Program-made: the position numbers and the translations under genes
Shown here: piece after piece, positions 1 through 64,000 of the stretch
Layout: each line of letters begins with the position of its first letter
Numbering within the stretch: the stretch's first letter is position 1
From: Escherichia phage Lw1
Sequence record: KC801932
Reading direction: 5' to 3' (one strand)
Length of the DNA stretch: 64,000 nt
Notes under the pieces: model-generated
The model's database searches: none
The model's input: only the letters and a program-made list of their open reading frames with translations
Told to the model about the DNA's origin: nothing

Positions 1-47
1 TAGTCTCTCTACGTGGCTTAGAGGCGTTTTTAAAGGTGGTTGGATAA

Positions 48-440
48 ATGGCTGTTAACCTTCGCTTACTATACAGCGATATCGACCCGAACTTAACGAA
101 AGACTGGAACAAAGACGTTACCTCCTCGAAAGGGGCGGCAGCAGTAAAGAACAGTCTAATCGGTATCGTAACGACACAAAAAGGCACACGTCCTTTCGAT
201 AGCAACTTTGGTTGTGAGATAGGAGAGCAGATTTTCGAGAACATGAACCCGTTAACAGCGGAATCAGTAAGAACCTCGATTGTATCCGCGATCCGCGCAT
301 ACGAACCCCGTGTTTACAATCTGAATGTTGAAGTGATCCCACAGTATGACGAAAACGCGATCACCGTAACCGTTTACTACAGTATCATTGATGAACCGGA
401 AGAGATTGAAAAAATCAAACTCCAGCTATCATCCTCATAA
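48..440 (+). CDS. 25: baseplate wedge subunit gp25 (lysozyme-like fold)
   Basis: 130 aa; near-collinear with recalled T4 gp25 (LYSDIDP..DWNKDV, KNSL.GI.TT.KG.RPFD..FGC, IDEPEEIEKIKLQL); terminator immediately downstream. Confidence 0.85.
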   Translation: MAVNLRLLYSDIDPNLTKDWNKDVTSSKGAAAVKNSLIGIVTTQKGTRPFDSNFGCEIGEQIFENMNPLTAESVRTSIVSAIRAYEPRVYNLNVEVIPQYDENAITVTVYYSIIDEPEEIEKIKLQLSSS

Positions 441-442
441 CA

Positions 443-476
443 AAAAGCCCCTTCCTTTCGGTTGGGGCTTTTTTAT
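443..476 (+). terminator. hairpin + U-run terminator after gene 25 (aaagccccttcctttcggttggggctttttt)
   Basis: GC stem followed by T6; identical 30-nt sequence recurs at 37722-37753. Confidence 0.7.
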
Positions 477-477
477 G

Positions 478-711
478 TTAACGGGTTTTGAGATTAACCA
501 GCCATGAAGTTTGTGTTTCTAAGCTAATCGCTTTCCAGTCATACGCGACACTATATCCAGAATAAGTTTGACACACAACAGCATTTTCATTCAGAAACTT
601 AACTTTGTGCTTCGCTTCCTCTTCGTTCAAAGCAGCGCACACGAAGTTCTTTTCATACACGCCACCGTTAGGCTGGATAATGGTTTCTTCAATCAGATAT
701 ACACTGTTCAT
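478..711 (-). CDS. hypothetical protein (77 aa)
   Basis: ORF in minus-strand gene array; overlaps next gene start by 4 nt. Confidence 0.5.
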   Translation of the reverse strand: MNSVYLIEETIIQPNGGVYEKNFVCAALNEEEAKHKVKFLNENAVVCQTYSGYSVAYDWKAISLETQTSWLVNLKTR

Positions 712-923
712 GCTAATTCCTTCTCGATTGCTTCGATGATGTGGAGAACGTAACCGTTCAATTCTTTTGCTTTGTTGGCGGCTTCAACCATACCGTAACG
801 AGGAACTTCTAAAACGTTCGCACCTTCGAGCAGGTTGCTTTCGATGTCTACGATTACGTAGCTTTCACCGATTACCGCGCCTTTTCTCCAGTCTTTTACG
901 AATTTCATCATTTTAGCTTTCAT
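708..923 (-). CDS. hypothetical protein (72 aa; start moved to internal ATG MKAKMM)
   Basis: AGGAACGAG RBS before internal ATG at 923; the upstream extension to 983 only reads through the conserved PeSL-like cassette. Confidence 0.5.
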   Translation of the reverse strand: MKAKMMKFVKDWRKGAVIGESYVIVDIESNLLEGANVLEVPRYGMVEAANKAKELNGYVLHIIEAIEKELA

Positions 924-945
924 TTTCTCGTTCCTTTTGGCTGTT

Positions 946-1000
946 CCGTTTCGATATGTGTAATATAGCAAAGCCCTCACCATTAGGCAAGGGCTTTTTG
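946..1000 (-). promoter_or_regulatory. PeSL-like cassette 1 (hairpin + TGnTATATT extended -10 + ACACATATCGAAAC)
   Basis: minus-strand reading: hairpin, TGCTATATT, conserved leader, RBS, ATG; one of six near-identical copies. Confidence 0.6.
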
Positions 1001-1005
1001 TATTT

Positions 1006-1650
1006 TTAGAACTTATTATACAGGATGAAGTTTATTCCTATAGAATTCAATGCTTTACATGCAGCATCGAGGTCTTTAGGTTCTATTTCGATGCTATACT
1101 TAATGCTCTTGAGTACAGGAACTGTTTCGGATTCAAAAGAATCAAGAGTAGGAGTTTCCTGAACTGGTTCTGATGATTTCGTAATCACAATTGATTCCAG
1201 TTCGGATTGAAAGCGCGAAATCGCTTTCTTGTTTGCATACTTGAATTCTTTTGCGTATGCAAACAGCGCACGAATTTTCGAACGGGTTGTGACTACCGTA
1301 CTTTCCTTGTACTCAGCACTACGCAGAAACGATTTGTTGTTGATAAACATTTCTGCTGCAACCAGATTGTTTTTGTTGAAGTATGCTATCATTTCGCTCC
1401 GAGAATGAGTATATACAAATACATACACTTCACGATCTACTGTATACAGACGAGTATATACATGGGCTAAAAATAGATTTTCGCATACCTTATTAAAACG
1501 GTCTTCATTACTGATTGTTGAATTTCGTCTTTCTTTTGTATACGCGGAAAATGCAGAGGATTTGAAGTTCTTAGAGAGTTCTTCTATTTCCTCAATCGTT
1601 TTACCGACCATTAACCTCAACAGTTTTTCATTTTTTGATACATAAGCCAT
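1006..1650 (-). CDS. hypothetical protein (214 aa)
   Basis: ORF with no recognised motif. Confidence 0.5.
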   Translation of the reverse strand: MAYVSKNEKLLRLMVGKTIEEIEELSKNFKSSAFSAYTKERRNSTISNEDRFNKVCENLFLAHVYTRLYTVDREVYVFVYTHSRSEMIAYFNKNNLVAAEMFINNKSFLRSAEYKESTVVTTRSKIRALFAYAKEFKYANKKAISRFQSELESIVITKSSEPVQETPTLDSFESETVPVLKSIKYSIEIEPKDLDAACKALNSIGINFILYNKF

Positions 1651-1666
1651 ATTTCAATTTCTCTTT

Positions 1667-1957
1667 TTAGTGCATAAAAGATTTGATGTAGGTCACAATA
1701 TGTTCCCGACACGAGTCTACTGAGGTGTTTTCAGCAATAGCTGCATTGCAGAAGATTTCACCATCAAGCCAAAACGACAGCAGATATTGAATATCCCTTC
1801 CTTCGTTTTCCTCCTGGTGTTTCTTGATCCGTTCAAAGGCATCTTCGACGCTTTCGGTAGCGGTCAACAGTTCAGAATCACCATCAACCCCAGCCATTTC
1901 CCCAGCTTCTTCGCTGAATTCGCTTTCCAGTTCTTCCCAGTATACGATCGTTATCAT
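1667..1957 (-). CDS. hypothetical highly acidic protein (96 aa)
   Basis: about 23 Asp/Glu versus about 6 Lys/Arg, strongly negative net charge. Confidence 0.5.
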   Translation of the reverse strand: MITIVYWEELESEFSEEAGEMAGVDGDSELLTATESVEDAFERIKKHQEENEGRDIQYLLSFWLDGEIFCNAAIAENTSVDSCREHIVTYIKSFMH

Positions 1958-2090
1958 TGATTACCCCAAACAGATTTTACATTTACAGAGAGGACATTCT
2001 GCCTCTTTAACGCGTAGGCGTTTCGTTGTTGTCTTCTTTGCCGTATTGTGATCATATACATGAAGACAACGGAAGCAGATCACCAAACGT

Positions 2091-2558
2091 TTAGCCGTCA
2101 TAACCGCCACCGCATTTAACATCACCTTCAATGAACAGTTCGCGGTTGTCTCTCAAAAGATTGTATTTCTTTTCGAGTTCCGGCCCGAATGCGTCAGCGT
2201 CTTCATAATAGCTATAATTATAACAACCGCATTCATCATCCCATTCAGGATCATCACCGCATTCGTTGAAATGTACCACTTTGATATCATCAACGCCCAG
2301 TTCTTTCATTTTATTCCAGATATACCGGATGTCAACGCTATGATAACTGAATGCTTCAAGGGTGATACTATCACCATCAATTTGAGGAATACCCCATTTA
2401 GAACGTTGGTCATCGGTAATGATATCCAGTAAAGATTCTACGTTTTCATGTCCGTAAATCTTCGCGACCTCTTCCTCTTTACCAGGACGAACAAGCCCGA
2501 TCCCGATAATAAAGCTACTGCTTGAACTGTTACTTACAAAACCAGAACGGATCTTCAT
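2091..2558 (-). CDS. hypothetical protein with N-terminal leader MKIRSGFVSNSSSSSFI (paralog A, 155 aa)
   Basis: first 17 aa identical to ORF 5968-6480, remainder unrelated; ATGA start/stop overlap with upstream membrane-protein gene. Confidence 0.6.
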   Translation of the reverse strand: MKIRSGFVSNSSSSSFIIGIGLVRPGKEEEVAKIYGHENVESLLDIITDDQRSKWGIPQIDGDSITLEAFSYHSVDIRYIWNKMKELGVDDIKVVHFNECGDDPEWDDECGCYNYSYYEDADAFGPELEKKYNLLRDNRELFIEGDVKCGGGYDG

Positions 2559-2746
2559 CGTCTTACCTCGTATTTCGCGTTCTCAGCGATTTTTTCTTGA
2601 TAGATGTTATATGACATTACCAGAGGCGCAATCGCCACGATAAGCCCTATAAAGCACACAGAGAACTCACGTTTATTGAAAGCCAGGAACGCAATTGCGC
2701 TCCCGACTACAAACACACCTAATGCCAGTAAGAAGAATAGCGTCAT
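2555..2746 (-). CDS. small membrane protein (63 aa, two predicted TM helices)
   Basis: hydrophobic segments LLALGVFVVGSAIAFLAF and FIGLIVAIAPLVM. Confidence 0.5.
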   Translation of the reverse strand: MTLFFLLALGVFVVGSAIAFLAFNKREFSVCFIGLIVAIAPLVMSYNIYQEKIAENAKYEVRR

Positions 2747-3360
2747 TTCGGCAACGTGTCCATTTTGCGTGATTTTTCCAACAGGGTTTTGATTACCGTA
2801 TCCATCGCCTGTTCTGTATCACCATCATGATAGATGATCGCGGTTTGATGCAAACCTTTCACCAAACGATTAATAATGTACGCCATTTCGGTCGGTAACA
2901 GTTTACCCGTTTCGTTGAATTTTTCAAACAGTTTGAACAGTTCTTCGTTATTCCCTTTCTTACTGAAATTGAAATTGTGCATACCAGACAGAAGACCATC
3001 CAGATACAGAACTGTTTTGTTATCAGAGCGGAGGTGTCCACCGATTTTGTAGTAGTTGCTGAAAACGTATGGCGCTTCACGAACATCATTGATTTCTAAA
3101 CCAGCATCATCGATATTGCCTACGTGGGAGAAGAAATCCGCATCGTTATCGAACAGGTTGATCGCGCCTTTCTTGTACGGGAAGCCAGCCAGATTAATGA
3201 CCCCCTTTTCATACGCATTATCGTTATCAACGACAACGTATTCAGGAAGCATAGGGGCATACGGTTTGTTTTTGTCGTGGTTTTCGCGATACGCTAAAGG
3301 TTCAGCCAGATAGAGGATATCGCCTTGTTTGACTTCATCCCAAAAGATATTACGTGACAT
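2743..3360 (-). CDS. hypothetical protein (205 aa; start at MSRNIFWDE)
   Basis: ORF track extension to 3528 overlaps the upstream gene and is rejected; start set at the internal ATG just downstream of the 3375-3395 hairpin. Confidence 0.45.
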   Translation of the reverse strand: MSRNIFWDEVKQGDILYLAEPLAYRENHDKNKPYAPMLPEYVVVDNDNAYEKGVINLAGFPYKKGAINLFDNDADFFSHVGNIDDAGLEINDVREAPYVFSNYYKIGGHLRSDNKTVLYLDGLLSGMHNFNFSKKGNNEELFKLFEKFNETGKLLPTEMAYIINRLVKGLHQTAIIYHDGDTEQAMDTVIKTLLEKSRKMDTLPK

Positions 3361-3400
3361 ATTAAATTCCTCAATATGCCCCCTTTCGGGGGCTATTTCA

Positions 3401-5620
3401 TTACAGTTTAACTTCTTTTTCTTCCAGAACGATTTCGCAATCGAATGTTGCATCTTTCCAGAACTCATGCGGGATGATTTTGTCTGCTTTAACCGATACT
3501 TTGGTTTCTTCAAAATCCAGATCCGCAAACCAGGCGTGGCCTACAACGATACCGTACATTACACGGCTCAGGCGCTTGTTCAGTGCGCGTACTTCGTTGA
3601 TGGTTGCCTTTGTTTCTTTATCAAGGTACTCGATTACCTTATCCTTGTCAAGCGCTGCGAGTTCAGCTTTAACAGCATCGTAAGCCCACAGGATGATCAG
3701 GTCGCCGTTGTTCAGTTTCTTCTTACCTTCGGCACGTTTCGCAACAGTTGCCGCTACAGCAGGAAGGGAGGAAACACCCTTGATTTTCAGATTCAGTTCT
3801 TTCGACATATAAACATCAGTCGAATCGGTACGGGTTACTTTCGGGGAGAATCCATAATCACGAATACCCTGTTCAGATAACCATTCACCAGCGGCTTCAC
3901 CGTATTTCTGTTTCAGACCTTCGGCATTACGTAAACCGATCGCGTCGTCACGGAAGAACTTCATCACCTTCTGACGACCTTTCAGGATTTCCAGACGGAT
4001 AGAGTCGTTTACATACTCTTTACCGGAGATCCCGCGAGTCATCGCACGGTTAACCAGAGGCAGACTTGTAAAGTCAACCAGTACCGACATGCGGTCTTCA
4101 CCGATTTTTGCCAGCGGCTTGATAGTCAAACCAGAAGCGCGAAGGTTTTTCAGTGTCGGAATATCGGTTTCCAGTGGCAGAACCTTAACGTTTACGATCC
4201 CATCTTTAACGATGGTGAAGTTACGCACCTGCTTAGTTTCGATTTTTTCCGGCAGTCCCAGTTCTTTCTGTTTGCTTTCTGGGATAGTTACGTAACCTTG
4301 CAGATCCGTGTTAATGGAAATGTTAGGACGTGAACTGTTGCCGACCAGATGTTTAACCGATACTTTGGTTGTTGTCTGGGTAAATTTCGGTGTCCATATT
4401 TCGTGCGTTACCATTTGTGCGGCTAATGCTTTGCGTTCTTCCGGTGTTTTCGCATTTGCGATCTGTTCTGACAGTTGATCCAGAGTATCATCTTCTTTCT
4501 GTACTGTCTGACGGCCTGTACGGTTGTACGCCCAGTGTTCAGAAGACAGGTCGATCACTGTGTCAGTTTCTGCCAGCAGTTCGAGAGCATCAACCAGAGT
4601 GAATGCGTTTTCGTCTGGAACCATGTTGTAATCAACACCTTCAATCAGACGTTTACCCGCATCAACTACCGCTTCCGCGATCAGGTCTTTGGCGTTGGAA
4701 TAATCCTGCTTAGTAAAGCAGTTATCGTAAGCCTTAATCAGACGAACGTCACCGACTTTTTTCAGCACTTTCCATGCCAGATCAGGGTTCATGGTATGAA
4801 GTGCATGATACAGAACCACGTACAGAACCTGTTCACCTTCCATCGTAGCCGGATCAAATCCGTCGATATCGTTGATTGCGTTTTCACCCAGCGCCCAGAT
4901 GTTTTTGATGTGTTCTGGAACCAGTACAACACCATTTGCAGCGTTCAGGACATACACGCGCCCTTCGTCCAGATAGATCGCATGGGTAGCGTCACCGACC
5001 TTGACTTCAACACGCGGTGATGTTTGCGCGGTGATGATTTCAGCAAATGCTGGCTCGTATGCGTCGAAACCTTCAACGAATTTATGCAATGCGTTGGTTG
5101 CTTCTGCCATTTTTTCCAGCAGCGGACGGTTTACATAATAACCGTATTCCAAGAACGCGATGCTGTTAAAAGTCAGCGGGAGAACCGCACACGCTTTCAG
5201 GATGTCATCGGTACGCCAGCAGTTATCATAACCATCCGTAAGGAAGATCAGGCTGTTCAGATTGCCGTTTTCGGATTGCAGATCAGTTGCGATTTCCGCA
5301 GCCAGGTTCAGAGGTTCAACGAAACCAGTACAACCAGTGGGTTTCAGATAGCGGTCGATCGCGGTGCAGATGTTAGTCAGATCGGATACGTTGCTAACCT
5401 TCTCACCACGGAACACAGTACCGTAATCGCCTTTGCTGGAGAAGTACAGAATCGAAACTGTATCATCCTGTTTAACCAGACTCGCCAGGTTTGCTTTCAG
5501 ATGTTTACGGATTTTCGGGAGTTCGTTATACATAGAACCGGAAACGTCACACACGAAAACGTGGTTGGTCGGAGTCGGCTTCGATACTGCGTTTTTGAAT
5601 TCGATATTTGTAATTGACAT
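3401..5620 (-). CDS. von Willebrand factor A (vWA) domain protein, 739 aa
   Basis: N-terminal MIDAS-type motif VFVCDVSGSM ... LYFSS ... FLTDG (DxSxS..T..D); long C-terminal region of unknown function. Confidence 0.6.
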   Translation of the reverse strand: MSITNIEFKNAVSKPTPTNHVFVCDVSGSMYNELPKIRKHLKANLASLVKQDDTVSILYFSSKGDYGTVFRGEKVSNVSDLTNICTAIDRYLKPTGCTGFVEPLNLAAEIATDLQSENGNLNSLIFLTDGYDNCWRTDDILKACAVLPLTFNSIAFLEYGYYVNRPLLEKMAEATNALHKFVEGFDAYEPAFAEIITAQTSPRVEVKVGDATHAIYLDEGRVYVLNAANGVVLVPEHIKNIWALGENAINDIDGFDPATMEGEQVLYVVLYHALHTMNPDLAWKVLKKVGDVRLIKAYDNCFTKQDYSNAKDLIAEAVVDAGKRLIEGVDYNMVPDENAFTLVDALELLAETDTVIDLSSEHWAYNRTGRQTVQKEDDTLDQLSEQIANAKTPEERKALAAQMVTHEIWTPKFTQTTTKVSVKHLVGNSSRPNISINTDLQGYVTIPESKQKELGLPEKIETKQVRNFTIVKDGIVNVKVLPLETDIPTLKNLRASGLTIKPLAKIGEDRMSVLVDFTSLPLVNRAMTRGISGKEYVNDSIRLEILKGRQKVMKFFRDDAIGLRNAEGLKQKYGEAAGEWLSEQGIRDYGFSPKVTRTDSTDVYMSKELNLKIKGVSSLPAVAATVAKRAEGKKKLNNGDLIILWAYDAVKAELAALDKDKVIEYLDKETKATINEVRALNKRLSRVMYGIVVGHAWFADLDFEETKVSVKADKIIPHEFWKDATFDCEIVLEEKEVKL

Positions 5621-5629
5621 TTAAATTTC

Positions 5630-5968
5630 TCAGTATTTGGTTGTTTTATGTGCGTTTAAAATGCTTTGGATTTTTTCGGAAATCGTTTGCTGGTCTGGTT
5701 CACATCCCAACTTACCGCCAATCACCTTATAAAAATCTTCAACAGAGCTTACGTTAAAATCCGACATATCGAAACCTAAAGAATACATATGTGGATTTGT
5801 AAATTTGTAAACACCTACATCATACTCGTTAAGGTCGAAACGTTCAAGATATTTCTTCAAAGAGAATAAATCGAACGGTAGCGGAAGATGTTGTTCAATC
5901 GATACAGGTTCCCCCAGCTTATGCGCTTTTAGCGTTGCCGCTTTCGTGTACGTCATTTCTTCTTTCAT
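5630..5968 (-). CDS. hypothetical protein (112 aa)
   Basis: ORF; ATGA overlap with upstream gene. Confidence 0.5.
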   Translation of the reverse strand: MKEEMTYTKAATLKAHKLGEPVSIEQHLPLPFDLFSLKKYLERFDLNEYDVGVYKFTNPHMYSLGFDMSDFNVSSVEDFYKVIGGKLGCEPDQQTISEKIQSILNAHKTTKY

Positions 5969-6480
5969 CAGTGGTGACTCTTTGATGTATGTTCAAGGTT
6001 ACGGAAGATGTCGCCGTGTTCCATTTGTGTTCCAACAGGTCCGCATTCATCCGAGTAAGTAAACTCGTAGATAAACACACCGTTCTGATTACCGTACTTC
6101 ATGTTGTACTCTTCATACAACCACATCTTGATCAGAGCGTCTTTCTCTTCGGTTTCTAAATCGTACCAATCCCGACCATCATATGCAAGCGCAATTTGAG
6201 GATTTGAACGATAACGGGTTTCCGCGCTATCTTCGGTTTCCCAATCATAACGCTTATCGTCATAAAACGATTCAAAGCTGTTACCCATATGACCGCCCAA
6301 ATCACGGTGTACATGGTTGATCACTTCTTCGGATGTCAGCGACGGGGTATAGTAACCGCACGTAGGATGACAGTCACCCATCATTTCGCGCAGGTTGTCG
6401 ATATTAGTCGGATCTTTCGGGAACCGGACAATGAAACTACTTGATGAGCTATTGCTCACAAAACCAGAACGGATTTTCAT
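5968..6480 (-). CDS. hypothetical protein with N-terminal leader MKIRSGFVSNSSSSSFI (paralog B, 170 aa)
   Basis: same 17-aa N-terminus as 2091-2558, encoded with synonymous differences; ATGA overlap with upstream gene. Confidence 0.6.
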   Translation of the reverse strand: MKIRSGFVSNSSSSSFIVRFPKDPTNIDNLREMMGDCHPTCGYYTPSLTSEEVINHVHRDLGGHMGNSFESFYDDKRYDWETEDSAETRYRSNPQIALAYDGRDWYDLETEEKDALIKMWLYEEYNMKYGNQNGVFIYEFTYSDECGPVGTQMEHGDIFRNLEHTSKSHH

Positions 6481-6728
6481 TGTGCATCCTCAAAATTAAT
6501 TAAATCTTTTGTAATCGTAGGTATGTCTTTTTTCGAAACGGTCGCGTTACACAACAGTTTCCCCGTGAAACCATCGTATATACTGACGCTATAATAGGCA
6601 CACGTACATTTGACTTTCTCTAGTCTTTTCATTTCGTCAATGATTACATGGATGGAAACGGATGTCGCCTTTAAATCAACTAATTCATAATAATCATGCG
6701 ATACAGTTTCAAGAGTATAGATATTCAT
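6477..6728 (-). CDS. hypothetical protein (83 aa)
   Basis: ORF in overlapping gene chain. Confidence 0.45.
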   Translation of the reverse strand: MNIYTLETVSHDYYELVDLKATSVSIHVIIDEMKRLEKVKCTCAYYSVSIYDGFTGKLLCNATVSKKDIPTITKDLINFEDAQ

Positions 6729-6934
6729 GGTTTGCCTTTTGTTTCGGATTTCAGGACGATGTTACTGTAAGGATCTTTTGCTACCAGTTCCCACAGGTCG
6801 CCAGGGTGTTCACCGCTACGGTAAACCGACGAACATATAATCTCATTAAATTTGCTTACGGCTTCGTCGATGTCGTCATACCCGTGTTTGAGGGGCTTAC
6901 GATTACACCGGATGAAAAACATTTCTTTATTCAT
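6725..6934 (-). CDS. hypothetical protein (69 aa)
   Basis: ORF in overlapping gene chain. Confidence 0.45.
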   Translation of the reverse strand: MNKEMFFIRCNRKPLKHGYDDIDEAVSKFNEIICSSVYRSGEHPGDLWELVAKDPYSNIVLKSETKGKP

Positions 6935-7205
6935 TGACTTTCACCATATTAGACATTATTTCTTCAAATGTCACGGGAATTTCTTTAGGATCGCGATCAC
7001 CATCGTCCCATTCCTCTCGATGTCCTTTAATTTTGCTAACTGCGATCTTTTTGTCGTTTTCCCACACGGTTACTTCAATGCGGTCGCCAACGTAAGGAAA
7101 GCTGGGGTGTTTGTTGATTGCATCAACACAGGTTTGGAGGGATTCAGAGACTTGAATGACTTCACCGAAATCATAATCTCCATGACGGGCCAGAACATAG
7201 ATCAT
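6927..7205 (-). CDS. hypothetical protein (92 aa)
   Basis: ORF in overlapping gene chain. Confidence 0.45.
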   Translation of the reverse strand: MIYVLARHGDYDFGEVIQVSESLQTCVDAINKHPSFPYVGDRIEVTVWENDKKIAVSKIKGHREEWDDGDRDPKEIPVTFEEIMSNMVKVNE

Positions 7206-7375
7206 AGAACCCCCAGGGTGCGCCCCATTTTACTCATGATATCAGCAAATATCATGAAGTTGACAATAAACACAACGACAATACAAATATTAGATGTTAT
7301 GCGATGCCCTCGTTCGGCACATGCCATAGAAAGATATAACAACACATAAAGGAAAACAATTATTAGCCATAGCAT
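7202..7375 (-). CDS. small membrane protein (57 aa; start at MLWLII)
   Basis: GAGGA RBS 9 nt upstream of ATG at 7375; hydrophobic throughout. Confidence 0.45.
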   Translation of the reverse strand: MLWLIIVFLYVLLYLSMACAERGHRITSNICIVVVFIVNFMIFADIMSKMGRTLGVL

Positions 7376-7385
7376 AATATAATCC

Positions 7386-7589
7386 TCACTGGATATAGCG
7401 GTTGTAGTTGACGTGCCACATGAGACTTGACACAACATCATAAGCAAGCAAAGAGAACAAGACAAAAGTCACTATCAAAAGGATAGCTAACCAAGTAGTT
7501 CCGATCTGGTGTTTTGAAGATAACAACAAACACACGATACTGACAAAAGAAAGTACAGTGATAACAAGCATCACGATTGAAGGGGCCAT
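7386..7589 (-). CDS. small membrane protein (67 aa)
   Basis: two hydrophobic helices; GAGGA RBS; preceded by terminator hairpin 7607-7622. Confidence 0.5.
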   Translation of the reverse strand: MAPSIVMLVITVLSFVSIVCLLLSSKHQIGTTWLAILLIVTFVLFSLLAYDVVSSLMWHVNYNRYIQ

Positions 7590-7630
7590 AATACAATCCT
7601 CACAAAAGCCCCTTTCGGGGCTTGATTTAA

Positions 7631-7909
7631 TCAGTGTCCGAACACACCACGAATTGATTCAGCGAAAGCGTAGAACGCGGGGTTGTTTTCTTTCAACATT
7701 GCTTCTGATTTCAAAAGATACTCACCTTTAAACTTAGTACCAAACAGACAGTAAGAGAAAGAGCGATCCCACATGAAGCAGTTGTAATACTCACCACAAC
7801 GAACTTCAACCATCACGTAACCAGGATTAGAACCTTCGGCATACTCTTTCAGGAGGTTGTATTTCGCATCAGCACCAGGAAAACCAGCCAGCAAATCGTT
7901 GTAAGTCAT
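7631..7909 (-). CDS. hypothetical protein (92 aa)
   Basis: ORF followed by hairpin terminator. Confidence 0.5.
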   Translation of the reverse strand: MTYNDLLAGFPGADAKYNLLKEYAEGSNPGYVMVEVRCGEYYNCFMWDRSFSYCLFGTKFKGEYLLKSEAMLKENNPAFYAFAESIRGVFGH

Positions 7910-7981
7910 GATGTATTCCTTTTTCGGTTTCGTTTCAACAAGGACACTGTATTATAATTCAATCATCATTGCAAGCACTTT

Positions 7982-8236
7982 TTAAAAAAGATGCGTTAAA
8001 TGTCCTGCATTGCTGGGGTATTCGACGTAATCACCACGGAAGATGTTCAAATCTTTATCAAATTTAAACCCATGTCCTTGAACATCTTCATGACGAGATA
8101 CATAAGATACTCCATACTTTTCAAGGTCTTCCATATACATTTCGGTGATTCTCTTCGCTTTATCCAATCCGCGTCCCTCAAATCGAGAACGTCGATAATT
8201 CGCAAGAAGAAACGCATATAATTCTTCGTATGTCAT
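7982..8236 (-). CDS. hypothetical protein (84 aa)
   Basis: ORF; overlaps upstream methyltransferase gene end. Confidence 0.45.
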   Translation of the reverse strand: MTYEELYAFLLANYRRSRFEGRGLDKAKRITEMYMEDLEKYGVSYVSRHEDVQGHGFKFDKDLNIFRGDYVEYPSNAGHLTHLF

Positions 8237-9144
8237 TTCAATACCTTTCTGATTTGTTTCGCTATGGCTTCGATCACGGGTATTGAAACTGAATTTCCCG
8301 CTTGACGATATGCCTGTTTTTTACTATCCGGTATGATAAATGAATCAGGGAATCCCTGCAAACGAAAACACTCACGGGGAGTAAGTCTTCTGGGGTTCTT
8401 TCCTTCCTGCAACACCAGACATTGAACGCCGTCCTTGTAATACTGCTGGGTTATCGTCCCAGTGTGCGTAGAATCGCTTGTGACGGCCTGATAACCAAAC
8501 CCCTTACCATTCGCCTTGTTTCGTTCCTTACGCTCTCTAAAGCCTTTCCACGCGTTATCTGATAGGGTGTATGAATCATCAGCATCTTCGAGGATATCGC
8601 CCACTCTCGTAGGGGTACGCGGAGGAACAGGAAACGAAAAGAATACATCATCCAGGAAGCAAACAATAAACACACGTTCACGTCTTTGTGGTAGTCCGAA
8701 ATCTTTTGTATTCAGTCGTTGATAGAATACGTTATATCCTTCGGCCTCCAGAAGCCCGTAAATCGTTTTAAACGTCTTCCCCTTGTCATGGGTTAGTAGT
8801 TCAGGCACGTTCTCAAAGAACAGCACACGGGGCTTTTTAGCGCGTATGATGCGGAGTATTTCAAAGAACACAGTACCGCGAACATCATCGAACCCCAGTT
8901 TTAATCCTGCTTTACTGAATGCCTGACACGGGAACCCAGCCAACAGGATATCGTGATCAGGTACTTCGGTTTCTTTTATCTGGAACAGATCTCCCTGTAG
9001 GTTATCATTGCCCCAGTTTTCGATATATGTTTGCTGTGCGAACTTGTCGATTTCAGACGTTAAAAGGCATTCGACACCGCCGAACGCCTTATCAAATCCT
9101 AATCGAACCCCGCCCACACCAGCACAGAGGTCAATTATTTTCAT
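8233..9144 (-). CDS. DNA (cytosine-5)-methyltransferase, Dcm-like
   Basis: all canonical C5-MTase motifs in order: I DLCAGVGG, IV GFPCQAFS, VI FENVPEL, VIII QRRERVF, IX RLTPRECFRLQGFPDSF, X GNSVSIPV. Confidence 0.9.
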   Translation of the reverse strand: MKIIDLCAGVGGVRLGFDKAFGGVECLLTSEIDKFAQQTYIENWGNDNLQGDLFQIKETEVPDHDILLAGFPCQAFSKAGLKLGFDDVRGTVFFEILRIIRAKKPRVLFFENVPELLTHDKGKTFKTIYGLLEAEGYNVFYQRLNTKDFGLPQRRERVFIVCFLDDVFFSFPVPPRTPTRVGDILEDADDSYTLSDNAWKGFRERKERNKANGKGFGYQAVTSDSTHTGTITQQYYKDGVQCLVLQEGKNPRRLTPRECFRLQGFPDSFIIPDSKKQAYRQAGNSVSIPVIEAIAKQIRKVLK

Positions 9145-9401
9145 ACGTCAAAATCAATCTCGTCAATTTTGTATGAGTTTTCGTCAATGTCCGCCCATAG
9201 GGTTACATTGACGTGTTTACTATCTTCGTACAGATTACGCCCGTTCATCCCGCCCGTGTAATTGCTTTCGGTACGTTCAGTAACTTCCAGTCGGAGGCTA
9301 TCGCGCATGATCTGAACAACAGCCTGTTCCAGCGTAACCGCGTCTGGGTTTTTGGTATCGCCCAGTACAACGTCTTTAACGTTCAAAATAACATCAGTCA
9401 T
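9141..9401 (-). CDS. hypothetical protein (86 aa)
   Basis: ORF. Confidence 0.45.
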   Translation of the reverse strand: MTDVILNVKDVVLGDTKNPDAVTLEQAVVQIMRDSLRLEVTERTESNYTGGMNGRNLYEDSKHVNVTLWADIDENSYKIDEIDFDV

Positions 9402-9685
9402 TAGTAAAATTTCCCATAGGTGTTGAAATTTACGTGCGTCGGGCTTGCTTCTTCAACACGAATTTCATAATCATAATCCTCATTTGTTACGGAACGATCA
9501 TGTTTGATGACATCAACGATATATACCCGGAAGAATGCATGATACAGCGCATCGCGGATCTTTTCAGCAAGTACCGGAGGCTCACTATACAGGTTAATCA
9601 TATCGGAAACAATATCCTCTACGCGAGGAATATCGCGTTTATCAATATAACCAGTATATAAATTTACTTCTTTCATTAATGCCAC
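9401..9685 (-). CDS. hypothetical protein (94 aa)
   Basis: ORF. Confidence 0.45.
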   Translation of the reverse strand: MALMKEVNLYTGYIDKRDIPRVEDIVSDMINLYSEPPVLAEKIRDALYHAFFRVYIVDVIKHDRSVTNEDYDYEIRVEEASPTHVNFNTYGKFY

Positions 9686-9921
9686 TCCGTTTCGATACCG
9701 TATTTGTATGCGTCAATCCCCAGAGGGGTGATCAACAGACACATATCAGTATTTTCGTTTGGCGACTTAAACGCCGCAGTTGCGTAACCTTTTTCAATCA
9801 GGGCATTACGCCCTGATTTACTGGGTACGTCATCGAAATCCAATGTTAACACCTGTGATGCATATCTGTAAAGTTTATACAGCACGTCAATTTCAGCACC
9901 GGATAATTTCGGGAATGTCAT
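9676..9921 (-). CDS. hypothetical protein (81 aa)
   Basis: ORF. Confidence 0.45.
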   Translation of the reverse strand: MTFPKLSGAEIDVLYKLYRYASQVLTLDFDDVPSKSGRNALIEKGYATAAFKSPNENTDMCLLITPLGIDAYKYGIETEWH

Positions 9922-10916
9922 TTGTAGTACCCCACAACGTGATCGCGATAAACGCGTTCGATAAAGTCGTTCCAGAACTCGCGATCAACCTCTTTCGGAT
10001 AATTAGAGACTGCTGCAAGGCGTTCGACTTCACCCATGATTTCTTCCAGCTTTTCCTGGACAAAAGTGAAAGGTTTCGTTCCGGCTTTAACTTCTTTTAA
10101 AAGCTGGCTCTCTTCCAGAGGATATACGATATCACCATGTTTGTAAATGCTGATAAGCTGTAAGCCTCCGCGCAATGCGTGAGAAAGTGCTTTCCAGTCG
10201 ATCCCGTTGTTGGCTTCTGCCTGTCTTGCTCGTTCACCATATTCGTCCCAGAGTTTATACACTGACTTTTTCATTTCAGCTACGGTGATCGTAGACTGGA
10301 ATTTGCGCCCCAGCACTTCATAGAAGTCCTGACAACCGGATTTCAGGGTTTTGTCTGTAGTGAATCGACAGAACTCATTGGTCGGGAATGTGTGAGAGAC
10401 TTCACCAACTTTGATGTGATGTGTTGCGTCACCCAGATTAGACGGCATACGAACAATGCGGCTATTTGGTGTATCCTGCAACACATCGTATACTTCACGC
10501 AGTGCAGCCAGGCGAGAACCTTTAACGCCATACTTCGCCGCTTGCTTACGAACATAACCAAACAGGCCAGTTAGTTCCGTAGTGTAGAAACGTGAACGGT
10601 TAGCGCGGATATACTGCCAGATTTCGGAGTTAGCGATCATCTTACTATCATCAGCATGAAGCATATCGAGCGCTACGGTATCACCATCACACGCAAGGCT
10701 AATGAACTTAGGCAGACTATACAACTGACGGTCGATGTCGTCTACGGTGTTCTTAGAGCTTTTATCGCCCGTGCTCGTGTCGATAGTCTTCGGGGCTTTA
10801 CCCAGTAAGATATCGCGTGGATGCGGGAGAAAGATCCCTTTATAATCTTTGTCGCTTGTCGGGGTGTTCAGTCCATACAGGTGAGAACCGAACACAGTTT
10901 CCATTACAATTTTCAT
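9918..10916 (-). CDS. Pol-beta superfamily nucleotidyltransferase (332 aa)
   Basis: N-terminal GS-x9-[DE]h[DE] signature FGSHLYGLNTPTSDKDYKGIF with third acidic residue about 60 aa downstream (ALDMLHADD); helical C-terminal half. Confidence 0.55.
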   Translation of the reverse strand: MKIVMETVFGSHLYGLNTPTSDKDYKGIFLPHPRDILLGKAPKTIDTSTGDKSSKNTVDDIDRQLYSLPKFISLACDGDTVALDMLHADDSKMIANSEIWQYIRANRSRFYTTELTGLFGYVRKQAAKYGVKGSRLAALREVYDVLQDTPNSRIVRMPSNLGDATHHIKVGEVSHTFPTNEFCRFTTDKTLKSGCQDFYEVLGRKFQSTITVAEMKKSVYKLWDEYGERARQAEANNGIDWKALSHALRGGLQLISIYKHGDIVYPLEESQLLKEVKAGTKPFTFVQEKLEEIMGEVERLAAVSNYPKEVDREFWNDFIERVYRDHVVGYYK

Positions 10917-11311
10917 AGTTCAATACCTAATGTTTTTGCGATATCTTTCAGTTGAAATGTAGCGATTTCGGGAACAACAACATAATGAGTACCGAACTCT
11001 TTTCGTATTTTTTCGCACAGTTCAGTACGATACTGAATTTCATTGTATACAGTTTCGCTGCGATACATATAAAATCCACCCCATCCACCACCAGAACCCG
11101 AAGTCAACCCGCACTTACGATCGACTTTCTCAACGTTCCAGTCTTTCGCGTCAGCATCTTTGTTGGTGGATGCGTACAAGTATTGACGAGCAACCTTGAT
11201 TACGTGAAACACGCGAGGATTTTCGACTCTGCGATTATTGTAATTTCTTGTACCCGGATCGTAAATGGTATCACCCACTTTCACATCAGTTAAATCTTTC
11301 AAATTATTCAT
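10913..11311 (-). CDS. hypothetical protein (132 aa, Gly-rich GSGGGWGG)
   Basis: ORF; overlaps neighbours by 4 nt. Confidence 0.45.
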   Translation of the reverse strand: MNNLKDLTDVKVGDTIYDPGTRNYNNRRVENPRVFHVIKVARQYLYASTNKDADAKDWNVEKVDRKCGLTSGSGGGWGGFYMYRSETVYNEIQYRTELCEKIRKEFGTHYVVVPEIATFQLKDIAKTLGIEL

Positions 11312-11559
11312 TTCATTTTCCAGCAGTTTTTCTTTTCACAGTAGAATAACGGGAGTTTAGACAGCACCGGAGTAACCACATCTTCGCCCGTTTTCGTATT
11401 ATGTGTCAGTTCAACAGTCAACGACTGACCAGAAGCAGATTTCACAATATCCAGTTCTAGGATCTCACGATTACCCTTTGTATTGATTTCCGCAACATAG
11501 TAATCATGCCCGTTGATATCGACAACATCGCCCATCAGAATGCTTCTGGTATGTTTCAT
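11308..11559 (-). CDS. hypothetical protein (83 aa)
   Basis: ORF. Confidence 0.45.
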   Translation of the reverse strand: MKHTRSILMGDVVDINGHDYYVAEINTKGNREILELDIVKSASGQSLTVELTHNTKTGEDVVTPVLSKLPLFYCEKKNCWKMK

Positions 11560-12131
11560 TTGAATGTCACCTTCGTATACAGCGAGGACATCAAAGAACG
11601 GTCAACACCGTCAATAACAATCATACCCTGGTACGCGTCTTTGTCTTTGCGGGAGTACATACGGCACAGCAGCGAACCATCTTTTGCGATGTATTCAACC
11701 TGGTATGTGCGACGTTCTGTTTTCAGAATATCACCAATAGCAACCGGACGTTCTACCTTTTCACGAGTATTGAGCGCGAACGATAATACATTGTCACCAT
11801 CACAAACGACCGCTGTATCTTTCGCGGATACATCGCGACTGTCAATGCTATGGATGCTCACGGAATAAACACTATCGGAAATCAACATATGTGCATCACC
11901 GGAACCTACTTTAGCGATGATAGTTGATGCGGTCTTAGTACGCGTATCGGAAGCAAACACATACACAGTAATCGGTACACCACTTTGAGTGTCTTTCGCA
12001 ACAGATTGAACAGTGAACGATTCTTTTAACCCACGAGATCGTGAGTGATTGATATAAACACTATCACCAGGGATCAGAGCGCGACGGACAACTTTGGTTT
12101 CTTCGGTTTTAATAAATGCAGTTTTGTTCAT
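11556..12131 (-). CDS. hypothetical protein (191 aa)
   Basis: ORF. Confidence 0.45.
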   Translation of the reverse strand: MNKTAFIKTEETKVVRRALIPGDSVYINHSRSRGLKESFTVQSVAKDTQSGVPITVYVFASDTRTKTASTIIAKVGSGDAHMLISDSVYSVSIHSIDSRDVSAKDTAVVCDGDNVLSFALNTREKVERPVAIGDILKTERRTYQVEYIAKDGSLLCRMYSRKDKDAYQGMIVIDGVDRSLMSSLYTKVTFK

Positions 12132-12397
12132 AATGATTTCCTCTCAAATTCTTCATCAGATTTCCAGTACACGTTAAAGTTACGGCAATCATGATCAGAA
12201 GTCAACGTATATTTTTCACTTGTTTTTTCATCGGTGATAACCATCGTTTCATTTTCGATAGAGTCAACACCATACACAAACACTTTATCACCGCGCGTAT
12301 TCAGGAACGCGTCACCTTCTTCAATCAACTGCCAACAGTTCACTGGTAAACCGCCCGTGCTTATCGGACGGCTAACAAGACAGTAAGGACGTTTCAT
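12128..12397 (-). CDS. hypothetical protein (89 aa)
   Basis: ORF. Confidence 0.45.
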   Translation of the reverse strand: MKRPYCLVSRPISTGGLPVNCWQLIEEGDAFLNTRGDKVFVYGVDSIENETMVITDEKTSEKYTLTSDHDCRNFNVYWKSDEEFERKSL

Positions 12398-12582
12398 TAA
12401 TCAGCAAGCCTTATGTTATTTGGATCTGGAACGAAAGTATCTTTCTGGGTAATCATGAACACCAGGAAAGCGGCGATTTCAGGATCATCAATAACGTTGA
12501 ACTTGCGTTTGCCTTTCCAGCGTACCGCGATTTTACCATCATCGAGTTTTCTGATTGCTGCAACTTCTGCTTTCTGAGTCAT
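12397..12582 (-). CDS. hypothetical protein (61 aa; start at MTQKAEV)
   Basis: GGAGG RBS before ATG at 12582; upstream extension is read-through of PeSL-like cassette 2. Confidence 0.5.
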   Translation of the reverse strand: MTQKAEVAAIRKLDDGKIAVRWKGKRKFNVIDDPEIAAFLVFMITQKDTFVPDPNNIRLAD

Positions 12583-12593
12583 AATTACCTCCT

Positions 12594-12650
12594 TCGTTTC
12601 GATGCCCCTAATATAACAAAAGCCCTCACGCGAACGCAAGGGCTTTTTTA
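12594..12650 (-). promoter_or_regulatory. PeSL-like cassette 2
   Basis: hairpin aaaagccctcacgcgaacgcaagggctttttt + TGTTATATT + conserved leader. Confidence 0.6.
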
Positions 12651-12750
12651 ATCTTTTTATCGACAGAAAGGACAACTAAACTTATCGCCGCTTCCACCAT
12701 GACGAGGACAGCAAATTTTTTCGATTGGTGTCATTGTTAAAATTTTCATT

Positions 12751-13809
12751 TTAAAGTCCAGTAAACGCAACGATAATCTGATAGTGGTCATCGAAGAACT
12801 CACCACGTTTCTGTTTGACTTCGTGCATAGGCATCCAGAACGCCTCTGCTGCATCGTCAGCGCCTCCCATAATACGGGGCAGACTTCCATCATTGTTAGG
12901 CTCTAACTTGATGTATTGCGCTACAGTCGGTTTTGAGAAGTGTACGGAACGCTTCGGATGGTCGAACAGCATAGAATTGCGGATTGAACCACGGATAACC
13001 TTTTCAGGAACCTTGATCCGAACTTCTTCGAGCAATTCGCGGATCGCACAATCCAGGAACGTTTCATTCGCGTTTTTGTGTCCACCTGGCAGGGCTAATG
13101 CGCCTTTACCTGGTGCAAACTTACGACGAATCACTAACACATGGTTATTACAAACAACCACGCTATCACCAGTACAACAGTTTAACGCGTCGGGGTATGG
13201 GTACGCTTTGAACTTCTCCAGTTCATCTTCCCATTTCTCGAACTCGTAGTACAAGCGCCAGAACGTATCGGTCATCATCCATCCGTTAAGAGAACCCACG
13301 ACAGCAGCAGGAACATAACGGGCGATCTTCTCGTCCCATCCATTTTTATGTAAAAAGATGGTTGGACGCAGGTCGGTAGCAGATAAATCTTTGCCGTCAA
13401 CCTTAACCGGATCAACCGGAACATGAGTCCATCCGAACGCTTTAAGCCAGTACGAATCAGCATCTTTTTCGTAACCGTAGATCGCGATGTTATCGCCTTT
13501 GGTTTCGTCGATTGCTGTACGAACAGAGGTTTTCCATTTTTCTTCATTGTAAAGGTAATCTGGAATCGGCTTGAATTGCACACGGGCTACATCTTCGTAT
13601 TTGAACTCAGACAGTAACCAGCTTGTAATCATACGTTCCCGTTCGGTTGCCGTCAGCGGGTTTAAAACGTTAGGGTAAGCATAAGCTGAACCCAGGAGGA
13701 TATAAACGGTCTTCGACTCTTCCAGTGCTTTACGCACCATTGCCGCGTGACCATTATGGAAGGGTTGGAATCTGCCAATTACGACAGCTTTATCAAATTT
13801 GTATTTCAT
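12751..13809 (-). CDS. bifunctional NMN adenylyltransferase / Nudix hydrolase (NatV/NadM-like)
   Basis: N-terminal (H/T)xGH nucleotidyltransferase motif GRFQPFHNGH; C-terminal Nudix box GGHKNANETFLDCAIRELLEEV; start set at MKYKFDK with GTGGAG RBS. Confidence 0.8.
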   Translation of the reverse strand: MKYKFDKAVVIGRFQPFHNGHAAMVRKALEESKTVYILLGSAYAYPNVLNPLTATERERMITSWLLSEFKYEDVARVQFKPIPDYLYNEEKWKTSVRTAIDETKGDNIAIYGYEKDADSYWLKAFGWTHVPVDPVKVDGKDLSATDLRPTIFLHKNGWDEKIARYVPAAVVGSLNGWMMTDTFWRLYYEFEKWEDELEKFKAYPYPDALNCCTGDSVVVCNNHVLVIRRKFAPGKGALALPGGHKNANETFLDCAIRELLEEVRIKVPEKVIRGSIRNSMLFDHPKRSVHFSKPTVAQYIKLEPNNDGSLPRIMGGADDAAEAFWMPMHEVKQKRGEFFDDHYQIIVAFTGL

Positions 13810-13834
13810 AACGTGCTCCACGTTTAAAGGGTAA

Positions 13835-13933
13835 TCATAAAACAGACGCAATAATCAATACACCAAGCAAACCGCCAATAAAGCCGAAGAATAGCGAAAT
13901 GAAGATAGATAAGATGATCTGTTTTATGTTCAT
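13835..13933 (-). CDS. possible 32-aa hydrophobic peptide
   Basis: ATG..TGA ORF below ORF-track size cut-off; single predicted TM helix; low confidence. Confidence 0.25.
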   Translation of the reverse strand: MNIKQIILSIFISLFFGFIGGLLGVLIIASVL

Positions 13934-13985
13934 TATAGTATTCTCGTTCTAAGAATCAAGCCCCCAGTGCGGGGGCTTTAAAATC

Positions 13986-14912
13986 TTATTTACGGGAATC
14001 GAAAATCACTTTACCAGCGTAATCCGAACCCATGACAGTCTGAGGTACACCACCTTTATAACGGGTAGAGTAGTTCATCTGTACATCCAGTTCTTTCCAG
14101 CGGATCATTTCTGGGGTAATTGTGCGTTGCAGTACGGCGTTAGCCTCCGCTTCTTTCTTCGCTGCGTACAGTTTAGCATCAGCATCACGTTCGTTGGCAA
14201 TCGCATCGTTTTCACGCGCCTGACGATTTGCTTCCGCTTGTTTTACCTGTTGCTGTGAAGTCTGTTCGACTTTTGCCAGTTCCGCACGAGCGGCGTTAAC
14301 CTGTTCTTCACGAATTTTCGTGTTAGTTACCTGTTCCATGATAACATCCGGCAGGGTGATATCCTGCAAGAATACCTGTTTCACGGTGTAACCGTAAGGA
14401 CGCGCATACTCTTCGACTTCCTGTTGAATTGCGGTCTGCAACTGGTTCTGGATCTTAGCATCAAACAGATCCTGTGCTTTTGGAACCGATTTGCCGAACT
14501 CGCGAACGGTTGACAGCAGTTTTTCGGTTACATACTTATCCAGTGCCTGTTCCTGGTCTCCCGCGTTGATGCGGTTGATAGGCGCTTTGTTACCGTCAAA
14601 TTGCAGCATAACGGTCATATCAACAGTGGATTTAAACTTATCCTGTGAAGGAACCTGCAATTTATCGAACTTCTTCGCAATGTCTTTCGTGCTGAAAGTA
14701 TCGAAATCAGCCAGCGGGTTTACGATATGGAAACCAGGCAGTACAGGTTTCGGAGAAACCTTACCCATGAAGGTCTGAGTTTTGACCGTGCCGTCCTGTA
14801 CTACTGTAAAGGAGTTCGGAACCAGCCACAGTGCGGCTACTACGCCCAGAGCGATCAGAGTGGTTTTCTTCGGGTTGTTCAGGATAGTATTCATATTCAT
14901 AGTATGTCTCAT
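13986..14912 (-). CDS. SPFH/band-7 (prohibitin-like) domain membrane protein
   Basis: N-terminal TM helix LIALGVVAALWLV, then SPFH-like core and long Ala/Gln/Glu-rich coiled-coil tail. Confidence 0.55.
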   Translation of the reverse strand: MRHTMNMNTILNNPKKTTLIALGVVAALWLVPNSFTVVQDGTVKTQTFMGKVSPKPVLPGFHIVNPLADFDTFSTKDIAKKFDKLQVPSQDKFKSTVDMTVMLQFDGNKAPINRINAGDQEQALDKYVTEKLLSTVREFGKSVPKAQDLFDAKIQNQLQTAIQQEVEEYARPYGYTVKQVFLQDITLPDVIMEQVTNTKIREEQVNAARAELAKVEQTSQQQVKQAEANRQARENDAIANERDADAKLYAAKKEAEANAVLQRTITPEMIRWKELDVQMNYSTRYKGGVPQTVMGSDYAGKVIFDSRK

Positions 14913-14976
14913 TTAAGTTTATGTTTCAATTCGATAGTTATTCTATCATCACCATTCAGCTTGTCAAATACTTTTT

Positions 14977-15360
14977 TTAAGAAAGTTTTGTCAGCTTGTA
15001 AATCGTTTGATAGCACAAGCCTTTTATCTCGTCCAGGATGTTCTTCAATGAACTATCAACTGCGTCGTAGATTTCTTCGGCTTCGGCGGCTATTTTACGG
15101 AGATACGCTACCGTGTCAAGCACATTTTCAACTTTTAATACGGGTTTGTACCTTCCGGTAATGCCTATATGGATTTCGGTGAACTTATCGACCAGATCCT
15201 GCATATCTTCGTAAAACCCTTCATATGCTTTATGCTGTGAGTATGAACCAGTCGCAAAGTGTGCGCTGTGCATATACGTAACAGACATTAGGCATGTGCC
15301 GATAAAGGCATCGATCTTACTTGTGGTATCGCGTTCTGTAATTTCGTTAAACGTCTGCAT
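14977..15360 (-). CDS. hypothetical protein (127 aa)
   Basis: ORF. Confidence 0.45.
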   Translation of the reverse strand: MQTFNEITERDTTSKIDAFIGTCLMSVTYMHSAHFATGSYSQHKAYEGFYEDMQDLVDKFTEIHIGITGRYKPVLKVENVLDTVAYLRKIAAEAEEIYDAVDSSLKNILDEIKGLCYQTIYKLTKLS

Positions 15361-15370
15361 CTTTCATCCC

Positions 15371-15652
15371 TTATGAACGATGAATAGAAGCGAATTCAGT
15401 TGCTACCCTAAGCCCTAAGCGTTTGCATTCAGGTTCAGATTTACACTGTTTCTGCTGCCATTTTCGTTCCATATAATTATAGAAAAGTTCACTTGTATTT
15501 ACGCTGGGAGGGATGGTGTCTAGATACACCTGTAGCGCTGCATTGATGTAGTAGTCGAATTCTTTCGGTACGACTGAATCATCTGCGTGTGATGCTGGAG
15601 ACAAGATTAACAAACCAAACATCAGCGCTTTGGATATGCGTTTAATGTTCAT
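15371..15652 (-). CDS. small secreted protein (signal peptide MNIKRISKALMFGLLILSPASHA)
   Basis: signal peptide with AxA cleavage motif; TATAAATA on minus strand at 15713-15720. Confidence 0.5.
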   Translation of the reverse strand: MNIKRISKALMFGLLILSPASHADDSVVPKEFDYYINAALQVYLDTIPPSVNTSELFYNYMERKWQQKQCKSEPECKRLGLRVATEFASIHRS

Positions 15653-15760
15653 AAGCAATTTCTCTACGTGCTTACGGATCACCAATAGACCCGTTCCTGT
15701 ATATATTTATAGCAAAAAAGGGGCAATAAGCCCCCTTATGTTAAATCGATATAAAAATAA

Positions 15761-16153
15761 TCAGGTTATGTCATACCAGCATAAGCTACGCTCATATGCG
15801 CGGATCTTGTTGGCGTTTTCGATGTTTTCATCCCACCCAATTACACCAGCTTTCATCCGGCGCAATTCCTGACGCATCTTTTCACGAACTTTTGAATCTA
15901 TGCGCTTCTTTGCAATTTCGAGCATAACGGAAATGTCACCATGTGCTTTGTTACCGTCGCGGTTCACGTTCTTATCAAACCGGATATATGCGCAACCTGA
16001 TTTGTGTTTCCAATTGGTTGTATACCAACGTAAACCATCAGGGCTTTCCCCGTGTTGTGCATAATACTGTGAAAATGCTTTTGTCTCTTCGATCTGTTCG
16101 ATAGAGGACTTATCACGGGCTGGAACATATTTGTTACGGTAAGTACGGCTCAT
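15761..16153 (-). CDS. hypothetical protein (130 aa)
   Basis: ORF followed by hairpin + T6 terminator at 15722-15745. Confidence 0.45.
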   Translation of the reverse strand: MSRTYRNKYVPARDKSSIEQIEETKAFSQYYAQHGESPDGLRWYTTNWKHKSGCAYIRFDKNVNRDGNKAHGDISVMLEIAKKRIDSKVREKMRQELRRMKAGVIGWDENIENANKIRAYERSLCWYDIT

Positions 16154-16183
16154 AATGACTCTCCTTTGTTGTCTGATTACACC

Positions 16184-16768
16184 TTAACAGTTCACACCGA
16201 CTTTATCAAGCACCTTTTCATGATAATGCTTGCGACACAACGAAACGTATTTGTCTTCGGCTCCGATTTCGACTTGCGCCCCTTCTGTTACGAAGTTGCC
16301 TTGTGCGTCGATACGGGCGACCGTAGTTGCTTTACGTCCACAGTGACACATTCCCCTCAGTTCGCGGATCTCGTCAGCCCAGGCAAGCAACCAGTAAGAA
16401 CCCTCGAACAGATTCAACTGAAAGTCGGTACGCAACCCGTAGCACATCACAGGAATTTCGAGTTCATCGACAATACGACACAGATCGAAAACGTTTTTCT
16501 TCGAGAGGAATTGCGCTTCATCAACGAAGATACAAGAGATATTATTCCGGCGCAGGATATCCCAGAACAGATCCATTCTGGGTGCAATCAGTTCACAATT
16601 TGCACTTAGCCCAACACGAGAAGCAACAGTGTGTGATGTGCGAGTATCAAGCATAGGCTTGTAGATCACAACGTTCATACCGCGTTCTTTGTAGTTGTAT
16701 GCGTCTGTTAACAGACGCGCACTTTTGCCAGCGTTCATTGATGCGTAGTGATAATACAGTTTAGCCAT
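16184..16768 (-). CDS. tk: thymidine kinase
   Basis: P-loop YASMNAGKSARLL, FVDEAQF, C-terminal zinc ribbon CHCG..C..H; collinear with recalled T4 Tk. Confidence 0.9.
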   Translation of the reverse strand: MAKLYYHYASMNAGKSARLLTDAYNYKERGMNVVIYKPMLDTRTSHTVASRVGLSANCELIAPRMDLFWDILRRNNISCIFVDEAQFLSKKNVFDLCRIVDELEIPVMCYGLRTDFQLNLFEGSYWLLAWADEIRELRGMCHCGRKATTVARIDAQGNFVTEGAQVEIGAEDKYVSLCRKHYHEKVLDKVGVNC

Positions 16769-16973
16769 GTTTAGCCCGTTCCTCTGCTACTGCATCAAAC
16801 ACCGCGTCTTCAACTTCTTTTTCGACGAATGAAATGATTTCATCAACCATGCGATCGATGTATAATTGGTTGACATTGCGCGAATCTGGATCATCTTCTG
16901 CTGCATAATCCTGGTAAAGTTCTCCCAGTTCTTTCAGCTTGTGTTTTAACACTTTTTCTTCTTGAACTCTCAT
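16761..16973 (-). CDS. hypothetical protein (70 aa)
   Basis: ORF overlapping tk start. Confidence 0.45.
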   Translation of the reverse strand: MRVQEEKVLKHKLKELGELYQDYAAEDDPDSRNVNQLYIDRMVDEIISFVEKEVEDAVFDAVAEERAKHG

Positions 16974-17146
16974 TCTCTCGCCTCTTTACGTTCTTTATCG
17001 ATTAAGTCATCAACGAAACTGACAATATCATCCCACCAGTCCAATGCTTCCTGTGATGCTTTCGCGTCACCTTCGAGGAAACGATCGCGGGACTTTACGA
17101 AGTTCTCTACTTTCTTATAGAGTTTTTCTTTATCTGCGTTGATCAT
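16970..17146 (-). CDS. hypothetical small protein (58 aa)
   Basis: ORF below track cut-off; ATGA overlaps at both ends couple it to neighbours. Confidence 0.35.
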   Translation of the reverse strand: MINADKEKLYKKVENFVKSRDRFLEGDAKASQEALDWWDDIVSFVDDLIDKERKEARE

Positions 17147-17619
17147 AATTCCACCTTACGCATATCAATAGACGGATCGAAGTGTACCACGATGGTCGGA
17201 TAGTCGCCAGTAGAATCGTTTATAATGTCTTTAATGCGTTCCCAGTCGCCTCCAGCAAGCCCCGCACCAATAAGAGGGTAACGTTCAGGACACGCCCTGG
17301 CGCTTTCCACGGCGCTTTCAAAGCATGAACGGATTGCGTCGTAATCCACTTGTGGGCCAGCACCCCAGAACTTAAACTGGGTATAGGCGTTGAACACCAT
17401 ACGACCATCCTCTTGAACATAAACAGAGTTACGGCCCAGTTTTTTCTGGTTGCCTTTAAGCGTCATTGCATCCATTCGAAACGCGCCAGGGATTTTCTTC
17501 TTTACTTCTTTTGCAATCCCCGCACCCATATTACAGAAGCAGTTACACCCATGAATCAGGTGTACGTCACGACGAAGGAACAACTCAACAGCGTTCCCTT
17601 TAATCTCTTTGATAATCAT
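17143..17619 (-). CDS. macrodomain protein, TARG1/DarG-like (ADP-ribose processing)
   Basis: LIHGCNCFCNMGAGIAKEV matches the recalled H-C-x-S/N-x-D/C-x-x-MGAGIA core of TARG1/OARD1-type macrodomains; second Gly-rich loop GAGLAGGDW. Confidence 0.55.
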   Translation of the reverse strand: MIIKEIKGNAVELFLRRDVHLIHGCNCFCNMGAGIAKEVKKKIPGAFRMDAMTLKGNQKKLGRNSVYVQEDGRMVFNAYTQFKFWGAGPQVDYDAIRSCFESAVESARACPERYPLIGAGLAGGDWERIKDIINDSTGDYPTIVVHFDPSIDMRKVEL

Positions 17620-17711
17620 TCTTTATTACCCATTTTATAGCCGATCCCAATGACCAGCCCCATCAAAATAACCGCGCTTATCAAAAGCGCGAATTGTAGA
17701 CCTATGCTCAT
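17616..17711 (-). CDS. possible 31-aa membrane peptide
   Basis: ATGA-coupled to macrodomain gene; hydrophobic core LLISAVILMGLVIGIG. Confidence 0.3.
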   Translation of the reverse strand: MSIGLQFALLISAVILMGLVIGIGYKMGNKE

Positions 17712-17851
17712 TTAAATTGATCGTCCCATAGTTGCCACGCTTCCAGTTCATCATTGTATTCAGGGAGTGAACGTTCCCCTGGTTTCTTGACGTAATACCA
17801 GATAATGATAGCAACGGCGATAACAGTACCGTAAAAGATAATTAATCCCAT
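17708..17851 (-). CDS. possible 47-aa membrane peptide
   Basis: TAATG-coupled to upstream gene; N-terminal TM helix. Confidence 0.3.
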   Translation of the reverse strand: MGLIIFYGTVIAVAIIIWYYVKKPGERSLPEYNDELEAWQLWDDQFK

Positions 17852-18177
17852 TAGTATAATCCTATTCCGGCGTTATATTCATCCACCAGATAGGTACGCA
17901 GTTTTTCGCAGCGTTCCTTATTCGGTGCGCGGGTACAGAGTTTCATCATTGGTTCAGACTGCAAGAACTCGCGTTGTTTAGCCAGCTTTTGACGTTTGTA
18001 CAAGTGCGCGTTTTCTTCGCCCCACACATAAGCCGCGTCCAGTTGTTCCGCGATCACCTGGTAACATACCACAGTATCTTTAATGTCTCGATGGTCGCAG
18101 AGTTCAGACAGACGGTTGTCATCAACAGCGAACACGGAACCAGAAACCAAAGTCAGCAACAGCGCAAGTTTTTTCAT
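17851..18177 (-). CDS. small secreted protein (signal peptide MKKLALLLTLVSGSVFA)
   Basis: classical signal peptide. Confidence 0.5.
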   Translation of the reverse strand: MKKLALLLTLVSGSVFAVDDNRLSELCDHRDIKDTVVCYQVIAEQLDAAYVWGEENAHLYKRQKLAKQREFLQSEPMMKLCTRAPNKERCEKLRTYLVDEYNAGIGLY

Positions 18178-18179
18178 TA

Positions 18180-18581
18180 TTACTCTCCAAGTACGTAAAC
18201 AAAGCGGTCTTCGATTGAATCGTTAACACATTCGTAAATTCCCCCAGCGCGTACAGCTTTACGAATGCCGGATTTTACGATTTCCATGATCTCTTTGTTG
18301 CTTCCCCATACATTCAAATTGAAGTATAGCGCACATTCGATTGGATAGTCTTCTACGTTGCGATACACATCATCACTTTCACATACAAACAGTATGCGCT
18401 TTTCTTCTCCATATTCGAAGTAAATGCTAAACGCGTTCATACTGTTTTTATCAACAGTGATTTGAGTGATTTTAACGTTCGGTTTGCTTTTGAGTTCAGC
18501 AAGAACACTCTGAATAATAGATAACGCATTCAGTTTAATAAGTCCGCATTTTCCTACAATAACACGATGTGATGTACTCAT
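18180..18581 (-). CDS. hypothetical protein (133 aa)
   Basis: ORF; preceded by hairpin/promoter cassette 18585-18650. Confidence 0.45.
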   Translation of the reverse strand: MSTSHRVIVGKCGLIKLNALSIIQSVLAELKSKPNVKITQITVDKNSMNAFSIYFEYGEEKRILFVCESDDVYRNVEDYPIECALYFNLNVWGSNKEIMEIVKSGIRKAVRAGGIYECVNDSIEDRFVYVLGE

Positions 18582-18648
18582 AATTCAACCCTCAATAGTT
18601 GGTACACACATAATAAAAAAGCCCCTGCAAAAATGCAAGGGCTTTCGA

Positions 18649-19296
18649 TTAAATAATTTGCTTTTCTTCTAACAGTTTCGCGGTATGGTTAACCATGCGA
18701 GCATAATCACGGGCTTCTTTCTTCGTATACTTGAAGCCAGCGTTATAGCTTGCCAGCGCCTTTTTCAAGTCGCCTTTGTGGTAATCAAGCCAGTATTCCA
18801 GTTCATGAATGGCAAACTTAGAACCTCCCCGAAGGGATTCGAGCTTATTGATTACTACGCGTTTGGAATATGATTTATCCATCCGTGCGGAAGCACTGTT
18901 TACAGTGACTTGCCAACAGCCATAAGCATGATGACCTTTTTTGCCCTTTCCGGTGTTCTCACATGCGCGAGATTCGATCCAGGCAATAGCCGCTAAATGA
19001 TATCCCAAACGTTTCGATTTTTCTTTTTCAGCAGGTTTTGCAGTCGTTAGATCATAGTCGTTGCCAACTCTGAAAGCATACTCCAAAACCTTTTTCTGCT
19101 TTGGTGTAATTTCGTCCAATTCCTTGACATATGCAGGGGCATTGGCTGGTGCTTTCTTGATCACTGTTGCCTGTTGAAGCGGAAGTGTTGACTGAACAGC
19201 AGGAAGTTTTTCGATGAATTCTCCTAGCGGATCTGTCTTTGCGTGACCAGAAAAAGAGCATAAGAAAATGCTGGTCGCTAAAATAATTTTCTTCAT
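18649..19296 (-). CDS. secreted lytic transglycosylase-like (SLT domain) protein
   Basis: signal peptide; SLT-like motifs IESRACEN...GAYGCWQV and ASYNAG. Confidence 0.5.
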   Translation of the reverse strand: MKKIILATSIFLCSFSGHAKTDPLGEFIEKLPAVQSTLPLQQATVIKKAPANAPAYVKELDEITPKQKKVLEYAFRVGNDYDLTTAKPAEKEKSKRLGYHLAAIAWIESRACENTGKGKKGHHAYGCWQVTVNSASARMDKSYSKRVVINKLESLRGGSKFAIHELEYWLDYHKGDLKKALASYNAGFKYTKKEARDYARMVNHTAKLLEEKQII

Positions 19297-19356
19297 TGAT
19301 TAGTACCTTTTGTAACAAGAGAGGGCAATGATACCCTCACCTTATTATTTACGCAA

Positions 19357-19917
19357 CTAAAATTCTGGTTCTTCCGACTCACCCAGTTTATTGATGATGA
19401 ATTCAGCAACGTTATAGTTTGAAATCGACTTATTGGGATCGTACAGGGAAACGAGTTTTTCGAAAGATACTTGTACGACTTTCTTAAAGTGGACACCCCA
19501 GTTAGTAAAAAAGATCTCACTATTATCGAAACCACAATCAGGACTGAATAAAGCGCGATACTTATATCCGCTATAACCTTCCAGTCGGCTACTATGGTGT
19601 GCGTTACTGGTGATAAGGAAACGCCCCTGATGTGTTTCAACAACATAAAAGAAACCCAGACGTTCTTTATCATCAAATATACTGACAAATTTACGATGTG
19701 ATTCCTCGCGTTCAACACGGGTTTCAATGGCTTTCCATGTTGGTTCGTATTCAGGCCAGTCGTGTTCAACAACAACAGCCTTTAACGGTTCTTTACCATC
19801 ACGGGAACGCTGGCGTTCAACCCGTCGCGCAATAAAACGCAACTTTAGTTGGTCTTCGTATGACATTTTATCTACATCAGACAGTTTGATCACGATATAC
19901 TTTTGTTCGCGTTCCAT
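19357..19917 (-). CDS. hypothetical protein (186 aa)
   Basis: ORF. Confidence 0.45.
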   Translation of the reverse strand: MEREQKYIVIKLSDVDKMSYEDQLKLRFIARRVERQRSRDGKEPLKAVVVEHDWPEYEPTWKAIETRVEREESHRKFVSIFDDKERLGFFYVVETHQGRFLITSNAHHSSRLEGYSGYKYRALFSPDCGFDNSEIFFTNWGVHFKKVVQVSFEKLVSLYDPNKSISNYNVAEFIINKLGESEEPEF

Positions 19918-20093
19918 TATTTCACCACGATTTTATTATGACAGATAGGACAGGTGATCATTCTGTAGGTATCACGACCACCAGTGTAATCAGTATGCGT
20001 TTCTTCACGCACGTCTGTAGCATCATAGGAAAGAAGTGTTTCACATTTCCGACAGATCACTTCTTTTGGTTGCATCTTAACGACTTGTACCAT
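19917..20093 (-). CDS. small zinc-ribbon protein (58 aa; CRKC ... CPIC)
   Basis: ORF below track cut-off; paired CxxC motifs; TAATG coupling to downstream gene. Confidence 0.4.
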   Translation of the reverse strand: MVQVVKMQPKEVICRKCETLLSYDATDVREETHTDYTGGRDTYRMITCPICHNKIVVK

Positions 20094-20100
20094 AATAACC

Positions 20101-20298
20101 TCAGTTCAGATTTAAGTTGACTTTACTACCGCACTTAGGGCAGGTAATGAACTTCTTCACGATGTAGTCAGCAGGACTATAAAACCCGTTGTAAATGGTT
20201 ACTGTCTTGCTTTGAATGTCTTCCAGTTCGTATTCTAACCCAGTACGACAGGATTCACAAACAGTAATTAATTTTGGCGAAACGATAATTTTGATCAT
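20101..20298 (-). CDS. small zinc-ribbon protein (65 aa; CESC ... CPKC)
   Basis: GAGGT RBS before MIKIIV; same CxxC..CPxC architecture as neighbour. Confidence 0.45.
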   Translation of the reverse strand: MIKIIVSPKLITVCESCRTGLEYELEDIQSKTVTIYNGFYSPADYIVKKFITCPKCGSKVNLNLN

Positions 20299-20312
20299 GT
20301 ATACCTCACGAA

Positions 20313-20335
20313 AAAAGGGGCCGAAGCCCCTTTGA
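20313..20335 (-). terminator. hairpin ggggcttcggcccc + T6 terminator
   Basis: perfect GC stem, UUCG-type loop, T-run on minus strand; same stem recurs at 35161-35185. Confidence 0.7.
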
Positions 20336-21679
20336 TTAAAAGTTGTCTTCGACGAATGCTGCCAGGCGTCCACGATACACAGTATTCAGGATTATGTGAC
20401 TAGCATGGTCATATTCTTTAAGTTTTTCAACAGCATAGACAAAACCGTTGTTTACAGCAGTGTTTCGCGGGTTGTCAATCTGCTTAATATTCCCGCATAG
20501 TATCAGAAGTGTATTCTCTCCGCAACGGGAAATAATGGATTTTATTTCATGGTTGCTCAAGTTTTGACATTCGTCAACAATCAGCACTGAACCTTTACCA
20601 GGATCTGGGTGTCCGATAGAACGCCCACGGAAGTAATACAGGCTAGGGAACTGCACCACGCCTTTTTCCAGAAGTCCTTCAACGTACTTGTCAACTTCCG
20701 GTTGATCCTTAAACAGAATATTCAGGCTCGTGATACACGGTTCAACCGATGGTCGGAGTTTTTCACCCAGAGTACCAGGCAAGAACCCTATTTCACCAGA
20801 CAGCGGACTATCTGCCTTGACATACATCAGGTTTGCGAAGTGTCCCGCGTTAACCATGTGCATTGCGCCAGCAACCGCCAGCATTGTTTTACCCGAACCC
20901 GCCGCACCCATGATGGTCACAACGTCATTGTTCTTGTCCAGGATCGCATCAACGAATGACGCTTGCAGAGCATCGCGGGGCTGAATTGTTTTCATCAGCT
21001 TACGCTTTAACGCTTGTTCGTGCTTAATAGGCAACACTTCAAGCTGAAACTCTCCAGCAGCCACCACACGCCCTACAATCTCACCATCCGATAGAATGTA
21101 TTGGTTAGGGTAGAAATCCGCGTCAGGAAGCGATGAATACGTTATAACGGCAACAGGCCCGACATACTCCATGACTTCGACAGTTTCCCAGAACAGCGGC
21201 AGGTCGATATAACCTGAATACAACACATCACTATCTTTCAGCGAGTCATCGCCAGTGTATTGAAGAACCGGACAACCTTTAGACATCGCGATCAACAGCA
21301 TGTTAATGTCACGAGTCACCAGCGTTGCGCCCTGTTGAATACAGGTTGCAATGATCCGCGCATCCTGTTTATCGAGAGGGAACTCTTCGGGGCCGACATA
21401 ATCGACAATTTTGAGTGTTACACTTTCCGGTACTGCTGGGTTTGTTAAGTTTAACGAAACCCCTGTTTGGGTAATTGCTTCATAATTTTGTCCCAGGATT
21501 GCTTTGGACAATAGCCGGATCGCCAGTCGTGCTTCATGAGCGGTTCGCTCTTTGCTTTTCAGGTGATCCAGTTCTTCCATCGTTGCAGCAGTGATAATAA
21601 TTTCAGTATCAGGTTCGATGAAAGAGTAAACTGAATAGGGGTTCGAGATCAAAACGTTTGTATCGAGAACATATTTCAT
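20336..21679 (-). CDS. phoH: PIN-domain PhoH-like ATPase (YlaK-type)
   Basis: N-terminal PIN-like acidic core (LDTNVL...), Walker A GAAGSGKT, Walker B VDECQN. Confidence 0.8.
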   Translation of the reverse strand: MKYVLDTNVLISNPYSVYSFIEPDTEIIITAATMEELDHLKSKERTAHEARLAIRLLSKAILGQNYEAITQTGVSLNLTNPAVPESVTLKIVDYVGPEEFPLDKQDARIIATCIQQGATLVTRDINMLLIAMSKGCPVLQYTGDDSLKDSDVLYSGYIDLPLFWETVEVMEYVGPVAVITYSSLPDADFYPNQYILSDGEIVGRVVAAGEFQLEVLPIKHEQALKRKLMKTIQPRDALQASFVDAILDKNNDVVTIMGAAGSGKTMLAVAGAMHMVNAGHFANLMYVKADSPLSGEIGFLPGTLGEKLRPSVEPCITSLNILFKDQPEVDKYVEGLLEKGVVQFPSLYYFRGRSIGHPDPGKGSVLIVDECQNLSNHEIKSIISRCGENTLLILCGNIKQIDNPRNTAVNNGFVYAVEKLKEYDHASHIILNTVYRGRLAAFVEDNF

Positions 21680-21727
21680 AGAAATTTCCTGTTAATTGCG
21701 GGAACGAGGATTCGCCCCGCACTGCAA

Positions 21728-22195
21728 TTACATACCCAAACGGATGATATGGATATATGGGAACGGGTGTAAATGGCTACGCATACAATAAGTGAGTGTG
21801 CGCACCAGTTCGTAACGTTCGTCCCTTGTTGTGTCGCATTCATCGAAAATCAGGTTGATCGCCTGATGTTCAATTCTACGACCGCGAAATATCGAATCCA
21901 GATCCTGTTTAACTGATAACAGAACTGTATTGTCGCAGTTTTTATCAAGTTCGTATCGAGTAGCACTGTCGATCGCCATATGCTTAGTCGGCGCAACGTA
22001 GATATTCAACACACCTTTTGATTGTTTGATGATATCAAACGCCGCTTTGGTTTTGCCACTCATACGCCCCATATCCAGAGCGGTTTCAAATACTGATACT
22101 TCCCCGATCTGTTCGCCCCATCGACCTTCAATGATACGGGACAGGTGCATATTTCTCGACTGCCTTACAGCGTCAACATAAAATTGTGAAATCAT
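21728..22195 (-). CDS. hypothetical protein (155 aa)
   Basis: ORF. Confidence 0.45.
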   Translation of the reverse strand: MISQFYVDAVRQSRNMHLSRIIEGRWGEQIGEVSVFETALDMGRMSGKTKAAFDIIKQSKGVLNIYVAPTKHMAIDSATRYELDKNCDNTVLLSVKQDLDSIFRGRRIEHQAINLIFDECDTTRDERYELVRTLTYCMRSHLHPFPYIHIIRLGM

Positions 22196-22204
22196 GTTAT
22201 CGCC

Positions 22205-22600
22205 TTACGCAAGTTCAATATGCGGCGCGTCGATGAACTTAGTTTCAATAGGAAGACGCGGATCATTCTTCCAGTTGATACCGAAACGCAGTTTCACGCC
22301 CAGTTCATCACCAGCTTTTTTCATTGCGTCCAGGACAGGCAACCACACTTTCGGGTTTTTCTGCCAACCTTCCGGCAGTACACTAGGATACAGATCCACA
22401 GCATCGCCAGTGATGTGCTTTGATGCCATTGTCTGAGATACACCCTGGCGCACGTATTCGCGCTGTTGCTCTACGGTACGCAGACCTTCACGTACACCGA
22501 AATCAACGGTTGAGAGTTCAAGAGCACGGTTTACAACCTTAACCAGTTCAGGCTTAACACCTTTCAGGTTGTTCAGGCTTTTCTGACTAAATTTAAACAT
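22205..22600 (-). CDS. L-alanyl-D-glutamate peptidase (peptidase M15), T5-type endolysin
   Basis: 131 aa; collinear with recalled T5 endolysin (KPEL.KV..RALELS..DF....G.RT...Q, SKHITGDA.D, GVKLRFG, HIEL). Confidence 0.75.
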   Translation of the reverse strand: MFKFSQKSLNNLKGVKPELVKVVNRALELSTVDFGVREGLRTVEQQREYVRQGVSQTMASKHITGDAVDLYPSVLPEGWQKNPKVWLPVLDAMKKAGDELGVKLRFGINWKNDPRLPIETKFIDAPHIELA

Positions 22601-22666
22601 ACATACCTCTTTATGAAAATACCCTATGGGCTACACAGGGTATTTACGGTTTAAGAGGCGCAACAG

Positions 22667-23062
22667 TTACATTTCCCAGAGAGCATCATCCGCTCTACGG
22701 ATGGTCCATTCTCTGTGCATTTTACGACTTTCTTCTCTGATTTCGAGAGGCAGATTATCGTTGTTGATTTGGTCAACATATTCCCGTGCATCTTTTTCGC
22801 TAAGGAAAAAAGCATGGAAATTATAATGATTGCGCCCCAATACATTTCGATCCATCAATGAACATCGACTATGATTTTCCCAGTCATTGTAAATGGTAAT
22901 ACACTTAACAAATAACCCGATTCCACGATGATTATACGGGAATCCAGTGATGATATGTTTACGACCCATTTCTGCTTTAACACCAGTGATGCTAAACACT
23001 TCATACAGAATAGCACCAGGTTTAATGTCTTTCAGTTGAGCACGTTTTTCAAAAGCATTCAT
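22667..23062 (-). CDS. hypothetical protein (131 aa; start at MNAFEK)
   Basis: GTGAGGTG RBS before ATG at 23062. Confidence 0.45.
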   Translation of the reverse strand: MNAFEKRAQLKDIKPGAILYEVFSITGVKAEMGRKHIITGFPYNHRGIGLFVKCITIYNDWENHSRCSLMDRNVLGRNHYNFHAFFLSEKDAREYVDQINNDNLPLEIREESRKMHREWTIRRADDALWEM

Positions 23063-23117
23063 AATATACACCTCACAATTAGTTTTCATATACAGATTAC
23101 CATAGTCAGGTTATCTG

Positions 23118-23438
23118 TCAACAGGGATTATCGTTTTTTGATGGAAAAGTTAACTGGAACAAACGGTCATGCAACGCGTCGATACGTTCACACGCTTGCT
23201 TGAGTATCACTTTATCCCCCGCGCTGGTTGTCTCAATGCAGCCCAGTTCGTCCGCATCAATCGCGATCACATCATCCATCAGTGAAGCGAATATGTTCAC
23301 GTCAGGGTGAGTCAGTTCCTGTATTTCCAATATCATCCCGTCATGCTGGGATAACAGTTCGATGATATCTCTTTGCAGATCTCCCTGGTACGGGAAACCT
23401 GTTTGAAGATGGTTGATTATTCTTTCTGCTTTGGTCAT
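23118..23438 (-). CDS. hypothetical protein (106 aa)
   Basis: ORF after terminator 23455-23476. Confidence 0.45.
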   Translation of the reverse strand: MTKAERIINHLQTGFPYQGDLQRDIIELLSQHDGMILEIQELTHPDVNIFASLMDDVIAIDADELGCIETTSAGDKVILKQACERIDALHDRLFQLTFPSKNDNPC

Positions 23439-23476
23439 ATTTCACCTACAAAAAAGCCCCTTTCGGGGCTTCTGGA

Positions 23477-23740
23477 TTAAAGTTCACAGCAACGGCACAC
23501 ACCGTAATTGCTGAAAGGTTCTTCGCCGCTCAAATAAGCCCAGAAGTCGCAAGCCTGTTCAGCGGTTTCGAAGATTGCAGCCTCGTAGAAACCACGTTCT
23601 TCATTACCTGCTTCGTTGATATAAACCGGAGTCCAGAGGCTCGGTTTGAAGCAGTCAGAAACAACTACCCAACCATCTTTCGCTTTCATTGCTTCTTTAT
23701 TCGCTTCAACCATTTCCAGAATTTCGTTCAGTAAGCTCAT
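23477..23740 (-). CDS. hypothetical protein (87 aa)
   Basis: ORF. Confidence 0.45.
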   Translation of the reverse strand: MSLLNEILEMVEANKEAMKAKDGWVVVSDCFKPSLWTPVYINEAGNEERGFYEAAIFETAEQACDFWAYLSGEEPFSNYGVCRCCEL

Positions 23741-23811
23741 TTTGAATCCCCTTTAATCCGTTTCGTTGTCTACGAGAGAGATATTATCATACTGGGGATT
23801 CATGTCAACAC

Positions 23812-24075
23812 TTATTCGAAACGAATCGTGCTATTTTTGAAAAACATTCCAGAGCACACAGCACCAGCGATCGGTTTACCGTTTACGCCCGTAGCCGTAA
23901 ATCCGGTTGCGTATGTATCCTTTTCAGAACAGGAAAACCAGCTATATCCTGTGAACTGAATATTCGAATACCCTTGCGCTTCCAGGATACGCTGTGCTTC
24001 TCGTTCGTCGGTACAGCTTGATTGCAATAGAACGAGAACCACAACCAGTAAGACACATCCAATAACTTTAAACAT
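23812..24075 (-). CDS. putative lipoprotein (87 aa)
   Basis: hydrophobic signal ending LLQSSC (lipobox-like). Confidence 0.45.
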   Translation of the reverse strand: MFKVIGCVLLVVVLVLLQSSCTDEREAQRILEAQGYSNIQFTGYSWFSCSEKDTYATGFTATGVNGKPIAGAVCSGMFFKNSTIRFE

Positions 24076-24077
24076 AA

Positions 24078-24524
24078 TTACACTCTTTTTAAGTTGGTTT
24101 TACCTGCTTGAACCCAGCTAACACCTAAAGAACCACAACGGAAACCGCTGATAGCACCGAGACATACAGTTGTATGACTGAAAGTGTTAGGTAAATCGAC
24201 CTGGTTATCAGGAGAGATACCCAAATCATGTACGCTTACATCAGTTGCATACAGATAACCACCAGACACATACAGGGAATTGATCGAACCGAACGCGTCA
24301 TTAGGCCATTTAAAACGGTATTTGTCGCCCCATAGCTCAACTTCATACACCTGATATTCATCGAACAGAGGATCGTTACCCTTCGTTGCTGTATAAAGAG
24401 CACTACGCCATTCATACAGCTTTGCTTCAATGTCACTGACATTGATTTCTTTGCCAGCGCTTAAATCATCAAGCACTTGCTCAAGTTCGCGGATTGCTCC
24501 GCTTAATTCACAAGAAAGATTCAT
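24078..24524 (-). CDS. hypothetical protein (148 aa; start at MNLSCEL)
   Basis: ATGA coupling to upstream gene. Confidence 0.45.
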   Translation of the reverse strand: MNLSCELSGAIRELEQVLDDLSAGKEINVSDIEAKLYEWRSALYTATKGNDPLFDEYQVYEVELWGDKYRFKWPNDAFGSINSLYVSGGYLYATDVSVHDLGISPDNQVDLPNTFSHTTVCLGAISGFRCGSLGVSWVQAGKTNLKRV

Positions 24525-24880
24525 ACAATACCCTCTTCTTTGAGCACTTCCCAAATAAGTTTATCCAGGTGCATTAGGTTCCACATAACAGAGTCATACG
24601 AACCCAGCGAGCGGGAGTAAATTACACCCCATGAACGATATGCTTTTTGAAACTCTTCCGCGCTGTTTGTATCGCACGGCATATCATCACCAGAAGCGAT
24701 CAGCAGTTTAAACACCATCAGGCTGTTGAGCAGTTTTGAACTTGCGTCCTGTTCTCTCAGCTTAGACCAATACCGTTCGATAATCGCTTTTGCTTTCGGT
24801 TCAGTAATACGCCCATTACTACAACGTTCACGATACACATACATCAGTTCATCGAGTATTTCTGTCATAACACACCCCAT
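24521..24880 (-). CDS. hypothetical protein (119 aa)
   Basis: ORF. Confidence 0.45.
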   Translation of the reverse strand: MGCVMTEILDELMYVYRERCSNGRITEPKAKAIIERYWSKLREQDASSKLLNSLMVFKLLIASGDDMPCDTNSAEEFQKAYRSWGVIYSRSLGSYDSVMWNLMHLDKLIWEVLKEEGIV

Positions 24881-25191
24881 TTACTTTTGATTCTGTTGCA
24901 TTCTTCCGCACACTCTTTTTCCGCAAGGATTTTGCGAACAACCGCGTTTCTGATTTTCCAGAGATAATCGATCATCTGCATATCTTCGGGAGTGTGATAA
25001 CCTTTCATATCGCATTCAAATACGATAGCATCGCGTTCTGACATTGCCATTATCGCGGTAGCCGAACAAATGGTCATCCCACTATATTTTTCAATCAACG
25101 ATTCCAGTGTACGCTTTTCTGCCGGAATGTCAACAGTTATCGGAACAGGACGGATTCTTGTAGTCGAATCGTCGAAGGATTGATAAATCAT
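24865..25191 (-). CDS. hypothetical protein (108 aa)
   Basis: ORF. Confidence 0.45.
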   Translation of the reverse strand: MIYQSFDDSTTRIRPVPITVDIPAEKRTLESLIEKYSGMTICSATAIMAMSERDAIVFECDMKGYHTPEDMQMIDYLWKIRNAVVRKILAEKECAEECNRIKSKWGVL

Positions 25192-26342
25192 TTTAACTCC
25201 ACTGCATAAACATCGGTTTCGGGGGCTTTGTGTACGCGCATATCTTTACCACATACCGCATAAGCCGGACAGTTGCGACAACCGTTATGATCCGTGTTGC
25301 CTGTCAGTTCTTTACGGAACTGTTTTGTTTTCGGGTGTTCCCAGATATCTTTGATAAAATCATCGGCTTCAAGGACATTCAAACCTTCACCCCAGCCACC
25401 TTCAACCCAACGTTCGGTAAACGAGCAAGGGAAGAATTCGCCTTTTTCGTTGATGTAAGAGCTAAACATCGTCGCTTCACAATCTTCCGCATACTGCTTG
25501 TATTGTTCGAAGTTCGGGTGTCCCTCCATCGCTTCAACGAAAGCTGGGGCTGAACAGCTATCGAATCCAAATCCTACACCAGAATCAAGGCAGTATTCAA
25601 CAAGTTTTTTGTATTGTTCGCGGGTGACTGTATCCCAGTTCTTACCACGTCCCTTTTGTTTCAGACCCAGGAACACGATCGCGTTGACTTGTTTCAGGCG
25701 CGGATCATTACGCACAGCATCAACAACGGTAAACGCATCATCATAGGTCTTTGAGCTAACCATGAAATGTAGGTTGATTTGCTGTTGTCCTGCTTCTGCC
25801 AGGTTTGCGACGGAATCGAAAGCAACATCGAAGCCAGCATGTTTATAAACCGATACTGCAACAGCCCCAGCAACCGCCGCTAAACGCGCTGCAACGTCTT
25901 TTGATACATCAGCAATGGTAAGGTTCGGTACAATGCCTTTAGAACGCGCATAGGCCATCATATCGAACATATCAGGGTTTGTTTGTCCCTGTGCATCAGC
26001 ACCGAGTGCGCATTGGGTTAACCAGGGCATTTTATCAATGATGGATTTGAAAGAAGCAAGATCCATATTGTAGCCGTTCGGGTTATTGGACTTGTAACAG
26101 AAACCACACAGCTTACCAGCGGGGCCATTACATTTAGTTGTGATCTCGATATCGAGGATAAAAGGAAAATGACTATAAATAGGATCGTCAGCAGGAGTTT
26201 TGCCCCAAGTCATCATATGACCTGTTTTCATATCAAAATTAAAATTAACCTCTTCGGAACGATAGATTTTCTTTCCTTTCGCTTCCAGTAGAAGTCCAAC
26301 AGGCGTTTTGATATGTTTGGCGTTTACTTTAACGTGTCTCAT
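25188..26342 (-). CDS. Fe-S protein, radical-SAM-like with C-terminal SPASM/twitch-like Cys motif
   Basis: ITTKCNGPAGKLCGFCY (Cx7Cx2C, rSAM-like TxxCN..C.FCY context) and C-terminal CRNCPAYAVC (Cx2Cx5C); start set at MRHVKV with GAGGT RBS. Confidence 0.45.
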   Translation of the reverse strand: MRHVKVNAKHIKTPVGLLLEAKGKKIYRSEEVNFNFDMKTGHMMTWGKTPADDPIYSHFPFILDIEITTKCNGPAGKLCGFCYKSNNPNGYNMDLASFKSIIDKMPWLTQCALGADAQGQTNPDMFDMMAYARSKGIVPNLTIADVSKDVAARLAAVAGAVAVSVYKHAGFDVAFDSVANLAEAGQQQINLHFMVSSKTYDDAFTVVDAVRNDPRLKQVNAIVFLGLKQKGRGKNWDTVTREQYKKLVEYCLDSGVGFGFDSCSAPAFVEAMEGHPNFEQYKQYAEDCEATMFSSYINEKGEFFPCSFTERWVEGGWGEGLNVLEADDFIKDIWEHPKTKQFRKELTGNTDHNGCRNCPAYAVCGKDMRVHKAPETDVYAVELK

Positions 26343-26354
26343 AGGAACCTCATA

Positions 26355-27083
26355 ATGTATTACGTTTACAGAATCACAAATGTTATAGAGAACAAGCACT
26401 ATTATGGATCAAGAAAACCTAAAAAGTCAATGCTTGCTTCCGACGATTTAGGGAAACACTATTTCAGTAGTTCCCGTGATAGTCATTTCATCCAAGATCA
26501 GAAGGAAAATCCAGGACACTACAAATATAAAGTAATCGTATCGGGGTTGTCAAGGGAAAAGGCGATGAAACTTGAGAAAAGGTTACACGAAATCTACAAG
26601 GTGGACACGAACCCACATTTTTATAACAAACACATACACAACAGCGTTGATTTTTCATGTACACCAGAAACAGGAAAGAAGATTTCACAAACACACCAGA
26701 AATATGCAGCAAAGAAAATTTCAGAATCACATAAAAGGCGATTCAAGGAAGGTATAGCATCACATAAAGGAGAGAACAACCCACGATACAACGATCATCG
26801 GTCTTATGAAGAGATACACGGAGAAGAAAAAGCGGAGACTATACGCAAAGCACAATCTGAATCAAGAAGAGGAAAAGGCAATTCCCGCGCGGTTACGTGG
26901 AAATTTACTTCCCCTAATGGAGAAGAATTTTTAGTTGAAGGAGAATGTAAAAAGTTTTGCAAAGACAGAAATATTTCCATGCGTAAACTGAAAACCTATC
27001 TGGGTGAAGTCATCACAACATGCGATAAACCCTACTATATCTCTAAGAATACCGTAGGATGGAAATTAGAAAAGATTATTTGA
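26355..27083 (+). CDS. GIY-YIG homing endonuclease (Seg-like)
   Basis: N-terminal MYYVYRITN...HYYGS (GIY..YIG), basic C-terminal DNA-binding region; lone plus-strand gene among minus-strand genes. Confidence 0.7.
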   Translation: MYYVYRITNVIENKHYYGSRKPKKSMLASDDLGKHYFSSSRDSHFIQDQKENPGHYKYKVIVSGLSREKAMKLEKRLHEIYKVDTNPHFYNKHIHNSVDFSCTPETGKKISQTHQKYAAKKISESHKRRFKEGIASHKGENNPRYNDHRSYEEIHGEEKAETIRKAQSESRRGKGNSRAVTWKFTSPNGEEFLVEGECKKFCKDRNISMRKLKTYLGEVITTCDKPYYISKNTVGWKLEKII

Positions 27084-27330
27084 ATCTTCTTTTACGTTCG
27101 TCAGCCAATTCTTGTTTGTACGTTTTAATGTACTTCCCGTTAAGAATTCGAAGTTGCTGGAAAACTTTGTTGCACAAAGCACGTTTCGCTTTGTATTCTG
27201 GTGTATTGCGGATTGATTCGATCGTCATACCCATTTCGTTTTTAGGGTAAGCGCTCAACTCCCTGCCGATCTCTCTGTACCAGTTGCTTAACTGGTCACG
27301 CTTTGCTTTGTACTCTTCAAAAGTTAACAT
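27076..27330 (-). CDS. hypothetical protein (84 aa)
   Basis: ORF; degenerate PeSL-like hairpin upstream at 27347-27384. Confidence 0.45.
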   Translation of the reverse strand: MLTFEEYKAKRDQLSNWYREIGRELSAYPKNEMGMTIESIRNTPEYKAKRALCNKVFQQLRILNGKYIKTYKQELADERKRRFK

Positions 27331-27481
27331 AACAATCTCCGGTTTAGTTTCTATGTGTGTAAGGTATCATTACCATACACACAAAGCAAGCTATATTTTC
27401 AAAATTAATCGGAATAATACAAAACAGAACACAGCAGAAAACACCCAACATACAACGAAGAACAACGCGATTCTTTTCAAA

Positions 27482-27634
27482 TCATTCAAGGAATCTTCCA
27501 AAATCGGTTGCAACATCTTTCGGATCTGCTTCAAGTTCATACAGTTCACGAGCTAACGAACTTGGTTTGATATCACGCCCTAAATGGGCACTAACGGCAC
27601 TTAACCACTTAATGTAAGGATCGAACTTGCTCAT
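27482..27634 (-). CDS. hypothetical small protein (50 aa; start at MSKFDP)
   Basis: shortened from ORF-track call to avoid overlap with upstream gene. Confidence 0.3.
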   Translation of the reverse strand: MSKFDPYIKWLSAVSAHLGRDIKPSSLARELYELEADPKDVATDFGRFLE

Positions 27635-27644
27635 GGTATGCCTT

Positions 27645-27896
27645 TTATTTGATGCGTACTGCGTTGAAAGCCTGGTTACGAAGTTCGAAAGCCTGTTCAA
27701 GCTGTTCCGTGGTGAACAGAGGGCTGTCAGTGTTCGTAGTGAAACTGCAAATCGTTTTGCTGTCTGCGTTGACTTCTTCAACAACGATATCATAACCCCA
27801 GATCCCGCTAAGTTCGCACTTCACATTCCGGTACTTGATGTATACCGCAACAACATCTTCTTTCTTATAATTCCGGCTTTTGTAGATGATTTCCAT
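27645..27896 (-). CDS. hypothetical protein (83 aa)
   Basis: GGAGGA RBS; PeSL cassette 3 upstream. Confidence 0.5.
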   Translation of the reverse strand: MEIIYKSRNYKKEDVVAVYIKYRNVKCELSGIWGYDIVVEEVNADSKTICSFTTNTDSPLFTTEQLEQAFELRNQAFNAVRIK

Positions 27897-27908
27897 GATA
27901 TCCTCCTT

Positions 27909-27960
27909 CGTTTCGATGTGTGTAATATAACAGATCAGGGTTATCGAGTTTTAGCAATTC
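27909..27960 (-). promoter_or_regulatory. PeSL-like cassette 3
   Basis: cgtttcgatgtgtgtaatataac core (TGTTATATT on minus strand); weaker hairpin. Confidence 0.5.
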
Positions 27961-27967
27961 GTGCTAA

Positions 27968-28246
27968 TTATGCCATTTTCTTAGCGATTTTCCAGGCGGC
28001 TTTGAACGCTGGAACGTCTTCAATCTCAACCCAGAAACCAGATCCGAAACCATCATTGTAGCAAGGACAACCGTCGCAGTAGTTTTCCCAGGTCATCACT
28101 TCACCACCAACAGAAGCACCAGTTTCCATAGCGCGTAACGCATCTTCAACTTTTTCCAGTTTTTCGGCGTTGTCGTCGTAAATGGTGAAGTACCATTTGC
28201 CGTTGTATTCGTTACCCAGTTTGATTGCTTCGCGAACAAGTTTCAT
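27968..28246 (-). CDS. hypothetical protein (92 aa; start at MKLVRE)
   Basis: AAGGAAA RBS; ORF-track extension begins at a TTG inside the cassette. Confidence 0.5.
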   Translation of the reverse strand: MKLVREAIKLGNEYNGKWYFTIYDDNAEKLEKVEDALRAMETGASVGGEVMTWENYCDGCPCYNDGFGSGFWVEIEDVPAFKAAWKIAKKMA

Positions 28247-28269
28247 GATGATTTCCTTTTTGTCTGTTT

Positions 28270-28327
28270 CGTTTCGATGTGTGTAATATAACAAAACCCC
28301 TCACCATAGGCAAGGGGTTTCTTTAAC
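28270..28327 (-). promoter_or_regulatory. PeSL-like cassette 4
   Basis: core identical to cassette 3 plus hairpin aacccctcaccataggcaaggggtt. Confidence 0.6.
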
Positions 28328-28335
28328 AAAACGTG

Positions 28336-28584
28336 CTATTTTGTTTCTTCGAGGATTCGAAGGATTTCGGCGCGGGGGATCGGATGTTTTGCCAGCTCAC
28401 GGATCGCATGATCAAGATGCGTTTTACACATCAAGAATTCTTTCCCGCATTTGTGGCATGTCGCATACATATCACCATGTATACGGTCGATTCCATCCAT
28501 CACATAATACTTCATAAAGACGTAAGGTGTTCCACCATTCCAGCCCCGCGCAACGTGATTACACTCTCGATTGAACCATGACAT
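28336..28584 (-). CDS. hypothetical protein (82 aa, Cys/His-rich)
   Basis: ORF. Confidence 0.45.
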   Translation of the reverse strand: MSWFNRECNHVARGWNGGTPYVFMKYYVMDGIDRIHGDMYATCHKCGKEFLMCKTHLDHAIRELAKHPIPRAEILRILEETK

Positions 28585-29186
28585 CAGTAATACCCTGGAT
28601 CTTTGAAGTGTGCTTTCATGTATCGCAGAATTTCATGAAGCATCTGGATTTGCTCATGTCCACGTTGTGAAGACATATCGATCATGACGCGAGTCATTTC
28701 GACGTTCTCCAGGCTTGATATACGCTGTTTTAAGGCGTTGTTTTCCTCTTCCAACTCAACCATACGGTCATATGCTTTGATACGCTCCAGAGGCATATCA
28801 GGGCGCTGTTTGAGGACACGGGCGCGGGACACTTCGCATTCGTGATTTGCTTTCCAGTGATCACGTTCACTAGCAATTTTATCGTTCTCCTGGTGTAGAC
28901 GTACAATCTCTTTAAGGAGGCGTTCAGTGGTATCGGGATCAAACGAAACCATGTATTGCATCAGGGATTGCAACCACAGATCCTCTAGCACCGACTGTAA
29001 CGCTTTAGGCCCAATAATGGTAAACGCGCGTTTCTTCATGTTGCTACCGAAACCGTAGTTAACGTTACCCGTAATCGAACCTGGTTGATTCGTACCATCC
29101 CACTTGTCACCGATAACAGGTTTTACTTGCTGAATAGCACGATTCAGTATTTCTAATTCTTCATCTAAAATCATTTCATATCCCAT
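28584..29186 (-). CDS. hypothetical coiled-coil protein (200 aa)
   Basis: ORF. Confidence 0.45.
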   Translation of the reverse strand: MGYEMILDEELEILNRAIQQVKPVIGDKWDGTNQPGSITGNVNYGFGSNMKKRAFTIIGPKALQSVLEDLWLQSLMQYMVSFDPDTTERLLKEIVRLHQENDKIASERDHWKANHECEVSRARVLKQRPDMPLERIKAYDRMVELEEENNALKQRISSLENVEMTRVMIDMSSQRGHEQIQMLHEILRYMKAHFKDPGYY

Positions 29187-29575
29187 AATTCATATTGTGA
29201 GCGAAGGATAGCGTAAAGGCTACCGATATGGATCGTGTCTACCGGACACTGGAACAGATCCCCGCGCATCATGTTAAACTCGATATCGTTACGTTCAACA
29301 TAGTTGCCGATCATTGATGTCCAGCCCATCACCAGGTTGTAACCATCTTCCGATAACCCATAAGCCAACTTAACCAAGATGCATCGCTTATCAGCCAGTT
29401 CTACGCGCATATGGGTACTGGTATGGGTGACCTTGTTCGGGAATCTGCGAAACATTTTAGTAAGGAGTTTTGCGGTTTCAATATTGAACGCCAGTTCTTG
29501 ATCCTTACTGGTCTGGTTATCATGACGACGATCCAGATATTTCTTCATTTTCGGATTCAGATTCACATGTTGCAT
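29171..29575 (-). CDS. hypothetical protein (134 aa)
   Basis: ORF. Confidence 0.45.
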   Translation of the reverse strand: MQHVNLNPKMKKYLDRRHDNQTSKDQELAFNIETAKLLTKMFRRFPNKVTHTSTHMRVELADKRCILVKLAYGLSEDGYNLVMGWTSMIGNYVERNDIEFNMMRGDLFQCPVDTIHIGSLYAILRSQYELWDMK

Positions 29576-29784
29576 AATATATCCCTCACAGGTTTATAAC
29601 GTTCTTTTCCAGTGCCGTTGCATGAACTGCATTTTGGCGATCCGTGGTTATCATATCGCCCCGAACCATTACATGCAACACATTTCCGTAATTTCCAGCC
29701 ATACACGAACCGCATGTAATAATCGGTTCGTGCTGCCTTGCGCTCATGGAAGTTCATACTTTGTTGTAAACCTGAACAACCCAC
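29563..29784 (-). CDS. small zinc-finger protein (CVACNGSG ... CSSCNGTG, DnaJ-like CxxCxGxG repeats)
   Basis: two CxxCxGxG motifs; start position uncertain. Confidence 0.4.
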   Translation of the reverse strand: MGCSGLQQSMNFHERKAARTDYYMRFVYGWKLRKCVACNGSGRYDNHGSPKCSSCNGTGKERYKPVRDILCNM

Positions 29785-29957
29785 ATTTCGATGTTCGGCG
29801 CGTAAGTAACGTTTACCATCGGCATAGTGCGGTATTTGTAAGCGGCTTTGTACGCATCGAGTTCAGTTGGAACACAGAAAGAGAAACCGTTGTCATAACG
29901 TTCTGCGTTAGAAACTTCATAACCAACTACAGCAGCAATATTTTTGTTCATGTTCAT
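29754..29957 (-). CDS. hypothetical protein (67 aa; start at MNMNKN)
   Basis: AAAGGAAAAC RBS; PeSL cassette 5 upstream. Confidence 0.5.
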   Translation of the reverse strand: MNMNKNIAAVVGYEVSNAERYDNGFSFCVPTELDAYKAAYKYRTMPMVNVTYAPNIEMWVVQVYNKV

Positions 29958-29978
29958 GATGTTTTCCTTTCTGTGTTT

Positions 29979-30034
29979 CGTTTCGATGTGTGTAATATAC
30001 AAAAAAGCCCCTGCATTGCAAGAGGCTTTTGAAT
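29979..30034 (-). promoter_or_regulatory. PeSL-like cassette 5
   Basis: core cgtttcgatgtgtgtaatatac plus hairpin agcccctgcattgcaagaggct. Confidence 0.6.
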
Positions 30035-30993
30035 TATTTTGGCAATTTTTTGATTAATGCTTGTAAGTCGTTGATTTTAGAAAACAGTTCATCGCTATAT
30101 CGCATCAATTCCTGTCTGCGTTTCGCAGCCCATGAAACCAATGTTTTTGCATCATCAACACCATAAGTGTATCCATCAGCGGATAGACGAATGATCGCAC
30201 GAGAACCGTAGTCAGCATTTGCATGTTCGATTAAAAACTTCACCGCTTCGAGAAGTTCGGAATCTTCCTTACTGACTAGAACACCGTTATCATCAGGAAA
30301 TTCGTTTTCATCATGAACACTTGCAAAATCAAGGTCGATATAATCATCCTGATTCACCTGGCGGCGCGTGTTGTCTTCGAGACTTTCAATCTGTGAAACC
30401 ATAGTTTCGACCGGATCTCTTTCAATTGGTTCTCTGTCGGTTCCTACTTCTTCCAGGAACATCAACAACCAACCAGGGATCAACGAATCAAAAGAACGCT
30501 GAATATGGCTTGCATGGTCACTACCCAGTATTTTCAACGCACAACCGTCTTTAGTAGCGGTATGGATATAGATAACATTACGGTCACGCATACGGCGGCT
30601 ACCATGAGAAAGATAGCGACGTAGCGAAGTGTTATGTCCATAGCGTCCCAGATCCAGGTTACACAGGGAATCAATAGCCCCACGGTTAGCAATCCGGTAG
30701 CGCGTACCAGTTTCAAATCGCAACTTTTCGGTAGTCACTGGTGTGAATTCTTCGTAAAGAATGTAATATTCTTTCGGGATCTCGCGATCAAGAACTCTCA
30801 ATACACCATTCTCCGAAGGAGTGAGCACAGAACGAACATTACCGTTCGCATCGCAATGTACCTGCATGACTTGAGGATAATAGAACCCTTTAGCCTTTAG
30901 GGTGTATTCATGCAAACGACTCAAGCGCTTTCTGTAGTACCATTTACCAGTAACAAACGGGGTTGCAGATCCTGCTAAACTAATTGGTTTCAT
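30034..30993 (-). CDS. hypothetical protein (319 aa), co-transcribed with DUF262 gene
   Basis: ATGA overlap with upstream DUF262 ORF; no motif recognised. Confidence 0.5.
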   Translation of the reverse strand: MKPISLAGSATPFVTGKWYYRKRLSRLHEYTLKAKGFYYPQVMQVHCDANGNVRSVLTPSENGVLRVLDREIPKEYYILYEEFTPVTTEKLRFETGTRYRIANRGAIDSLCNLDLGRYGHNTSLRRYLSHGSRRMRDRNVIYIHTATKDGCALKILGSDHASHIQRSFDSLIPGWLLMFLEEVGTDREPIERDPVETMVSQIESLEDNTRRQVNQDDYIDLDFASVHDENEFPDDNGVLVSKEDSELLEAVKFLIEHANADYGSRAIIRLSADGYTYGVDDAKTLVSWAAKRRQELMRYSDELFSKINDLQALIKKLPK

Positions 30994-31523
30994 TTTGTGG
31001 CCTTATACATTTCAATTACGCGTTTCATGTGCTCTTGTGATTGAGGCACACCAGCGAAGTTCAATTTAATGAAGAATTCAAGACGATCCTTTTTGGTGCA
31101 TTCATCCAGCCCCAGGGCAGGTAATGACAAGTTTTCAAAGGCTCGTTGTTCATGTCGTTGCATATCATCCCAGAACAGACGGGAACCATCCGGCATAGGA
31201 ATCCCAATCTCACCCTCATAGACTTTGATGATAGTCGTCAGGCGTTGTTTCCCGTCGATTACTTCTACCCAATGGGATTCATTGAATTCACTATCAACGG
31301 CAATCGCGATAATACCACATGGGAAACCAGTGATCAACGTAGTCAGGAATTCATCTTGTTCTTTCTGCGTCCACACGTAGGGGCGCTGATACGATGGATT
31401 CAGATCCAGATCCTTATTTTTCCACCAGTGAATATAACTTCCAACCATGATCGCATGTTCACGACTTTTGAAAGTTATCCGTTCACGAATTCGGTTACGG
31501 GCTGGGATATCATCTTTAGACAT
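30990..31523 (-). CDS. DUF262 (ParB/Srx-like, GmrS N-terminal-type) domain protein
   Basis: NPSYQRPYVWTQ ... VIDGKQRLTT resembles the DUF262 QR-x-yvW and DGQQR motifs. Confidence 0.5.
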   Translation of the reverse strand: MSKDDIPARNRIRERITFKSREHAIMVGSYIHWWKNKDLDLNPSYQRPYVWTQKEQDEFLTTLITGFPCGIIAIAVDSEFNESHWVEVIDGKQRLTTIIKVYEGEIGIPMPDGSRLFWDDMQRHEQRAFENLSLPALGLDECTKKDRLEFFIKLNFAGVPQSQEHMKRVIEMYKATK

Positions 31524-31845
31524 TATGGATCACCCACAGCAATAAACAAGAATTGATAACCGCGAAAGTGGTACAAATTGCAGCAAAAACACGCGCATTA
31601 TGAACATCAGTTTTCAGTTCTGCGATCTCTTGATCCTTTTCGCTTTCGAATTCGTCGCGGGTTCCATAGTAACCAGGATCAGCAGGGGTAGCAATACGCA
31701 CAGCATCTTTTTCTACAATAGTCGCATAACCATTGTTTACATTTGTTGCACCGTACCAATCACCACGGTCATTGTTAATGATCAGGTGTTGTCCCTTTTC
31801 ATTGTGCTTTGCTTCACCAGTGACAACTACACGTTTACCGTTCAT
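31516..31845 (-). CDS. hypothetical protein with C-terminal TM helix (109 aa)
   Basis: ORF. Confidence 0.45.
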   Translation of the reverse strand: MNGKRVVVTGEAKHNEKGQHLIINNDRGDWYGATNVNNGYATIVEKDAVRIATPADPGYYGTRDEFESEKDQEIAELKTDVHNARVFAAICTTFAVINSCLLLWVIHNV

Positions 31846-31848
31846 AAT

Positions 31849-32109
31849 TTATTCCTTCACATGTTGTAACAGGAAGTCTAACAGCTTTCCTTCCTCTTGC
31901 ATAGCATAAACTTTATTAAGTTTTGCGATGTTTTGAAAATCAGTGGTGTCGGCATATTCCCAGACACCATCATCAGAAACAATAGCACCCACTGATAAAC
32001 CAGTTTCGGGGTTGCGAGTTAACGCCAGCCCCAGCGGGTGCAATATTTCTTTGTTGATTTTCCAGATCAGCCCCATATCGGACAGGGTGTTGAAATCAAC
32101 AATTTTCAT
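31849..32109 (-). CDS. hypothetical protein (86 aa; start at MKIVDF)
   Basis: shortened to avoid overlap with upstream gene. Confidence 0.4.
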   Translation of the reverse strand: MKIVDFNTLSDMGLIWKINKEILHPLGLALTRNPETGLSVGAIVSDDGVWEYADTTDFQNIAKLNKVYAMQEEGKLLDFLLQHVKE

Positions 32110-32110
32110 G

Positions 32111-32497
32111 TTATGCCTTTGGGACAACACCGAATGCCAGAAGACCCATACGATGATCGTTATCTGCCTCTTCACGGAAGAAATAGTATTGTTCATCGGA
32201 AATATCGATTACGGTGATACCCTCTTTCAGATACGGCAACAGATATAACGGGATCAGCATCAAATCAGATTCACTGCTCCATTTACGGAAACCCAGATTT
32301 TCCATTTCTTCCCGCGTCAAATCATTAGGATCTACCGGAAAGAAATTAGGCGATTTCATCAGGCGACCAGGAAGGTCACGAATATTGCTGATTGCGAATT
32401 CCGTTCCCCATGAAGTGTATTCAATAGGTTCGGCGGCACGGGTTGCGGTAGCAACGAGAATCATTTGGCACAGTTGAAAAGTATTTGGATTGCTCAT
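32111..32497 (-). CDS. hypothetical protein (128 aa)
   Basis: ORF. Confidence 0.45.
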   Translation of the reverse strand: MSNPNTFQLCQMILVATATRAAEPIEYTSWGTEFAISNIRDLPGRLMKSPNFFPVDPNDLTREEMENLGFRKWSSESDLMLIPLYLLPYLKEGITVIDISDEQYYFFREEADNDHRMGLLAFGVVPKA

Positions 32498-32907
32498 GAT
32501 ATAGATCCCACAAGTTTAGTCAGAAGGTGTCCCATAGTCTTACGCGCATGATCGCGGATTTCGCTATAAGGAACATATTTGAAACCATCCATTTCTGTTA
32601 TAGTTCGACCATTCTTAACGAAGGTTGACGCACAGAAACATTTTTCGGCTTCGGGGTAAGTATCGCCTTTGTAGACAAACAATGCAAGTTTTTTCTTGTT
32701 TGTATAGTCCAAAACACCCAGGCTGATCAGTTGGTCGGGGAACACTTCAAAGCCAGTTTCTTCGAAGCATTCACGAATAGCAGCATCAATATGGGCTTCG
32801 CCTTTTTCAACATGCCCCTTTGGGATATCCCAGTGGGGCGTTTCGGTAGCGTGACCCATTAGAATGCTGCCGTTATTCAGAAAGAGAATACCAGCAGACA
32901 ATTCCAT
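32494..32907 (-). CDS. Nudix hydrolase (NudE-like)
   Basis: Nudix box GHVEKGEAHIDAAIRECFEETG; start set at MELSAG. Confidence 0.8.
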   Translation of the reverse strand: MELSAGILFLNNGSILMGHATETPHWDIPKGHVEKGEAHIDAAIRECFEETGFEVFPDQLISLGVLDYTNKKKLALFVYKGDTYPEAEKCFCASTFVKNGRTITEMDGFKYVPYSEIRDHARKTMGHLLTKLVGSIS

Positions 32908-32908
32908 G

Positions 32909-33136
32909 TTATACCCCTTTAGAGGTAAACTGTGCGTCGTATGCTGCAAGTGCATTATCTGCACGTTTTTTCGCTTCGGTATGCCCACGACTATCATTGA
33001 TAGCACGACGATACATTTCGACCCAGAATACGCGACGTGTATCTTCGTTCGCTTCAAACAGTTTAATATCGCGGTATACGTTTTGCTCTTTGATCATTTG
33101 AGCAAGTTGCAGGTCATGTTCGGTTTGGAAAGTCAT
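32909..33136 (-). CDS. hypothetical protein (75 aa)
   Basis: ORF. Confidence 0.45.
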   Translation of the reverse strand: MTFQTEHDLQLAQMIKEQNVYRDIKLFEANEDTRRVFWVEMYRRAINDSRGHTEAKKRADNALAAYDAQFTSKGV

Positions 33137-33387
33137 AATTCACCCATTTCTTTCAGTTCAGTTTTGAGTTTTTCGAGCGTAGATTGATATTGAATGCCTT
33201 TCATGTTTGACAGACGGCTATAATACAATGTACGCGTTTCGTTAATTTCTGCCAACACTTCTTGATCTAACTTAGAAGAATCAGCACCGAATGCCATATG
33301 AAACAGCGCTTCGGCTGTAGGGGCAAACCCATGTTGAAAGGCTATACCCAGTTTTGGTTCAAATTGCATCAGGGAAACATTAGCCAT
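33133..33387 (-). CDS. hypothetical protein (84 aa; start at MANVSL)
   Basis: shortened from ORF-track call. Confidence 0.4.
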   Translation of the reverse strand: MANVSLMQFEPKLGIAFQHGFAPTAEALFHMAFGADSSKLDQEVLAEINETRTLYYSRLSNMKGIQYQSTLEKLKTELKEMGEL

Positions 33388-33673
33388 AATATTCTTCGTA
33401 GTCCTCGCAATCTGGGAGATACGTTTCGCAGAACATGCACAACGTGAAGAAAGTAGGCTGGCGAATCCCTGGATTATCAGGTAGATACATCCAGAACGTG
33501 TTAGCAAACACGATGAAGGTTTTCAGGTTTTCAACGGTTACTTCGCTGATACCATCATAACCGGATTGAGCAATAGCGCGTTCCAGGGGAACATGGTATT
33601 GCTGGCAGTAGTCGGCGTAATGTTCACTCAATACCATTGAGTTAGCCGCTTTTACGAGATCGATAATTTTCAT
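33380..33673 (-). CDS. hypothetical protein (97 aa)
   Basis: ORF. Confidence 0.45.
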   Translation of the reverse strand: MKIIDLVKAANSMVLSEHYADYCQQYHVPLERAIAQSGYDGISEVTVENLKTFIVFANTFWMYLPDNPGIRQPTFFTLCMFCETYLPDCEDYEEYYG

Positions 33674-34008
33674 GCTTTTACATATTCCACTTTAACAGGT
33701 TTGGCGATAAGGTGATCTTTGGTGTAACCTTGTCCGTCGCAAACATCACAAACGATTTTGAAATCTTCCATTTGGTCGACCCATCCATAATCAGGCAATC
33801 CAGAAGGGTACGTGTTGAAGGTTTTAACACTGTATCCTTTCCCATCACACTTAGGGCATTTATACGGGTATTTCGATTTGATCGCACTATACAATTGACC
33901 CAATGTGGTCGAATGATCAAAGTGTATAACAAATGCTTCAATGTCAGCAATACGCAGTTCGTTTGGCTTGATCACAGTAAACACATTTGAAGGTATGTTT
34001 GAGCGCAT
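33670..34008 (-). CDS. zinc-finger protein (CPKCDGKG ... CDVCDGQG)
   Basis: two CxxCxGxG motifs; start set at MRSNIP. Confidence 0.45.
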   Translation of the reverse strand: MRSNIPSNVFTVIKPNELRIADIEAFVIHFDHSTTLGQLYSAIKSKYPYKCPKCDGKGYSVKTFNTYPSGLPDYGWVDQMEDFKIVCDVCDGQGYTKDHLIAKPVKVEYVKA

Positions 34009-34250
34009 AATATATTTCTCACTTAAAGAATTTTTTGATGAAAGAGAGGAACAATCCACCACCGAACATGATCCAGTATCCCGCGCCGTCACCGTGAAAC
34101 AGGACGTAAACCGCGACACCATAACAAAAGATTTCTGCAATATTCAGTAAGTTTCTCATAATCCCCTCCCTTTTCTCTACACCAGGTATTTTACCAGAAA
34201 ATAGACTACTGTCAACAACAAAGTTTTATCAACGATACGATCACCAGTCA

Positions 34251-34391
34251 TCAGTAGTCACCCATAGGTTGAGAAGAAGCAACGCTCAATACGAGGAAAG
34301 AGCACTTGTTGATCCGGCAATATTCTTTTGCACAGTGAACACTACCTTTCATCACAAACCCGTTTGAGAACACCAACCAGTAAAGTTTCAT
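34251..34391 (-). CDS. hypothetical small protein (46 aa; start at MKLYWL)
   Basis: AGGAGGTAA RBS; PeSL cassette 6 upstream. Confidence 0.4.
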   Translation of the reverse strand: MKLYWLVFSNGFVMKGSVHCAKEYCRINKCSFLVLSVASSQPMGDY

Positions 34392-34403
34392 GATTACCTC
34401 CTT

Positions 34404-34458
34404 TGTTTCGACACCCCTAATATAACAAAAGCCCCTGCACGAATGCAAGGGCTTTTTC
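34404..34458 (-). promoter_or_regulatory. PeSL-like cassette 6
   Basis: core tgtttcgacacccctaatataac plus hairpin agcccctgcacgaatgcaagggct. Confidence 0.6.
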
Positions 34459-34626
34459 AAATATTTTTCAACATGCGTAGTTGAGGTGGACAATCTGGAG
34501 AAGCAATCAAACGATCCAGGCGAGACATAACGCGACGGTATCCGTCATACTCAAACTTGATTTTAGGCGGTACGTAGTTCACGTTAATTGCGTTGCGCGT
34601 GTTAATGTTCGCTTCGTACTCAGGGA

Positions 34627-35148
34627 TCACGAACTCTCGCCGCGATGTTCGATGTGCTCCGTGATATCCTCAACAGTCTTATCAAGGTCCAGAGATTCAG
34701 CATCTTCCTTGATAATAGTCAAATCTACAGGCAGTGTCAACAGTCTTTTCACTCCGCTGATATCTTCGATACGAGAATCATACGCAAGGGTAACATGCGG
34801 TTTGTAGTTGTCAAAATCGTAAGTCGCTCCGGCATCCATCGCATCATTGAAACGGCTATGCAGATAATCAGACTCCAGAACACCGACGATAGTGTTACCG
34901 TATTTTGTGTCCCACTTCTCTACGTCAACCAGTCGGGCAGGTTCAGAGATACCAGAGGCAGGGAACAAATCAACCGTCTTACGGCTATACACAATCGTTG
35001 TATGAAGTTTTTCAGCAGACACCGGATTCTCTACACCCAGAAGTTTTTGCACTTGTGCAAGCGCTTCACAGGAAGCCTGATCGAACTTCGCACACATATA
35101 GATCCCCGAATCAACTACGGGTTTCGCAACTTCAATAAAACTTTTCAT
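34627..35148 (-). CDS. acb1: 2H phosphoesterase, Acb1-like anti-CBASS nuclease (T4 gene 57B position)
   Basis: two H-x-T-x motifs (LHTTIVYS and PHVTLAYD) about 70 aa apart; immediately downstream of 57A as 57B is in T4. Confidence 0.7.
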   Translation of the reverse strand: MKSFIEVAKPVVDSGIYMCAKFDQASCEALAQVQKLLGVENPVSAEKLHTTIVYSRKTVDLFPASGISEPARLVDVEKWDTKYGNTIVGVLESDYLHSRFNDAMDAGATYDFDNYKPHVTLAYDSRIEDISGVKRLLTLPVDLTIIKEDAESLDLDKTVEDITEHIEHRGESS

Positions 35149-35160
35149 GTGTACTCCAAA

Positions 35161-35185
35161 TGAAAAAGGGGCCGAAGCCCCTAGT
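35161..35185 (-). terminator. hairpin ggggcttcggcccc + T5 terminator between 57A and acb1
   Basis: same stem-loop as 20313-20335. Confidence 0.6.
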
Positions 35186-35202
35186 GGTTAAACGCCTAAG
35201 CG

Positions 35203-35454
35203 TTAAGCATCTTTTGTTTCTGCGTCATCGGCTTCCGGCAGAAGTGCTTTGATAGCACCCAGCAGAGCATCAGGGGTTACACCCTGGGAACCGTCGATTT
35301 CCAGCAGACCGCAAATTTGACCGACGAGTTGGCGATGGCTTTGCAGTTCCTGATCTTTACCCTGAATGATTTCGTTCAGATCGAATACACGGGCTTTCAG
35401 AAGCAGGATGTCACTTTGCAGTTGCTGGGTTTGGTTTTTGGTTTGTTCAGTCAT
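35203..35454 (-). CDS. 57A: tail fibre assembly chaperone gp57A
   Basis: 83 aa, coiled-coil, acidic C-terminus; recalled similarity to T4 gp57A; synteny with gene 1. Confidence 0.75.
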   Translation of the reverse strand: MTEQTKNQTQQLQSDILLLKARVFDLNEIIQGKDQELQSHRQLVGQICGLLEIDGSQGVTPDALLGAIKALLPEADDAETKDA

Positions 35455-35465
35455 TGTTTACACTC

Positions 35466-36125
35466 TTAAAAGTTAAATACATTCAGCACGTCAGTTTTCA
35501 ATTCACCAAGCGTACCATTATTTAGGATGATAATATCGTTTGGTTGGGGTTTCAATCCTTTCTCAGTTGAATGGCTATCGTCTTCCCCAGTTTCGCGTTC
35601 GATGAATACAAATTTAGTCCCGAACTTGCTCAGGTATTTATATTCATGTTTTTGTCGAACGTCTGTAATGATAAAGTGATCTTTATCGGATTTCAAGATT
35701 TTCTTCAATACAATGTCAGTCCATACAGAATCGTTCTCATTGCAAACGATGTCAGTACCGAAAACCTGCATCAAACGGCGTATTGTCCAGGGATGTTTGT
35801 TTGTTTGGCAAATTTCATACGCGATGATATCAGCATTATTAAGCCAGTACCCGCGTTTAGTCAACGATTCAATGCCATTAGCAAACAGCATACGCGCACC
35901 TTCGTTAGACATCAACAGGGGTGCTTCCCGATCCCCTGAATAGAATGGGTTTGTTTTAGAGAGTTCTCGCAGATAGCGATCCCCTGATGCAGACATTCCA
36001 TTTCTCAGGATACTCTTTATTTCATCAGCAAGCGCGATTGCTTCAACGTTCTGATAGTTATCCAAAACGAATTGAGAAACGGTGTCTTTACCTGTTCTCT
36101 TTTTTCCGCAAATACCATAAATCAT
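35466..36125 (-). CDS. 1: deoxynucleoside monophosphate kinase gp1
   Basis: P-loop GICGKKRTGKDT, WTIRRLMQVFGTD, ITDVRQ; collinear with recalled T4 gp1. Confidence 0.85.
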   Translation of the reverse strand: MIYGICGKKRTGKDTVSQFVLDNYQNVEAIALADEIKSILRNGMSASGDRYLRELSKTNPFYSGDREAPLLMSNEGARMLFANGIESLTKRGYWLNNADIIAYEICQTNKHPWTIRRLMQVFGTDIVCNENDSVWTDIVLKKILKSDKDHFIITDVRQKHEYKYLSKFGTKFVFIERETGEDDSHSTEKGLKPQPNDIIILNNGTLGELKTDVLNVFNF

Positions 36126-36661
36126 GATTCTTTTTTCCGTGGAGTCGGCACGAGTACCTTTCCGTCTATCTCAATTTCCATATGTGCGAAGTTGAACATA
36201 GCCATACAGGAAACGGCTTCATCCGAGTCATTAGTGTACATAAGCTCAAGCTCTCCCAGGTTGGAGGGCCAAGCACCATAAAAGCGAAATGTCGCCACAG
36301 TTTTTGATTGCGAGTTATCCAGGATGTGTAAAGCCATTGCCTGTTGTGGTTCACTCCATCGAATTGAATCGAAGGTGTTAAAATCACAGGTTCCAAGCAT
36401 CCACAGGTAAACACCCAGATACGAACGCAATTCTTCATCAACAGCAAAACGGATAGTCAACGGATCGAACTCCATTGCAGATCCAGGGATTTTCCCACGG
36501 ATCATAGGGTTCAATGGTACGTCCGTAATTGGAATGTTGACAGAAGGTAGTGTAACACCCTGAATTTGTAGTTTCAACCCTTTCATATAATCATTATCAG
36601 GAATATCTAACATAAAGTTAGTTGGTGAAATCTGGTTCAGGATCATAGCAGTAGTGTTCAT
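36122..36661 (-). CDS. 3: tail tube terminator / tail completion protein gp3
   Basis: 179 aa in the conserved 4-2-3-1 order; called by size and synteny only. Confidence 0.55.
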   Translation of the reverse strand: MNTTAMILNQISPTNFMLDIPDNDYMKGLKLQIQGVTLPSVNIPITDVPLNPMIRGKIPGSAMEFDPLTIRFAVDEELRSYLGVYLWMLGTCDFNTFDSIRWSEPQQAMALHILDNSQSKTVATFRFYGAWPSNLGELELMYTNDSDEAVSCMAMFNFAHMEIEIDGKVLVPTPRKKES

Positions 36662-36695
36662 TAATGATCTCCATTTTGTAGATATTTATGTAGAC

Positions 36696-36860
36696 CGTGA
36701 GCGAAGCGAACACACGAACGAAGTGAGTGTTTTTAACTCAACTACATAATTATATATTTATATTTTATATATAGAGAAAAATGTAGTTTTTGGTATGGTT
36801 TTTAACCAACTGTAAACTATCCGTCTTCGCTTCGCTTGACGGAACTCGCTTCGCTCGTGA
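36696..36860. repeat. composite inverted-repeat element: GAGCGAAGCGA / TCGCTTCGCTC arms flanking an AT-rich core with nested CTACAT..ATGTAG palindrome
   Basis: left arm 36699-36709, right arms 36827-36836 and 36846-36856; alternating TA tract 36750-36775; TATAAATA on minus strand at 36755-36762. Confidence 0.6.
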
Positions 36861-36931
36861 TCTTGAAAAACTATTTGACCCTTTCAATAAATAGGTATAT
36901 CATACCTATACTTTCAAAAGAGATTGAAAAC

Positions 36932-37717
36932 ATGAAATCATTCAAAGAACTACTGTCTGAATCTGTTCAGACCAAAAAATTTGCTAAAACTGTTGATCTG
37001 GTTGACCGTGGTAATGCTTCAAAAGGTCAGATCGGTTTCCTGCACTTTGCACACGGTGCTGATTACGATGTGTATGCGCCGGACTCTCACGATCTCGCCT
37101 ACTTCGGTAAAGGTGTTGTTCGCCTGAAAGGTAAAACCACTGGTAAAACTCAGGCTGCATATGTTGACTGGGCGAAAGGTACGGTTTCTTTCTATAGCGG
37201 CGATCCGGCAGATGACCTGAAATTCGACAAGCCAGCGAAATTCAAAGGCGCTTCCCTGTACAAAGAAGCCGAAGAAAATCTGGATCTGTATAATCAGTTA
37301 GCGGAAGACTTCGAAATTGATGTACCGATGGATGAAGCACTGGTGAAAGGTAAGGTGTACAAGCTCCCAAGCAACGATATGCGCTTGCTGTATACCGGAC
37401 GTACCAAAAACAAGCCTACAGGTGAATACGCTGTGTTTACGGTTGTAGATGCCTCCGGTAAGCCTCGTCTGGTATCGGGTAAACGATTTACCCAGGAATA
37501 CAAAGGCGATATGCTGTCTAAACTGGTTCTCGCTGAATCGGAAGATCTGAACGAGGCCGCTAAAGGCATTCGCGAAAAAGTTATTGCGGTGTTGGTGAAG
37601 CGCGGGTTTAACGAAAAAGATGCAGAAAAGATGGTTGATAAAAACCTAAAAGATGCGATGAAAGTTCGCCCTGGTGCAACTCCAGGAAAACTAGCGGAAA
37701 TCGTGAGCACCTTGTAA
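36932..37717 (+). CDS. candidate internal head protein with capsid targeting sequence
   Basis: N-terminus MKSFKELLSE matches the T4 IP CTS pattern MKTYQEFIAE with an L-x-E protease site; E. coli-optimal codon usage; AATAAATA upstream; plus-strand insert in minus-strand module. Confidence 0.5.
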   Translation: MKSFKELLSESVQTKKFAKTVDLVDRGNASKGQIGFLHFAHGADYDVYAPDSHDLAYFGKGVVRLKGKTTGKTQAAYVDWAKGTVSFYSGDPADDLKFDKPAKFKGASLYKEAEENLDLYNQLAEDFEIDVPMDEALVKGKVYKLPSNDMRLLYTGRTKNKPTGEYAVFTVVDASGKPRLVSGKRFTQEYKGDMLSKLVLAESEDLNEAAKGIREKVIAVLVKRGFNEKDAEKMVDKNLKDAMKVRPGATPGKLAEIVSTL

Positions 37718-37721
37718 AAAT

Positions 37722-37753
37722 AAAGCCCCTTCCTTTCGGTTGGGGCTTTTTTT
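37722..37753 (+). terminator. hairpin + T7 terminator, same sequence as 443-476
   Basis: identical 30-nt sequence. Confidence 0.7.
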
Positions 37754-38606
37754 AATATCGGTTCCAAACTTTTTTCGCGCTGTATGGTTTTCCTTTCGAC
37801 TGGAAAGCCTGTGTAGGCAACCAAACTGCTTTCGCCCAGTCTTTTGGGGCTATCTCTGCAAGAGGTGATCGCAGGTGCGCAGGTAAGTATGCTTTGATCA
37901 TTTGATCTGCACCGCGCATCCCTTTCACGTTGTTCCAGTTGATTTTCAATCTGGTTTTGTTTGAAAGGCGATCTGTTGAACCATAACCACGTTTCAACAG
38001 TTCTTCTAAAAACTCTTGACGGGCTTTAGGTGGCGCATAGTGCAAGTTCAAACCGTACAGAACAACGTTACCCGCTTTAGAACGTCCTGAACCCAGGAAG
38101 ATGATTAGCGGGAACCGATCCCAGTATGGTAAGGTGTCTTTATATTTCGCGTCATACACGAACGTATACAGGCGACCTGTTGCTGGTTTCGCTACCCTGT
38201 GCGTTTTGATGCTGGTTTTGATGAAGTCACCAAACCAATCGGTTGAATCCTTTTGACGTTTCGCAGCAGAAACACCAACTGTAATTTTCCGTAAACTATT
38301 TCGGAAGTCGTTGATGATGTCAACTGTATGTTTTTTGCGATAGTCATTGCGTTTTCGTCGGGCTTCGGTTTCTGCTGTACGTCGCGAGATTTCATCATCA
38401 ATCTGCTGTTTATAGCGGTGCATAGACTTTGTGAACGTTGCGTATGCAATCCCGTTTTCGTCCGCGAATTTTTTGGCTGTCATGCCTTTTAATTTTGCGC
38501 GTCTGAATTTAACACCCAGTTCAACCCATTCACCAAGTTTTCGCTTCGGTGGCGGTTTCGGCTTATCTTCTTCTGCGATGATCTCAAACTCAAATATAAA
38601 ACTCAT
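37752..38606 (-). CDS. 2: DNA end protector protein gp2
   Basis: 284 aa basic protein between genes 4 and 3; size and synteny with T4 gene 2. Confidence 0.65.
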   Translation of the reverse strand: MSFIFEFEIIAEEDKPKPPPKRKLGEWVELGVKFRRAKLKGMTAKKFADENGIAYATFTKSMHRYKQQIDDEISRRTAETEARRKRNDYRKKHTVDIINDFRNSLRKITVGVSAAKRQKDSTDWFGDFIKTSIKTHRVAKPATGRLYTFVYDAKYKDTLPYWDRFPLIIFLGSGRSKAGNVVLYGLNLHYAPPKARQEFLEELLKRGYGSTDRLSNKTRLKINWNNVKGMRGADQMIKAYLPAHLRSPLAEIAPKDWAKAVWLPTQAFQSKGKPYSAKKVWNRY

Positions 38607-38627
38607 AATTCCCTCCGTTTAGGGTAT

Positions 38628-39095
38628 TTATTGCCCTTTCCATCCAAATACACGTTTCAACGTGTCTTCTGTGATGATCTTAAACTCCCAGCCCTTTTGT
38701 TTTGCTGCTGCATTAGCGGCTTTCCATTTGTCAATGTTTACTGCATAAGTATACAGCGCATCAACAAATTTCTTTTTGTTGTGAACGTTGTTATTCGCTG
38801 GTTTCGGTGGTGGCAATGTTTCTTTCATCGGTTTGACTTCCCATAGGTAGGTCACTCCGTTATCCATTTCAACATAAAAATCCATGAAGTAACGCCGTCT
38901 TTTACCGTCTGCGTTGCTGAAATAGGGGATAACAACCTCTTCACTGTTCCAGCGCTTTACATGCGGGTTTCGATCAAGCCAGTTCATAATATATTTTTCC
39001 CAGCTTGAACGATACGTTATCTTTCGGGGATCGCCTTTATATTTTGTGATGTTCTGGGGCATAAAAGACCCCTTGTACGTCTGTCTTCCAGCCAT
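38628..39095 (-). CDS. 4: head completion protein gp4
   Basis: 155 aa; MAG.QTYKGSF...KYKG...ITYRSSWE...EE..IPYFS recalled from T4 gp4; divergent from gene 53. Confidence 0.8.
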   Translation of the reverse strand: MAGRQTYKGSFMPQNITKYKGDPRKITYRSSWEKYIMNWLDRNPHVKRWNSEEVVIPYFSNADGKRRRYFMDFYVEMDNGVTYLWEVKPMKETLPPPKPANNNVHNKKKFVDALYTYAVNIDKWKAANAAAKQKGWEFKIITEDTLKRVFGWKGQ

Positions 39096-39138
39096 TTTAG
39101 ATCCTAAATATAGTAAACATTAGATAGGGGAAATTACA

Positions 39139-39693
39139 ATGTTGTTCTCATTCTTCCCGCCTGTTGATTATAAAGGCACACCAACTACTGATATCTACCG
39201 CGATTATCGTTTTTACTTCAATCGCGTAATCAGGAATTATAAGCCCCGCACATATCAACTGACAGGATCATTAAGACCTGAACAATTAGCGGAAACGCTA
39301 TACGGAAACCAACAATACTACTGGGTTATCCTGATGCTCAATGATAATTACGATCCGTTCTATGGATGGATTACAGATCAGGAAACCGCTTATCAATGCG
39401 CTGTTCAGCGTTATTCGAAAGTAGGTGGTGAGCAAGTTCTTTACCATATGGACGGACAAAGCAACCGTTATTATAACCTGGTTGAAGATCCGACTAACCC
39501 CGGTCATTGGTATGACAAGGGTGATAAAGATATGCGTTATTTGCAGTATCAGGGAACTTTAGTCCCTGTAGATATTTATGAAGATGCCGTGTTGCAAAAT
39601 GAAGCACTTCGTACCATTAAAATTATCAATCCCTCTGATATTCAATCGTTTGTAAGCGATTATATCAAGGAAATGGAAAAGGCGAACACATGA
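39139..39693 (+). CDS. 53: baseplate wedge subunit gp53
   Basis: MLF.FF.P..Y...TDI.R.Y..YF.R, NDNYDP.YGWIT.QE.AYQ, YDKGDK, collinear with recalled T4 gp53. Confidence 0.85.
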   Translation: MLFSFFPPVDYKGTPTTDIYRDYRFYFNRVIRNYKPRTYQLTGSLRPEQLAETLYGNQQYYWVILMLNDNYDPFYGWITDQETAYQCAVQRYSKVGGEQVLYHMDGQSNRYYNLVEDPTNPGHWYDKGDKDMRYLQYQGTLVPVDIYEDAVLQNEALRTIKIINPSDIQSFVSDYIKEMEKANT

Positions 39694-41456
39694 GATACGG
39701 TGGAAATGCAAACTCCCCGTTTTTTGATGGGGTTGTTGAAGAAGTTGATGACCCGTTATTTCTGGGACGGGTTCGGGTTCGCGTATTTGGTGAACACCCA
39801 GCACAGAAACAGAAATCTGAAACTATCGGTATTCCTGTTGAGGAATTGCCGTGGATGGTTCCTATCCAGAACATCACCAGCGCTGCTGTATCAGGAGTTG
39901 GGTTCTCTCCGACTGGTATCGTAAGAGGTAGCTTTGTATTCGGCGTATGGCGCGATAAATGGCATCAGGACGGCGTTATACTGGGAACCTATGCAGGGCA
40001 GTATGTTGAGAAGCCCGACACTCAGAAAGGCTTCTGTGACCCGTTTGGTGAGTATCCCCGCTACGTTGGTAACGATGTCAACGTATTGGCTCGTGGTGGT
40101 GTAGAAGGTAGGACATCAAGTAGTGTTGTTATCCGTGATGCAAACAGTTCATTGGCAGTAAACCCAGACGATCGCCCACTGGACGAAATACCGGAAGATA
40201 ACCGACCGGACACTGGCGGTTTCACCATTGAAACAATGATCAAGCAGGATGAAGGTATTCGGTTGACGTGGTATTATGATGTTAAAGGTTATACAATCGG
40301 GATTGGACACTTTTTCTTAACCGCTCCACAAGGTACAGATCCGGCAGTTGTTAACGCAGCGTTATCTAAACAAATTGGTAGAACTGTTACTGGTGTTCCT
40401 GGATCAATCACAGCAGAAGAAGCGGGCGTTTTATTTCAGCAAGATTTAGCTAAAGTTCATAGAGATATTCAGAATAATAGCAAAGTTCGTGAAGTATATC
40501 ATGATCTTAACCGTCCGCGCCAGATGGCTATTGAAAACATGTGCTTTCAGATGGGTGTTGGTGGTGTAGCAAAATTTACAAATGCTCTGGCTGCTATGAA
40601 GAGTCAGGACTGGCAAACCGCCTACAACGAACTGAGAAACTCAACATGGGCTAACCAGACACCAGGACGTTCTTCACGCGTATCTAAAATCGTGCTGACC
40701 GGAAACCTTGAATCATATGGTGTTATGGTTCCAGATCCAGAAGGAAGAAGCCTAAGCGCTGCTTATAACGCTGTAGTTCTGCAAGCCAGTAACCCAGAAG
40801 ACCCTTTTGTTCCTGGTGATACCCGTGTAATGTTCGAGGAACCAAAATCTGCATACGCTGCTGAATATCCTTACAATATGGTGTTTGAATCTCGTTCGGG
40901 ACATATTCAAGAATTCGACGATACACCAGGATTTGAACGTTATAACCGCGTTCACCCGGCAGGGACATATGAAGAAATTCGTCCTGATGGAAGCCGTGTC
41001 GTAAAAATTATGGGTGATGATTATCAGATTGTTATGCAGGGCAGGAAACTGAACGTTAAAGGCAATTTGCAAGTGGTAGTCGAAGGTGATGCGTTCATTT
41101 ACAATATGGGTAACGTTCAACAGACTGTTGATGGAAACGTAACTGAGTTCGTGCGCGGTAACGTAAACCAGACTGTCGAGGGTGAATATGTGGGACGCGT
41201 AAAAGGTAACGCAGAATTAACCGTCGAAAAAGATGCTACTATAAACGTGGATCAGAATTTAATGGCTAACGTTAAACAGAATGCAACTGTTAACGTAACC
41301 GAAGATGCAACTGTTACCGCAAAAAATGCGATGATGGATATTGAACAAGACTTCGATTTAAACGCGAACAATATCACAATGGTTGCCCGACAAAATACAT
41401 TAATAGATTCCGGTTCTCTGACTAAGATAACTGGTGGAACAGTCCAGGTAGGTTAA
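39690..41456 (+). CDS. 5: baseplate central spike / tail lysozyme gp5
   Basis: N-terminal OB domain (LGRVRVRVFGEH), T4-lysozyme-type domain (GYTIGIGHF), C-terminal beta-helix VxGxxxxxVEG repeats. Confidence 0.9.
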   Translation: MRYGGNANSPFFDGVVEEVDDPLFLGRVRVRVFGEHPAQKQKSETIGIPVEELPWMVPIQNITSAAVSGVGFSPTGIVRGSFVFGVWRDKWHQDGVILGTYAGQYVEKPDTQKGFCDPFGEYPRYVGNDVNVLARGGVEGRTSSSVVIRDANSSLAVNPDDRPLDEIPEDNRPDTGGFTIETMIKQDEGIRLTWYYDVKGYTIGIGHFFLTAPQGTDPAVVNAALSKQIGRTVTGVPGSITAEEAGVLFQQDLAKVHRDIQNNSKVREVYHDLNRPRQMAIENMCFQMGVGGVAKFTNALAAMKSQDWQTAYNELRNSTWANQTPGRSSRVSKIVLTGNLESYGVMVPDPEGRSLSAAYNAVVLQASNPEDPFVPGDTRVMFEEPKSAYAAEYPYNMVFESRSGHIQEFDDTPGFERYNRVHPAGTYEEIRPDGSRVVKIMGDDYQIVMQGRKLNVKGNLQVVVEGDAFIYNMGNVQQTVDGNVTEFVRGNVNQTVEGEYVGRVKGNAELTVEKDATINVDQNLMANVKQNATVNVTEDATVTAKNAMMDIEQDFDLNANNITMVARQNTLIDSGSLTKITGGTVQVG

Positions 41457-41458
41457 TC

Positions 41459-43531
41459 ATGATCATGGATTATGAAACGATAATTGATGGAATTATGCAA
41501 AATTTTCAGCATCCTTGTGATGCTGAAATACCTGCTGGATCGTACAGACGTATTATCTGGCAGGGACATACAGAAGACTACCCCGCTGTTGGGGTAGAAT
41601 GGGATACTGAAATCATTCCGATCGGGACGCATCTTTACACGCAATCCCCGTTCGGACAGAAAAGCGATCCGCTTCCGGTAGTCAACTCCCCAGGAACCGA
41701 TCCAGGAACTGGGGAAGCAACCGGGATTCTGGTAGAGAAGATTGGTTATTATTTCACCACACAACAGGAAATTGACGATTATATCACTTCTATTGGTGCA
41801 ACGAAACTAACTGGTAACGATTGGTACGGCGCGGATCTGACAAAAGCAAACCTGTTTAAAAATCCGGGGGAACTCGCAATGTATAAAGTCGAGAACTCTG
41901 GTGGTTATCTGATGACTTCTGGACCTCGCTGTGATCCACGTATCAGACAGGCTTATAACGTCGATACAGGGGCGTTTACGAGCATTGATTACGATTGGAA
42001 TGGTAATCGTATTGCTTACATGAAACATGACGACACAGGGGCGCACAATTGCAAATACGTAGGGATGATGGTCAACACCAACGCAGATACGAGCATTCCT
42101 CCGGTTCCTCCGGCTATGCCGTCTGTGTATGGTGCGTTACCGAGCGAAATTTCAATGATGCGATCTGGTTTGGGTTGTGTTCCGGCGACCGTTGGGTTTG
42201 CCTACACAAACATCAGTGATGCGATGCTCGAAGCATGGAACGAAACCAGGAAATCATTCAAACTTGTATTTGACATGCTTTCTGGGATCACTAAATCGGG
42301 TTCTGGTGGTATTTCTACAATGTATGATGGTTTGTGTATCGCGATGGAAGAAATTGCAGCAGGTGCTCTTGCTTTATCCCAGCAAGCATGGCAAGCCGCA
42401 ATGAAAGTGTTTCGTGATGTTATTTCATCAGCATTGAACATTGTAGGTGGTGCGTGGGACATGATAAAAAGTTTTCTGCCTACGGTGACCATTATGGGTG
42501 TGTCGATAAACATATACGATCTGATTTTTGGTGATAACTCTGTTCAGACACTAAAAGACGCATTTCAGGCAATCATTGATTCTGGTGTACAAACATATGA
42601 AGCAATCATAAACGAAATATATGCCACTATAGGCAGTGTTTACAATTATGCGGTAGAATATGTCAAGGCTGGCGCTAGAGACCTCGTAGACGCGTGTAGT
42701 GCGTTATTTGATTGGTGTATTACTATGTTCCAGAATGGTTGTGTGGCACTGGTTGATTTATACGGAAGGATCATGCAGATCTGGTCAATGCCTCCGATGG
42801 TTCCAAACCCGTTATGGGCTGCTGTTTTGGCTATCAGAAACATCCTTATGCAGATCAAACCTCTTGATATAATTTTAAGCGGTAACTTTCCTGGTTTTAC
42901 TGCGATGGACTTGTACCAATGGGCGCAAGAAAAAGTCAAGGAATTTATTGATCAATCATACGAACAGATACGCGGATATTATGAACAGGCTAAAAATCTT
43001 TACAACATGCTAACATCGCAGACTCAGGAAAGGGATGCAATAAAACGTAAATTTGACCAGTATCTTAACTGGATGTGGGGTGCTGTTACTGATGCTGCTA
43101 CCGCTGCATATCAGGCCGCGTTGGACGCTGCAAACGAAGCAATCGAACAAACAAAGGCAATGATAGATGGTGTTAAAGCACAGATAGCCGCTCTACAGGA
43201 CGCGTTGAAAGACACGTACAGTCTCGCAATGGAAGAGTTAAAGAAACTGCCTATCATGCAGCAGATTAACGAATTCTTAGGCTACTGTGGTATTGCTTTC
43301 GATGACTTACTGAAAACGTATGATAACGCGGTTACGGGCGCAAAATCCCTGTATAAAAACTTTGTGGACAGTTCCCGATCGTTCAAGGATACCTGCAAGG
43401 TGATATACAACCAGATATGTACGCTGGCACTAAGTAAGGTGACTCAATACGTGAATAAACTGTTGTCTCTAATCGGACTGATGATCAATTTCGCATCAAT
43501 CAATATTTGCGTTCCGATGATTCAACTATAA
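41459..43531 (+). CDS. large hypothetical protein (690 aa) between genes 5 and 6
   Basis: ATG 3 nt after gene 5 stop; predominantly helical with hydrophobic stretches and hydrophobic C-terminus; no T4 counterpart of this size recalled at this locus. Confidence 0.6.
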   Translation: MIMDYETIIDGIMQNFQHPCDAEIPAGSYRRIIWQGHTEDYPAVGVEWDTEIIPIGTHLYTQSPFGQKSDPLPVVNSPGTDPGTGEATGILVEKIGYYFTTQQEIDDYITSIGATKLTGNDWYGADLTKANLFKNPGELAMYKVENSGGYLMTSGPRCDPRIRQAYNVDTGAFTSIDYDWNGNRIAYMKHDDTGAHNCKYVGMMVNTNADTSIPPVPPAMPSVYGALPSEISMMRSGLGCVPATVGFAYTNISDAMLEAWNETRKSFKLVFDMLSGITKSGSGGISTMYDGLCIAMEEIAAGALALSQQAWQAAMKVFRDVISSALNIVGGAWDMIKSFLPTVTIMGVSINIYDLIFGDNSVQTLKDAFQAIIDSGVQTYEAIINEIYATIGSVYNYAVEYVKAGARDLVDACSALFDWCITMFQNGCVALVDLYGRIMQIWSMPPMVPNPLWAAVLAIRNILMQIKPLDIILSGNFPGFTAMDLYQWAQEKVKEFIDQSYEQIRGYYEQAKNLYNMLTSQTQERDAIKRKFDQYLNWMWGAVTDAATAAYQAALDAANEAIEQTKAMIDGVKAQIAALQDALKDTYSLAMEELKKLPIMQQINEFLGYCGIAFDDLLKTYDNAVTGAKSLYKNFVDSSRSFKDTCKVIYNQICTLALSKVTQYVNKLLSLIGLMINFASINICVPMIQL

Positions 43532-43534
43532 ATA
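43527..43534 (+). promoter_or_regulatory. T4-type late promoter TATAAATA upstream of gene 6
   Basis: exact TATAAATA 20 nt upstream of the gene 6 ATG. Confidence 0.6.
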
Positions 43535-43554
43535 CCCGATAAAGAGGGGTAATA

Positions 43555-45468
43555 ATGGCTACCGTAAAGAAACAAATTAATCAGATCCCCGATATTTTCG
43601 TCGGGGCTACTTTTGATGAAATCAAATCAGATTTAATTAACTGGCTTCGTGGTCAGGAAGAATTTAAGGATTACGATTTCGCTGGCTCTCGTATGAACGT
43701 ACTGGTTGACCTGCTTTCGTATACTACACTGTACATTCAGCAAATGAGTAACACCGCACTATTCGAATCATTCATTCGAACTGCGGCGCTTCGTAGTTCT
43801 GTTGTACAAAAGGCTCAGGATCTGGGATATATGCCGGACTCTCGCACCGCTGCAAATACCTCGATTCTAATTACTGCAAAGAACCCGCTGAACCCTACGT
43901 CAATTCGTATTCCACGAGGGACGAAGTTTATCGGTACTGTAAAAGAAACAAACAGCTTCCCGTTTGTCGTATCCGATGACGTGGTGATCGTGCGTGACAA
44001 AGACAACAACTATGTTTCTATGTTAAACATTGTCCAGGGGCGTTTAGTTCGTACTGAGGTAATCTACGATGGTTCTACTATCCTGATTCGCGATCCGAAT
44101 ATAGACCGTAACCAGGTGCGTGTGTCTATCAACGGGGCGCAATGGGATGACTGGACAAACGAAAGTATCGTAAACGCAACGGGCGCAAGTACCGTGTTTT
44201 ATATGCGGGAAACCGTTGACGGACACACTGAGGTTTACTTTGGTGAAGGTGAAACCAGTCAACAGGTGGCAGGTGGTGCTCTTACCGCTGACTACATCGG
44301 GGGCTTGAAACCTGCTAACGGTTCTGTCGTTGTTATTGAATATATTTCAACCAATGGCGAAGAAGCAAACGGTGCGGAAAACTTTGTTTACGTGGATACG
44401 TTGACAAATATCAGCATTACAAGTATTGTTGAGAACCCGACCAACTCTCAGGACTACGTAGGTGCTGATGGTGGCGGTGAACCGGAAGACATTGAGCGTA
44501 TTCGTGAACTTGCTCCGATCATGCGTGAAACACAACGTCGTTGTGTTACTGCGTCGGATTATGAATCGTTCCTGTCTCACAGATTCGGTTCGGTGATCCA
44601 AGCTGTACAGTGCTTTACTGACAGTGAAAAACCTGGATATGCGTTTATCGCGGTTAAACCGAAATCAGGGTTGCGCTTAACCTCTGTGCAGAAAGAGGAT
44701 ATGCAAAACTATCTGGCGAAGTATAACCTTGCGACGATCACGCCGTCTATTCTCGACCCTAACTATCTGTATATTGTACAAAACATCAAAGTTACGTATG
44801 ATATCAGTAAATTGATTGAGTCAGAAGAATGGCTTCGTGGTCAGGTAATCAACGAAATCGACAAATACTATACTGATAACGTTGAAATTTTCAACAAATC
44901 ATTCAGTAAGTCCAAGATGTTGACCTATGTTGATAACGCGGACGTGTCGATCATCGGTTCTTCTGCAACGATTAACATGTTGCGTGAACTCGATAACTAT
45001 TACAGTGCTCCGATGTCTGGTATTCATTTCTTAAACCAGGTCGCATCACGATCCATTATATCGAACGGATTCAAGTATACAAATGCTGATGACGATTCAT
45101 ATGATGTGCGTTATGCGTCTACTGATATGGACACTACGACCGGACTTGCTAAAATCGTAATAGGGCCATTTAAAGATGGTGATATCTCAATCACTCCGTA
45201 TGCTGGGGATGATTTCGATAAATACCCTGGGGTGACGGACAGAACGAAATACTATGAGGTCGGTTATGTTGAACATTACAACGACTTCATTAGCTTCGAT
45301 CTGGGTGTTTTAAACGTCCCATCAGAACGCTTTAGCGCTGCTTATATCGAACTGACGGCTAAACCATTAGAGGAAACTATCTTTACCCGTGATGGTTCTC
45401 TGATTGTGTTTGAAAACGATCTGCGTCCTCAATATACCACGTTGACGATGAACCCGATCAGCCAATAA
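43555..45468 (+). CDS. 6: baseplate wedge subunit gp6
   Basis: IP.IFVG.TF.EIK..LI.WL.GQ.EF.DYDF.GSR.NVL.DLL.Y.TLYIQQ recalled from T4 gp6. Confidence 0.85.
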   Translation: MATVKKQINQIPDIFVGATFDEIKSDLINWLRGQEEFKDYDFAGSRMNVLVDLLSYTTLYIQQMSNTALFESFIRTAALRSSVVQKAQDLGYMPDSRTAANTSILITAKNPLNPTSIRIPRGTKFIGTVKETNSFPFVVSDDVVIVRDKDNNYVSMLNIVQGRLVRTEVIYDGSTILIRDPNIDRNQVRVSINGAQWDDWTNESIVNATGASTVFYMRETVDGHTEVYFGEGETSQQVAGGALTADYIGGLKPANGSVVVIEYISTNGEEANGAENFVYVDTLTNISITSIVENPTNSQDYVGADGGGEPEDIERIRELAPIMRETQRRCVTASDYESFLSHRFGSVIQAVQCFTDSEKPGYAFIAVKPKSGLRLTSVQKEDMQNYLAKYNLATITPSILDPNYLYIVQNIKVTYDISKLIESEEWLRGQVINEIDKYYTDNVEIFNKSFSKSKMLTYVDNADVSIIGSSATINMLRELDNYYSAPMSGIHFLNQVASRSIISNGFKYTNADDDSYDVRYASTDMDTTTGLAKIVIGPFKDGDISITPYAGDDFDKYPGVTDRTKYYEVGYVEHYNDFISFDLGVLNVPSERFSAAYIELTAKPLEETIFTRDGSLIVFENDLRPQYTTLTMNPISQ

Positions 45469-45475
45469 TTTTAAA

Positions 45476-45502
45476 CCCCTGTCATCCGGCAGGGGTTTTT
45501 TG
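45476..45502 (+). terminator. hairpin aacccctgtcatccggcaggggtt + T-run
   Basis: GC stem + TTTTTTGTTT. Confidence 0.6.
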
Positions 45503-45547
45503 TTTCCTAAATATGGGATATAAGTAACGCAAATTTGGAGAAACATA

Positions 45548-48500
45548 ATGATTAAAGCGCCGTCAATTACCAGTTTGCGCGTTGATAAACTGGCTGCTAA
45601 CTTCGTTTATTTGAAGTGGGATAGCGTCGGCATGGATTTTTACTATGTCGTGGAAATGGCTGAAACTCGCGGTGCGGGTGGTGCTGTGATTCCAGATGCG
45701 GATCTAACATGGTTCCAGTTGGGCTATGCGTATGTGAACGAATGGTTCTCTACTGCTGTGCAACCGGATAGCTTTTACAAATTCCGTATTAAGGTTACAC
45801 ATCAGGGATTTGAACCGTCTGATTGGGTTTACAGTGATGAACTCTGGACATTCACCCTTAACGCCTACGCATATTCAACCATGCGCGAATTTACACCAAG
45901 TGACGCATTTATAAACGAAAAATTCGCAAAGAACAATCAGAATTACGTGAATTTTAATACAGATGTGGTAATGGCAGCGTTGATGAAAGAAGACTTCGTG
46001 TTTTCTCCACTGTACACTGACGTATCCCAGATTAGTGATAAGATTCTTACACAGGAAAACTATCACGAGATCCAGGATCACATTGAACACGTTTGTAATG
46101 ACATTAACAGAACTTTTCTGGTAGCGTCAAACGGTTTGTTATATCTGTTTGAACGTTTTCAGAACATGGCTAAGGTATCCAATGACAAGGGGCAAACATG
46201 GCATTACTACAAGGCGTTTAACGACCGCGTAGGAAACCCCGTATCGCGCTCTGTAGCGTACCAAAGCACAAACACAACATATGTACTGGGTTATGACCGG
46301 ATCTTCTACGGGCGCACTTCAACGGATATTCGCTGGTCTGCGGACGATGTGCGATTCTCTGCTGATGACGTTACGTTTGCTAAACTGGGGAACCAGGCAG
46401 GGCTTGATTTCGACGTTGACTCATACAACACATTTGCAAAACTGCCTGGTGATGTATCGAAATATGCAGAAGCAATTGCATGTTCTGATGAATGGCTTTA
46501 TGTTGTAGCAAAAAACGTTATGCGTCGTATCGCTCTGAAACAGACACCGATCGACACCGATCCGAGTTCACCAACGTTCGGGGAAAAGATTTTCGACACA
46601 ACAAGCTATACTGTTGTACCAGGGAATGATAAAATTGTTGTTAAGAAAATGGATGTAATGAACGGTATATTATACGCGCTCGTTTCGGGTGAAGTAAAAA
46701 CAGCTCTACAAGATCCGACAAAACCGGAAAACGTTGTTCCGTCTGATGATTCTGGTGTGTATCAATGGCAAGAAGACACTAAAACTTTTGTTCGCCTGTA
46801 CGGTAATACAGAAGAGGAACGTTTCTTCATTGAACACGAATATACCAATATGTCAACAAACGGGAAAGAGATTTTTATCTCTGTTGCAAATTACAAGTAT
46901 CCTGGGACTTTGCCAGATCCAGAACTGTTGGTCACTAACCCTGAATTAATCAGTGCTGTGAAATATGATTTGCGTCCTGGTTACACTGCCAGCCTGTCGA
47001 TTAACTTCGCAACTATTCGCGCACATATCGACGACCCTACAGTATGGGAGTTCGGGCCGCAAGAATATTACAACGAAGCAAACTATAGCTGGTTTTTCCG
47101 TGATTCCGTTCGTACATGGATCACTAATGACAACCGTCCGTTGGTGGTATATCCGAAAATTGTATATGAACTCGTTACGGATACTGCGGGACCGTCCTCT
47201 ACGTTGCGCGTCAACAAAGAAGTATGGGATCGCGGACATGTTACGATTTACATAAACAACATCAAGTTCACAGGGTTCACAAAGTATACAAACGGCGTGT
47301 TGCTGTATAAAAGTTCCGGTGAAATTATCGGGTTCTTTGAACTGAGTTATCGTGCTCGTGATAGTCTAACGATTTTCTGGAAACCAGACAACACATTGCT
47401 GATTGCTGATTTAATCCAACAGGAACGCGAACAGCCTTACGTACCGGATCTGTCTTCTGGACTGATTGACCCAGATTTAAGCCATATGATTACTCGCTTT
47501 GCACCTCAAAGCTATCTGGATCAGGAATACTTCGAAAAGTTCGGTGAATACTATTTGCAATTCGTTTCTCTGGGTGAAAACACCTACTATAACAAGTTGC
47601 TGAACCTAATCAGGAACAAATACCCACGCGAGAAAAACAGCGTTGAATATCTGTGGTCGGAAGTAAACCGTCGCAATATCTACCTAGATAAAACGAAGCG
47701 TGATCAGGTTGTACGATTCTTTGAATCCCGTGCTAGTGATTTTTATTCTACGAAGGGGATCGAGGCAAGCTATAAATTCCTGTTTAAACTCCTGTATAAC
47801 GAAGATGTGTCTGTAGAGATTGAAAGTTCAAACACCCTCGAATATGATATTTTGGTTTCTTCAACGAATATCAGTCAGGATATTGTAGGACGGACGATCT
47901 ATACACCAACTGCACGAGCAAACGTAACGTACATCGAACGAGATTACAAAGACGGGCAACTGCGTTGGTCGATGACGTTACACAACGTGATCGGTAACTT
48001 CCTGGAAGGGCAGGTCGTTAAGTCTGAAAAGACTAATTTCACAGGTAACATACTGCGTGGTGTTCGTGGTAAGCAAATGGCGAATAACTCGATCGACTAC
48101 TTCAACCGTGGGCGCTCGTATTATGTGATGAAAATCCGTTCAAACCTTCCGGCTTCCCGTTATAAGGATGACGTGTTACGGTTTGTGCATCCGGTAGGAT
48201 TTGGCTTTATCGGTATTACCATGCTTACGGTTTTCATTAACTCCGGTTTATCGATGACGCATAGTGAAACGATAATTGATATCCTTCGAAACTATCGTTT
48301 TGATAGTGGGTATCCTAAGTTCTGGCCCGATCGTGTTGCGCGTCTGGATGGTAACGGAAACCAGACATTTGACCTTGTGACAGGCGAAGCATTGTACGAA
48401 CCTCACCCTAACGCGGGGCAACCGTTCGATGTTCCTCCAGAATACGACATTGACGAACAACCGCTGAATGGTGTATTGCCGTCCGCGCGTAGATTCGATC

Positions 48501-48631
48501 AAAGTCCGCTGTTCGATAGTTCTGCGGTTAAATACTCTCAGTTCCGTAACTTAGTGGAAAAACGATTGAAAGACGACGCGGGTAATCCTCGCGATCCGAA
48601 TCCACCGACTCAGATAAAGGTAGGAAAATAA
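45548..48631 (+). CDS. 7: baseplate wedge subunit gp7
   Basis: 1027 aa (T4 gp7 about 1032) in conserved 6-7-8 order. Confidence 0.75.
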   Translation: MIKAPSITSLRVDKLAANFVYLKWDSVGMDFYYVVEMAETRGAGGAVIPDADLTWFQLGYAYVNEWFSTAVQPDSFYKFRIKVTHQGFEPSDWVYSDELWTFTLNAYAYSTMREFTPSDAFINEKFAKNNQNYVNFNTDVVMAALMKEDFVFSPLYTDVSQISDKILTQENYHEIQDHIEHVCNDINRTFLVASNGLLYLFERFQNMAKVSNDKGQTWHYYKAFNDRVGNPVSRSVAYQSTNTTYVLGYDRIFYGRTSTDIRWSADDVRFSADDVTFAKLGNQAGLDFDVDSYNTFAKLPGDVSKYAEAIACSDEWLYVVAKNVMRRIALKQTPIDTDPSSPTFGEKIFDTTSYTVVPGNDKIVVKKMDVMNGILYALVSGEVKTALQDPTKPENVVPSDDSGVYQWQEDTKTFVRLYGNTEEERFFIEHEYTNMSTNGKEIFISVANYKYPGTLPDPELLVTNPELISAVKYDLRPGYTASLSINFATIRAHIDDPTVWEFGPQEYYNEANYSWFFRDSVRTWITNDNRPLVVYPKIVYELVTDTAGPSSTLRVNKEVWDRGHVTIYINNIKFTGFTKYTNGVLLYKSSGEIIGFFELSYRARDSLTIFWKPDNTLLIADLIQQEREQPYVPDLSSGLIDPDLSHMITRFAPQSYLDQEYFEKFGEYYLQFVSLGENTYYNKLLNLIRNKYPREKNSVEYLWSEVNRRNIYLDKTKRDQVVRFFESRASDFYSTKGIEASYKFLFKLLYNEDVSVEIESSNTLEYDILVSSTNISQDIVGRTIYTPTARANVTYIERDYKDGQLRWSMTLHNVIGNFLEGQVVKSEKTNFTGNILRGVRGKQMANNSIDYFNRGRSYYVMKIRSNLPASRYKDDVLRFVHPVGFGFIGITMLTVFINSGLSMTHSETIIDILRNYRFDSGYPKFWPDRVARLDGNGNQTFDLVTGEALYEPHPNAGQPFDVPPEYDIDEQPLNGVLPSARRFDQSPLFDSSAVKYSQFRNLVEKRLKDDAGNPRDPNPPTQIKVGK

Positions 48632-49623
48632 TGGCTCAACAAAACATCTACCGTGCGGTCGTAACTGGTAAGTTCCGCACGGAAAACATGATGAACTTTC
48701 GTGATATGATCGGGGATGACCCCGATCACAACTCGATTTATATGTCAATCGGGAGAACAGAACAATGGGCTGATAATGAATCAGATCCTGAGTTTGCTCC
48801 CCCGTATCCGAACGATGATACAGATGGTATTGTTGATATGTGGACGCATATGATCGGCACGACGAAAGTTCCTGGCGAAATGATTGATGCAATCGTTCCG
48901 CGTAAAGACTGGGGCGATACTCGATACCCAAACCCGAAAATATTCTATGTGAATGATATCGTGGTTGTCAACTCCGCTCCTTATAACCGTACTGACTATG
49001 GTAAAGGATGGATGGTATACCGCGTTGTAGACGTTCCTGATATCGGTTCTTGCTCTATCTCCAGTATCACGGGTAAAGTTGAATGTGTGCGCATTGGTGG
49101 CGTTTGGACGCCTACTCATGAATCTGTCGAACCCCCGCGCGGGGAAGCAAACGGGATTGATATGGGTGACGGGTATATTTGGGAATATCTCTATACTATC
49201 CCTCCTGATGTCGTGATCAACCGTTGCACAAACGAACATATTGTCGTTCCATTCCCTGATGAACTTGAAGAAGATCCGGTACGCTGGGGTTACGATAACG
49301 TGATTAAATGGTATCCAGATATGTATGATTTGGTGTTCCGTATGAAGGTACACTCAATGCGATTCCGTGCATATATGGATTCTCTGTTCTTCCCGCAAGC
49401 CTCATTACCTGGCAACCGTGGGTTCCGTCAAGTCAGCGTGATTGTTAACCCTCTGCTCAAAAAGGCGCAACCAACAGATCCAGAAGTGAAAGCAACCGGA
49501 CAATTTTATACACGGGATCAGCTTGAACTTGATTCAGGGCAAATGATCTACATGGAAAACAGACAACCGATTATTCGTTCTCCTGATCAGACCGAAGAAG
49601 TCAGTATTATTTTCGAATTCTAA
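48631..49623 (+). CDS. 8: baseplate wedge subunit gp8
   Basis: 330 aa, TAATG coupling to gene 7, synteny. Confidence 0.7.
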   Translation: MAQQNIYRAVVTGKFRTENMMNFRDMIGDDPDHNSIYMSIGRTEQWADNESDPEFAPPYPNDDTDGIVDMWTHMIGTTKVPGEMIDAIVPRKDWGDTRYPNPKIFYVNDIVVVNSAPYNRTDYGKGWMVYRVVDVPDIGSCSISSITGKVECVRIGGVWTPTHESVEPPRGEANGIDMGDGYIWEYLYTIPPDVVINRCTNEHIVVPFPDELEEDPVRWGYDNVIKWYPDMYDLVFRMKVHSMRFRAYMDSLFFPQASLPGNRGFRQVSVIVNPLLKKAQPTDPEVKATGQFYTRDQLELDSGQMIYMENRQPIIRSPDQTEEVSIIFEF

Positions 49624-49633
49624 GGAAAACATA

Positions 49634-50497
49634 ATGGCATATCAAACAGGCAAAAAATTAATTGACGTGGGGCAGATCGGCAACCCGTCAACTGGTGACC
49701 CGCTGTATGACGGCGGTGTAAAACTTAACGAAATCATCACCAACGTGTATAACGCGTTTGGTGATGTGCGTTTACTGACTGCAAACGATGGTGTGGGTAC
49801 AATGCTGCTCCACGCTACCGGATATTTTCAGAAGTTACCACGTACCTATTATTCAGGCAATCCGATCGAACTGGGTTCCTTGCATGATATGGATACGTCA
49901 ACAGGACCGATCACGGTTGTTCTTCCTTCTGGCAAAGCGGGTGAAGGATGTTATTTCATAAATAGTAACGGTAGTATTTCTGTTGACCGTCCTCTGGTGT
50001 TCCGTCCTCAAGTTGGCGATAATATCAAAGGTGTCCAGGATCAGCTTTACATCACCTCTCCATACACCCAGATTAAATTGTGGTGTGTTAAGAAAGAGGG
50101 TTCTGTAACCACATGGGATTATTCAGTCGAATCAATGTTCGGCTCTAAAACAATGCCAGTGGATACTACCAAACTAATTCTGAAAGCATCACCGACCGCA
50201 ATTCCTTTATTCGGTTACACTGAATTCAGCGGGGCGAAATTGCTCGTATATGCTGAAAGTATGACAGGAACAGTCAATAAAATGGCTGAAATCCTTCTCG
50301 CGGTAGACCGTATTGCTAAAGGCGTGTATTCAACAGAATATGCTGTTCTGAAAAATAGCGATGACGATATGTACACCCTTACTTTCACTGTCGGCGCTGG
50401 TGATGTGGTATATGCAAACGTACAATCCAAAGTCGAAGATCGCATTAAGTTTTCGATTAAAGCGATTGACACCATTAAATCAGGGATCGCAGCATGA
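49634..50497 (+). CDS. 9: baseplate wedge / long tail fibre attachment protein gp9
   Basis: KKLID.G.IGN.STGD...DGG.K.N, YNAFGD, FINSNGSISV, SPY...L.C, W.YS.ESMFG recalled from T4 gp9. Confidence 0.85.
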   Translation: MAYQTGKKLIDVGQIGNPSTGDPLYDGGVKLNEIITNVYNAFGDVRLLTANDGVGTMLLHATGYFQKLPRTYYSGNPIELGSLHDMDTSTGPITVVLPSGKAGEGCYFINSNGSISVDRPLVFRPQVGDNIKGVQDQLYITSPYTQIKLWCVKKEGSVTTWDYSVESMFGSKTMPVDTTKLILKASPTAIPLFGYTEFSGAKLLVYAESMTGTVNKMAEILLAVDRIAKGVYSTEYAVLKNSDDDMYTLTFTVGAGDVVYANVQSKVEDRIKFSIKAIDTIKSGIAA

Positions 50498-52311
50498 AAC
50501 AAGAAATTATTATAGGTAACGTGGTTGATGACGGCGCTGGCGATTACTTACGCCGTGGTGGTCAAAAAACAAACGCGAACTTTACCGAATTATATGAAAA
50601 GCTGGGTGACGGGGAAATCCCTCACCCAGCGGGTGCGTGGAAAACGCATTCCGCTCCTACATTGAACCCTATTTTTGGTGATTCATGGGCGCTGAATACC
50701 AGTAACAACCGTATTACTGTAAACCTCCCTAAAGGGGGCGTAAGCGATTATAACAAGGTTATTCGTCTGCGTGATGTTTGGAGTAAATGGGCGGTTAACA
50801 ACGTGCGTATCGTTCCGGCAACGGGAGACACCATCAAAGGTTCACCAACTTACAAAGAACTGTACAAAGATTTCATGGATGTTGAACTGGTTTATTGTGC
50901 TCCTGGGCGTTGGGAATACGTCGAGAACAAACAGGTTGACAAAATAACAACTTCGGATCTGGCTACCGTAGCGAAAGAAACCTATATCGCAACTCAGGGA
51001 CAGACAGACTTCCCGAATGTGTTCGGTCCTGGCAACATGTACAACGTTCGTGCTCTCGAAGTCTACTATCGTGGTAACTTGCTGTACATCGACGATAAGA
51101 ACGGCTTTAATGAAGCAAACAGTGATTACGGTTCGCCTGGGGCAACTGCGGGGCAACTCGTAGAACTGGATGGAACCAACATACGCCTTAAACGTCCCTG
51201 TAACGCTGGTGACACGCTTCAATTTGTCACCTATATGGATGGTATAGCAACATGGCGTTCGACGTATGAAGCGCATACAATGCGCGTATACAACACTGGA
51301 GACACTGAACTTGTGAGCGTACCTGGTGAAATCTGGGTTGGCGATCTGGCTAACAAGAAAGAATTCACCACTGCTGAATTTGGTATCAGTTCCCGTGTGT
51401 TGATTAACCCGAATTCATTCGAACTGCTGCTGAACGGTCGTCAGCTTGTAAAAGCAGGTGATGCGGATCTTCCTACGTTTGTTTGTGAAGGTGCGGAAGG
51501 TTATGATGAAGATAGCTGTTTGGCTAACTCCGGTTTATGGGTTCCGTCTGGACAGGATTACAGTCTAATCTTTGTTAACTCTATTGTGACTGGGATTAAG
51601 TTTCATCAGGCACTGGAAACCCGCGATGTGGTAACAATCCGTTGGTTCAATAACGATATCGGAACCGTAATGGAATGGGACGGCGTAGGCGGTATTAAAG
51701 AGCATACGGATAAACTGTATCTGAATAACGAAGACGAATTGACTTTGGTTAATCAGATTGAATATACAGACTACAACAACCCGTCACAAAAAACAATGCG
51801 TAAGGTTGCAGATCCTTTCGTTGGTCGTCTGTTGGATTTGCAAGCGTTTTTCGATGTGATTCACCCTATTGGGACAATTTACGAAAACGCACACAACGAC
51901 GCAAACCCAGGCGATTATATGGGATTTGGTATCTGGACACGATATGCAGAAGGGATGTTTATTGCTGGTTGGACTACCGATGCAGCAGATAGCGATTTTG
52001 GGCTGAACAATAACGATCTGGATGGTTCCGGTCAACCTACACACACATCAGGTGGTACTGGTGGTGAACGCGGCTACGAAATCAAACCGATCAACGTTCC
52101 ACAAATCGAATCTACCGATAAAGTTCTGATTAAGGACGATAACGGGATCATTATCATTGGTGGTTGTCAGGTTGACCCAGATGCAACAGGACCAGGATAC
52201 ACTAAATACCGTGAGGATGTATTGAAAGTAAATCAGGGTAATACTACTCCTGATAAGCTGAAAACGCTCCCTCCGTATATTACTGCACATCGCTGGATAA
52301 GGGTAGCATAA
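50494..52311 (+). CDS. 10: baseplate wedge subunit gp10
   Basis: 605 aa (T4 about 602), ATGA coupling, synteny. Confidence 0.7.
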   Translation: MKQEIIIGNVVDDGAGDYLRRGGQKTNANFTELYEKLGDGEIPHPAGAWKTHSAPTLNPIFGDSWALNTSNNRITVNLPKGGVSDYNKVIRLRDVWSKWAVNNVRIVPATGDTIKGSPTYKELYKDFMDVELVYCAPGRWEYVENKQVDKITTSDLATVAKETYIATQGQTDFPNVFGPGNMYNVRALEVYYRGNLLYIDDKNGFNEANSDYGSPGATAGQLVELDGTNIRLKRPCNAGDTLQFVTYMDGIATWRSTYEAHTMRVYNTGDTELVSVPGEIWVGDLANKKEFTTAEFGISSRVLINPNSFELLLNGRQLVKAGDADLPTFVCEGAEGYDEDSCLANSGLWVPSGQDYSLIFVNSIVTGIKFHQALETRDVVTIRWFNNDIGTVMEWDGVGGIKEHTDKLYLNNEDELTLVNQIEYTDYNNPSQKTMRKVADPFVGRLLDLQAFFDVIHPIGTIYENAHNDANPGDYMGFGIWTRYAEGMFIAGWTTDAADSDFGLNNNDLDGSGQPTHTSGGTGGERGYEIKPINVPQIESTDKVLIKDDNGIIIIGGCQVDPDATGPGYTKYREDVLKVNQGNTTPDKLKTLPPYITAHRWIRVA

Positions 52312-52973
52312 TGACACAATTTATTTCAAAGACAAGGGAGGGGGCGAAAGTCCCTTCTCGTGAAGCAGACTTTTTGCAATATGAAATGGGTACGAAAGAA
52401 CCCCTTATTGGTGGTAAACGTACCATCGGCGGTGCAAACGTTGATCAGCTTCGCAAAGGGATAGACTATCCCAACGTACAATCAGCAATCGATGACCTGT
52501 ATTCTCTGACTCAACAGATCCCGATTAACGGGGTTATCATGATGACAGAAGACAGTCCACCGACCGCTGTTCAGCAGGTAGAAACAATCACGTTTGATGG
52601 AACTGTACAAAATCCAGATCCAGACCAAACGAAAGCAACCGTTCATGTTTATGGCTTTCCGTTTGTATTCGATAACACAACGAACGCCTCTACGGTATGC
52701 GAAACAGTATTCAACAAGTTTACTGAATTTGTCAACGACGAAAAATATTTCGATCTGGTTACGCGTAAAGGATTGAACGGGGAAATTCTGGAAGTTCGTT
52801 TTATTGATGCGGTTCCACATCCGGTAACTAACGCAACAGAAAACGGGATCTCTATGGTTGGTGTAATCGACGTACAGGCGCGTTCTGGTTACGGTACGTG
52901 GTCGAAACTGGGTGAGATTGATCTTGCTGTAACTCCACCTGTTCCGATTTATTATTTCAAACGTATTGCGTAA
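52311..52973 (+). CDS. 11: baseplate wedge subunit gp11 (short tail fibre connector)
   Basis: 220 aa (T4 219), synteny. Confidence 0.7.
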   Translation: MTQFISKTREGAKVPSREADFLQYEMGTKEPLIGGKRTIGGANVDQLRKGIDYPNVQSAIDDLYSLTQQIPINGVIMMTEDSPPTAVQQVETITFDGTVQNPDPDQTKATVHVYGFPFVFDNTTNASTVCETVFNKFTEFVNDEKYFDLVTRKGLNGEILEVRFIDAVPHPVTNATENGISMVGVIDVQARSGYGTWSKLGEIDLAVTPPVPIYYFKRIA

Positions 52974-52982
52974 GGATAACCA

Positions 52983-54374
52983 ATGAGTAACAACACAATT
53001 AACCACGTAAGCGATGCGTCAGTTTACGTGACTTTCGATCCGGCTGGTACGCAATGGCCTTCGACGTTTACCAACGTACAGCAAGCCCTAGCCTCTATAG
53101 GCTCATGGGCGCGTGAAGATGTGGGTTTGCCTAACGCTGCCCCTGGTGTGCGTGGTATCGCTGCTATTGCTACCGAGGCGATGATTGACGCAGGTACTGA
53201 CACCGAAACGATCGTTACTCCAGCGCTGTTGGCATATCGTTTACAGAATCCTCATGCGTCACAAACTGTATGGGGTTATACCCGTTATGCGACCGATGCA
53301 GAAGCAACCACAATCACTAACGATTTGGTTTCTGTAACTCCGCGTTCTGTTGATGTTATTTTCAACACCAGACAAGCAACAGAAACTGTATGGGGTTCTG
53401 CGAAACTGTCAACTACAGCACAAGCAACATCAGGTACTGATGACACAACCGCAATGACTCCATTGAAGGTTAAACAAGCGATCTCCGCTCTGGTTCCGGT
53501 TCAATCTAACGCAACGGAAAGTTCGTTCGGTTTGGTTCAGTTGGCTACGGTTGCAGAAGTCCGCGCAGGTACTATCCGCGATGGATTTGCAATTTCACCA
53601 TATACGTTTATTCGTCTGAATGCAACAGAATCCGATCTAGGTATTATTCGAATAGCTTCACAGGGTGAAGTCAACACAGGCGCTGATGATACAAAAGCTG
53701 TTACCCCGCTGAAACTGGCTAACTTGAAAGGTTCTGGTAGCGCGTTTGGTTTGGTTAAATTATCAACAGATGTAAACACAGGGCTGGCGAACACAGCGCT
53801 TTCTGCTGGTGCTAACGTGGTTCCGAGCAACCGTGATAGTGCAATTACTGGTGGTGCTCTGTATCAGGGTTCAGTTACTGGTGCTAATAAATACCAAACA
53901 CATAGCGACGTTGAAGCAAATATTCCTATTGGGTGTATGATGCTCGCGGCATTCAACTCAGATTACGGAAACCTGTTTATCGCAAACGGTCGCGCGATGA
54001 ATAGAAACGCAAACCCAGAACTATTTGCACGTATTGGCTACGCATATGGCGGTAGTGGTGATATTTTCAACCTCCCAGATATGCGCGGGGTTGCTGCTCG
54101 TGGTTTCGATGCGGGACGTGGGTTAGATCCTGGTCGCGGGTTTGGTACATATCAGGCCGATGCGTTTGCGTATCACGAACATAACCTACAGATGATTTTG
54201 CTGAACGGCGGTAATATTCCATCAAGTCAGGCTGTTTATGAACTGAAATGGGCCAAGAAAAATGACCAACGAATCTATGATTTAGATCCGAACTATAGCA
54301 AAGCTAAGGGTGTTGGTGCTAACGAAACGCGAATGAAAAACGTTGCGGTCAACTATGTAATTCGAGTACGATAA
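52983..54374 (+). CDS. 12: short tail fibre protein gp12
   Basis: MSNNT..HVS....YV.FDP; repeated TPLK/ATES.G..QLATVA.VR.GT; C-terminal LPDMRG...NETR.KN..VNYVIRV recalled from T4 gp12. Confidence 0.85.
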   Translation: MSNNTINHVSDASVYVTFDPAGTQWPSTFTNVQQALASIGSWAREDVGLPNAAPGVRGIAAIATEAMIDAGTDTETIVTPALLAYRLQNPHASQTVWGYTRYATDAEATTITNDLVSVTPRSVDVIFNTRQATETVWGSAKLSTTAQATSGTDDTTAMTPLKVKQAISALVPVQSNATESSFGLVQLATVAEVRAGTIRDGFAISPYTFIRLNATESDLGIIRIASQGEVNTGADDTKAVTPLKLANLKGSGSAFGLVKLSTDVNTGLANTALSAGANVVPSNRDSAITGGALYQGSVTGANKYQTHSDVEANIPIGCMMLAAFNSDYGNLFIANGRAMNRNANPELFARIGYAYGGSGDIFNLPDMRGVAARGFDAGRGLDPGRGFGTYQADAFAYHEHNLQMILLNGGNIPSSQAVYELKWAKKNDQRIYDLDPNYSKAKGVGANETRMKNVAVNYVIRVR

Positions 54375-54386
54375 AGGGGTTAATCC

Positions 54387-56675
54387 ATGATTTCAAAACT
54401 TAACCCGTTACCAAAGATCCCGTTTGTTGATGGTGTCCCTTCGGACACCACACAAACCCCGATCAGTTGGATTCTTAACGGTGAGACTCTCGACGGGGCC
54501 AAAACAAAGGTCACTAGCGAGGGTTCTTTAAACAGATGCGGCGTTCTGGTTCAAAAGAACGCGGTGCAATTGGAAACAAACACCATTACGCAAACGGCAA
54601 AAATCAACGAAGTTATCGATCAAGTTAACCTCATTAGTGAAAACCTCGCGGCTATTTCTGATGAAAGCGTGATCGAAAAACTGGATCAGGTCGTTGCTGA
54701 TGTGGAAGTGTTAAAAGTCGATATGACTGCGGTTCAAGGTTCTACCGCAAGCAATACCCTGAAAATTCAGGATCTCGATAAAGATATCGGGACATGGGAT
54801 GCTACAACAGATCCAAAACACCGAACCATTCGCAAAGATATTATTTTTCTGAAAGGGGAAATGGGCGCATATCCTGGATTTAATCAGGACGGTGACGTAG
54901 ATCCTACTTCAACTGGCTCTGGAATGAAATACAAAATCATGACGAACGCGCAAGCGATTTCGATTCATGAAGGGCGTATTACCAGACTGGAAGACGATTG
55001 GGCCAACTCAGATGTAGGCCATTTAACTGATGAAGTTACCGACTTGCGTAATGAAATGGGGCCGAAACATTTAGCAACGTTTGAATCGGTGTACGTTCGT
55101 CTGAATAAAATTGGTACGGATATCACTGGGATTAATACCGAACTGACAGAAATCAACCAATATATCGGTCGTACTGGTACAGGTGGTTCTGGAAGTATTT
55201 CTGCTCGAATGACTACGGCAGAAACGAATATTGTTACTCTGCAAACGCAGATGAATGATTCTTCCGTTGGTGTTCTTCCTCGCGTAATTTCTCTTGAAAA
55301 CCAAGTTGGGAATTCGCAGGTTCCGGGTAGTATTCGTTATGATATCAGTAATATCAAACGTGACATTAGCGACCTGAATATGGTTGTTGGTGAATCAAGC
55401 GATGAAGGGCTACGGGGCGAAATGGCTCAGGTTATGTCCGATATCGGTACAGATTCACAACCTACAAGCATTAAAGGCCGTCTGCTTAACGTAGAGAATA
55501 CGCAGCGCGACGATCACCAGCGTTTGATTGATGTCGAATCTATTGTTGGTAACACCTCAAGCGGACTTGTTGCGGCTAACATCGCAATGGGTAAAGCGGT
55601 TTATGGTGATGCAACCAGTTCAGATCCGTTCCTCAAAGACGGTATTCAGAAAACGACTCGCGATAGCAAAACTGCAATTGGTGTCAACACTACAGGTTCT
55701 GAAACTGGAATCTATAAGTTGATTTCCGATCTGACTGCTCGTGTTGCTGCTCTGGAAAGTGGTTCTGGTAGTGATCTCGAACAGCGTGTTTCCGATCTTG
55801 AAGTCAATAAAGCATCGCATCAGGACGTTACAAACGCACTGGTTCCGTATATTACTGAAACTGAGGCCGATATCAAGTACGAACCGAAGAAGATTCCGCT
55901 TGCGTTCACTCAAAACCTCGTTGGTCGAAATGATTATATCGAAGGTGATGACATTTCTCTGATGGTTACTGTATCTGGTGGTAAAGTCCCTTATGCGTAC
56001 CAGTGGAAGAAAGACAACGCGAACGTAGGTACGAACGCATCAAGTTTGATGATCCAGACCATCACATCGGCTAACGCTGGCGTGTATAAGGTTGAAGTAA
56101 CTGACGCAGATAACACGGTTATCACTTCTAACGAATTGACAATTGCTGTTTATCCGGTTCCTCAGTTCGATACTAACCTGGCTGATAAATCAGTGGTTGA
56201 CGGTGATCCTCTGACTCTGGAAGTTGTGTATAGCGGCGGTAAACCTTCGTACACTTACGAGTGGTTCAAAGATAACTCTGTTATCTCTGGGGCAACATCA
56301 GCAACATTTACCAAATCTGCGGTTACAAGTGCCGATGCTGGTGAATACTATGTTTCTGTGACTGACTCGATGAACAACCAAAATGATTCAGTGAAAGCAA
56401 ATGTGACGGTAACACCACGTCCTGCACTGGCATTCACTACGGATCTGAGTTCTACTAAATCATATAGCACAGGTGCTGATATGGACCTTGCTGTTGTCGT
56501 AACTGGTGGTAAAACACCATATACGTACAAATGGTTTAAAGACACTGCGGAAATTTCCGGTCAGACAGGCGCAAGCCTTACCACTGTAGCAGAAGATGGA
56601 GTGTATAAAGTCGAAGTGACTGATGCACTAACGACTAAAATCACATCAACTGAATGCACGGTAACTGTTGCATAA
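54387..56675 (+). CDS. wac: fibritin (wac, whisker) with three C-terminal Ig-like domains
   Basis: N-terminus LP.IPFVDG......ISWI.NGE..GA.T...SEGS.NR like recalled T4 Wac; central coiled-coil heptads; three about 85-aa repeats (GGK.PY.Y.WFKD....G.....T..A..GVYKVEVTD) replace the foldon. Confidence 0.75.
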   Translation: MISKLNPLPKIPFVDGVPSDTTQTPISWILNGETLDGAKTKVTSEGSLNRCGVLVQKNAVQLETNTITQTAKINEVIDQVNLISENLAAISDESVIEKLDQVVADVEVLKVDMTAVQGSTASNTLKIQDLDKDIGTWDATTDPKHRTIRKDIIFLKGEMGAYPGFNQDGDVDPTSTGSGMKYKIMTNAQAISIHEGRITRLEDDWANSDVGHLTDEVTDLRNEMGPKHLATFESVYVRLNKIGTDITGINTELTEINQYIGRTGTGGSGSISARMTTAETNIVTLQTQMNDSSVGVLPRVISLENQVGNSQVPGSIRYDISNIKRDISDLNMVVGESSDEGLRGEMAQVMSDIGTDSQPTSIKGRLLNVENTQRDDHQRLIDVESIVGNTSSGLVAANIAMGKAVYGDATSSDPFLKDGIQKTTRDSKTAIGVNTTGSETGIYKLISDLTARVAALESGSGSDLEQRVSDLEVNKASHQDVTNALVPYITETEADIKYEPKKIPLAFTQNLVGRNDYIEGDDISLMVTVSGGKVPYAYQWKKDNANVGTNASSLMIQTITSANAGVYKVEVTDADNTVITSNELTIAVYPVPQFDTNLADKSVVDGDPLTLEVVYSGGKPSYTYEWFKDNSVISGATSATFTKSAVTSADAGEYYVSVTDSMNNQNDSVKANVTVTPRPALAFTTDLSSTKSYSTGADMDLAVVVTGGKTPYTYKWFKDTAEISGQTGASLTTVAEDGVYKVEVTDALTTKITSTECTVTVA

Positions 56676-56682
56676 TTTAACA

Positions 56683-56703
56683 AGGGGCGCAAGCCCCTTT
56701 TGA
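56683..56703 (+). terminator. hairpin aaggggcgcaagccccttttg
   Basis: GC stem + T-run immediately after wac. Confidence 0.6.
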
Positions 56704-56710
56704 GGATCAT

Positions 56711-57634
56711 ATGATTACGAACAACCCTGAACAATTGAAGGATGAAATTCTTCGTCGTCTGGGCGCACCAATCATCAAAATCGAAATCACACAAGACCAG
56801 ATTTACGATTGCATTCAACGCGCACTGGATCTGTATGCGGAATATCATTACAACGGAACAAACAAAAGCTATATTATTCTGACACTGGGCGAAGATAACC
56901 CACGCAACGTATTTGATTTGAGCAAAGAACACATTTTCGCGATCACAAAAGTATTGCGTACAAATATCGGTTCCCTGGTTTCTATGGATGGTACAGCGGT
57001 TTATCCGTGGTTTACCGATTTCCTGATGGGGCTTACTGGTGGTTCATTGGGCGGTCGCTGTTCATCCAGTGTATACGGTATGAACGCATACGGTGCGGAT
57101 CTGGGGTATTTTACACAGATGATGTCCTATCAGCGCTCGATGCAAGATTTGCTGGCTCCGTTGCCTGATTACTGGTACAACGATGACACTGGTCAATTTT
57201 GCGCATGGGGTAAAGTCAACTACGGTGATATCATTGTTATTGAAGCGATGGTCCGTTCTTTCGTTGACGTTCCTAGTGCCGTAGGAAGCGTTGCAGGATA
57301 CGCTACAGCGGGTTCTAACGCAGTAGAAGACCAATCTATAGCCGACATCTACGATAACCCTTATAACGCGGTTGTGGGCGGTGTACGTGCGGGGCAGGGA
57401 ACAACTGTTACTGGTGGAACCTCTGCATATAACAACCGTTGGGTAAAAGACTACTCGACCGCGCTGGTAAAAGAAATCAACGGACAAATTCTGGCTAAGT
57501 TCCAGGGTATGCAATTGCCTGGTGGTGTTGCTCCTGATGGAACGCGACTGATCCAGGAAGCAGAAACCAAATTACAAGGATTGCGCGACGAACTGATTTC
57601 TATGTCTGACGCAGTTCCTATTATTATGGTGTAG
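56711..57634 (+). CDS. 13: neck protein gp13
   Basis: 307 aa (T4 309), synteny. Confidence 0.7.
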   Translation: MITNNPEQLKDEILRRLGAPIIKIEITQDQIYDCIQRALDLYAEYHYNGTNKSYIILTLGEDNPRNVFDLSKEHIFAITKVLRTNIGSLVSMDGTAVYPWFTDFLMGLTGGSLGGRCSSSVYGMNAYGADLGYFTQMMSYQRSMQDLLAPLPDYWYNDDTGQFCAWGKVNYGDIIVIEAMVRSFVDVPSAVGSVAGYATAGSNAVEDQSIADIYDNPYNAVVGGVRAGQGTTVTGGTSAYNNRWVKDYSTALVKEINGQILAKFQGMQLPGGVAPDGTRLIQEAETKLQGLRDELISMSDAVPIIMV

Positions 57635-57642
57635 GGGGAATA

Positions 57643-58389
57643 ATGCAAAACTGGGATGAAAGTTTATTCGCTCAGTTGTCAACGGGAGAGGGAGTTGATC
57701 GCAACTTAAAGGATCAAGTTACTAACCCGTATGTAAACTGGTACAAATATAACCCGACACAACAGCTACACGATTCACTGACAGCAGAATCCATACAGAT
57801 GAAATCACCTGATATGTATTATGTCAGACGTGAATTTGTGAATATAGATAAAATACTGGGTGAAGACCGAGAATCTAAATTTACGAAATCGTGGAAGATT
57901 GCGGCATATATTGAATCATACGCCAACTACGAAGGACAGCGGGACTTCTTTAGCAAATTTGGGTTGAGTTCTAACGACGAAATGACGCTGGTACTGAATC
58001 CGCGTTTATTTGCACATCAAACTGATGGTGGTATTCCTGTGTTGGGGGATTTGATTTATTTCCCTATGGACAACAGCCTGTTTGAAATTACATGGGTGGA
58101 AGCAGATCCGTTCTATCAGTTCGGTGATCGTCCTCAACGTAAAATCAACCTGGCTAAATTCATCTACACGGGCGAAGAATTGGCTCCTGAATTGCAGCGA
58201 AACGAGGGAATCCATATTGAACCTGATGCAGAACTGGATCTTGAACCTATTCGAAATCTCGACGGGCTGGCAGATATCAACATTGAACAGTACGAAGAAG
58301 ACAAAGAATTTGAAAAAGAAAGTGACGAGTTCATCGATTCTTTTGATGTTGTCAACGGACGCGGATCTCCATTCGCAACGTTGCCCTAA
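57643..58389 (+). CDS. 14: neck protein gp14
   Basis: 248 aa (T4 256), synteny. Confidence 0.7.
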   Translation: MQNWDESLFAQLSTGEGVDRNLKDQVTNPYVNWYKYNPTQQLHDSLTAESIQMKSPDMYYVRREFVNIDKILGEDRESKFTKSWKIAAYIESYANYEGQRDFFSKFGLSSNDEMTLVLNPRLFAHQTDGGIPVLGDLIYFPMDNSLFEITWVEADPFYQFGDRPQRKINLAKFIYTGEELAPELQRNEGIHIEPDAELDLEPIRNLDGLADINIEQYEEDKEFEKESDEFIDSFDVVNGRGSPFATLP

Positions 58390-58398
58390 ATAGTTTAT

Positions 58399-59172
58399 AT
58401 GGGTATAGGCGAAAGTCTGTACCCTCTTCGAAGAGGATTTTATGATATGGTTGCAAAAATCTCTATAGAACAAAGAGAACATCAATTAAAAGAACGTTGT
58501 GCGGAATTAGAACTATCTTTTGATGGATGGGTAGACCAATCAGCGATCACAAAATATTCAAAGTTTTATGTTGTTTGCAGTAAAGGACATAGAACAGAAA
58601 AACAGATCAAACCATTTGTCAACAAAAGTCGTCCAAACGGATGTTATTTGTGTTCCCCTAAGATGAAAATATCAAAGGAAAACAGAATCGAGGAAATCAA
58701 AACTCTTGCAGATTCAATTGGATATACATTCGTAGATTTCGTTGGGGTGTATAAAGATGCACACACAAAAATATCAATGGTTTGCGATAAAGGCCATAAT
58801 TGGGATGTAAGTATAGTTGCTTTTCTCAATCAAGGTCATCGCTGTAAAAAATGCGCAACGTCTGGGTTCAATCCGAACAAACCAGCATACGTATACGTAC
58901 AATCACTATCTGGAAAATTTCTGAAATTTGGGATAACCAACAGAACACCAAAGAAAAGAATGTGTGCGCAATCAAATAAATCCGTTTATAAACACGAACT
59001 GGTTTATCAAAAATTATTCGATAAAGGTATTGATGCAATGAGTATTGAACAGAAGATCAAACAATCTCTTGTTTGTGGCGTAGTCGATAAATCAGATATG
59101 ATGGATGGATATACAGAAACAACAGATATATCCAATTACGATAAACTGTTGAATATTATAGAAGGAGTATAA
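58399..59172 (+). CDS. T5orf172/GIY-YIG-like putative homing endonuclease inserted between genes 14 and 15
   Basis: two C-x-KGH...C-x2-C zinc-finger-like modules followed by AYVYVQSLSGKFLKFGITNRTPKKR (GIY-YIG-like); start may be the internal MVAKIS. Confidence 0.5.
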   Translation: MGIGESLYPLRRGFYDMVAKISIEQREHQLKERCAELELSFDGWVDQSAITKYSKFYVVCSKGHRTEKQIKPFVNKSRPNGCYLCSPKMKISKENRIEEIKTLADSIGYTFVDFVGVYKDAHTKISMVCDKGHNWDVSIVAFLNQGHRCKKCATSGFNPNKPAYVYVQSLSGKFLKFGITNRTPKKRMCAQSNKSVYKHELVYQKLFDKGIDAMSIEQKIKQSLVCGVVDKSDMMDGYTETTDISNYDKLLNIIEGV

Positions 59173-59174
59173 AA

Positions 59175-59992
59175 TTGTTTGGCTACTGGTATAATAGCTC
59201 ACTGCGTAACTACATTGTTCTTATGGGACAATTGTTTAACCATGTTCAGGTTAAAAGAGTTCGCGGCGACCAAGAAAAATTTATTAAGGTTCCAATTACC
59301 TACGCATCGAAAGAGAAATTTCTTGCTTCCATGAATAAACTCAACTATGCGTATAGTCAGGAAAACGTAGCAAAGACGGAAACCATTTTACCGCGAATGA
59401 ACTTATCACTGGTCGATCTGCAATATAACGCAATTCGTAAAACCAGCATCGCGGTCAACCAAAAAATGACGCAATTGCAATCACCCCGCAAGACGATCAC
59501 GCAGTTTAACCCTGTGCCTTATCGTTTAATTTTTGAACTGGGTGTGTATACGCGATATGAAGACGACATGTTTCAGATTGCAGAACAGATTTTACCGTAT
59601 TTTCAACCACATTTCAACTGCAAGATTACCGAACTGCATAAGAACGAAATCACAGTTGACCGAGACATCAAAATCAGTCTCCAGTCGGTTGCACCAGATA
59701 CAACGTTTGAGGGCGAAGCATCACAGCGCCGACATGTTGAATGGTCTTTCATGTTCGAATTGCAGGGTTATCTGTACCCGCCTGTTACTGACGTTAAGGG
59801 CGAAATCAGAACAGTATACACGGATTTCTTTGCCAATATGAACCCATTGGATAAAGATAACTTTGAATCCGTTGATAGTCAAGCCGATCCGGTAGATCTG
59901 CCTTTGCAGGATTACACGGGCGAAGAATATATTCAGACGTATTCGCACGATAAGCCGATCCCGTCTGGTGATGAACCTCCTAAGCCGAGGGA

Positions 59993-59996
<4 letters not shown>
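59175..59996 (+). CDS. 15: tail sheath stabiliser / tail completion protein gp15
   Basis: MFGYWYNSS.RNY..LMG.LF recalled from T4 gp15; apparent TTG start with GGAG RBS 7 nt upstream. Confidence 0.85.
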
Positions 59997-62336
<2,340 letters not shown>

Positions 62337-62354
62337 ATTAGAGGAAATTCTATA

Positions 62355-64000
62355 ATGGCTTTACAATCTCCAGGTATTGAAACCAAAGAAACATCGGTAC
62401 AATCTACCGTTGTTCGAAATTCAACTGGTCGCGCTGCCATTGTTGGTAAATTTTCATGGGGGCCAGCTTATCAGATCCGTCAGATTTCTAACGAAGTCGA
62501 ACTGGTAAACTATTTTGGTTCCCCAGACAACCTAACCGCTGATTATTTCATGAGTGCTGTTAACTTCTTGCAGTACGGTAATGATCTCCGTGTGGTTCGT
62601 GTTGTCGATAAAGATGCCGCAAAAAACGCAAGCGCAATTTTTAACCAGATCAAAACAACCATTGCTTCGCAGGGTTCCAACTACACCGTTGGCGACGTAA
62701 TTAAGGTAAAATATAGCAACAACGTAGTTGAAGAAAATGGTAAAGTGTCAAAAGTTGACAGTAACGGCAAAATCCTTGCGGTAGTCATCCCAAGCGAAAA
62801 AATCGTTGCTCGTGCAAAACAGATCGGGACTTATCCAGATATTTCTACTGGCTGGACTACTGAAATCGTTTCTCAGTCTTCTGGTGTGTCTGCGTCAATC
62901 ACGATCGATGGTATCGAAAGCGATTCTGGTATCACTCTGCTGAACCTGGATATTGCTAAAGAAACCATTCAAGGAACTGCGTTCCAGACACTGACCCAGA
63001 AATACCAGATCCCATCTGTTGTGGCTCTGTATCCTGGCGAACTGGGTTCTACTGTAGAGGTGGAGATTATCTCCAAAGCTGCTTACGATTCTGGCGCTAT
63101 GATTTCCGGTTTCCCTTCTGGGATCTCCGTTAAAAACAGCGGTCGCTCTGTGATGACTTATGGTCCACAGACCGAAAACCAGTACGCTTTTGTTGTGCGT
63201 CGTGGTGGTATTGTACAAGAATCTTTCATCGTGTCAACAGAAAAAACCGACAAAGATATCTACGGCGTAAACATCTATATGGATGACTTTTTCGCTAACG
63301 GTGGTTCACAGTACGTATTCGGTACTTCTATGAACTGGCCTAAAGGCTTCTCCGGTATTCTAGAATTTGGTGGTGGTTTGTCCTCAAACGACACCGTAGG
63401 CGCTGATGAACTGATGACTGGTTGGGATATGTTCGCTGATCGCGAAGCCCTTCACGTCCCGCTGCTGATTGCTGGTGCTTGTGCTGGTGAAACCGTAGAA
63501 GTAATGTCTACTGTTCAGAAGCATGTTATCTCGATCGGTGACGAACGTCAGGATTGTACTGTGTTTGTATCGCCTCCGCGTTCTCTTCTGGTGAACATTC
63601 CTCTTGCTCAGGCAGTGGATAACATCGTTGAATGGCGTATGGGATATACAATCAGTGGTAACACTCCGGTAGACAACAACCTGAACGTAAGTTCAAGCTA
63701 TGGCTTCCTGGATGGTAACTATAAATATCAGTATGATAAATACAATGACGTGAACCGCTGGGTTCCGCTGGCAGGTGATATCGCTGGCCTGTGTGTTTAC
63801 ACTGATAGCGTTGCGCAACCGTGGATGTCTCCGGCTGGTTACAACCGTGGTCAGATCCGTAACTGCATTAAACTGGCTATTGAACCGCGTACTGCACACC
63901 GTGACGCGATGTATCAAGTTCAGATTAACCCGGTAACAGGTTTTGCAGGTGGCTCTGGTTTCGTTCTGTTCGGTGATAAAACACTGACTAATGTTCCGAG
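62355..64000 (+). CDS. 18: tail sheath protein gp18 (3'-truncated by window end)
   Basis: MALQSPGIETKETSVQSTVV.NSTG.AA..GKF.WGPA.QI.Q..NEV.LVN.FG and FLQYGNDLRVVR recalled from T4 gp18; TATAAATT 16 nt upstream of ATG. Confidence 0.9.
   Translation, partial: MALQSPGIETKETSVQSTVVRNSTGRAAIVGKFSWGPAYQIRQISNEVELVNYFGSPDNLTADYFMSAVNFLQYGNDLRVVRVVDKDAAKNASAIFNQIKTTIASQGSNYTVGDVIKVKYSNNVVEENGKVSKVDSNGKILAVVIPSEKIVARAKQIGTYPDISTGWTTEIVSQSSGVSASITIDGIESDSGITLLNLDIAKETIQGTAFQTLTQKYQIPSVVALYPGELGSTVEVEIISKAAYDSGAMISGFPSGISVKNSGRSVMTYGPQTENQYAFVVRRGGIVQESFIVSTEKTDKDIYGVNIYMDDFFANGGSQYVFGTSMNWPKGFSGILEFGGGLSSNDTVGADELMTGWDMFADREALHVPLLIAGACAGETVEVMSTVQKHVISIGDERQDCTVFVSPPRSLLVNIPLAQAVDNIVEWRMGYTISGNTPVDNNLNVSSSYGFLDGNYKYQYDKYNDVNRWVPLAGDIAGLCVYTDSVAQPWMSPAGYNRGQIRNCIKLAIEPRTAHRDAMYQVQINPVTGFAGGSGFVLFGDKTLTNVP

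Follow-up and report, generated by a model that had tools for sequence, protein, structure and literature searches.

An M15 peptidase endolysin in a probably otherwise T4-type lysis system of Escherichia phage Lw1

The stretch of Escherichia phage Lw1 DNA analysed here (the window; 64,000 nucleotides of record KC801932) comes from a T4 relative of the RB16/RB43 pseudo-T-even type (Pseudotevenvirus). Megablast matched it to 172 Straboviridae records, the closest being RB16 with 92.8% DNA identity, and the window is colinear with RB16 only over positions 64.0–129.4 kb of that genome. The gene order endolysin, vs.1, vs, tk.4, tk, rI, rI.-1 parallels the T4 order e, vs.1, vs, tk.4, tk, rI, rI.-1, with one additional 133-aa open reading frame between vs and vs.1. 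The features related to lysis are listed in Table 1.

Table 1. Lysis-related features of the Lw1 window and the evidence for them
Feature	Position	Strand	Evidence
rI, T-holin-specific antiholin (lysis inhibition)	15371..15652	minus	31.5% identity to T4 RI, E=5e-9; phrog_1246, E=1.7e-29
Strong intrinsic-terminator-like hairpin, 13 pairs then T run, directly after the vs.1 stop codon	18617..18646	minus	
vs.1 orthologue, 215-aa predicted exported GH23/SLT-fold protein	18649..19296	minus	Homology, PHROG, position
Endolysin, 131-aa predicted cytoplasmic Zn-dependent M15C L-alanyl-D-glutamate peptidase (EndoRB43/EndoT5 family)	22205..22600	minus	Homology
Endolysin leader	22605..22659	minus	Fold -23.8 kcal/mol, z=-5.8
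T4 e-like (GH24) lysozyme domain within baseplate hub protein gp5	40236..40718	+	43% identity to T4 e, E=3e-34

The 131-aa open reading frame was confirmed and, judged from its sequence, its product is an M15C L-alanyl-D-glutamate peptidase endolysin. The original prediction had aligned it with the phage T5 peptidase and not with T4 lysozyme, and both parts hold: residues 2–130 match the T5 L-alanyl-D-glutamate peptidase (EndoT5, the M15C prototype; PDB 2MXZ/8P3A) with E=4.7e-23, tblastn against the T5 lys product gives 43% identity over the full length, and the T4 e product belongs to a different enzyme family. The end-to-end alignment with EndoT5 includes the motifs SKHITGDAVD and DAPHIEL and the H-x6-D...D-x2-H active site. 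The full predicted set of functional residues is present, namely the Zn ligands H62, D69 and H127 (EndoT5 H66, D73 and H133), the catalytic D124 (D130) and the conserved active-site tryptophan W110 (W114), whose roles in EndoT5 have been defined (PMC10487532); bond specificity is predicted to be equal. The two enzymes differ in the Ca2+-binding regulatory loop of T5, ADWNASGDYHDEIKRGTYDGGH, which is not conserved and reads INWKNDPRLPIETKFIDAPH in the Lw1 protein; Ca2+ regulation is reported to be absent from EndoRB43 (PMC10487532). Nearer relatives (60–73% identity) are carried by phage contigs of 40–50 kb, and the nearest donor lineage is therefore not that of T5.

Much closer homologues are found among the pseudo-T-even phages, from which EndoRB43 and EndoRB49/KP27 endolysin are known as L-alanoyl-D-glutamate peptidases. 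The Lw1 protein is 99.2% identical to its RB16 orthologue and 90% identical to EndoRB43 (RB43 ORF159c, YP_239135), and it matches phrog_465 ('endolysin') with E=7.7e-55. It shares with the EndoRB43 type the length of 131 aa, the genomic position, the Zn-binding and catalytic residues and a single globular domain without a wall-binding domain; it departs from EndoRB43 at only about 10% of its positions, and no functional difference is expected. [quoted passage not shown]

A VanY/VanX-like D,D-peptidase or wall-remodelling accessory protein, with the real endolysin encoded elsewhere, would be in keeping with the sole Pfam match of the 131-aa protein, which is to a 'D-alanyl-D-alanine carboxypeptidase' family (Peptidase_M15_4, PF13539). 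That match scores 18.1 bits, under the gathering cut-off of 25 bits, and the model has only 70 positions; the low score weakens the Pfam label, not the homology established by the other tests. NCBIfam gave no match for the endolysin, the Vs.1-like protein discussed below or T4 Vs.1. The lytic activity and bond specificity of the 90%-identical EndoRB43 speak against a function outside lysis, as do the leader of the gene, which looks like the leader of a late lysis gene, and the complete RB16 genome, in which neither tblastn with T4 e nor the annotation offers another endolysin candidate. We found no genetic proof that lysis in vivo relies on the M15 gene as its only endolysin gene. On the grounds given, we consider a non-lytic role highly improbable.

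The endolysin gene is located between nudE and vs.1, in the same gene-order stretch as T4 e, and its presence at roughly the e position is a genuine non-orthologous replacement. T4 gpe and the Lw1 enzyme have in common the role of a holin-dependent cytoplasmic endolysin and the position upstream of vs.1, whereas gpe is a GH24 muramidase and the Lw1 protein a peptidase, unrelated in fold and chemistry. As had been predicted, tblastn detected neither a T4-type t nor a free-standing e in the window, and the only e match there is the lysozyme domain of gene 5, which is not an endolysin. A canonical e elsewhere had been named as a possible objection; in the complete RB16 genome the single match to T4 e is again gene 5, and RB16, RB43 and RB49 are listed as lacking gene e (PMC3014915). 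The exchange is already documented for the RB16/RB43-like group by the EndoRB43 papers and by the genome announcement of phage Miller (2015, PMC4299905), which states an endolysin-only exchange for Miller and other RB43-like phages.

The second murein-active candidate, the 215-aa open reading frame, was also confirmed. It had been described as a signal-peptide-bearing protein with SLT-like motifs, and this description is accurate: the protein scores 28.5 bits against Pfam SLT (gathering score 21.3), and it begins with what reads as a Sec-type signal peptide, MKKIILATSIFLCSFSGHA, followed by KT. The signal peptide (residues ∼1–19) is followed by a low-confidence linker to residue ∼50 and a catalytic domain spanning residues 55–215, which has the goose-lysozyme/SLT fold. 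The three SLT motifs, E108-S, Q129 and S183-Y-N-x-G187, are invariant in 38 homologues. The predicted catalytic E108 (codon 18973–18975) is present in 38 of 38, with S or T at position 109 in every one. Nearly all members of this set have signal-peptide-like N-termini, and C112/C127 form a clade-specific cysteine pair. A lipoprotein reading was rejected, since Cys13 lacks a lipobox and is not conserved.

By its sequence this protein is the orthologue of T4 Vs.1, and hence marks no difference from T4. The two proteins are 33% identical over 153 aa (BLASTP, E=1e-17), both match phrog_600 over the full length (E=2.5e-53 for the Lw1 protein and E=2.1e-68 for T4 Vs.1), and the genes share the vs neighbourhood with the order rI-tk-vs-vs.1. 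The signal peptide and vs as neighbour are common to both, while the Lw1 protein is 34 aa longer, owing to a longer N-terminal linker, and T4 Vs.1 lacks the Cys112/Cys127 pair. The ES, Q and SYNxG motifs and the GH23 fold are also shared with the bacterial family-1 lytic transglycosylases (Slt70, MltF and MltD; GH23), from which the Lw1 protein differs by having no superhelical, LysM or lipoprotein anchoring module. SLT similarity of vs.1 has been noted in six of six T4-like genomes (Nolan et al. 2006, PMC1524935). The Lw1 protein is a predicted periplasmic lytic transglycosylase, a class inseparable from g-type lysozyme by sequence or fold.

With its signal peptide, SLT fold and intact catalytic Glu, the Vs.1-like protein could be a second, holin-independent, Sec-exported endolysin that acts directly in lysis. 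'Some role in cell lysis' was suggested for vs.1 by Nolan et al. (PMC1524935), and in Lw1 its start codon is preceded, at a distance of 49 nt, by a TAAATA-containing motif resembling those before late genes. T4 vs.1, however, is not preceded by a late promoter, and an exported, constitutively active muralytic enzyme that is made early should need a restraint, of which none is evident. By established T4 genetics, moreover, lysis by T4 requires gene e even though Vs.1 is present. The vs.1 reading frame also appears split by a frameshift in the viable phage RB16, so the gene may be dispensable. We found no experiments on the activity or phenotype of Vs.1, and consider a direct endolysin function unlikely.

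The original prediction had gone further and suggested module replacement in the lysis system. In its full form this would mean that a T5-type peptidase and a secreted SLT enzyme arrived in a foreign cassette and that the T4-type holin and e are absent. In the 64-kb window, tblastn with T4 t indeed gave nothing significant, no free-standing e was found, and less than 4 kb holds both murein-active genes. But between the two open reading frames lie five unrelated genes, PIN-PhoH among them, the gene of the SLT protein is orthologous to T4 vs.1 and occupies the T4 position, and the window contains rI, the product of which is specific for the T holin and which has a perfect late promoter, TATAAATA, upstream (15704–15711), as in T4. 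A holin and spanins were found in the complete genome of RB16: t, whose product is 49% identical to T4 T and matches phrog_860, lies beside gene 38 at 172.9 kb, and pseT.3/pseT.2 are annotated as spanins at 46.5–47.2 kb. Both positions are outside the window-colinear region, and the missing holin is thus most probably an effect of the window edge. The claim that the lysis set differs from that of T4 consequently stands for the endolysin and falls for the SLT-like protein, and 'module replacement' overstates what is an exchange of the endolysin. For the relatives, replacement of the whole module is already contradicted, and for Lw1 we regard it as highly improbable.

The lysis system of Lw1 is very probably that of T4 with the endolysin alone exchanged, as in other phages of the RB16/RB43 type. 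The holin and spanins are predicted for Lw1 from relatives with 80–93% DNA identity, the corresponding genome parts lying outside the window, and we infer that the remainder of the Lw1 genome resembles RB16. The single-domain Zn2+ peptidase shows neither a signal peptide nor a hydrophobic segment. Having no export signal, it would need to wait for a T-type holin, encoded adjoining tail-fibre gene 38 in the closest relatives, to open the inner membrane; it would then cut the L-Ala-D-iGlu bond of the peptidoglycan stem peptide. The RI protein encoded in the window would delay the holin upon superinfection, and PseT.3/PseT.2 spanins, the genes of which lie at another site in the relatives, would finally disrupt the outer membrane. 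The Vs.1 orthologue, conserved across T4-like phages and outside the swap, most likely acts on murein in the periplasm of the infected cell as a lytic transglycosylase, remodelling or nicking it, an accessory function that would be insufficient for lysis.

Upstream of the endolysin gene the transcript is predicted to fold such that the Shine-Dalgarno (SD) sequence AAGAGGU (22605–22611) pairs with GCCUCUU (22653–22659) in an outer stem of 7 bp, with a probability of SD pairing of 0.96 that ranks third among the 70 leaders of the window. The outer stem encloses a 12-bp hairpin (22617–22645) followed by UUUUC, and a late-promoter-like sequence, CGTAAATA (22641–22648), overlaps the 5′ arm of this inner hairpin. 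The leader sequence is almost unchanged in RB16, RB43, leN, CfP1 and one Slopekvirus, the last having one change that converts a G-U pair to G-C; in two metagenomic contigs one leader change breaks a pair. A scan of IMG/VR gave 80 loci, T4-like in only seven. The T4-like relatives retrieved vary too little in this sequence to reveal covariation. In the RB49-like phages the SD and AUG of the M15 endolysin gene are covered by another hairpin, whose 5′ arm likewise contains a TAAATA box.

The predicted sequestration of the SD by the peptidase leader is much like that in the T4 e leader, where an anti-SD CCUCUU pairs with the SD and a TAAATA box lies in between (PMC3014915). The Lw1 leader differs by its additional terminator-like inner hairpin and by a promoter-like box that reads CGTAAATA/CATAAATA, not TATAAATA. 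This observation may be new: we found no description in the literature of such leader control for an M15 endolysin gene, and Uzan and Miller (2010) examined the leader only in phages having gene e. By analogy, the leader may serve timing. In early read-through transcripts the CCUCUU-SD pairing and the terminator-like hairpin would form, while late transcripts, initiated at the C(G/A)TAAATA box inside the leader, would not contain the 5′ arms and would be translated. That e-style timing control was kept or re-created when the M15 gene replaced a T4-type lysozyme gene is a tentative proposal, which we hold to be possible though somewhat doubtful. Perfect TATAAATA sites are not enriched in the window (6 found versus 3.25 expected) and none precedes the endolysin gene or vs.1; CGTAAATA is likewise not enriched. 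A scan for sigma-70 promoters found sites no commoner than in shuffled sequence, and no early promoter is claimed. A PeSL-type cassette (PMC2839356) was not adopted as an explanation of the leader, the sigma-70 consensus being absent there.

The Lw1 locus adds very little that is new, being a clean textbook case in which one lysis component was replaced by a non-orthologous one: a peptidase took the place of a muramidase, while the T4 holin/antiholin/spanin system around it was probably conserved, in a hyperplastic genome region. Peptidases of the EndoRB43 type have already been studied as thermostable enzybiotics, and the Lw1 allele is one more close variant. The points of interest are what Vs.1, the conserved and predicted periplasmic transglycosylase, does in T4-like phages and the T4 e-like translational gating that the leader may impose on the peptidase gene.

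The window is part of a T4-like phage of the genus Pseudotevenvirus. Both ORFs named in the original prediction, encoding proteins of 131 and 215 residues, are present on the minus strand, and a nucleotide search showed the 7-kb stretch around them to be 92.8% identical to Escherichia phage RB16, ∼90% to Citrobacter phages IME-CF2, CfP1 and Miller, and ∼80% to RB43. The window is colinear with 64.0–129.4 kb of RB16, for which the complete, reassembled genome was used. The T4 gene order (endolysin, vs.1, vs, tk.4, tk, rI and rI.-1, with nudE further upstream) is kept, and the peptidase gene therefore occupies roughly the slot of T4 e.

The 131-residue protein shows 99.2% identity with the RB16 'endolysin' and 90% with RB43 ORF159c. 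Its PHROGs class is 'endolysin' (E=7.7e-55); with Pfam M15_4 it scores below the threshold, and NCBIfam offers no corresponding model. A PDB search gave two L-alanyl-D-glutamate endopeptidases at ∼1e-27 and, at 4.7e-23 and spanning residues 2–130/131, the T5 enzyme (2MXZ/8P3A), with 43% identity to the T5 lys product. The motifs SKHITGDAVD and DAPHIEL align with SKHITGDAID and DGGHVEL of T5, and therefore H62, D69 and H127 correspond to the zinc ligands H66, D73 and H133, while D124 aligns with the catalytic D130 and W110 with the conserved W114 (EndoT5 roles as in PMC10487532). At the family level, the T5-type assignment of the original prediction is thus correct. The RB43 protein YP_239135 has been named as an orthologue that lacks the Ca2+ regulation of EndoT5 (PMC10487532). 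M15 endolysins much closer than that of T5 (60–73% versus 43% identity) are found in many 40–50 kb phage or prophage contigs, taken from IMG/VR contigs of 30–60 kb (L020–L061), and this gives a hint of where the T4-like phages may have acquired the gene. Since its sequence has no hydrophobic N-terminus, the 131-residue protein should be a cytoplasmic, holin-dependent endolysin.

The absence of T4-type e and t genes from the window was also borne out, in that T4 e matches only the lysozyme domain of gp5 and T4 t gave no match in the window. A canonical e gene elsewhere would have argued against the M15 enzyme as the endolysin, but in the complete RB16 genome e matches gene 5 only. RB16, RB43 and RB49 were listed as lacking gene e by Uzan and Miller (PMC3014915); the endolysin exchange is already published and its biology already known. 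The search for holin and spanin genes in RB16 placed t at 172.9 kb, adjacent to gene 38 (49% identity to T4 T; phrog_860), and the spanin genes pseT.3/pseT.2 at 46.5–47.2 kb, both outside the part of the genome covered by the window. Their presence speaks for retained T4 parts and against replacement of the whole lysis module, as does that of rI within the window.

The SLT-like protein of 215 residues had been counted as a further difference from T4, but it is no departure from T4: T4 Vs.1 is homologous to it (33% identity over 153 residues, E=1e-17), phrog_600 covers the full length of the two proteins and the gene is located where T4 vs.1 is. It is 91% identical to the product of the RB43 gene annotated vs.1, and its Pfam SLT match exceeds the gathering score. 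Like nearly all members of its family, the protein begins with what looks like a Sec signal peptide, MKKIILATSIFLCSFSGHA/KT; a lipoprotein reading was rejected, as Cys13 has no lipobox and is unconserved. An alignment of 38 homologues shows no change at E108 or in S183-Y184-N185-x-G187 and only S or T at position 109, while Q129 is found in 35. C112 and C127, which flank the catalytic-Glu helix, occur only as a pair: 13 sequences have both and 25 have neither, and the 13 are all of the Pseudotevenvirus-clade proteins, the 25 including those of T4 type. Such a pattern would fit a disulfide specific to the clade, in a protein that is exported, but it may also go back to one evolutionary event. 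No experimental work on Vs.1 was found in the literature. In RB16 the vs.1 frame is broken by a frameshift into RB16p140 and RB16p139 (RB16 sequence L001, 4034–5218, opposite the intact gene of the window), so that either the gene is dispensable there or the sequence contains an error. Directly upstream of vs.1, RB16 also carries a homing-endonuclease gene of the HNH type, RB16p141 (∼560 bp), that is missing from the window, where 19270/19293 joins RB16 83651/84210.

The endolysin leader may represent a new observation. In its predicted fold, GCCUCUU and the Shine-Dalgarno (SD) sequence AAGAGGU form an outer stem of 7 bp around a 12-bp terminator-like hairpin, which is followed by UUUUC. The SD is predicted to be paired with a probability of 0.96, ranking third of 70 leaders in the window. 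A late-promoter-like CGTAAATA, replaced in several relatives by CATAAATA, overlaps the 5′ arm of the inner hairpin. The T4 e leader, the control of which is reviewed in PMC3014915, has the same logic of anti-SD, two TATAAATA boxes and SD. The M15 endolysin gene of a Krischvirus (RB49-like) has a different hairpin over the SD and AUG, with TCTAAATA in its 5′ arm, and this fold is statistically not strong (z=−1.5). Across RB16, RB43, leN, CfP1 and a Slopekvirus the leader sequence hardly changes and is therefore too conserved for a covariation test, so that we propose an e-like control as a hypothesis.

Elsewhere in the window, late genes 53, 7, 3 and 4 have one of the NNTAAATA variants CCTAAATA, CATAAATA or AATAAATA upstream in place of TATAAATA, the canonical late promoter of T4, of which the 64 kb contain only six perfect copies. 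In this phage group, the late-promoter consensus may be less strict at its first two positions.

Features of the window
Feature	Position	Strand	Remarks
M15 endolysin gene	22205–22600	minus	
Endolysin leader	22605–22659	minus	fold −23.8 kcal/mol, z=−5.8
PIN–PhoH gene	20336–21679	minus	447 aa
phrog_2834 ORFs	19917–20093, 20101–20373	minus	zinc-ribbon-like
vs.1	18649–19296	minus	
C112/C127 region of vs.1	18973–19296		
tk.4	17143–17619	minus	macro domain; also in RB43
Stretch without RB16 match	16976–17616		
rI	15371–15652		T-specific antiholin; perfect TATAAATA upstream, as in T4
phrog_200 gene	13986–14912	minus	308 aa
gp5 lysozyme domain	40236–40718		sole T4 e match
CCTAAATA/CATAAATA/AATAAATA sites	39103, 45506, 58385	plus	with the next row: genes 53, 7, 3, 4 and ORF starting at 58399
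CCTAAATA/CATAAATA/AATAAATA sites	36690, 38632	minus	

Several neighbouring genes have features of their own. Between vs.1 and the endolysin gene, where T4 has no counterpart, lies a fusion of an N-terminal PIN domain to a PhoH-like ATPase, an architecture of the PhoH2 type. Two adjacent small ORFs that both match phrog_2834 look like a tandem duplication. Although RB16 is the closest relative, nothing in it matches the stretch that corresponds to tk.4. Just downstream of rI.-1, the phrog_200 protein combines an N-terminal membrane segment with a long charged coiled region and by eye looks SPFH/band-7-like; the RB16 annotation is 'lipoprotein', yet no obvious lipobox is present.

We propose that late in infection the T holin would permeabilize the inner membrane, allowing the zinc peptidase to reach the murein and remove peptide cross-links at L-Ala-D-iGlu, and that the spanins would then finish off the outer membrane, with RI delaying T on superinfection. 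Vs.1 would be exported independently and probably plays an accessory part, nicking or remodelling the murein. T4 requires e for lysis although Vs.1 is present, and Vs.1 is therefore not a sufficient endolysin. Hence the observation behind the original prediction is confirmed, and its interpretation as 'module replacement' is only partly right: only the endolysin has been swapped, for a member of a different enzyme family and within a hyperplastic region, and the T4 framework of holin, antiholin and spanins is probably retained.

Follow-up and report, generated by a model that had tools for sequence, protein, structure and literature searches.

Divergent genes for Cys4 zinc-ribbon-type proteins in phage Lw1 and the NAD+ and ADP-ribose gene clusters that surround some of their relatives

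Escherichia phage Lw1, which belongs to the RB43/RB16 group of T4-like Pseudotevenvirus phages, carries two short adjacent open reading frames (ORFs) whose products each contain the paired cysteines of a zinc ribbon, and this locus raises the question of whether these are real genes and, if they are, which process of the infection they serve. The original prediction, made on a window of 64,000 nucleotides of Lw1 DNA (record KC801932; all coordinates below are those of this window), described the ORFs as tandem paralogs and, because zinc ribbons of this size commonly bind RNA polymerase, ribosomes, or nucleic acids, as candidate host takeover factors. We addressed the question by combining a close reading of the locus with family-wide comparisons of sequence, predicted fold, and gene neighborhood.

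The gene pair and its surroundings in Lw1

Both ORFs are present where they had been placed, and both are on the minus strand. The first, which we call ZR1 (19917–20093), encodes 58 aa (MVQVVKMQPKEVICRKCETLLSYDATDVREETHTDYTGGRDTYRMITCPICHNKIVVK) and corresponds to Lw1_gp149; the second, ZR2 (20101–20298), encodes 65 aa (MIKIIVSPKLITVCESCRTGLEYELEDIQSKTVTIYNGFYSPADYIVKKFITCPKCGSKVNLNLN). The motifs assigned to these C4 zinc-ribbon genes, CRKC/CPIC for ZR1 and CESC/CPKC for ZR2, are correct on reading the sequence, but the distance between the two knuckles had been overestimated: it is 30 residues in ZR1 and 35 in ZR2, not about 40. ZR1 had been missing from the ORF track because, as suggested, its 58 aa fall below the default cut-off of 60 aa, yet it is annotated in GenBank, where the entry for hypothetical protein Lw1_gp149 is 100% identical. 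ZR2 has a 100% identical match in phage RB16, whose DNA is 88% identical to that of Lw1 across the locus. The ORF listing stretches ZR2 to a 90-aa ORF that starts with GTG and overlaps phoH; we set the start at the ATG at 20298 on the basis of an upstream Shine-Dalgarno sequence (GAGG, 20304–20307, minus strand, 5 nt 5′ of the ATG) and of agreement with the annotated 198-nt coding sequence of RB16.

Upstream of ZR2 lies a PIN-PhoH gene of 447 aa (20336–21679, minus strand; Pfam PhoH E 7.6e-36, PIN_4 E 5.7e-16), which synteny identifies as the conserved upstream neighbor of ZR2 in Pseudotevenvirus and Slopekvirus. A hairpin resembling an intrinsic terminator (GGGGC-UUCG-GCCCC followed by a U run; 20311–20333, minus strand; −16.3 kcal/mol, z −2.6) separates the stop codon of phoH from ZR2, and a terminator is annotated at the matching position in phages Miller and KP15. 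A promoter scan found no promoter-like site between this hairpin and ZR2, and ZR2 and ZR1 are therefore probably cotranscribed with phoH via read-through. No T4-type late promoter motif (TATAAATA) was found near either gene, and an Rfam search of the whole window returned no RNA family. Farther along the minus strand, the ZR2 stop codon (TGA, 20101–20103) overlaps the Shine-Dalgarno sequence of ZR1 (GAGG, 20099–20102; overlapping elements together at 20099–20103), which itself sits 5 nt 5′ of the ZR1 ATG; this overlap of stop and ribosome-binding site suggests that translation of the two genes is coupled. From the sequence and the ORF coordinates, the ZR1 stop and the ATG of the next gene in turn overlap as TAATG (19915–19919, minus strand). 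That next gene encodes 186 aa (19357–19917, minus strand) and belongs to phrog_7432, of unknown function; its synteny with ZR genes is found only in Straboviridae.

An almost phage-only family of Cys4 proteins

Conservation, selection, and profile matches together rule out that ZR1 and ZR2 are chance ORFs. The profile of PHROG 2834 matches both proteins over their full length (ZR1, E 5.7e-19, residues 1–57; ZR2, E 1.2e-16, residues 2–64), an HMM built for the family matches ZR1 at E 3.5e-25, and dN/dS ratios of 0.11–0.18 for ZR1 and 0.07–0.12 for ZR2 indicate purifying selection. By tblastn, ZR2 orthologues were found in 173 phage records, from Pseudotevenvirus and Slopekvirus with almost all hosts of the Straboviridae type (Klebsiella, Enterobacter, Cronobacter, Citrobacter, and Escherichia). 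ZR1 matches were found in 111 phage records; T4-like lineages that also carry ZR2 account for about 58, and the remainder come from unrelated phages of Pseudomonas (Otagovirus), Erwinia, Rhodobacter, Mesorhizobium, and Xanthomonas. Many relatives keep ZR2 without ZR1, among them Klebsiella phage KP15 and the Citrobacter phages Miller, CfP1, and IME-CF2, and bases 1–80,000 of T4 contain no homologue of the family (best E 0.19). We conclude that ZR1 and ZR2 are real, constrained genes for stand-alone Cys4 zinc-ribbon-type proteins.

The description of the pair as tandem paralogs holds as far as homology is concerned, but not as a local and recent duplication. Both proteins belong to PHROG 2834, a family without functional annotation whose members have the same size and the same four cysteines, and BLASTP aligns the two with each other at 31% identity (E 3e-9). 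When 272 family sequences were ranked by similarity, ZR2 came 168th for ZR1 and ZR1 came 90th for ZR2. These ranks rule out a recent tandem duplication, and the pair is therefore either old or independently acquired; as judged from their sequences, ZR1 and ZR2 are distant, divergent paralogs. ZR1 is a typical member of a large and widespread group with the pattern "L.Y...D(V/I)...DYxG..D...I.CP.C" or "DYxGG...I.CP.C", and ZR2 represents a divergent branch whose central hairpin carries 5 inserted residues and which occurs only in T4-like Straboviridae. Multiple copies recur in unrelated phages, with two in tandem at one viral locus (L022), three within 1.7 kb at another (L018), tandem pairs at L156 and L188, and one full copy plus an N-terminal fragment at L009–L012; a second copy is present in just 2 of the 112 ZR1-like IMG/VR loci described in the following section.

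To describe the family as a whole, we ran a profile search of 1.84 billion representatives, which returned 527 clusters (clustering at 50% identity) at E ≤ 1e-3, a lower bound for the family, whose members are nearly all stand-alone proteins of 55–75 aa. Loss of the cysteines in orthologues had been named as the observation that would speak against the zinc-ribbon reading. Across 130 representatives, C17, C48, and C51 are invariant (100%) and C14 is present in 99%, so that reading stands. The exception is formed by leB-type orthologues of ZR1 (about 40 genomes), in which the first knuckle reads C-R-C where the others have CxxC. Conservation in the same 130 sequences extends to L21 (87%), Y23 (94%), D/E27 (99%), D35 (72%), Y36 (76%), G38 (88%), I46 (90%), and P49 (97%), and to a hydrophobic N-terminal segment of the form M-V/I-K-V/I-I. 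AlphaFold (AF2) modeled ZR1 with a pLDDT of 80 from 9 sequences and of 90 from 130 sequences, predicting five β-strands (residues 10–13, 20–23, 29–34, 40–47, and 54–57) with both knuckles at hairpin turns. The family thus combines the features of the Cys4 zinc-ribbon class, namely two conserved knuckles and, in the AF2 model, strands flanking each of them. ZR1 and ZR2 presumably bind zinc.

Members are found almost exclusively in phages and very rarely in cellular genomes. When one genome from each of 185,579 prokaryotic species was scanned with the ZR1-like motif that is used for IMG/VR below, only 51 matches emerged, about 17 of which are convincing members (E ≤ 1e-8), and several of these convincing matches are on obviously phage-derived contigs. 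The match in a Flagellimonas assembly is an entire contig of Pseudotevenvirus size, the match in Pseudaminobacter lies in a NatV-NadV-ZR cluster, and a divergent group of ZR genes from Firmicutes and CPR adjoins an NMNAT-like gene. All ZR contexts that we examined are phage early or replication regions.

Enrichment of ZR1-like genes in NAD+ salvage, ADP-ribose, and RNA-repair clusters

The neighborhoods of ZR1-like genes outside the T4-like phages repeatedly contain enzymes of NAD+ metabolism. Among annotated isolates, Rhodobacter phage RcXuper has the order NatV|ZR|NadV, in which NatV ends and ZR begins in an overlap; in Mesorhizobium phage Cp1R7A-A1 it is NMNAT|NAMPT|ZR; and in Erwinia phage Hena1 it is ZR|NadR-like|x|PnuC, NadR and PnuC being the pair recently described as NARP3 (PMC13464706). 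Xanthomonas phage X1 has a NADAR gene two genes 5′ of ZR, and Pseudomonas phage M5.1 has an RNA ligase gene next to it (RNA ligase|ZR).

We extended this comparison by searching IMG/VR for a degenerate DNA motif that encodes DYxG..[DE]....I.CP.C, which is specific to the ZR1-like subfamily. The scan yielded 119 loci, of which 112 were confirmed by the family HMM, and among these 112 we found NatV in 31, NadV in 27, NadR in 4, Macro in 19, RNA ligase in 9, and NADAR in 4. The loci are phylogenetically non-independent; dereplication at 70% ZR identity reduced them to 66 clusters of viral loci. An NAD+ salvage gene is present in the locus in 19 of the 66 clusters (29%) and lies within 400 nt in 10 of them; where at least 3 kb is available on both flanks, a salvage gene lies within 3 kb in 10 of 33 clusters. 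In the commonest order, NatV is directly upstream of ZR and NadV is downstream, that is, NatV-ZR-(Macro)-NadV. Typically only 0–3 nt separate the NatV stop from the start of ZR. Four-gene operons of the order NatV-ZR-Macro-NadV with overlapping stops and starts recur (loci L103, L087, and L036), and in these operons the Macro gene is directly 3′ of ZR. An unbiased Pfam scan of 127 immediate neighbors likewise placed NUDIX+CTP_transf_like first (6 cases), followed by NAPRTase+NAMPT_N (3), RNA_ligase+PHA02142 (3), and HAD_PNKP+AAA_33 (2); RNA ligase and polynucleotide kinase genes thus adjoin ZR less often than NAD+ salvage genes do.

As a conservative null, we assumed that every one of these phages carries NARP2 and that it does so at a random position, and under this assumption at least 9 adjacent cases in 66 are expected with P ∼7e-5. 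The published prevalence of NARP2 is 1.1% of phage genomes (10.1101/2024.02.11.579819), and that of NadV is 22–33% of medium and jumbo phages (PMC9503650). ZR-linked NatV proteins are only 33–51% identical to one another and the linked ZR proteins 31–70%, and from this deep divergence it follows that the linkage of NatV with ZR is old or recurrent. ZR1 of Lw1 is itself 31–51% identical to ZR proteins adjacent to NARP2 (best E 6e-20). We conclude that ZR1-like genes are strongly enriched in clusters of NAD+ salvage, ADP-ribose, and RNA-repair genes. The association of ZR with NAD+ clusters appears to be undescribed within the searchable literature; the NARP1/2 preprint, the NARP3 paper (PMC13464706), and a survey of viral NAD+-ADPr genes (PMC9503650) mention no zinc-ribbon gene in these neighborhoods.

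In many phages, then, ZR1-like genes are embedded in or abut operons of the NARP2 (NadV and NatV) or NARP3 (NadR and PnuC) type, but ZR is not among the two defining enzymes of either pathway. About 60–70% of ZR1-like loci have no NAD+ gene within the available locus DNA, ZR2-type proteins have no NAD+ neighbors of their own, and no neighbor is conserved across the family as a whole. NARP2 of the KVP40 type functions as two genes (10.1101/2024.02.11.579819), and neither Klebsiella phage Matisse nor Vibrio phage D490 has a ZR gene in its NadV region, which rules out ZR as an obligatory NARP2 component.

Lw1 itself encodes both a NatV/NadM homologue with NMN adenylyltransferase and Nudix domains (12751–13851, minus strand; phmmer E 4.7e-58 to RcXuper NatV; Pfam CTP_transf_like and NUDIX) and a Macro-domain gene (17143–17619, minus strand; Pfam Macro E 1.1e-5). 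These genes are not adjacent to the ZR pair but lie downstream of it on the same strand, Macro at 2.3 kb and NatV at 6 kb with about 13 genes in between, and the conserved ZR neighbor in this lineage is PIN-PhoH. NadV was not found in the 64,000-nt Lw1 window; according to a published survey, every phage with NadM also has NadV (PMC9503650), and NadV would thus be expected elsewhere in the Lw1 genome. NatV and Macro serve here as context only, and a link between Lw1 NatV and the ZR genes is tentative.

Candidate functions of the ZR proteins

On these grounds, which amount to guilt by association, we tentatively propose that ZR is a zinc-stabilized, protein-binding accessory of NAD+/ADP-ribose counter-defence, a reading with a reasonable chance of being right though we would not call it probable. 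Zinc would just hold a very small β-scaffold together, and ZR would act via protein–protein binding as an accessory factor, expressed early, of a counter-defence program that works through NAD+/ADP-ribose and also through RNA repair. One possibility is a small protein that partners or regulates the NatV/Macro enzymes; another is an inhibitor of a host immune effector that consumes NAD+. In Lw1 the module would be dispersed along one strand, where NatV lies at 12.7 kb, the Macro gene at 17.1 kb, and the ZR pair at 19.9–20.3 kb, and the two divergent copies could provide two specificities or form a heteromer. For the family at large, the corresponding hypothesis is that ZR is an unrecognized component of the NAD+ reconstitution/ADP-ribose module, acting as a translationally coupled subunit or regulator of NatV/Macro or as a dedicated inhibitor of an NADase effector, with divergent paralog pairs serving as a heteromer or against two targets; in this general form we regard it as doubtful, if plausible.

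These proposals have to be weighed against what the proteins resemble. The original prediction had in mind a classical host takeover factor that binds host RNA polymerase, ribosomes, or nucleic acid, and ZR does share its fold class with RpoP/Rpb12, the TFIIS C-terminal domain, LysW, S27e, and Nop10, which are likewise small, with two hairpin-turn knuckles of which the second is of the CPxCG type. Weak matches to such proteins exist, JGI automatic homologue names include "RPC12/RpoP" and "ribosomal protein S27E," and the minus-strand region that houses the genes is of the early type and has no late-promoter motif close to them. The matches to RpoP/Rpb12, TFIIS, S27e, and LysW are, however, restricted to the knuckles and below every threshold, and neither in sequence nor in fold was there a full-domain match to an RpoP/Rpb12 or TFIIS zinc ribbon. 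Moreover, the charge of the family is near neutral (median net charge +1, median pI 7.6), which argues for protein binding and against unspecific nucleic-acid binding. Other comparisons with known families were largely negative as well: no Pfam, NCBIfam, or PADLOC model scored over threshold for ZR1 or ZR2, a sequence search of solved structures (PDB) with two profiles returned only cysteine-knuckle matches, and a BFVD fold search returned uncharacterised phage proteins alone. We consider binding to the transcription or translation machinery or to nucleic acid improbable; what can be retained is the broad label of a host-interaction factor, for which the route indicated by gene context is NAD+/ADP-ribose and RNA-repair counter-defence. 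We give hardly any credence to a rubredoxin-like protein that binds iron for redox chemistry instead of zinc. The CxxC...CPxC signature is also that of rubredoxins, and a weak full-length alignment with DUF7479 / NF045645 ("DVU_1557 family redox protein") spans both knuckles (residues 11–56; E 0.001 for ZR1, and E < 0.01 in 23 of 130 members with a best value of 3.8e-5), but it falls short of the curated cut-offs, with 19.6 bits where Pfam asks for 27 and 15.6 bits where NCBIfam NF045645 asks for 60, and Rubredoxin (PF00301) is absent at E ≤ 1 for ZR1 and ZR2, from the top families of the 130 members, and from the fold matches.

Gene context can also be read in ways that leave NAD+ aside. ZR might be a stand-alone anti-defence protein or accessory inhibitor, for example in restriction alleviation as with Lar, that merely occupies the same anti-defence islands or hyperplastic early regions as the genes for NARP2, RNA repair, MazG, and Tad. 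Contexts outside the NAD+ clusters do vary: in L020 the gene directly upstream is MazG and a Tad2-like gene is close by, and there is Tad3 in L009, HicAB and an integrase in L022, and replication genes in L017. Copy number also varies and some copies are decayed, as is typical of arms-race genes. Two small anti-defence proteins of phages or prophages offer functional precedents only: the cysteine-containing restriction-alleviation protein Lar, to which there is no Pfam match and whose Lar-like PHROG 6422 gives a weak match to ZR2 only (E 0.045), and Enki, a 52-aa anti-AbiH/retron "zinc ribbon," for which a relationship is ruled out by its single CxxC, the absence of a CPxC, and its lack of resemblance to ZR. 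Against this explanation, neither Lar nor any other known anti-defence family is matched significantly, and the PADLOC models yielded just PDC-S64 (E 0.0057) with ZR1 and nothing with ZR2; in addition, ZR sits between NatV and NadV, and its start/stop overlap with NatV persists in lineages of only ∼40% identity, which indicates more than loose co-location in an island. We judge this stand-alone role rather unlikely. A partner or regulator of PIN-PhoH or of the 186-aa protein in T4-like phages is very unlikely in our view: Pseudotevenvirus and Slopekvirus strictly keep the order PhoH - terminator - ZR2 - (ZR1) - 186-aa gene, with gene stops and starts that overlap or nearly do so, but a terminator hairpin separates phoH from ZR2, and outside Straboviridae no family member lies beside PhoH or a homologue of the 186-aa protein.

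What is gained for Lw1 is an annotated pair of genes from a catalogued family that has no Pfam entry, solved structure, or assigned function, and whose most frequent identifiable neighbors are enzymes that rebuild NAD+ (NadV/NatV and NadR/PnuC), act on ADP-ribose (Macro and NADAR), or repair RNA. If the link between ZR and these enzymes is functional, operons of the NARP2 type would hold a small component that has been overlooked and that could explain how the pathway is regulated or how its toxicity arises. Either way, the ZR family provides a concrete and cheap target for knock-outs and pull-downs in the study of immunity between phages and bacteria.

Mosaicism of the zinc-ribbon block in Lw1 and RB16

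Across window positions 19336-20650, which hold the genes for the two four-cysteine zinc-ribbon paralogs ZR1 (58 aa) and ZR2 (65 aa), Lw1 is 97-100% identical to phage RB16 outside two divergent patches, and on either side of this block identity drops to 35-85%. One patch lies at 19816-19875; the other, at 19996-20115, covers the N-terminal half of ZR1 and the ZR2/ZR1 junction, and synonymous differences between the two phages are numerous in the ZR1 patch. This patchwork of identities reflects fine-scale mosaic recombination. The two phages also differ nearby: at L001:2814-3998, RB16 has a split vs.1-like lysozyme-domain gene with a gene for an HNH endonuclease after it, and Lw1, compared over 18649-19296, has no such endonuclease gene. 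The Lw1 genome note reports that AP2-HNH genes are absent from Lw1, consistent with this difference.

Further accessory genes share the strand of the zinc-ribbon genes at 8233-14912 (-), namely those for a C5 DNA methylase (8233-9144), an RlaP "RNA repair pathway" nucleotidyltransferase (9918-10916), a phage ProQ-C-like protein (10913-11311), the NAD+ salvage enzyme NatV (12751-13851), and an SPFH/Band-7 protein (13986-14912), all (-).

Variants of the first knuckle

Sequence comparison revealed that ZR1 orthologues of the Cronobacter phage leB group (L014:2501-2671 in leB, L023:6203-6373, and likewise ~40 related genomes) carry C-R-C as the first knuckle, one codon less than CxxC. Their dN/dS of 0.15-0.18 indicates that purifying selection is still acting, and C-R-C is an unusual variant of the putative metal site. 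A divergent ~100-aa subgroup in Firmicutes/Coprovivens MAGs (L160, L171, L176, and L182) has GNGGCGCG in place of the first CxxC and retains DYGGGHD...CPEC; in L160, L171, and L182, an NMNAT-like gene lies directly downstream.

Family members under other labels

A 178,077-bp contig in the Flagellimonas marina assembly (NZ_JBHSCL010000010.1) has the order TK-Macro-186aa-ZR1-ZR2-PhoH. This "bacterial" contig is as large as a whole Pseudotevenvirus genome and probably entered the assembly as contaminating phage DNA. In Klebsiella phage vB_Kpn_K18PH07C1 (L024:1186-1680), a good family match (E 3.6e-15) lies within a CDS labeled as a pseudogenized "endonuclease VII," which probably represents two genes merged by annotation.

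Copy number across the family

Citrobacter phage Miller is without ZR1, and its ZR2 (L002:3629-3844) contains a 6-residue in-frame duplication, IVKKFI IVKKFI, immediately N-terminal to the CPxC knuckle. Two or three adjacent divergent family members, or a truncated N-terminal remnant, also occur in unrelated gut and MAG phages: three copies in L018 (2662-2910, 3467-3652, and 4001-4219), two in L022 (3360-3569 and 3591-3758), side-by-side copies in L156/L188 (~3892-4420), and a remnant in L009 (4608-4694). Multi-copy arrays and their decay are recurrent within the family.

Follow-up and report, generated by a model that had tools for sequence, protein, structure and literature searches.

A radical SAM/SPASM-type enzyme gene of phage Lw1, its mobile endonuclease neighbour and a serine-rich protein tag as its probable substrate

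Within the window analysed here, a 64,000-nucleotide stretch of the genome of Escherichia phage Lw1 (KC801932), a minus-strand gene for a putative radical SAM (rSAM) iron–sulfur protein lies head to head with a plus-strand gene for a putative homing endonuclease. This arrangement raises the questions of whether the former encodes a real enzyme, on what such an enzyme would act, and what brings the endonuclease to its side. The original prediction was of a 385-residue product whose start codon lay 13 bp from that of the endonuclease gene; the open reading frame and the divergent orientation both stand, but the protein has 384 residues and the gap is 12 bp. The gene is confirmed as an ORF at 25188..26342 (minus strand), with its real start at the ATG at 26342, the ORF lister running on to a GTG at 26399, and with its stop codon overlapping the start of the neighbouring gene at 24865..25191. 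The divergent spacer (26343..26354) holds overlapping Shine-Dalgarno-like sequences, AGGA on the plus strand and GAGG on the minus strand, and two ribosome-binding sites are marked in the same spacer in the annotation of phage Miro.

Both cysteine motifs on which the prediction relied, Cx7Cx2C and a C-terminal CRNCPAYAVC (Cx2Cx5C), are seen in the product. The first lies in TTKCNGPAGKLCGFCY and comprises C71, C79 and C82, the proposed ligands of the radical SAM [4Fe-4S] cluster, whose codons, together with that of the invariant F81, occupy 26097..26132 (minus strand). The second supplies C355, C358 and C364 and belongs to an auxiliary-cluster (SPASM/twitch) region at 25251..25556 (minus strand) made up of C263, C288-x12-G301-x4-C306 and C355-x2-C358-x5-C364. 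Across 36 homologues, with identities down to 44%, C71, C79, C263, C288 and C306 are invariant, as is F81, the aromatic residue directly before the last cysteine of the motif; C82 (kept in 35 of the 36) and C358 are both at least 90% conserved, C355 is common, though not universal, and C364 is limited to close relatives. Given this conservation, the cysteines are not there by chance. Two outcomes had been named in advance as grounds for abandoning the prediction, namely cysteines that are not conserved in homologues and a fold unrelated to the radical SAM TIM barrel, and neither was found, the AF2 model (pLDDT 92) having a partial (beta/alpha)6 TIM barrel together with an all-beta stretch formed by the N-terminal 60 residues (strands at 9–46).

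Profile searches, which the prediction had proposed against both radical SAM and SPASM families, gave a divided answer. The Pfam SPASM model (PF13186) matches residues 289–360 at 26.3 bits, above its cutoff of 21.5, and TIGR04085 reaches 25.1, slightly under its cutoff of 27, but the Pfam Radical_SAM model (PF04055) gives no match to the Lw1 protein at E ≤ 1. A tag-adjacent relative (L210; see below for the tag), 26% identical to the Lw1 protein, matches PF04055 at 6e-16. Searches of PDB sequences with the single protein or with the family profile returned nothing significant; BtrN gave a weak twitch-domain alignment, and the C71/C79/C82 motif aligns with the CX3CX2C of BtrN with a four-residue insertion. 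The spacing between the first and second cysteines varies in the family from x3 to x15, with x7 the commonest (131 of 186) and the canonical CX3CX2C present in 20 members. The full seven-cysteine SPASM motif, CX9-15GX4C...CX2CX5CX3C...C, is incomplete in Lw1, in which C288-x12-G-x4-C306 and CX2CX5C are present and the subsequent CX3C and final cysteine are absent. Since only C263, C288, C306 and C358 are conserved family-wide, the pattern fits a single auxiliary cluster of the twitch-like kind.

The non-canonical Cx7Cx2C spacing, the GAD that stands where GGE is usual at the SAM-binding motif position and the missing PF04055 match are what would be expected of a degenerate pseudo-radical-SAM protein, devoid of catalysis and kept as a scaffold or as a mere landing pad for the endonuclease. 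Such a reading is very improbable, as the three cluster cysteines, the preceding aromatic and four auxiliary cysteines are kept down to 26–44% identity, members with canonical spacing occur inside the same family, and purifying selection is evident across the family, which numbers at least 1,296 clusters at 90% identity. The best explanation of the conserved residues and the modelled fold is that the protein is an active SPASM/twitch-class radical SAM enzyme, in which the SAM-binding [4Fe-4S] cluster would sit on C71/C79/C82, in a loop corresponding to a canonical CX3CX2C grown by four residues, and at least one auxiliary cluster would be held by C263/C288/C306/C358. In other words, the Lw1 gene is a genuine, yet unusual, radical-SAM/SPASM-type iron–sulfur enzyme gene of a T4-like phage. 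By tblastn, the protein occurs in 171 of 50,697 phage records, comprising Slopekvirus, Pseudotevenvirus or similar phages (hosts Klebsiella, Enterobacter, Cronobacter, Citrobacter and Escherichia), Vibrio phage D479 and one further record; a T4 counterpart is absent, in agreement with the prediction. Among 185,579 species genomes in a genome collection only 21 loci were found, every one of them either on a MAG contig or on a phage contig present as contamination, and the family is restricted to phages.

The gene on the other side of the spacer, at 26355..27083 (plus strand), encodes a 242-residue protein (MYYVYRITN...YYGS) that appears to be a Seg-like GIY-YIG free-standing homing endonuclease (HEG), its 3′ end overlapping a converging 84-residue gene at 27076..27330 (minus strand). 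The product matches PHROG 314, 'homing endonuclease', at 2e-24, and its N-terminal motif YVY-x10-YYG (Y3-V-Y5...Y16-Y-G18) aligns with a homologue in phage phiA8-29 and with an I-TevI sequence. The Lw1 protein itself has no match to Pfam GIY-YIG (PF01541); the phiA8-29 homologue, which is full length (25% identity, E 9e-6), matches that model at 3e-8, such that the GIY-YIG membership of the Lw1 HEG appears to be transitive. A T4 late-promoter-like octamer, TATAAATA, lies inside the cassette described below, 174 nt upstream of the HEG start (26174..26181, plus strand). It was considered as a late promoter for the gene, but the octamer shows no enrichment, with 6 copies in the window where 3.25 would be expected, and its presence may be due to chance.

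Comparison of the locus in relatives with and without the endonuclease, as the original prediction had suggested, reveals a mosaic. A cassette of 933 bp (26151..27083), made up of the 5′ end of the rSAM gene, the spacer and the HEG, is 99% identical to Miro and about 50% identical to RB16, whereas its flanks are 83–98% identical to both, the breakpoint being placed by sliding identity against these two genomes. Codons 1–64 of the rSAM gene (192 nt; 26151..26342, minus strand), which encode the beta-rich N-terminal domain, belong to the cassette allele, with 99.0% identity to Miro and 50.8% to RB16, and the remainder of the gene is 83–95% identical to Miro and RB16 alike. Lineages that diverge by 7–17% in the flanks share a cassette of 99% identity. 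At its left junction lies a perfect 12-bp palindrome, CTCGATATCGAG (26145..26156), which encodes an invariant LDIE(I/V) motif and which may be a site of recombination or cleavage. The HEG is carried by 17–18 of 171 related phage genomes; phage KLB21 retains a 32-codon remnant of it, and Vibrio phage D479 has a HEG of 45% identity, likewise abutting an rSAM homologue. The polymorphism has already been described in one paper, which reports the same 934-bp difference between Rpl1 and Kpn35c1 (PMC9960720). The HEG is sporadic in its distribution, with evidence of lateral spread into a conserved site, which supports the proposal that the endonuclease inserted beside, or mobilises, the rSAM gene. 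The cassette would have spread recently between phage lineages, with its landing site in the conserved rSAM gene, and the HEG would be a selfish passenger rather than a functional partner of the enzyme. The cassette offers a clean natural case of a free-standing endonuclease that carries a piece of the gene it targets from one phage genus to another.

The gene neighbourhoods of other viruses bear on the substrate of the enzyme. At 60 of 73 unrelated viral loci, one to ten genes flanking the rSAM gene have products that begin with the same serine-rich stretch of 16 residues, of consensus M-K-x-R-x-G-F-V-S-N-S-S-S-S-S-F, always from residue 1. All 221 such ORFs in these 60 loci are on the rSAM strand, and none of the other gene families nearby recurs in more than 16 of the 73. 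The viral loci thus have the arrangement known from RiPP-type systems, in which precursor genes that share a recognition segment sit beside the enzyme gene. A scan run the other way, from the tag pattern, found blocks in which 97 of 97 tags share the strand of the rSAM gene, from which their median distance is 1 kb (78 lie downstream of it and 19 upstream). Of the seven tag blocks with at least 4 kb on both sides, five include the rSAM gene, and that gene is found on at least 61 of 108 tag-bearing contigs. Tags accompany 12 of the 21 loci from the genome collection, which form an independent sample, and are present too at loci L003, L005 and L007. About one fifth to two fifths of rSAM loci have no tag within 6–8 kb, and in the Lw1 window, as in its relatives, a distance of 19–24 kb separates the tag genes from the rSAM gene, so that the two are not adjacent. 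Cultured phages with both enzyme and tags, infecting Klebsiella, Enterobacter and E. coli, are Miro, RB16, RB43 and Lw1. Literature searches on the tag motif, on phage rSAM RiPPs and on rSAM proteins in RB16/RB43 or slopekviruses turned up no account of the pairing.

Two tag genes, both on the minus strand, were found in the window by motif scan and ORF. The first, at 5968..6480, encodes 170 residues (MKIRSGFVSNSSSSSFIV...), a proposed substrate of the rSAM enzyme that belongs to PHROG 7397, of unknown function; in its AF2 model residues 1–10 form a disordered free tail (pLDDT below 50) and residues 13–20 form the first strand of the fold. The second, at 2091..2558, encodes 155 residues (MKIRSGFVSNSSSSSFII...) and is of another C-terminal subfamily, ending in ...GGGYDG, such that the two have only residues 1–19 in common. 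More generally, tag proteins are hypervariable and acidic, with 50–390 residues (median 132), and the tag sits on at least 81 unrelated C-terminal bodies, an exhaustive search of representatives for the tag giving about 23,800 clusters at 50% identity. Searches of 148 tag proteins against Pfam and NCBIfam gave no meaningful match and no family model for the tag, and the family has no structural neighbour; PADLOC, moreover, has no match for the enzyme, the tag proteins, the VWA protein or the HEG. In 416 distinct tag starts each serine position uses all six serine codons, from both serine boxes, and this free synonymous variation, taken with the fixed position at residue 1, means that the tag is selected at the level of the protein. 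Conservation as an element of the DNA or RNA, for instance as a signal for recombination or translation, was rejected on this ground.

These findings make the tag family the probable substrates of the rSAM enzyme. There are nevertheless two other ways of reading them, the first of which is that the enzyme acts on a host protein, another phage protein or a small molecule, the tag being a signal for sorting, packaging, degradation or assembly, and the tag proteins being co-regulated with the enzyme, or its partners or regulators, instead of its substrates. A constant N-terminal tag on a hypervariable body does resemble the internal proteins of T4, enzyme and tags are unlinked in the Lw1 lineage, and the second half of the tag (SSSFIV) forms the beta-strand with which the fold begins, which means that its conservation could be partly structural. 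Even so, 16 near-invariant residues, six of them serine, on at least 81 unrelated bodies exceed the needs of a structural strand, no protease or packaging gene co-occurs, and adjacency on one strand, recurring in phages of very different kinds where no third partner is conserved, is the pattern of enzyme–substrate cassettes. This reading is judged unlikely, although it is the more serious of the two.

The second, for which the likelihood is smaller still, is that the substrate of the enzyme is DNA, RNA or a nucleotide, as in the 'unknown DNA modification' reported for slopekviruses, and that the tag genes are unrelated accessories. The gene does lie within the early, nucleotide-metabolism-rich part of the phage genome, rSAM enzymes of phages contribute to thymidine hypermodification and to 7-deazaguanine pathways (PMC8989533), and the DNA of KP27-type phages withstands many restriction enzymes (PMC5219037). 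Against this, the best structural neighbours of the enzyme are SPASM enzymes that modify peptides and proteins, and across the 73 loci no kinase, transferase or DNA-modification gene recurs; the tag genes alone do. Moreover, the rSAM gene is present in all slopekviruses, including both KP15, whose DNA is digestible, and KP27, whose DNA is not, and it therefore does not track the restriction-resistance phenotype. A role in DNA modification is, in other words, unsupported by either the gene neighbourhoods or the KP15/KP27 phenotypes.

The preferred reading, to which we would assign a probability of about 0.6, is that the rSAM enzyme is a leader-guided protein maturase acting on the 16-residue tag. 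Where the original prediction spoke in general terms of enzymes that modify peptides or proteins, the tag proteins thus provide a concrete candidate substrate. The enzyme would recognise the invariant and flexible N-terminal tail common to otherwise unrelated small acidic phage proteins, the putative substrates in the Lw1 window being the products of the two genes described above, and the 5′-deoxyadenosyl radical would take hydrogen from within this tail, after which a modification would be installed. The logic would be that of a RiPP leader and hypervariable core, carried over to whole proteins. With regard to chemistry, the anSME motif C/S-x-P/A-x-R is absent from the tag consensus, which also has no cysteine usable for thioether chemistry; the most plausible candidate reactions would be oxidation of a serine C-beta alcohol to an aldehyde, like the dehydrogenations of the anSME/BtrN type, or a cross-link inside F-V-S-N-S, like those made by cyclophane, ether or RiPP-type maturases.

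The broader proposal, that large phages (T4-like and jumbo) possess an as yet undescribed system of post-translational maturation in which a single radical SAM/twitch enzyme puts a radical-derived modification on an invariant tag, stands at about even odds. About 24,000 clusters (50% identity) of acidic, hypervariable, fold-orphan proteins carry the tag, whose modification would perhaps arm or address diversifying effectors of host takeover or counter-defence. A 'radical SAM/SPASM protein beside homing endonuclease' is already annotated in GenBank records of relatives, and what is new here is the link of the enzyme to the tag family, which gives an orphan phage rSAM family a specific, testable substrate and a large dark-matter family its first functional handle. 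Confirmation would establish a leader-guided radical modification of entire proteins that is virus-wide and the first of its kind, could bring to light new rSAM chemistry at a serine-rich motif, and would provide a short tag that can be transferred and that may be useful in biotechnology.

In its relation to known systems, the HEG is like T4 SegA–G and I-TevI in an apparent N-terminal GIY-YIG-like motif and a putative C-terminal DNA-binding part, and like the Seg genes in lying between genes rather than in an intron and in its presence/absence polymorphism, in which the flank that has diverged is the one towards the conserved target gene, a pattern expected from co-conversion or target-site immunity. 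Unlike the Seg type, its sequence is too diverged for Pfam GIY-YIG, it is divergently oriented with its start 12 bp from the start codon of its neighbour, and its cassette swaps the first 64 codons of that neighbour for an allele that is 50% different. The enzyme, for its part, is unlike anSME/AtsB and the BtrN class in that its proposed substrate has no C/S-x-P/A-x-R motif and the NCBIfam anSME models do not match it; about four auxiliary cysteines are conserved in its family, as against seven or eight in anSME, and no sulfatase is encoded near its gene. The closer likeness is to the RiPP radical SAM-SPASM maturases, of which SuiB/StrB, SkfB, CteB and PqqE are the best structural matches of the Lw1-type enzyme. 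As at RiPP loci, one enzyme gene is accompanied by one to ten substrate-like genes that share its strand, and the tag proteins, as RiPP precursors do, have a conserved N-terminal segment and a hypervariable remainder. In contrast to those precursors, the putative substrates are folded proteins (again 50–390 residues, median 132) and not short peptides, and the tag differs from RiPP leaders in comprising only 16 residues, from Met1, and in being itself the sole possible common site of modification. The enzyme differs from RiPP maturases in that no PqqD/RRE-like leader-binding domain was detected in it with Pfam or NCBIfam, in its enlarged Cys1–Cys2 loop and in the confinement of the system to viruses. 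In prochlorosin-type systems one promiscuous enzyme serves many precursors that combine a conserved leader with hypervariable cores, and the internal proteins of T4 bear a capsid-targeting sequence. The phage system would, by analogy only, given that the chemistry and the enzymes are different, resemble both in its many-to-one design, with a constant N-terminal address and a variable cargo.

The source of the window is a T4-like phage of the RB16/RB43-Slopekvirus group, and the region 25000-27400 shares ~93-94% identity with the Klebsiella phages CPRSA, CPRSB and Miro and ~93% with phage RB16. A protein encoded in the window matches gp116 of Escherichia phage Lw1 at 100% identity. The minus-strand Fe-S protein (25188-26342) has 384 residues, one fewer than in the original prediction, when read from the ATG at 26342, which is preceded by GAGG; the GTG at 26399, to which the ORF lister extended the frame, was rejected in favour of this ATG. 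Its start codon is separated by 12 bp, not the 13 bp first counted, from that of a plus-strand homing endonuclease gene (HEG; 26355-27083, 242 aa), the Shine-Dalgarno-like sequences of the two genes overlapping. On its downstream side, the Fe-S protein gene overlaps the next gene by ATGA (25188-25191); RB16 has an extra 99-aa gene there, p155 (4189-4488 of the RB16 region compared), which is absent from the window, and Miro has another, unrelated gene. Also on the minus strand are a 73-aa protein with two CxxCxGxG repeats (29563-29784; DnaJ-type zinc-finger-like, ‘DnaJ cysteine-rich domain’ in Miro), an 87-aa homologue of RB16 gp39.1 with a lipoprotein-like signal peptide, …LLQSSC (23812-24075), and an ORF resembling C5 cytosine DNA methyltransferases, with the motifs FPCQAFS and ENVPELL (8233-9144; annotated in Miro as a cytosine-specific methyltransferase).

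The Fe-S protein is a radical SAM (rSAM) enzyme of the SPASM/twitch class. It contains both of the cysteine motifs on which the prediction was based, and of the two kinds of profile then proposed as a check, SPASM is matched in Pfam (26.3 bits, cutoff 21.5) and Radical_SAM is not. NCBIfam rSAM/SPASM models are matched below threshold, a PDB sequence search gave no match, and the protein falls in PHROG 7293, ‘unknown function’. Beyond the SPASM match, the assignment is supported by a 26%-identical relative with CX3CX2C, a GGG-N-P motif and a PF04055 match at 6e-16, and by the conservation of the cysteines in homologues: when 36 members, of as little as 44% identity, are aligned, C71, C79, F81, C263, C288 and C306 are invariant, with C82 and C358 at least 90% conserved. 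That the protein is a dead enzyme is very improbable. The unusual Cx7Cx2C motif is an insertion variant of the canonical CX3CX2C; the first spacing, compared in 186 family members, is x7 in 131, x3 in 20 and between x5 and x15 in the others, and a profile alignment sets the motif against the CX3CX2C of BtrN with a four-residue gap. C288-x12-G301-x4-C306 matches the SPASM/twitch element CX9-15GX4C. Only four auxiliary cysteines are conserved across the family, from which a single, twitch-like auxiliary cluster would be expected, the CX2CX5C of the window protein being a clade feature. The original observation is confirmed and its interpretation supported; the radical-SAM identity is correct and not new. 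Existing annotations of relatives read ‘radical SAM superfamily protein, contains SPASM domain’ in Miro, ‘putative radical SAM protein’ in RB16, and elsewhere ‘SPASM domain-containing protein’ or ‘Fe-S oxidoreductase’. The value of the finding lies instead in an undescribed link, that of a viral rSAM family to a very large family of N-terminally tagged proteins.

The rSAM family comprises at least 1,296 clusters at 90% identity. The protein is found in 171 of 50,697 cultured-phage records, namely Slopekvirus, Pseudotevenvirus or similar phages of Enterobacteriaceae, Vibrio phage D479 and one more record; T4 lacks it. Metagenomic viral contigs show it to be widespread among large genomes (100-550 kb). 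It occurs only 21 times in 185,579 prokaryotic species (one genome each), on MAG contigs with scattered taxonomic labels and on a phage contig of 178 kb that contaminates a Flagellimonas assembly. This distribution marks the family as viral. In the records of CPRSA/CPRSB, RB43 (NC_007023) and vB_CsaM_leB, the rSAM gene and/or the HEG is in 2-4 pieces; since the rSAM gene is intact in resequenced RB43 (HE981739), sequencing errors, not pseudogenes, probably account for part of these breaks.

The adjoining HEG is probably a selfish neighbour and not a functional partner of the enzyme. Its product matches PHROG 314, ‘homing endonuclease’, at 2e-24 and has no GIY-YIG match in Pfam; that profile is matched, at 3e-8, by a homologue from Aeromonas phage phiA8-29 that is full-length and 25% identical, and with which the YVY-x10-YYG motif of the window protein aligns. 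The gene is present in 18 phage records (91-98% protein identity), a minority of the 171 rSAM-bearing genomes, and a three-way alignment of the window with Miro and RB16 gives a sharp mosaic, both of which support the proposal that the endonuclease inserted beside, or mobilises, the rSAM gene. Thus, identities to Miro and RB16 are 99.0% and 50.8% over the first 64 rSAM codons (26151-26342), 100% and 33% over the 12 positions of the spacer (26343-26354), and 98.6% and 48.3% (mostly gaps) over the HEG, as against 83-93% and 88-95% over the remainder of the rSAM gene and 92% with both in the gene downstream. RB16 has an unrelated 68-aa ORF at the HEG position. The left junction of this 933-bp cassette (26151-27083) lies on a 12-bp palindrome, CTCGATATCGAG, encoding an invariant LDIE motif, and the same 934-bp difference has been reported between phages Rpl1 and Kpn35c1 (PMC9960720). 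Phage KLB21 has kept the cassette-type rSAM allele with the HEG reduced to a 32-codon remnant, and in Vibrio phage D479, which also has a tag gene nearby, a 45%-identical HEG adjoins, convergently and at its 3′ end, an rSAM homologue of 57% identity. From the mosaic, the remnant and the D479 pairing, the HEG lineage appears to home to the conserved rSAM gene, here having carried along the rSAM N-terminal domain. Within the HEG, the minus strand has two good sigma-70-like promoter matches directed towards the rSAM gene, TTGACA-18-TATATT (26553-26524, 11/12) and TTGACT-18-CATAAT (26430-26401, 10/12), both consensus matches only; it is possible that a promoter for the gene which the cassette truncates and replaces comes with the cassette itself.

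Clustering of every ORF lying up to 6 kb from the rSAM gene, across 80 viral loci, gave a single other recurrent family, antisense artefacts aside: small proteins starting M-K-x-R-x-G-F-V-S-N-S-S-S-S-S-F-(I/V/C), the tag. Outside the window's own lineage, the strict pattern gave 221 ORFs in 60 of 73 rSAM loci, 1-10 per locus, every one on the rSAM strand and 218 with Met as the first motif position; a looser pattern recovered a few more loci. All three rSAM loci viewed before the tag was recognised are tag-bearing, one with ten tandem copies. In the reverse survey, viral contigs were scanned with a degenerate DNA pattern of the tag, which gave at least 120 irregular blocks; among the matches listed, 39 of 106 blocks also hold the rSAM gene, as do 5 of the 7 that extend 4 kb or more to either side, and 97 of 97 tags share the strand of the rSAM gene, 78 of them downstream of it and 19 upstream, with a median separation of 1 kb. 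At the contig level, at least 61 of 108 tag-bearing contigs carry rSAM, a lower bound that draws on 80 of the 149 rSAM loci. Four tag proteins were also picked via the protein database: the rSAM gene adjoins two (L208, L210), a fragment of it a third (L209), and none is present at the locus of the fourth (L211). At L211, a 346-aa protein (3394-4434) with no Pfam match and no similarity to the rSAM family lies amid five tag genes and may be an alternative partner; the contig also encodes a Gad1-like protein. In L210 (GCA_009772375.1 contig, 9600-11530), a canonical CX3CX2C radical SAM/SPASM gene directly follows short tag ORFs of 53 and 78 aa. The same contig encodes a biotin ligase, a tRNA synthetase and an IS66 transposase, and could represent either a huge phage or a cellular counterpart of the pairing. 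In a Vibrio-like contig (L005, 9193-11826), genes for a 538-aa protein and an ARPP-1/ARPP-2 domain protein come after rSAM and a single tag gene, with a SIR2 gene nearby.

Behind the tag, the proteins are mutually unrelated, the C-terminal parts of 204 distinct proteins forming 81 clusters, with several subfamilies recurring in 10-17 loci. They are acidic (median pI 4.5; median length 132 aa), and 148 of them gave no meaningful match in Pfam or NCBIfam. Across 416 distinct tag starts all six Ser codons occur at every Ser position, Arg is encoded by AGR and CGN and Gly by all four codons; the tag itself is conserved at the protein level. An exhaustive profile HMM search returned 23,807 representatives at 50% identity, nearly all matched from residue 1. 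A few database proteins (P0177-P0186) have two tag matches or a mid-protein tag; the likely cause is fusion of tandem tag genes during gene calling, genuine tandem-tag proteins being possible. No mention of the motif was found in the literature searched. In the window lineage the tag genes are 19-24 kb from rSAM, in the same early minus-strand gene block. The window's two (2091-2558, 155 aa, and 5968-6480, both minus strand) encode proteins with only their first 19 residues in common, and flank the minus-strand gene of a 739-aa protein (3401-5620; PHROG 2426, unknown function) with an N-terminal von Willebrand A domain (Pfam VWA, 3e-6); a faint VWA_2 protein is also near rSAM in an unrelated jumbo-phage locus. 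Residues 39-147 of the 155-aa protein match PHROG 132, ‘head-tail adaptor’ (E 3.5e-8); unless this label is doubtful, the tag subfamily (C-terminus ...GGGYDG / ...GAGRNG) would have a relative among virion proteins.

The closest structural relatives of the rSAM enzyme are SPASM/twitch enzymes acting on peptides or proteins, and these relatives, together with the genomic coupling, in widely differing phages, to many genes that have only a flexible tail in common, lead us to suggest, with a probability of roughly 0.6, that the enzyme modifies the tag. Such coupling is the signature of an enzyme-substrate cassette, in which the enzyme would act on the flexible, near-invariant N-terminal tail and, because the bodies have nothing in common, the modification would fall within the tag or adjoining residues. 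It is possible, if rather doubtful, that the tag is instead a sorting or assembly signal and the enzyme acts on something else. Modification of nucleic acids is unlikely, being disfavoured both by the rSAM gene neighbourhoods and by the presence of the gene in phages KP15 and KP27 alike, the DNA of the former being digestible and that of the latter resistant (PMC5219037). For modification of the tag, the chemistries that we infer begin with oxidation of the Ser alcohol to an aldehyde, which yields formylglycine and is a reasonable starting hypothesis given the Ser run, the affinities to anSME and BtrN and the single predicted auxiliary cluster; cyclophane-type cross-linking would be compatible with the F-V-S triplet, and Ser-O ether links are a third candidate. 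The rSAM-tag link is classified here as a probable form of leader-guided rSAM-SPASM maturation, its nearest parallels being the pairing of RiPP maturases with leader-bearing precursors and that of anSME with its sulfatases.

Follow-up and report, generated by a model that had tools for sequence, protein, structure and literature searches.

PeSLs are known from the T4-type phages RB49/phi1, PST/T4 and nt-1/KVP40 (Arbiol et al. 2010, PMC2839356; Comeau et al. 2014, PMC4122927). They combine a terminator hairpin, a promoter, a Shine-Dalgarno (SD) sequence and an ATG, are repeated in hyperplastic regions and flank small variable open reading frames (ORFs). For the PeSLs of RB49, mini-circles as well as promoter and terminator activity have been demonstrated (PMC2839356). 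Vibriophage nt-1 also carries PmSLs, MotA-type middle promoters built as stem-loop cassettes in which an activator box replaces the -35 (PMC4122927). For the RB43 group, the PeSL papers mention only 'PeSL-like sequences' near g43 (PMC2839356; PMC4122927). A separately described element is the 21-nt direct repeat aaATAGCACnnnTTGnTAAAA of the T1-like siphoviruses TLS, T1, Rtp and Rogue1. In TLS it lies around 76 nt upstream of start codons, and it has been described for Drexlerviridae only; Kropinski and co-workers (2024) considered a stoperator, an enhancer site or an UP element as its role (PMC11447400). The locus described here shares features with all three.

The window, that is, the whole 64-kb stretch of DNA that was analysed, belongs to a T4-like phage of the genus Pseudotevenvirus (RB16/RB43/Miller group). 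Within the run of small early genes between genes 25 and 57/1/3 (the hyperplastic region), the 20-nt core TATATTACACACATCGAAAC occurs in three exact minus-strand copies (Table 1). Shuffled sequences yield 0.00-0.01 matches to this core, a chance expectation of about zero. Further copies have one mismatch (948-967) or three (in the degenerate cassette), and looser scans raised the number of cassettes in the window to seven, at 948, 12596, 27347 (degenerate), 27910, 28271, 29980 and 34405. All seven are on the minus strand, and three or four of them fall inside 2.7 kb. An earlier note on this DNA had described three PeSL-like cassettes, 360 and 1,700 bp apart, that bound small ORFs. The spacing is real (361 and 1,709 nt from start to start), and so are the bounded ORFs, namely the 83-aa g4, frd.1 and a five-ORF block at 28336-29957. 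The three cassettes are not alike: in cassettes 4 and 5 (C4 and C5) a predicted hairpin overlaps a sigma70-like promoter, and cassette 3 (C3) has neither hairpin nor -35.

Table 1. Cassettes, their parts and the surrounding genes, in window coordinates
Feature	Position	Strand	Description
C5	29958..30033	-	hairpin, -35, -10, core and leader; would drive g10
C5 terminator hairpin	30003-30030	-	predicted; -35 TTGCAA (30016-30021) sits in the hairpin
C5 -10 and core	29994-29999 (-10); 29980-29999 (core)	-	TATATT; leader CATCGAAACGAAACACAGAAAGGAAAACATC, then g10 ATG at 29957
C4	28247..28338	-	box, hairpin, promoter-like hexamers, core, leader and SD; frd.1 ATG at 28246
C4 marbox-like box	28322-28336	-	GCACGTTTTGTTAAA; its TAG doubles as the g6 stop codon
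C4 terminator hairpin	28293-28321	-	predicted; holds -35 TTGCCT (28308-28313)
C4 -10 and core	28285-28290 (-10); 28271-28290 (core)	-	TATATT
C3	27897..27967	-	box, -10, core and SD GGAGG; g4 ATG at 27896
C3 marbox-like box	27950-27964	-	GCACGAATTGCTAAA; 20-nt spacer to -10 TATATT (27924-27929)
C3 core	27910-27929	-	without -35 or hairpin
Degenerate fourth cassette	27331..27396	-	precedes g2; TTGCTT-17-TACCTT; core TACCTTACACACATAGAAAC (27347-27366)
g2	27076..27330	-	84 aa, PHROG 7560; 3' of the degenerate cassette
g3	27482..27634	-	50 aa, PHROG 8088; two alleles, ~90% and ~55% identity
g4	27645..27896	-	83 aa, PHROG 7818; behind C3
frd.1	27968..28246	-	92 aa, DUF5417 / PHROG 1254; sole gene between C4 and C3
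g6	28336..28584	-	82 aa, PHROG 12346; adjoins the C4 marbox-like box; presence varies among relatives
g7	28584..29186	-	200 aa, PHROG 7582
g8	29171..29575	-	134 aa, PHROG 10044; replaced in Slopekvirus
g9	29563..29757	-	64 aa, CXXCXGXG zinc-ribbon mini-protein, PHROG 12902
g10	29754..29957	-	67 aa, PHROG 7982; behind C5
g11	30034..30993	-	319 aa, PHROG 10932; 3' end at the C5 hairpin

In order of transcription, a full cassette consists of an optional marbox-like box, a G+C-rich hairpin, a TATATT -10, an A/C-rich leader starting at about CATCGAAAC, and an SD with its ATG; the hairpin would end upstream transcripts and carry a TTGC -35 in its 5' arm. The promoter-like hexamers, TTGCCT-17-TATATT in C4 and TTGCAA-16-TATATT in C5, each match sigma70 at 9 of 12 positions; because the region holds no more such matches than shuffles do, it is their conservation that supports them. 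In C3, a -35 at a usable spacing is missing. The predicted hairpins of C4 (-21.5 kcal/mol, z -4.4) and C5 (-13.9 kcal/mol, z -2.2) are both followed by a T-tract, and C3 reaches only -6.0 kcal/mol (z -0.6), short of a stable stem-loop. When variants were folded sequence by sequence, anchored on CTTG, the hairpin was stable in all 20 distinct ones collected (-12 to -26 kcal/mol). The G-C/C-G and A-T/C-G/G-C switches and the many G-U pairs among them point to a stem at the RNA level. RNAalifold, applied to the same 20 variants, returned four pairs and no covariation, from a MAFFT alignment that mis-registered stems of unequal length. At the 3' end, AGGAAA or GGAGG lies 5-9 nt upstream of the ATGs at 27896, 28246 and 29957. 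An Rfam scan of the whole window gave no family match, and a T4 late promoter (TATAAATA) was excluded by inspecting the cassette sequences. We infer promoter and terminator activity for the cassettes; with this five-part build, each would insulate the next small gene or block and re-start its transcription.

The cassettes are a known kind of element, the PeSL, and differ from it in details. The composite make-up of predicted hairpin, promoter, SD and ATG, the repetition in a hyperplastic region and the small variable ORFs on either side are shared, as are the overlap of the hairpin with the -35 or spacer (a described PeSL subclass) and the G-U pairs in the stems. Unlike PeSLs, the present cassettes have a weak -35 (TTGCnn rather than TTGACA), and their best-conserved part is the leader (CATCGAAAC...) rather than the promoter hexamers or a GGGG/CCCC stem. 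C3 is stemless, two copies carry a marbox-like box, and T1-like siphoviruses also use the cassette. The RB49 elements have been assayed, whereas those described here are known from sequence alone. The PmSLs of nt-1 are stem-loop cassettes with an activator box in place of the -35, an arrangement that the marbox-like box may parallel, and the GenBank record of KP15 labels the homologous sites 'putative middle promoter'. The boxes themselves differ, however: the TGCTT of a Mot box, (a/t)(a/t)(a/t)TGCTT(t/c)A, would centre at -30, and it needs to lie 11-13 nt from the -10, whereas the TGCT of the present box is 22 nt away. The RB43 group also lacks motA, and no Mot-type promoters have been reported in RB43 (PMC1524935; PMC3486835). 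A MotA middle promoter was therefore rejected.

The near-consensus marbox-like box in C3 and C4, which had gone unmentioned in the earlier note, is absent from C5. It fits the marbox/soxbox pattern GCAC ... YAAA (AYnGCACnnWnnRYYAAAY). With a scoring matrix derived from 87 ChIP-seq sites, the box of C3 reaches 17.0, which beats 85 of those 87 sites and is the top value among 127,972 window positions; it is identical at 14 of 15 positions to the best Salmonella site, GCACAAATTGCTAAA. Its placement is also familiar. In class II marbox promoters, which have no recognisable -35 (criteria from PMC10268841 and PMC9638938), the box points forward, has its centre near -41 and overlaps the -35 position. 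The 20 nt between the C3 15-mer and TATATT equal the distance in E. coli micF, as read from the K-12 genome, and both boxes are forward and lack a -35, the -10 being 18 bp from the 20-bp marbox and 20 nt from the 15-mer; with an assumed transcription start, the C3 box would sit near -41, over the -35 position. C4 can be compared with class I zwf, where the box lies 7 bp 5' of the -35: its 20-bp box ends 6 bp before TTGCCT, and its 15-mer is 31 nt from the -10 compared with 32 nt in K-12 zwf, one bp off and with a terminator hairpin in between. Of 214 phage instances of the box, 96 lie 20 nt from the -10, a second peak in the spacing falls at 31 nt, and inspection of the 20-nt class found no sigma70-type -35. 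In contrast to chromosomal mar/sox/rob sites, the phage boxes occur in lytic phages and have a conserved, phage-specific leader after them; they also come closer to the optimum than most chromosomal sites do. A full-text literature search with the motif strings and with marbox plus phage found no earlier link.

The box is the same sequence as the T1-like 21-nt repeat. C3 (AATTAGCACGAATTGCTAAAA) and C4 (AAATAGCACGTTTTGTTAAAG) both match aaATAGCACnnnTTGnTAAAA on the coding strand, around 70 and 92 nt upstream of their ATGs, and among the collected loci repeat and box share three sub-types (AAA/TTT/GAA), an intergenic position and co-orientation with transcription. Here, unlike in the published descriptions of the repeat, the box belongs to a T4-like myovirus, keeps two fixed spacings to the -10 and lies inside PeSL-type cassettes. 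The sharing extends beyond the box: in contigs of Webervirus (T1-like Klebsiella siphoviruses), a cassette-frd.1-cassette module is present, with the cassettes conserved at the nucleotide level.

We tentatively propose, while leaning slightly against it, that the box is a genuine marbox through which these lytic phages may recruit host RNA polymerase via the host stress activators Rob, MarA, SoxS or RamA (C3 as class II, C4 as class I), and that the cassette may serve as a currency with which siphoviruses and myoviruses of Enterobacteriaceae trade modules ready for expression, cassette-frd.1-cassette being one. Whether the box is instead no Mar/Sox/Rob site, with ATAGCACnnnTTGYTAAA acting as an UP-like element, a 'stoperator' or the site of a phage protein, is an evenly balanced question. 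Such options were listed by the TLS authors for the same repeat (PMC11447400). In Rtp, moreover, the box apparently precedes around 18 transcription units, structural genes included, for which dependence on stress activators would be odd. Against this stand the score of the C3 box, the spacings that match micF and nearly match zwf, and the missing -35 in the 20-nt class, as expected of class II promoters. A phage-encoded candidate common to both families was not found either: tblastn detected no MarA homologue in Klebsiella, Citrobacter, Enterobacter and Cronobacter phages (13 Escherichia records were inspected in part), and the Cro-like Rtp52 was rejected because, among the 40 of 825 matches listed, it was confined to phages of ~45-52 kb. 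A dimer bound to the palindrome TAGCA-N5-TGCTA was dropped once the box proved to match a marbox, which is asymmetric, at the spacing of micF.

The genes between the cassettes give few clues to function: Pfam and PHROGs offer only DUF5417 and the CXXCXGXG mini-finger. The earlier note had proposed them as candidates for recent acquisition, which does not hold up. Most of the genus has the enclosed ORFs, all of which belong to existing PHROG families; frd.1 encodes a conserved DUF5417 protein of the T4 family; and their GC content (0.42-0.46) equals that of the flanks. At 27.5-30 kb there is no compositional signal of foreign DNA, low GC being limited to the homing-endonuclease segment. That homing endonuclease lies around 250 nt off and explains a replacement at 26160-27090.

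We consider it probable that the repeats are composite regulatory cassettes in the early-gene hyperplastic region that double as homology patches for module exchange, a reading built on sequence comparison. Since 17-27 nt of -10 and leader are identical between copies, each cassette could offer recombination a short homologous stretch. Within a single genome, two copies would recombine and delete the intervening DNA; copies in co-infecting genomes, T1-like siphoviruses included, would recombine to insert or swap promoter-equipped modules and leave genes intact. The same mechanism has been proposed for the PeSLs of RB49/phi1 (PMC2839356).

Comparison with relatives, chosen partly for diversity, revealed extensive variation. 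In the interval from g12 to g2, the order of genes, alleles and cassettes was distinct in 19 of 19 genomes, whereas the adjoining six-gene nudE-g12 block had one order in 18 of 18. The ORFs thus vary while the cassettes persist, and the collinear, conserved region that would have spoken against the earlier note is clearly not what we see. The g3 neighbour RB16p159 is missing from the window, and the degenerate cassette forms one border of this variable g3/RB16p159 segment. RB43 lacks g4 and C3 together. Relatives carry at least three divergent g7 alleles (~93%, 44-48% and 37-40% identity), and RB16, GAP161 and most others have, instead of g11, a 103-aa ORF with 33% identity to the g11 C-terminus. 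This g11 swap ends at the C5 hairpin, and three of the four possible combinations of upstream and downstream sequence around C5 were seen; in CfP1 and Miller, g10 is a 51%-identical allele, and the switch comes immediately after the C5 leader. The exact 20-nt core was found upstream of at least 14 different ORFs in the loci collected. The locus is therefore highly variable, as the hotspot proposal had it, but gene gain and loss are not demonstrably most frequent here: the density of structural differences from RB16 is only about twice the average of the hyperplastic region, which marks one hot stretch rather than the hottest.

Part of this pattern suits an explanation in which the repeats are expression signals kept by selection, the variation arises from illegitimate recombination, homing endonucleases and allele exchange through flanking homology, and the cassettes merely fill gaps that tolerate breaks. 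Many breakpoints fall where two genes meet without a cassette or within g7, and about half of the breakpoint clusters are cassette-free or intragenic, so that much of what is seen can be put down to selection that keeps genes intact. Although the indels of g6 and RB16p162 adjoin cassettes, the only homology at them is TAA-type microhomology; in many cases the variants are not new genes but divergent alleles of the same one; elsewhere, indels occur without cassettes (the loss of RB16p155 and several gains and losses of homing endonuclease genes); and the 26160-27090 replacement has its own homing endonuclease. Yet the six-gene block, which also has gene junctions, shows no rearrangement, and a whole cassette-gene-cassette module is common to an unrelated phage family. 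We regard this explanation as unlikely, in particular because of two types of junction that random breakage would not give.

The first is a deletion. In UPEC03, frd.1 is gone and a single chimeric cassette remains, C4 in its upstream half and C3 in its downstream half; the crossover maps within ACACACATCGAAACGAA in the shared core; this loss is seen in 1 of 171 records, and the UPEC03 record is labelled 'partial genome'. The second is an insertion: in Taquito and Maroon, a 333-nt ORF and a second cassette are inserted in the C4 leader, with a direct repeat of ~27 nt on both sides. At this site, Matisse also has the 333-nt ORF with its additional cassette (annotation and tblastn) and KP15 does not, which indicates that the polymorphism is present in two genera. 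In GuL6, an unrelated ORF occupies the position of frd.1 behind an unaltered C4, and homologues of this replacement ORF lie behind the same leader in other contigs. The window contains nothing homologous to RB16p162, RB16p159, RB16p157 or the 333-nt ORF, so relocation within the genome is not indicated. Natural variants thus carry the footprint of recombination between copies that deletes or inserts an ORF and leaves a chimeric copy. Loss of an ORF between two PeSLs likewise leaves one chimeric copy, and the crossover zone between -10 and SD/ATG is the one found in PeSL mini-circles (PMC2839356). Junctions that fall within the shared core are limited to two or three events, and we infer that core homology caused them rather than marking sites where breaks are tolerated.

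Lambdoid morons and integron gene cassettes offer an analogy: they too are self-contained promoter-gene(-terminator) units or cassette slots, and what they hold differs from one relative to the next. Here there is no attC/integrase chemistry and no context of lysogenic conversion, and exchange apparently proceeds by short homology. That the cassettes are instead substrates of a dedicated, integron-like site-specific system recognising the hairpin is very improbable: the conserved hairpin shape and the PeSL authors' speculation about a specific binding protein (PMC2839356) would fit it, but the mapped crossovers lie in the leader, C3 participates without a hairpin, and we saw neither an integrase nor a recombinase gene in the neighbourhood.

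Taken together, the natural variants extend PeSL-type modular shuffling to the RB16/RB43 genus, a useful if expected result, through a clean core-to-core deletion, the insertion of a module with duplicated core on either side, and the replacement of one gene while the cassettes around it stay fixed. The presence of the cassette and, once, of a whole module in T1-like siphoviruses points to a concrete route by which genes can pass between virulent phages that are unrelated but infect the same hosts. The marbox match in sequence, orientation and spacing offers a testable answer to two questions, one about the role of the conserved T1-like repeat and the other about the means by which MotA-less pseudo-T-even phages drive promoters that are neither early nor late. 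If the match is true, MotA-less pseudo-T-even and T1-like phages would share a class of activator-dependent promoters, and the accessory genes described here would be expressed according to the antibiotic, oxidative and bile stress that the host experiences, which would be relevant when phages of Klebsiella, Enterobacter and Citrobacter are used in therapy.

Copies of the 20-nt core TATATTACACACATCGAAAC (minus strand), comprising the −10 element and the start of the leader, lie at 27910-27929, 28271-28290 and 29980-29999 as exact matches, with a one-mismatch copy at 948 and a three-mismatch copy at 27347. Shuffled sequences gave approximately no matches, which bears out the earlier note's observation of repeated PeSL-like (promoter-early stem-loop-like) cassettes. 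A looser pattern raised the window total to seven cassettes, every one of them on the minus strand. The spacings of cassettes 3, 4 and 5 (C3, C4 and C5) and the ORFs named in that note proved correct, except that the block at 28336-29957, which does exist as an ORF interval, comprises five genes. C3 has neither a hairpin nor a −35 element, as judged from sequence and folding. In C4, the TAG of the upstream box is the stop codon of g6, and the hairpin folds at −21.5 kcal/mol (z −4.4). All 20 distinct hairpin variants from relatives fold stably and, because G-C/C-G and A-T/C-G/G-C switches occur and G-U pairs are common among them, an RNA terminator is a better fit than a DNA cruciform. CTTG in the 5′ arm is invariant across the variants, as would be expected if it doubled as a −35 box.

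Features of the window and of compared sequences (the latter marked by their L-number handles)
Feature	Position	Strand	Description
C5	29958-30033	−	g11 stop; hairpin (−13.9 kcal/mol) with TTGCAA inside; 16 nt; TATATT; leader ACACACATCGAAACGAAACACAGAAAGGAAAACATC; g10 ATG
C4	28247-28338	−	box ATAGCACGTTTTGTTAAA; hairpin with TTGCCT; 17 nt; TATATT; leader as in C5; frd.1 ATG
C3	27897-27967	−	box TTAGCACGAATTGCTAAA; 20 nt unstructured; TATATT; leader; GGAGG; g4 ATG
Degenerate fourth cassette	27331-27396	−	in front of g2
C3 −10	27924-27929		TATATT in the window and Prick1; TATTGT in nearly all other relatives
Second cassette sub-family	12596-12615, 34405-34424		AGGGG(C/T)(A/G)TCGAAAC replaces ACACACATCGAAAC between −10 and leader
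Hairpin-type repeats	20312-20331, 35163-35182		two identical 20-nt copies of AAAAAGGGGCCGAAGCCCCT; third, similar copy at 56679
g12	30990-31523		N-terminal GmrSD/DUF262 domain only (177 aa), directly upstream of the variable g11 slot
Homing endonuclease ORF	26313-27083	+	PHROG 314; low GC (0.38)
Missing RB16p155 homologue	25186-25191		~300-nt ORF, found in every relative examined; flanks abut with 6-nt overlap
Extra segment	16977-17615		~640 nt, absent from RB16
Further differences from RB16	453/486; 1092/1627; 12397/12776		second beside cassette 1; third spans cassette 2
Breaks relative to RB16	6481-11258		five
333-nt ORF	L027 4320-4652; L179 5001-5333		Taquito; Matisse
Plus-strand ORFs	L027 4680-4997; L030 5469-5888; L176 5953-6327	+	annotation; Taquito, Prick1, EcRAM-01

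Either a promoter-up change or a short tract of gene conversion from C4 accounts for the TATATT of C3. Each cassette sub-type is uniform within the genome, which suggests concerted evolution among copies. The AAAAAGGGGCCGAAGCCCCT repeats look like terminators unrelated to the cassettes.

The 4-kb stretch around C3-C5 matched 173 phage records, none identical to the window. The Citrobacter phages Xman (94.8%), CfP1 and Miller led the list, followed by coliphage RB16, and all of these are Pseudotevenvirus (RB16/RB43 group, T4-type myoviruses). The homologous region of RB16 falls within a long run of small minus-strand early genes from baseplate gene 25 to genes 57/1/3, a hyperplastic region. We mapped the window genes, alternative ORFs and cassettes onto 18 relatives from two genera. 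From g12 to g2, the order of genes, alleles and cassettes was distinct in 19 of 19 genomes, a count that overstates the rate because the choice of relatives in part favoured diverse ones and the allele classes rest on best tblastn matches, whereas the adjoining nudE-g15-g14-g13-g12 block had one order in 18 of 18; the contrast is still real. The synteny comparison proposed in the earlier note thus came out as predicted, with cassettes persisting while their contents change.

Individual events place several exchanges at the cassettes. UPEC03 lacks frd.1, and its lone cassette is a fusion in which C4 supplies the upstream half and C3 the downstream half, with the crossover within ACACACATCGAAACGAA; this junction occurs in 1 of 171 records, and the UPEC03 record is labelled partial. 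In Taquito and Maroon, a Shine–Dalgarno sequence, a 333-nt ORF and a second cassette are inserted in the C4 leader, flanked by a direct repeat of about 27 nt. By annotation and tblastn, the Slopekvirus Matisse has this ORF and the additional cassette at the same site, and its congener KP15 has neither. Records with the ORF number 69 and include 46-kb siphoviruses, Aeromonas T4-like phages and one Pectobacterium phage. In GuL6, an unrelated 95-aa ORF (PHROG 6147) replaces frd.1 behind an unchanged C4, and in two further contigs its homologues likewise come after the cassette leader; one of these contigs, about 52 kb long, is probably T1-like. CfP1 and Miller carry a g10 allele of 51% identity that starts directly after the C5 leader. 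A 103-aa ORF takes the place of the 319-aa g11, and the exchanged segment has an edge at the C5 hairpin; the g11 of the window resembles that of Xman and Miller (at least 98%), and the sequence just beyond it resembles RB16 (99-100%). Presence or absence of g6 and of RB16p162 (the latter in 13 of 60 records among the matches listed) falls at the upstream edges of C4 and C3, respectively, with TAA-type microhomology only. RB16p159 and g3 alleles vary beside the degenerate cassette, RB43 lacks both g4 and C3, and g7 has at least three alleles with breakpoints within the gene. Overall, three events carry a cassette-specific footprint, and roughly one in two breakpoint clusters falls at an ordinary gene junction.

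Several RefSeq records and PHROG 19403 label the 333-nt ORF 'head protein', which looks doubtful because it is a small early-region accessory gene that is also found in unrelated phage types. Plus-strand ORFs antisense to g6 and g10 homologues are annotated in Taquito and Prick1, where they are probably spurious calls, and EcRAM-01 has a similarly placed one.

Over 46 kb, the window shows 18 structural differences from RB16. Four or five of these fall in 26.1-31.0 kb, about twice the average of the hyperplastic region; the 6.5-11.3 kb stretch is as dense, and several differences elsewhere are gains or losses of homing endonucleases. The homing endonuclease ORF of the window, on the opposite strand and without a match in a Pfam search, replaces an RB16p157 homologue beside a radical-SAM gene with a divergent 5′ end; a copy with 98% identity is present in Klebsiella phage Prick1, and a partly deleted one in an IMG/VR contig. 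The slot of the missing RB16p155 homologue, between the RB16p154 homologue and the radical-SAM gene, has no cassette at the loss site.

All ten ORFs belong to PHROG families of unknown function; frd.1 is a DUF5417 protein and g9 a CXXCXGXG mini-finger. The interpretation offered in the earlier note holds largely for shuffling but not for recent acquisition, which is unsupported for this genome because the GC content of the ORFs (0.42-0.46) is the same as that of their flanks and each enclosed ORF is present in most relatives.

Contigs of about 50 kb encoding a frd.1 homologue (71-73% amino acid identity) proved to be Webervirus, T1-like Klebsiella siphoviruses. In alignment, their module begins with the box, a short hairpin, a −10 and CATCGAAACGAA...CAAAAAGGAAA.CATCATG before frd.1, and continues with a box (GCACGAATTGCTAAA), 20 nt, a −10, CATCGAAAC and the next gene. 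The sole architectural difference is that the C4 hairpin of the window is 11 nt longer, which shifts the box from class II to class I distance. Because the Webervirus and window cassettes are conserved at the nucleotide level, and are missing from other T4-like contigs whose frd.1 genes are just as similar, the cassette-bounded frd.1 module appears to have moved between phage families, with the cassette common to both.

Many of the 71 distinct cassettes that we catalogued carry ATAGCAC-N3-TTGCTAAA at one of two distances from the −10. Among 214 distinct instances, the distance from the 15-mer to the −10 was 20 nt in 96 and 31 nt in 17, over a background of 0-8 per bin; a smaller peak at 23 nt (17 instances) comes from overlapping −10-like hexamers. 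This box is a candidate marbox, the site of the host Mar/Sox/Rob activators. With a matrix built from 87 Salmonella ChIP-seq sites (PMC10268841), the C3 box scored 17.0, outranking every other one of the 127,972 window positions and 85 of the 87 genuine sites; the C4 box scored 14.4, close to the value for the micF box of E. coli. At micF in E. coli K-12, exactly 20 nt separate the box from the −10; at zwf the distance is 32 nt, and the box lies 7 bp before the −35. In C4, 6 bp lie between the end of the box and TTGCCT. A forward box centred near −41 and the absence of a −35 characterize class II marbox promoters (PMC10268841; PMC9638938), and C3 fits this layout. The RB43 group lacks MotA and Mot-type middle promoters (PMC1524935; PMC3486835), and the KP15 record annotates homologous sites as 'putative middle promoter; discovered using MEME'. 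Our full-text literature search found no paper linking marboxes to phage promoters.

A 21-nt repeat described in phage TLS, aaATAGCACnnnTTGnTAAAA, is the same element as the cassette box; the TLS paper also notes it for T1, Rtp and Rogue1 (PMC11447400). In Rtp (L180), 20 boxes are correctly spaced from a −10-like hexamer, whereas shuffled sequences give 1.6; some 18 of them are strong, exactly 20 nt from the hexamer and in front of genes genome-wide, structural genes included, and many are followed by a CATCGAAAC-type leader. The box promoter appears to be the predominant type of promoter in T1-like phages. Alternatively, a phage protein might read the box, or the box might have an UP-like role, and the use of the box across nearly the whole Rtp genome fits awkwardly with stress-inducible activators; Rob, however, is constitutive, which eases this difficulty. 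Because tblastn detected no homologue of MarA in Klebsiella, Citrobacter, Enterobacter or Cronobacter phages, and the Cro-like regulator Rtp52 was confined, within the sample inspected, to phages of about 45-52 kb, a host factor is the simplest shared reader, and we infer that one may read the box.

The closest known elements are the PeSLs of RB49/phi1, T4/PST and KVP40/nt-1. They share with the window cassettes a composite design, a hairpin overlapping the −35 or the spacer, G-U pairs, a hyperplastic-region location, crossovers between the −10 and the Shine–Dalgarno sequence, and chimeric cassettes after deletion. The window cassettes depart from PeSLs in that their −35 is weak, conservation is highest in the leader, one copy lacks a stem-loop, a marbox-like box is present and siphoviruses use the cassette too. 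The PeSL papers say no more of the RB43 group than that 'PeSL-like sequences' occur near g43 (PMC2839356; PMC4122927). PeSL-type cassettes are known; what is new is this variant and, most of all, its candidate reading as a marbox promoter.
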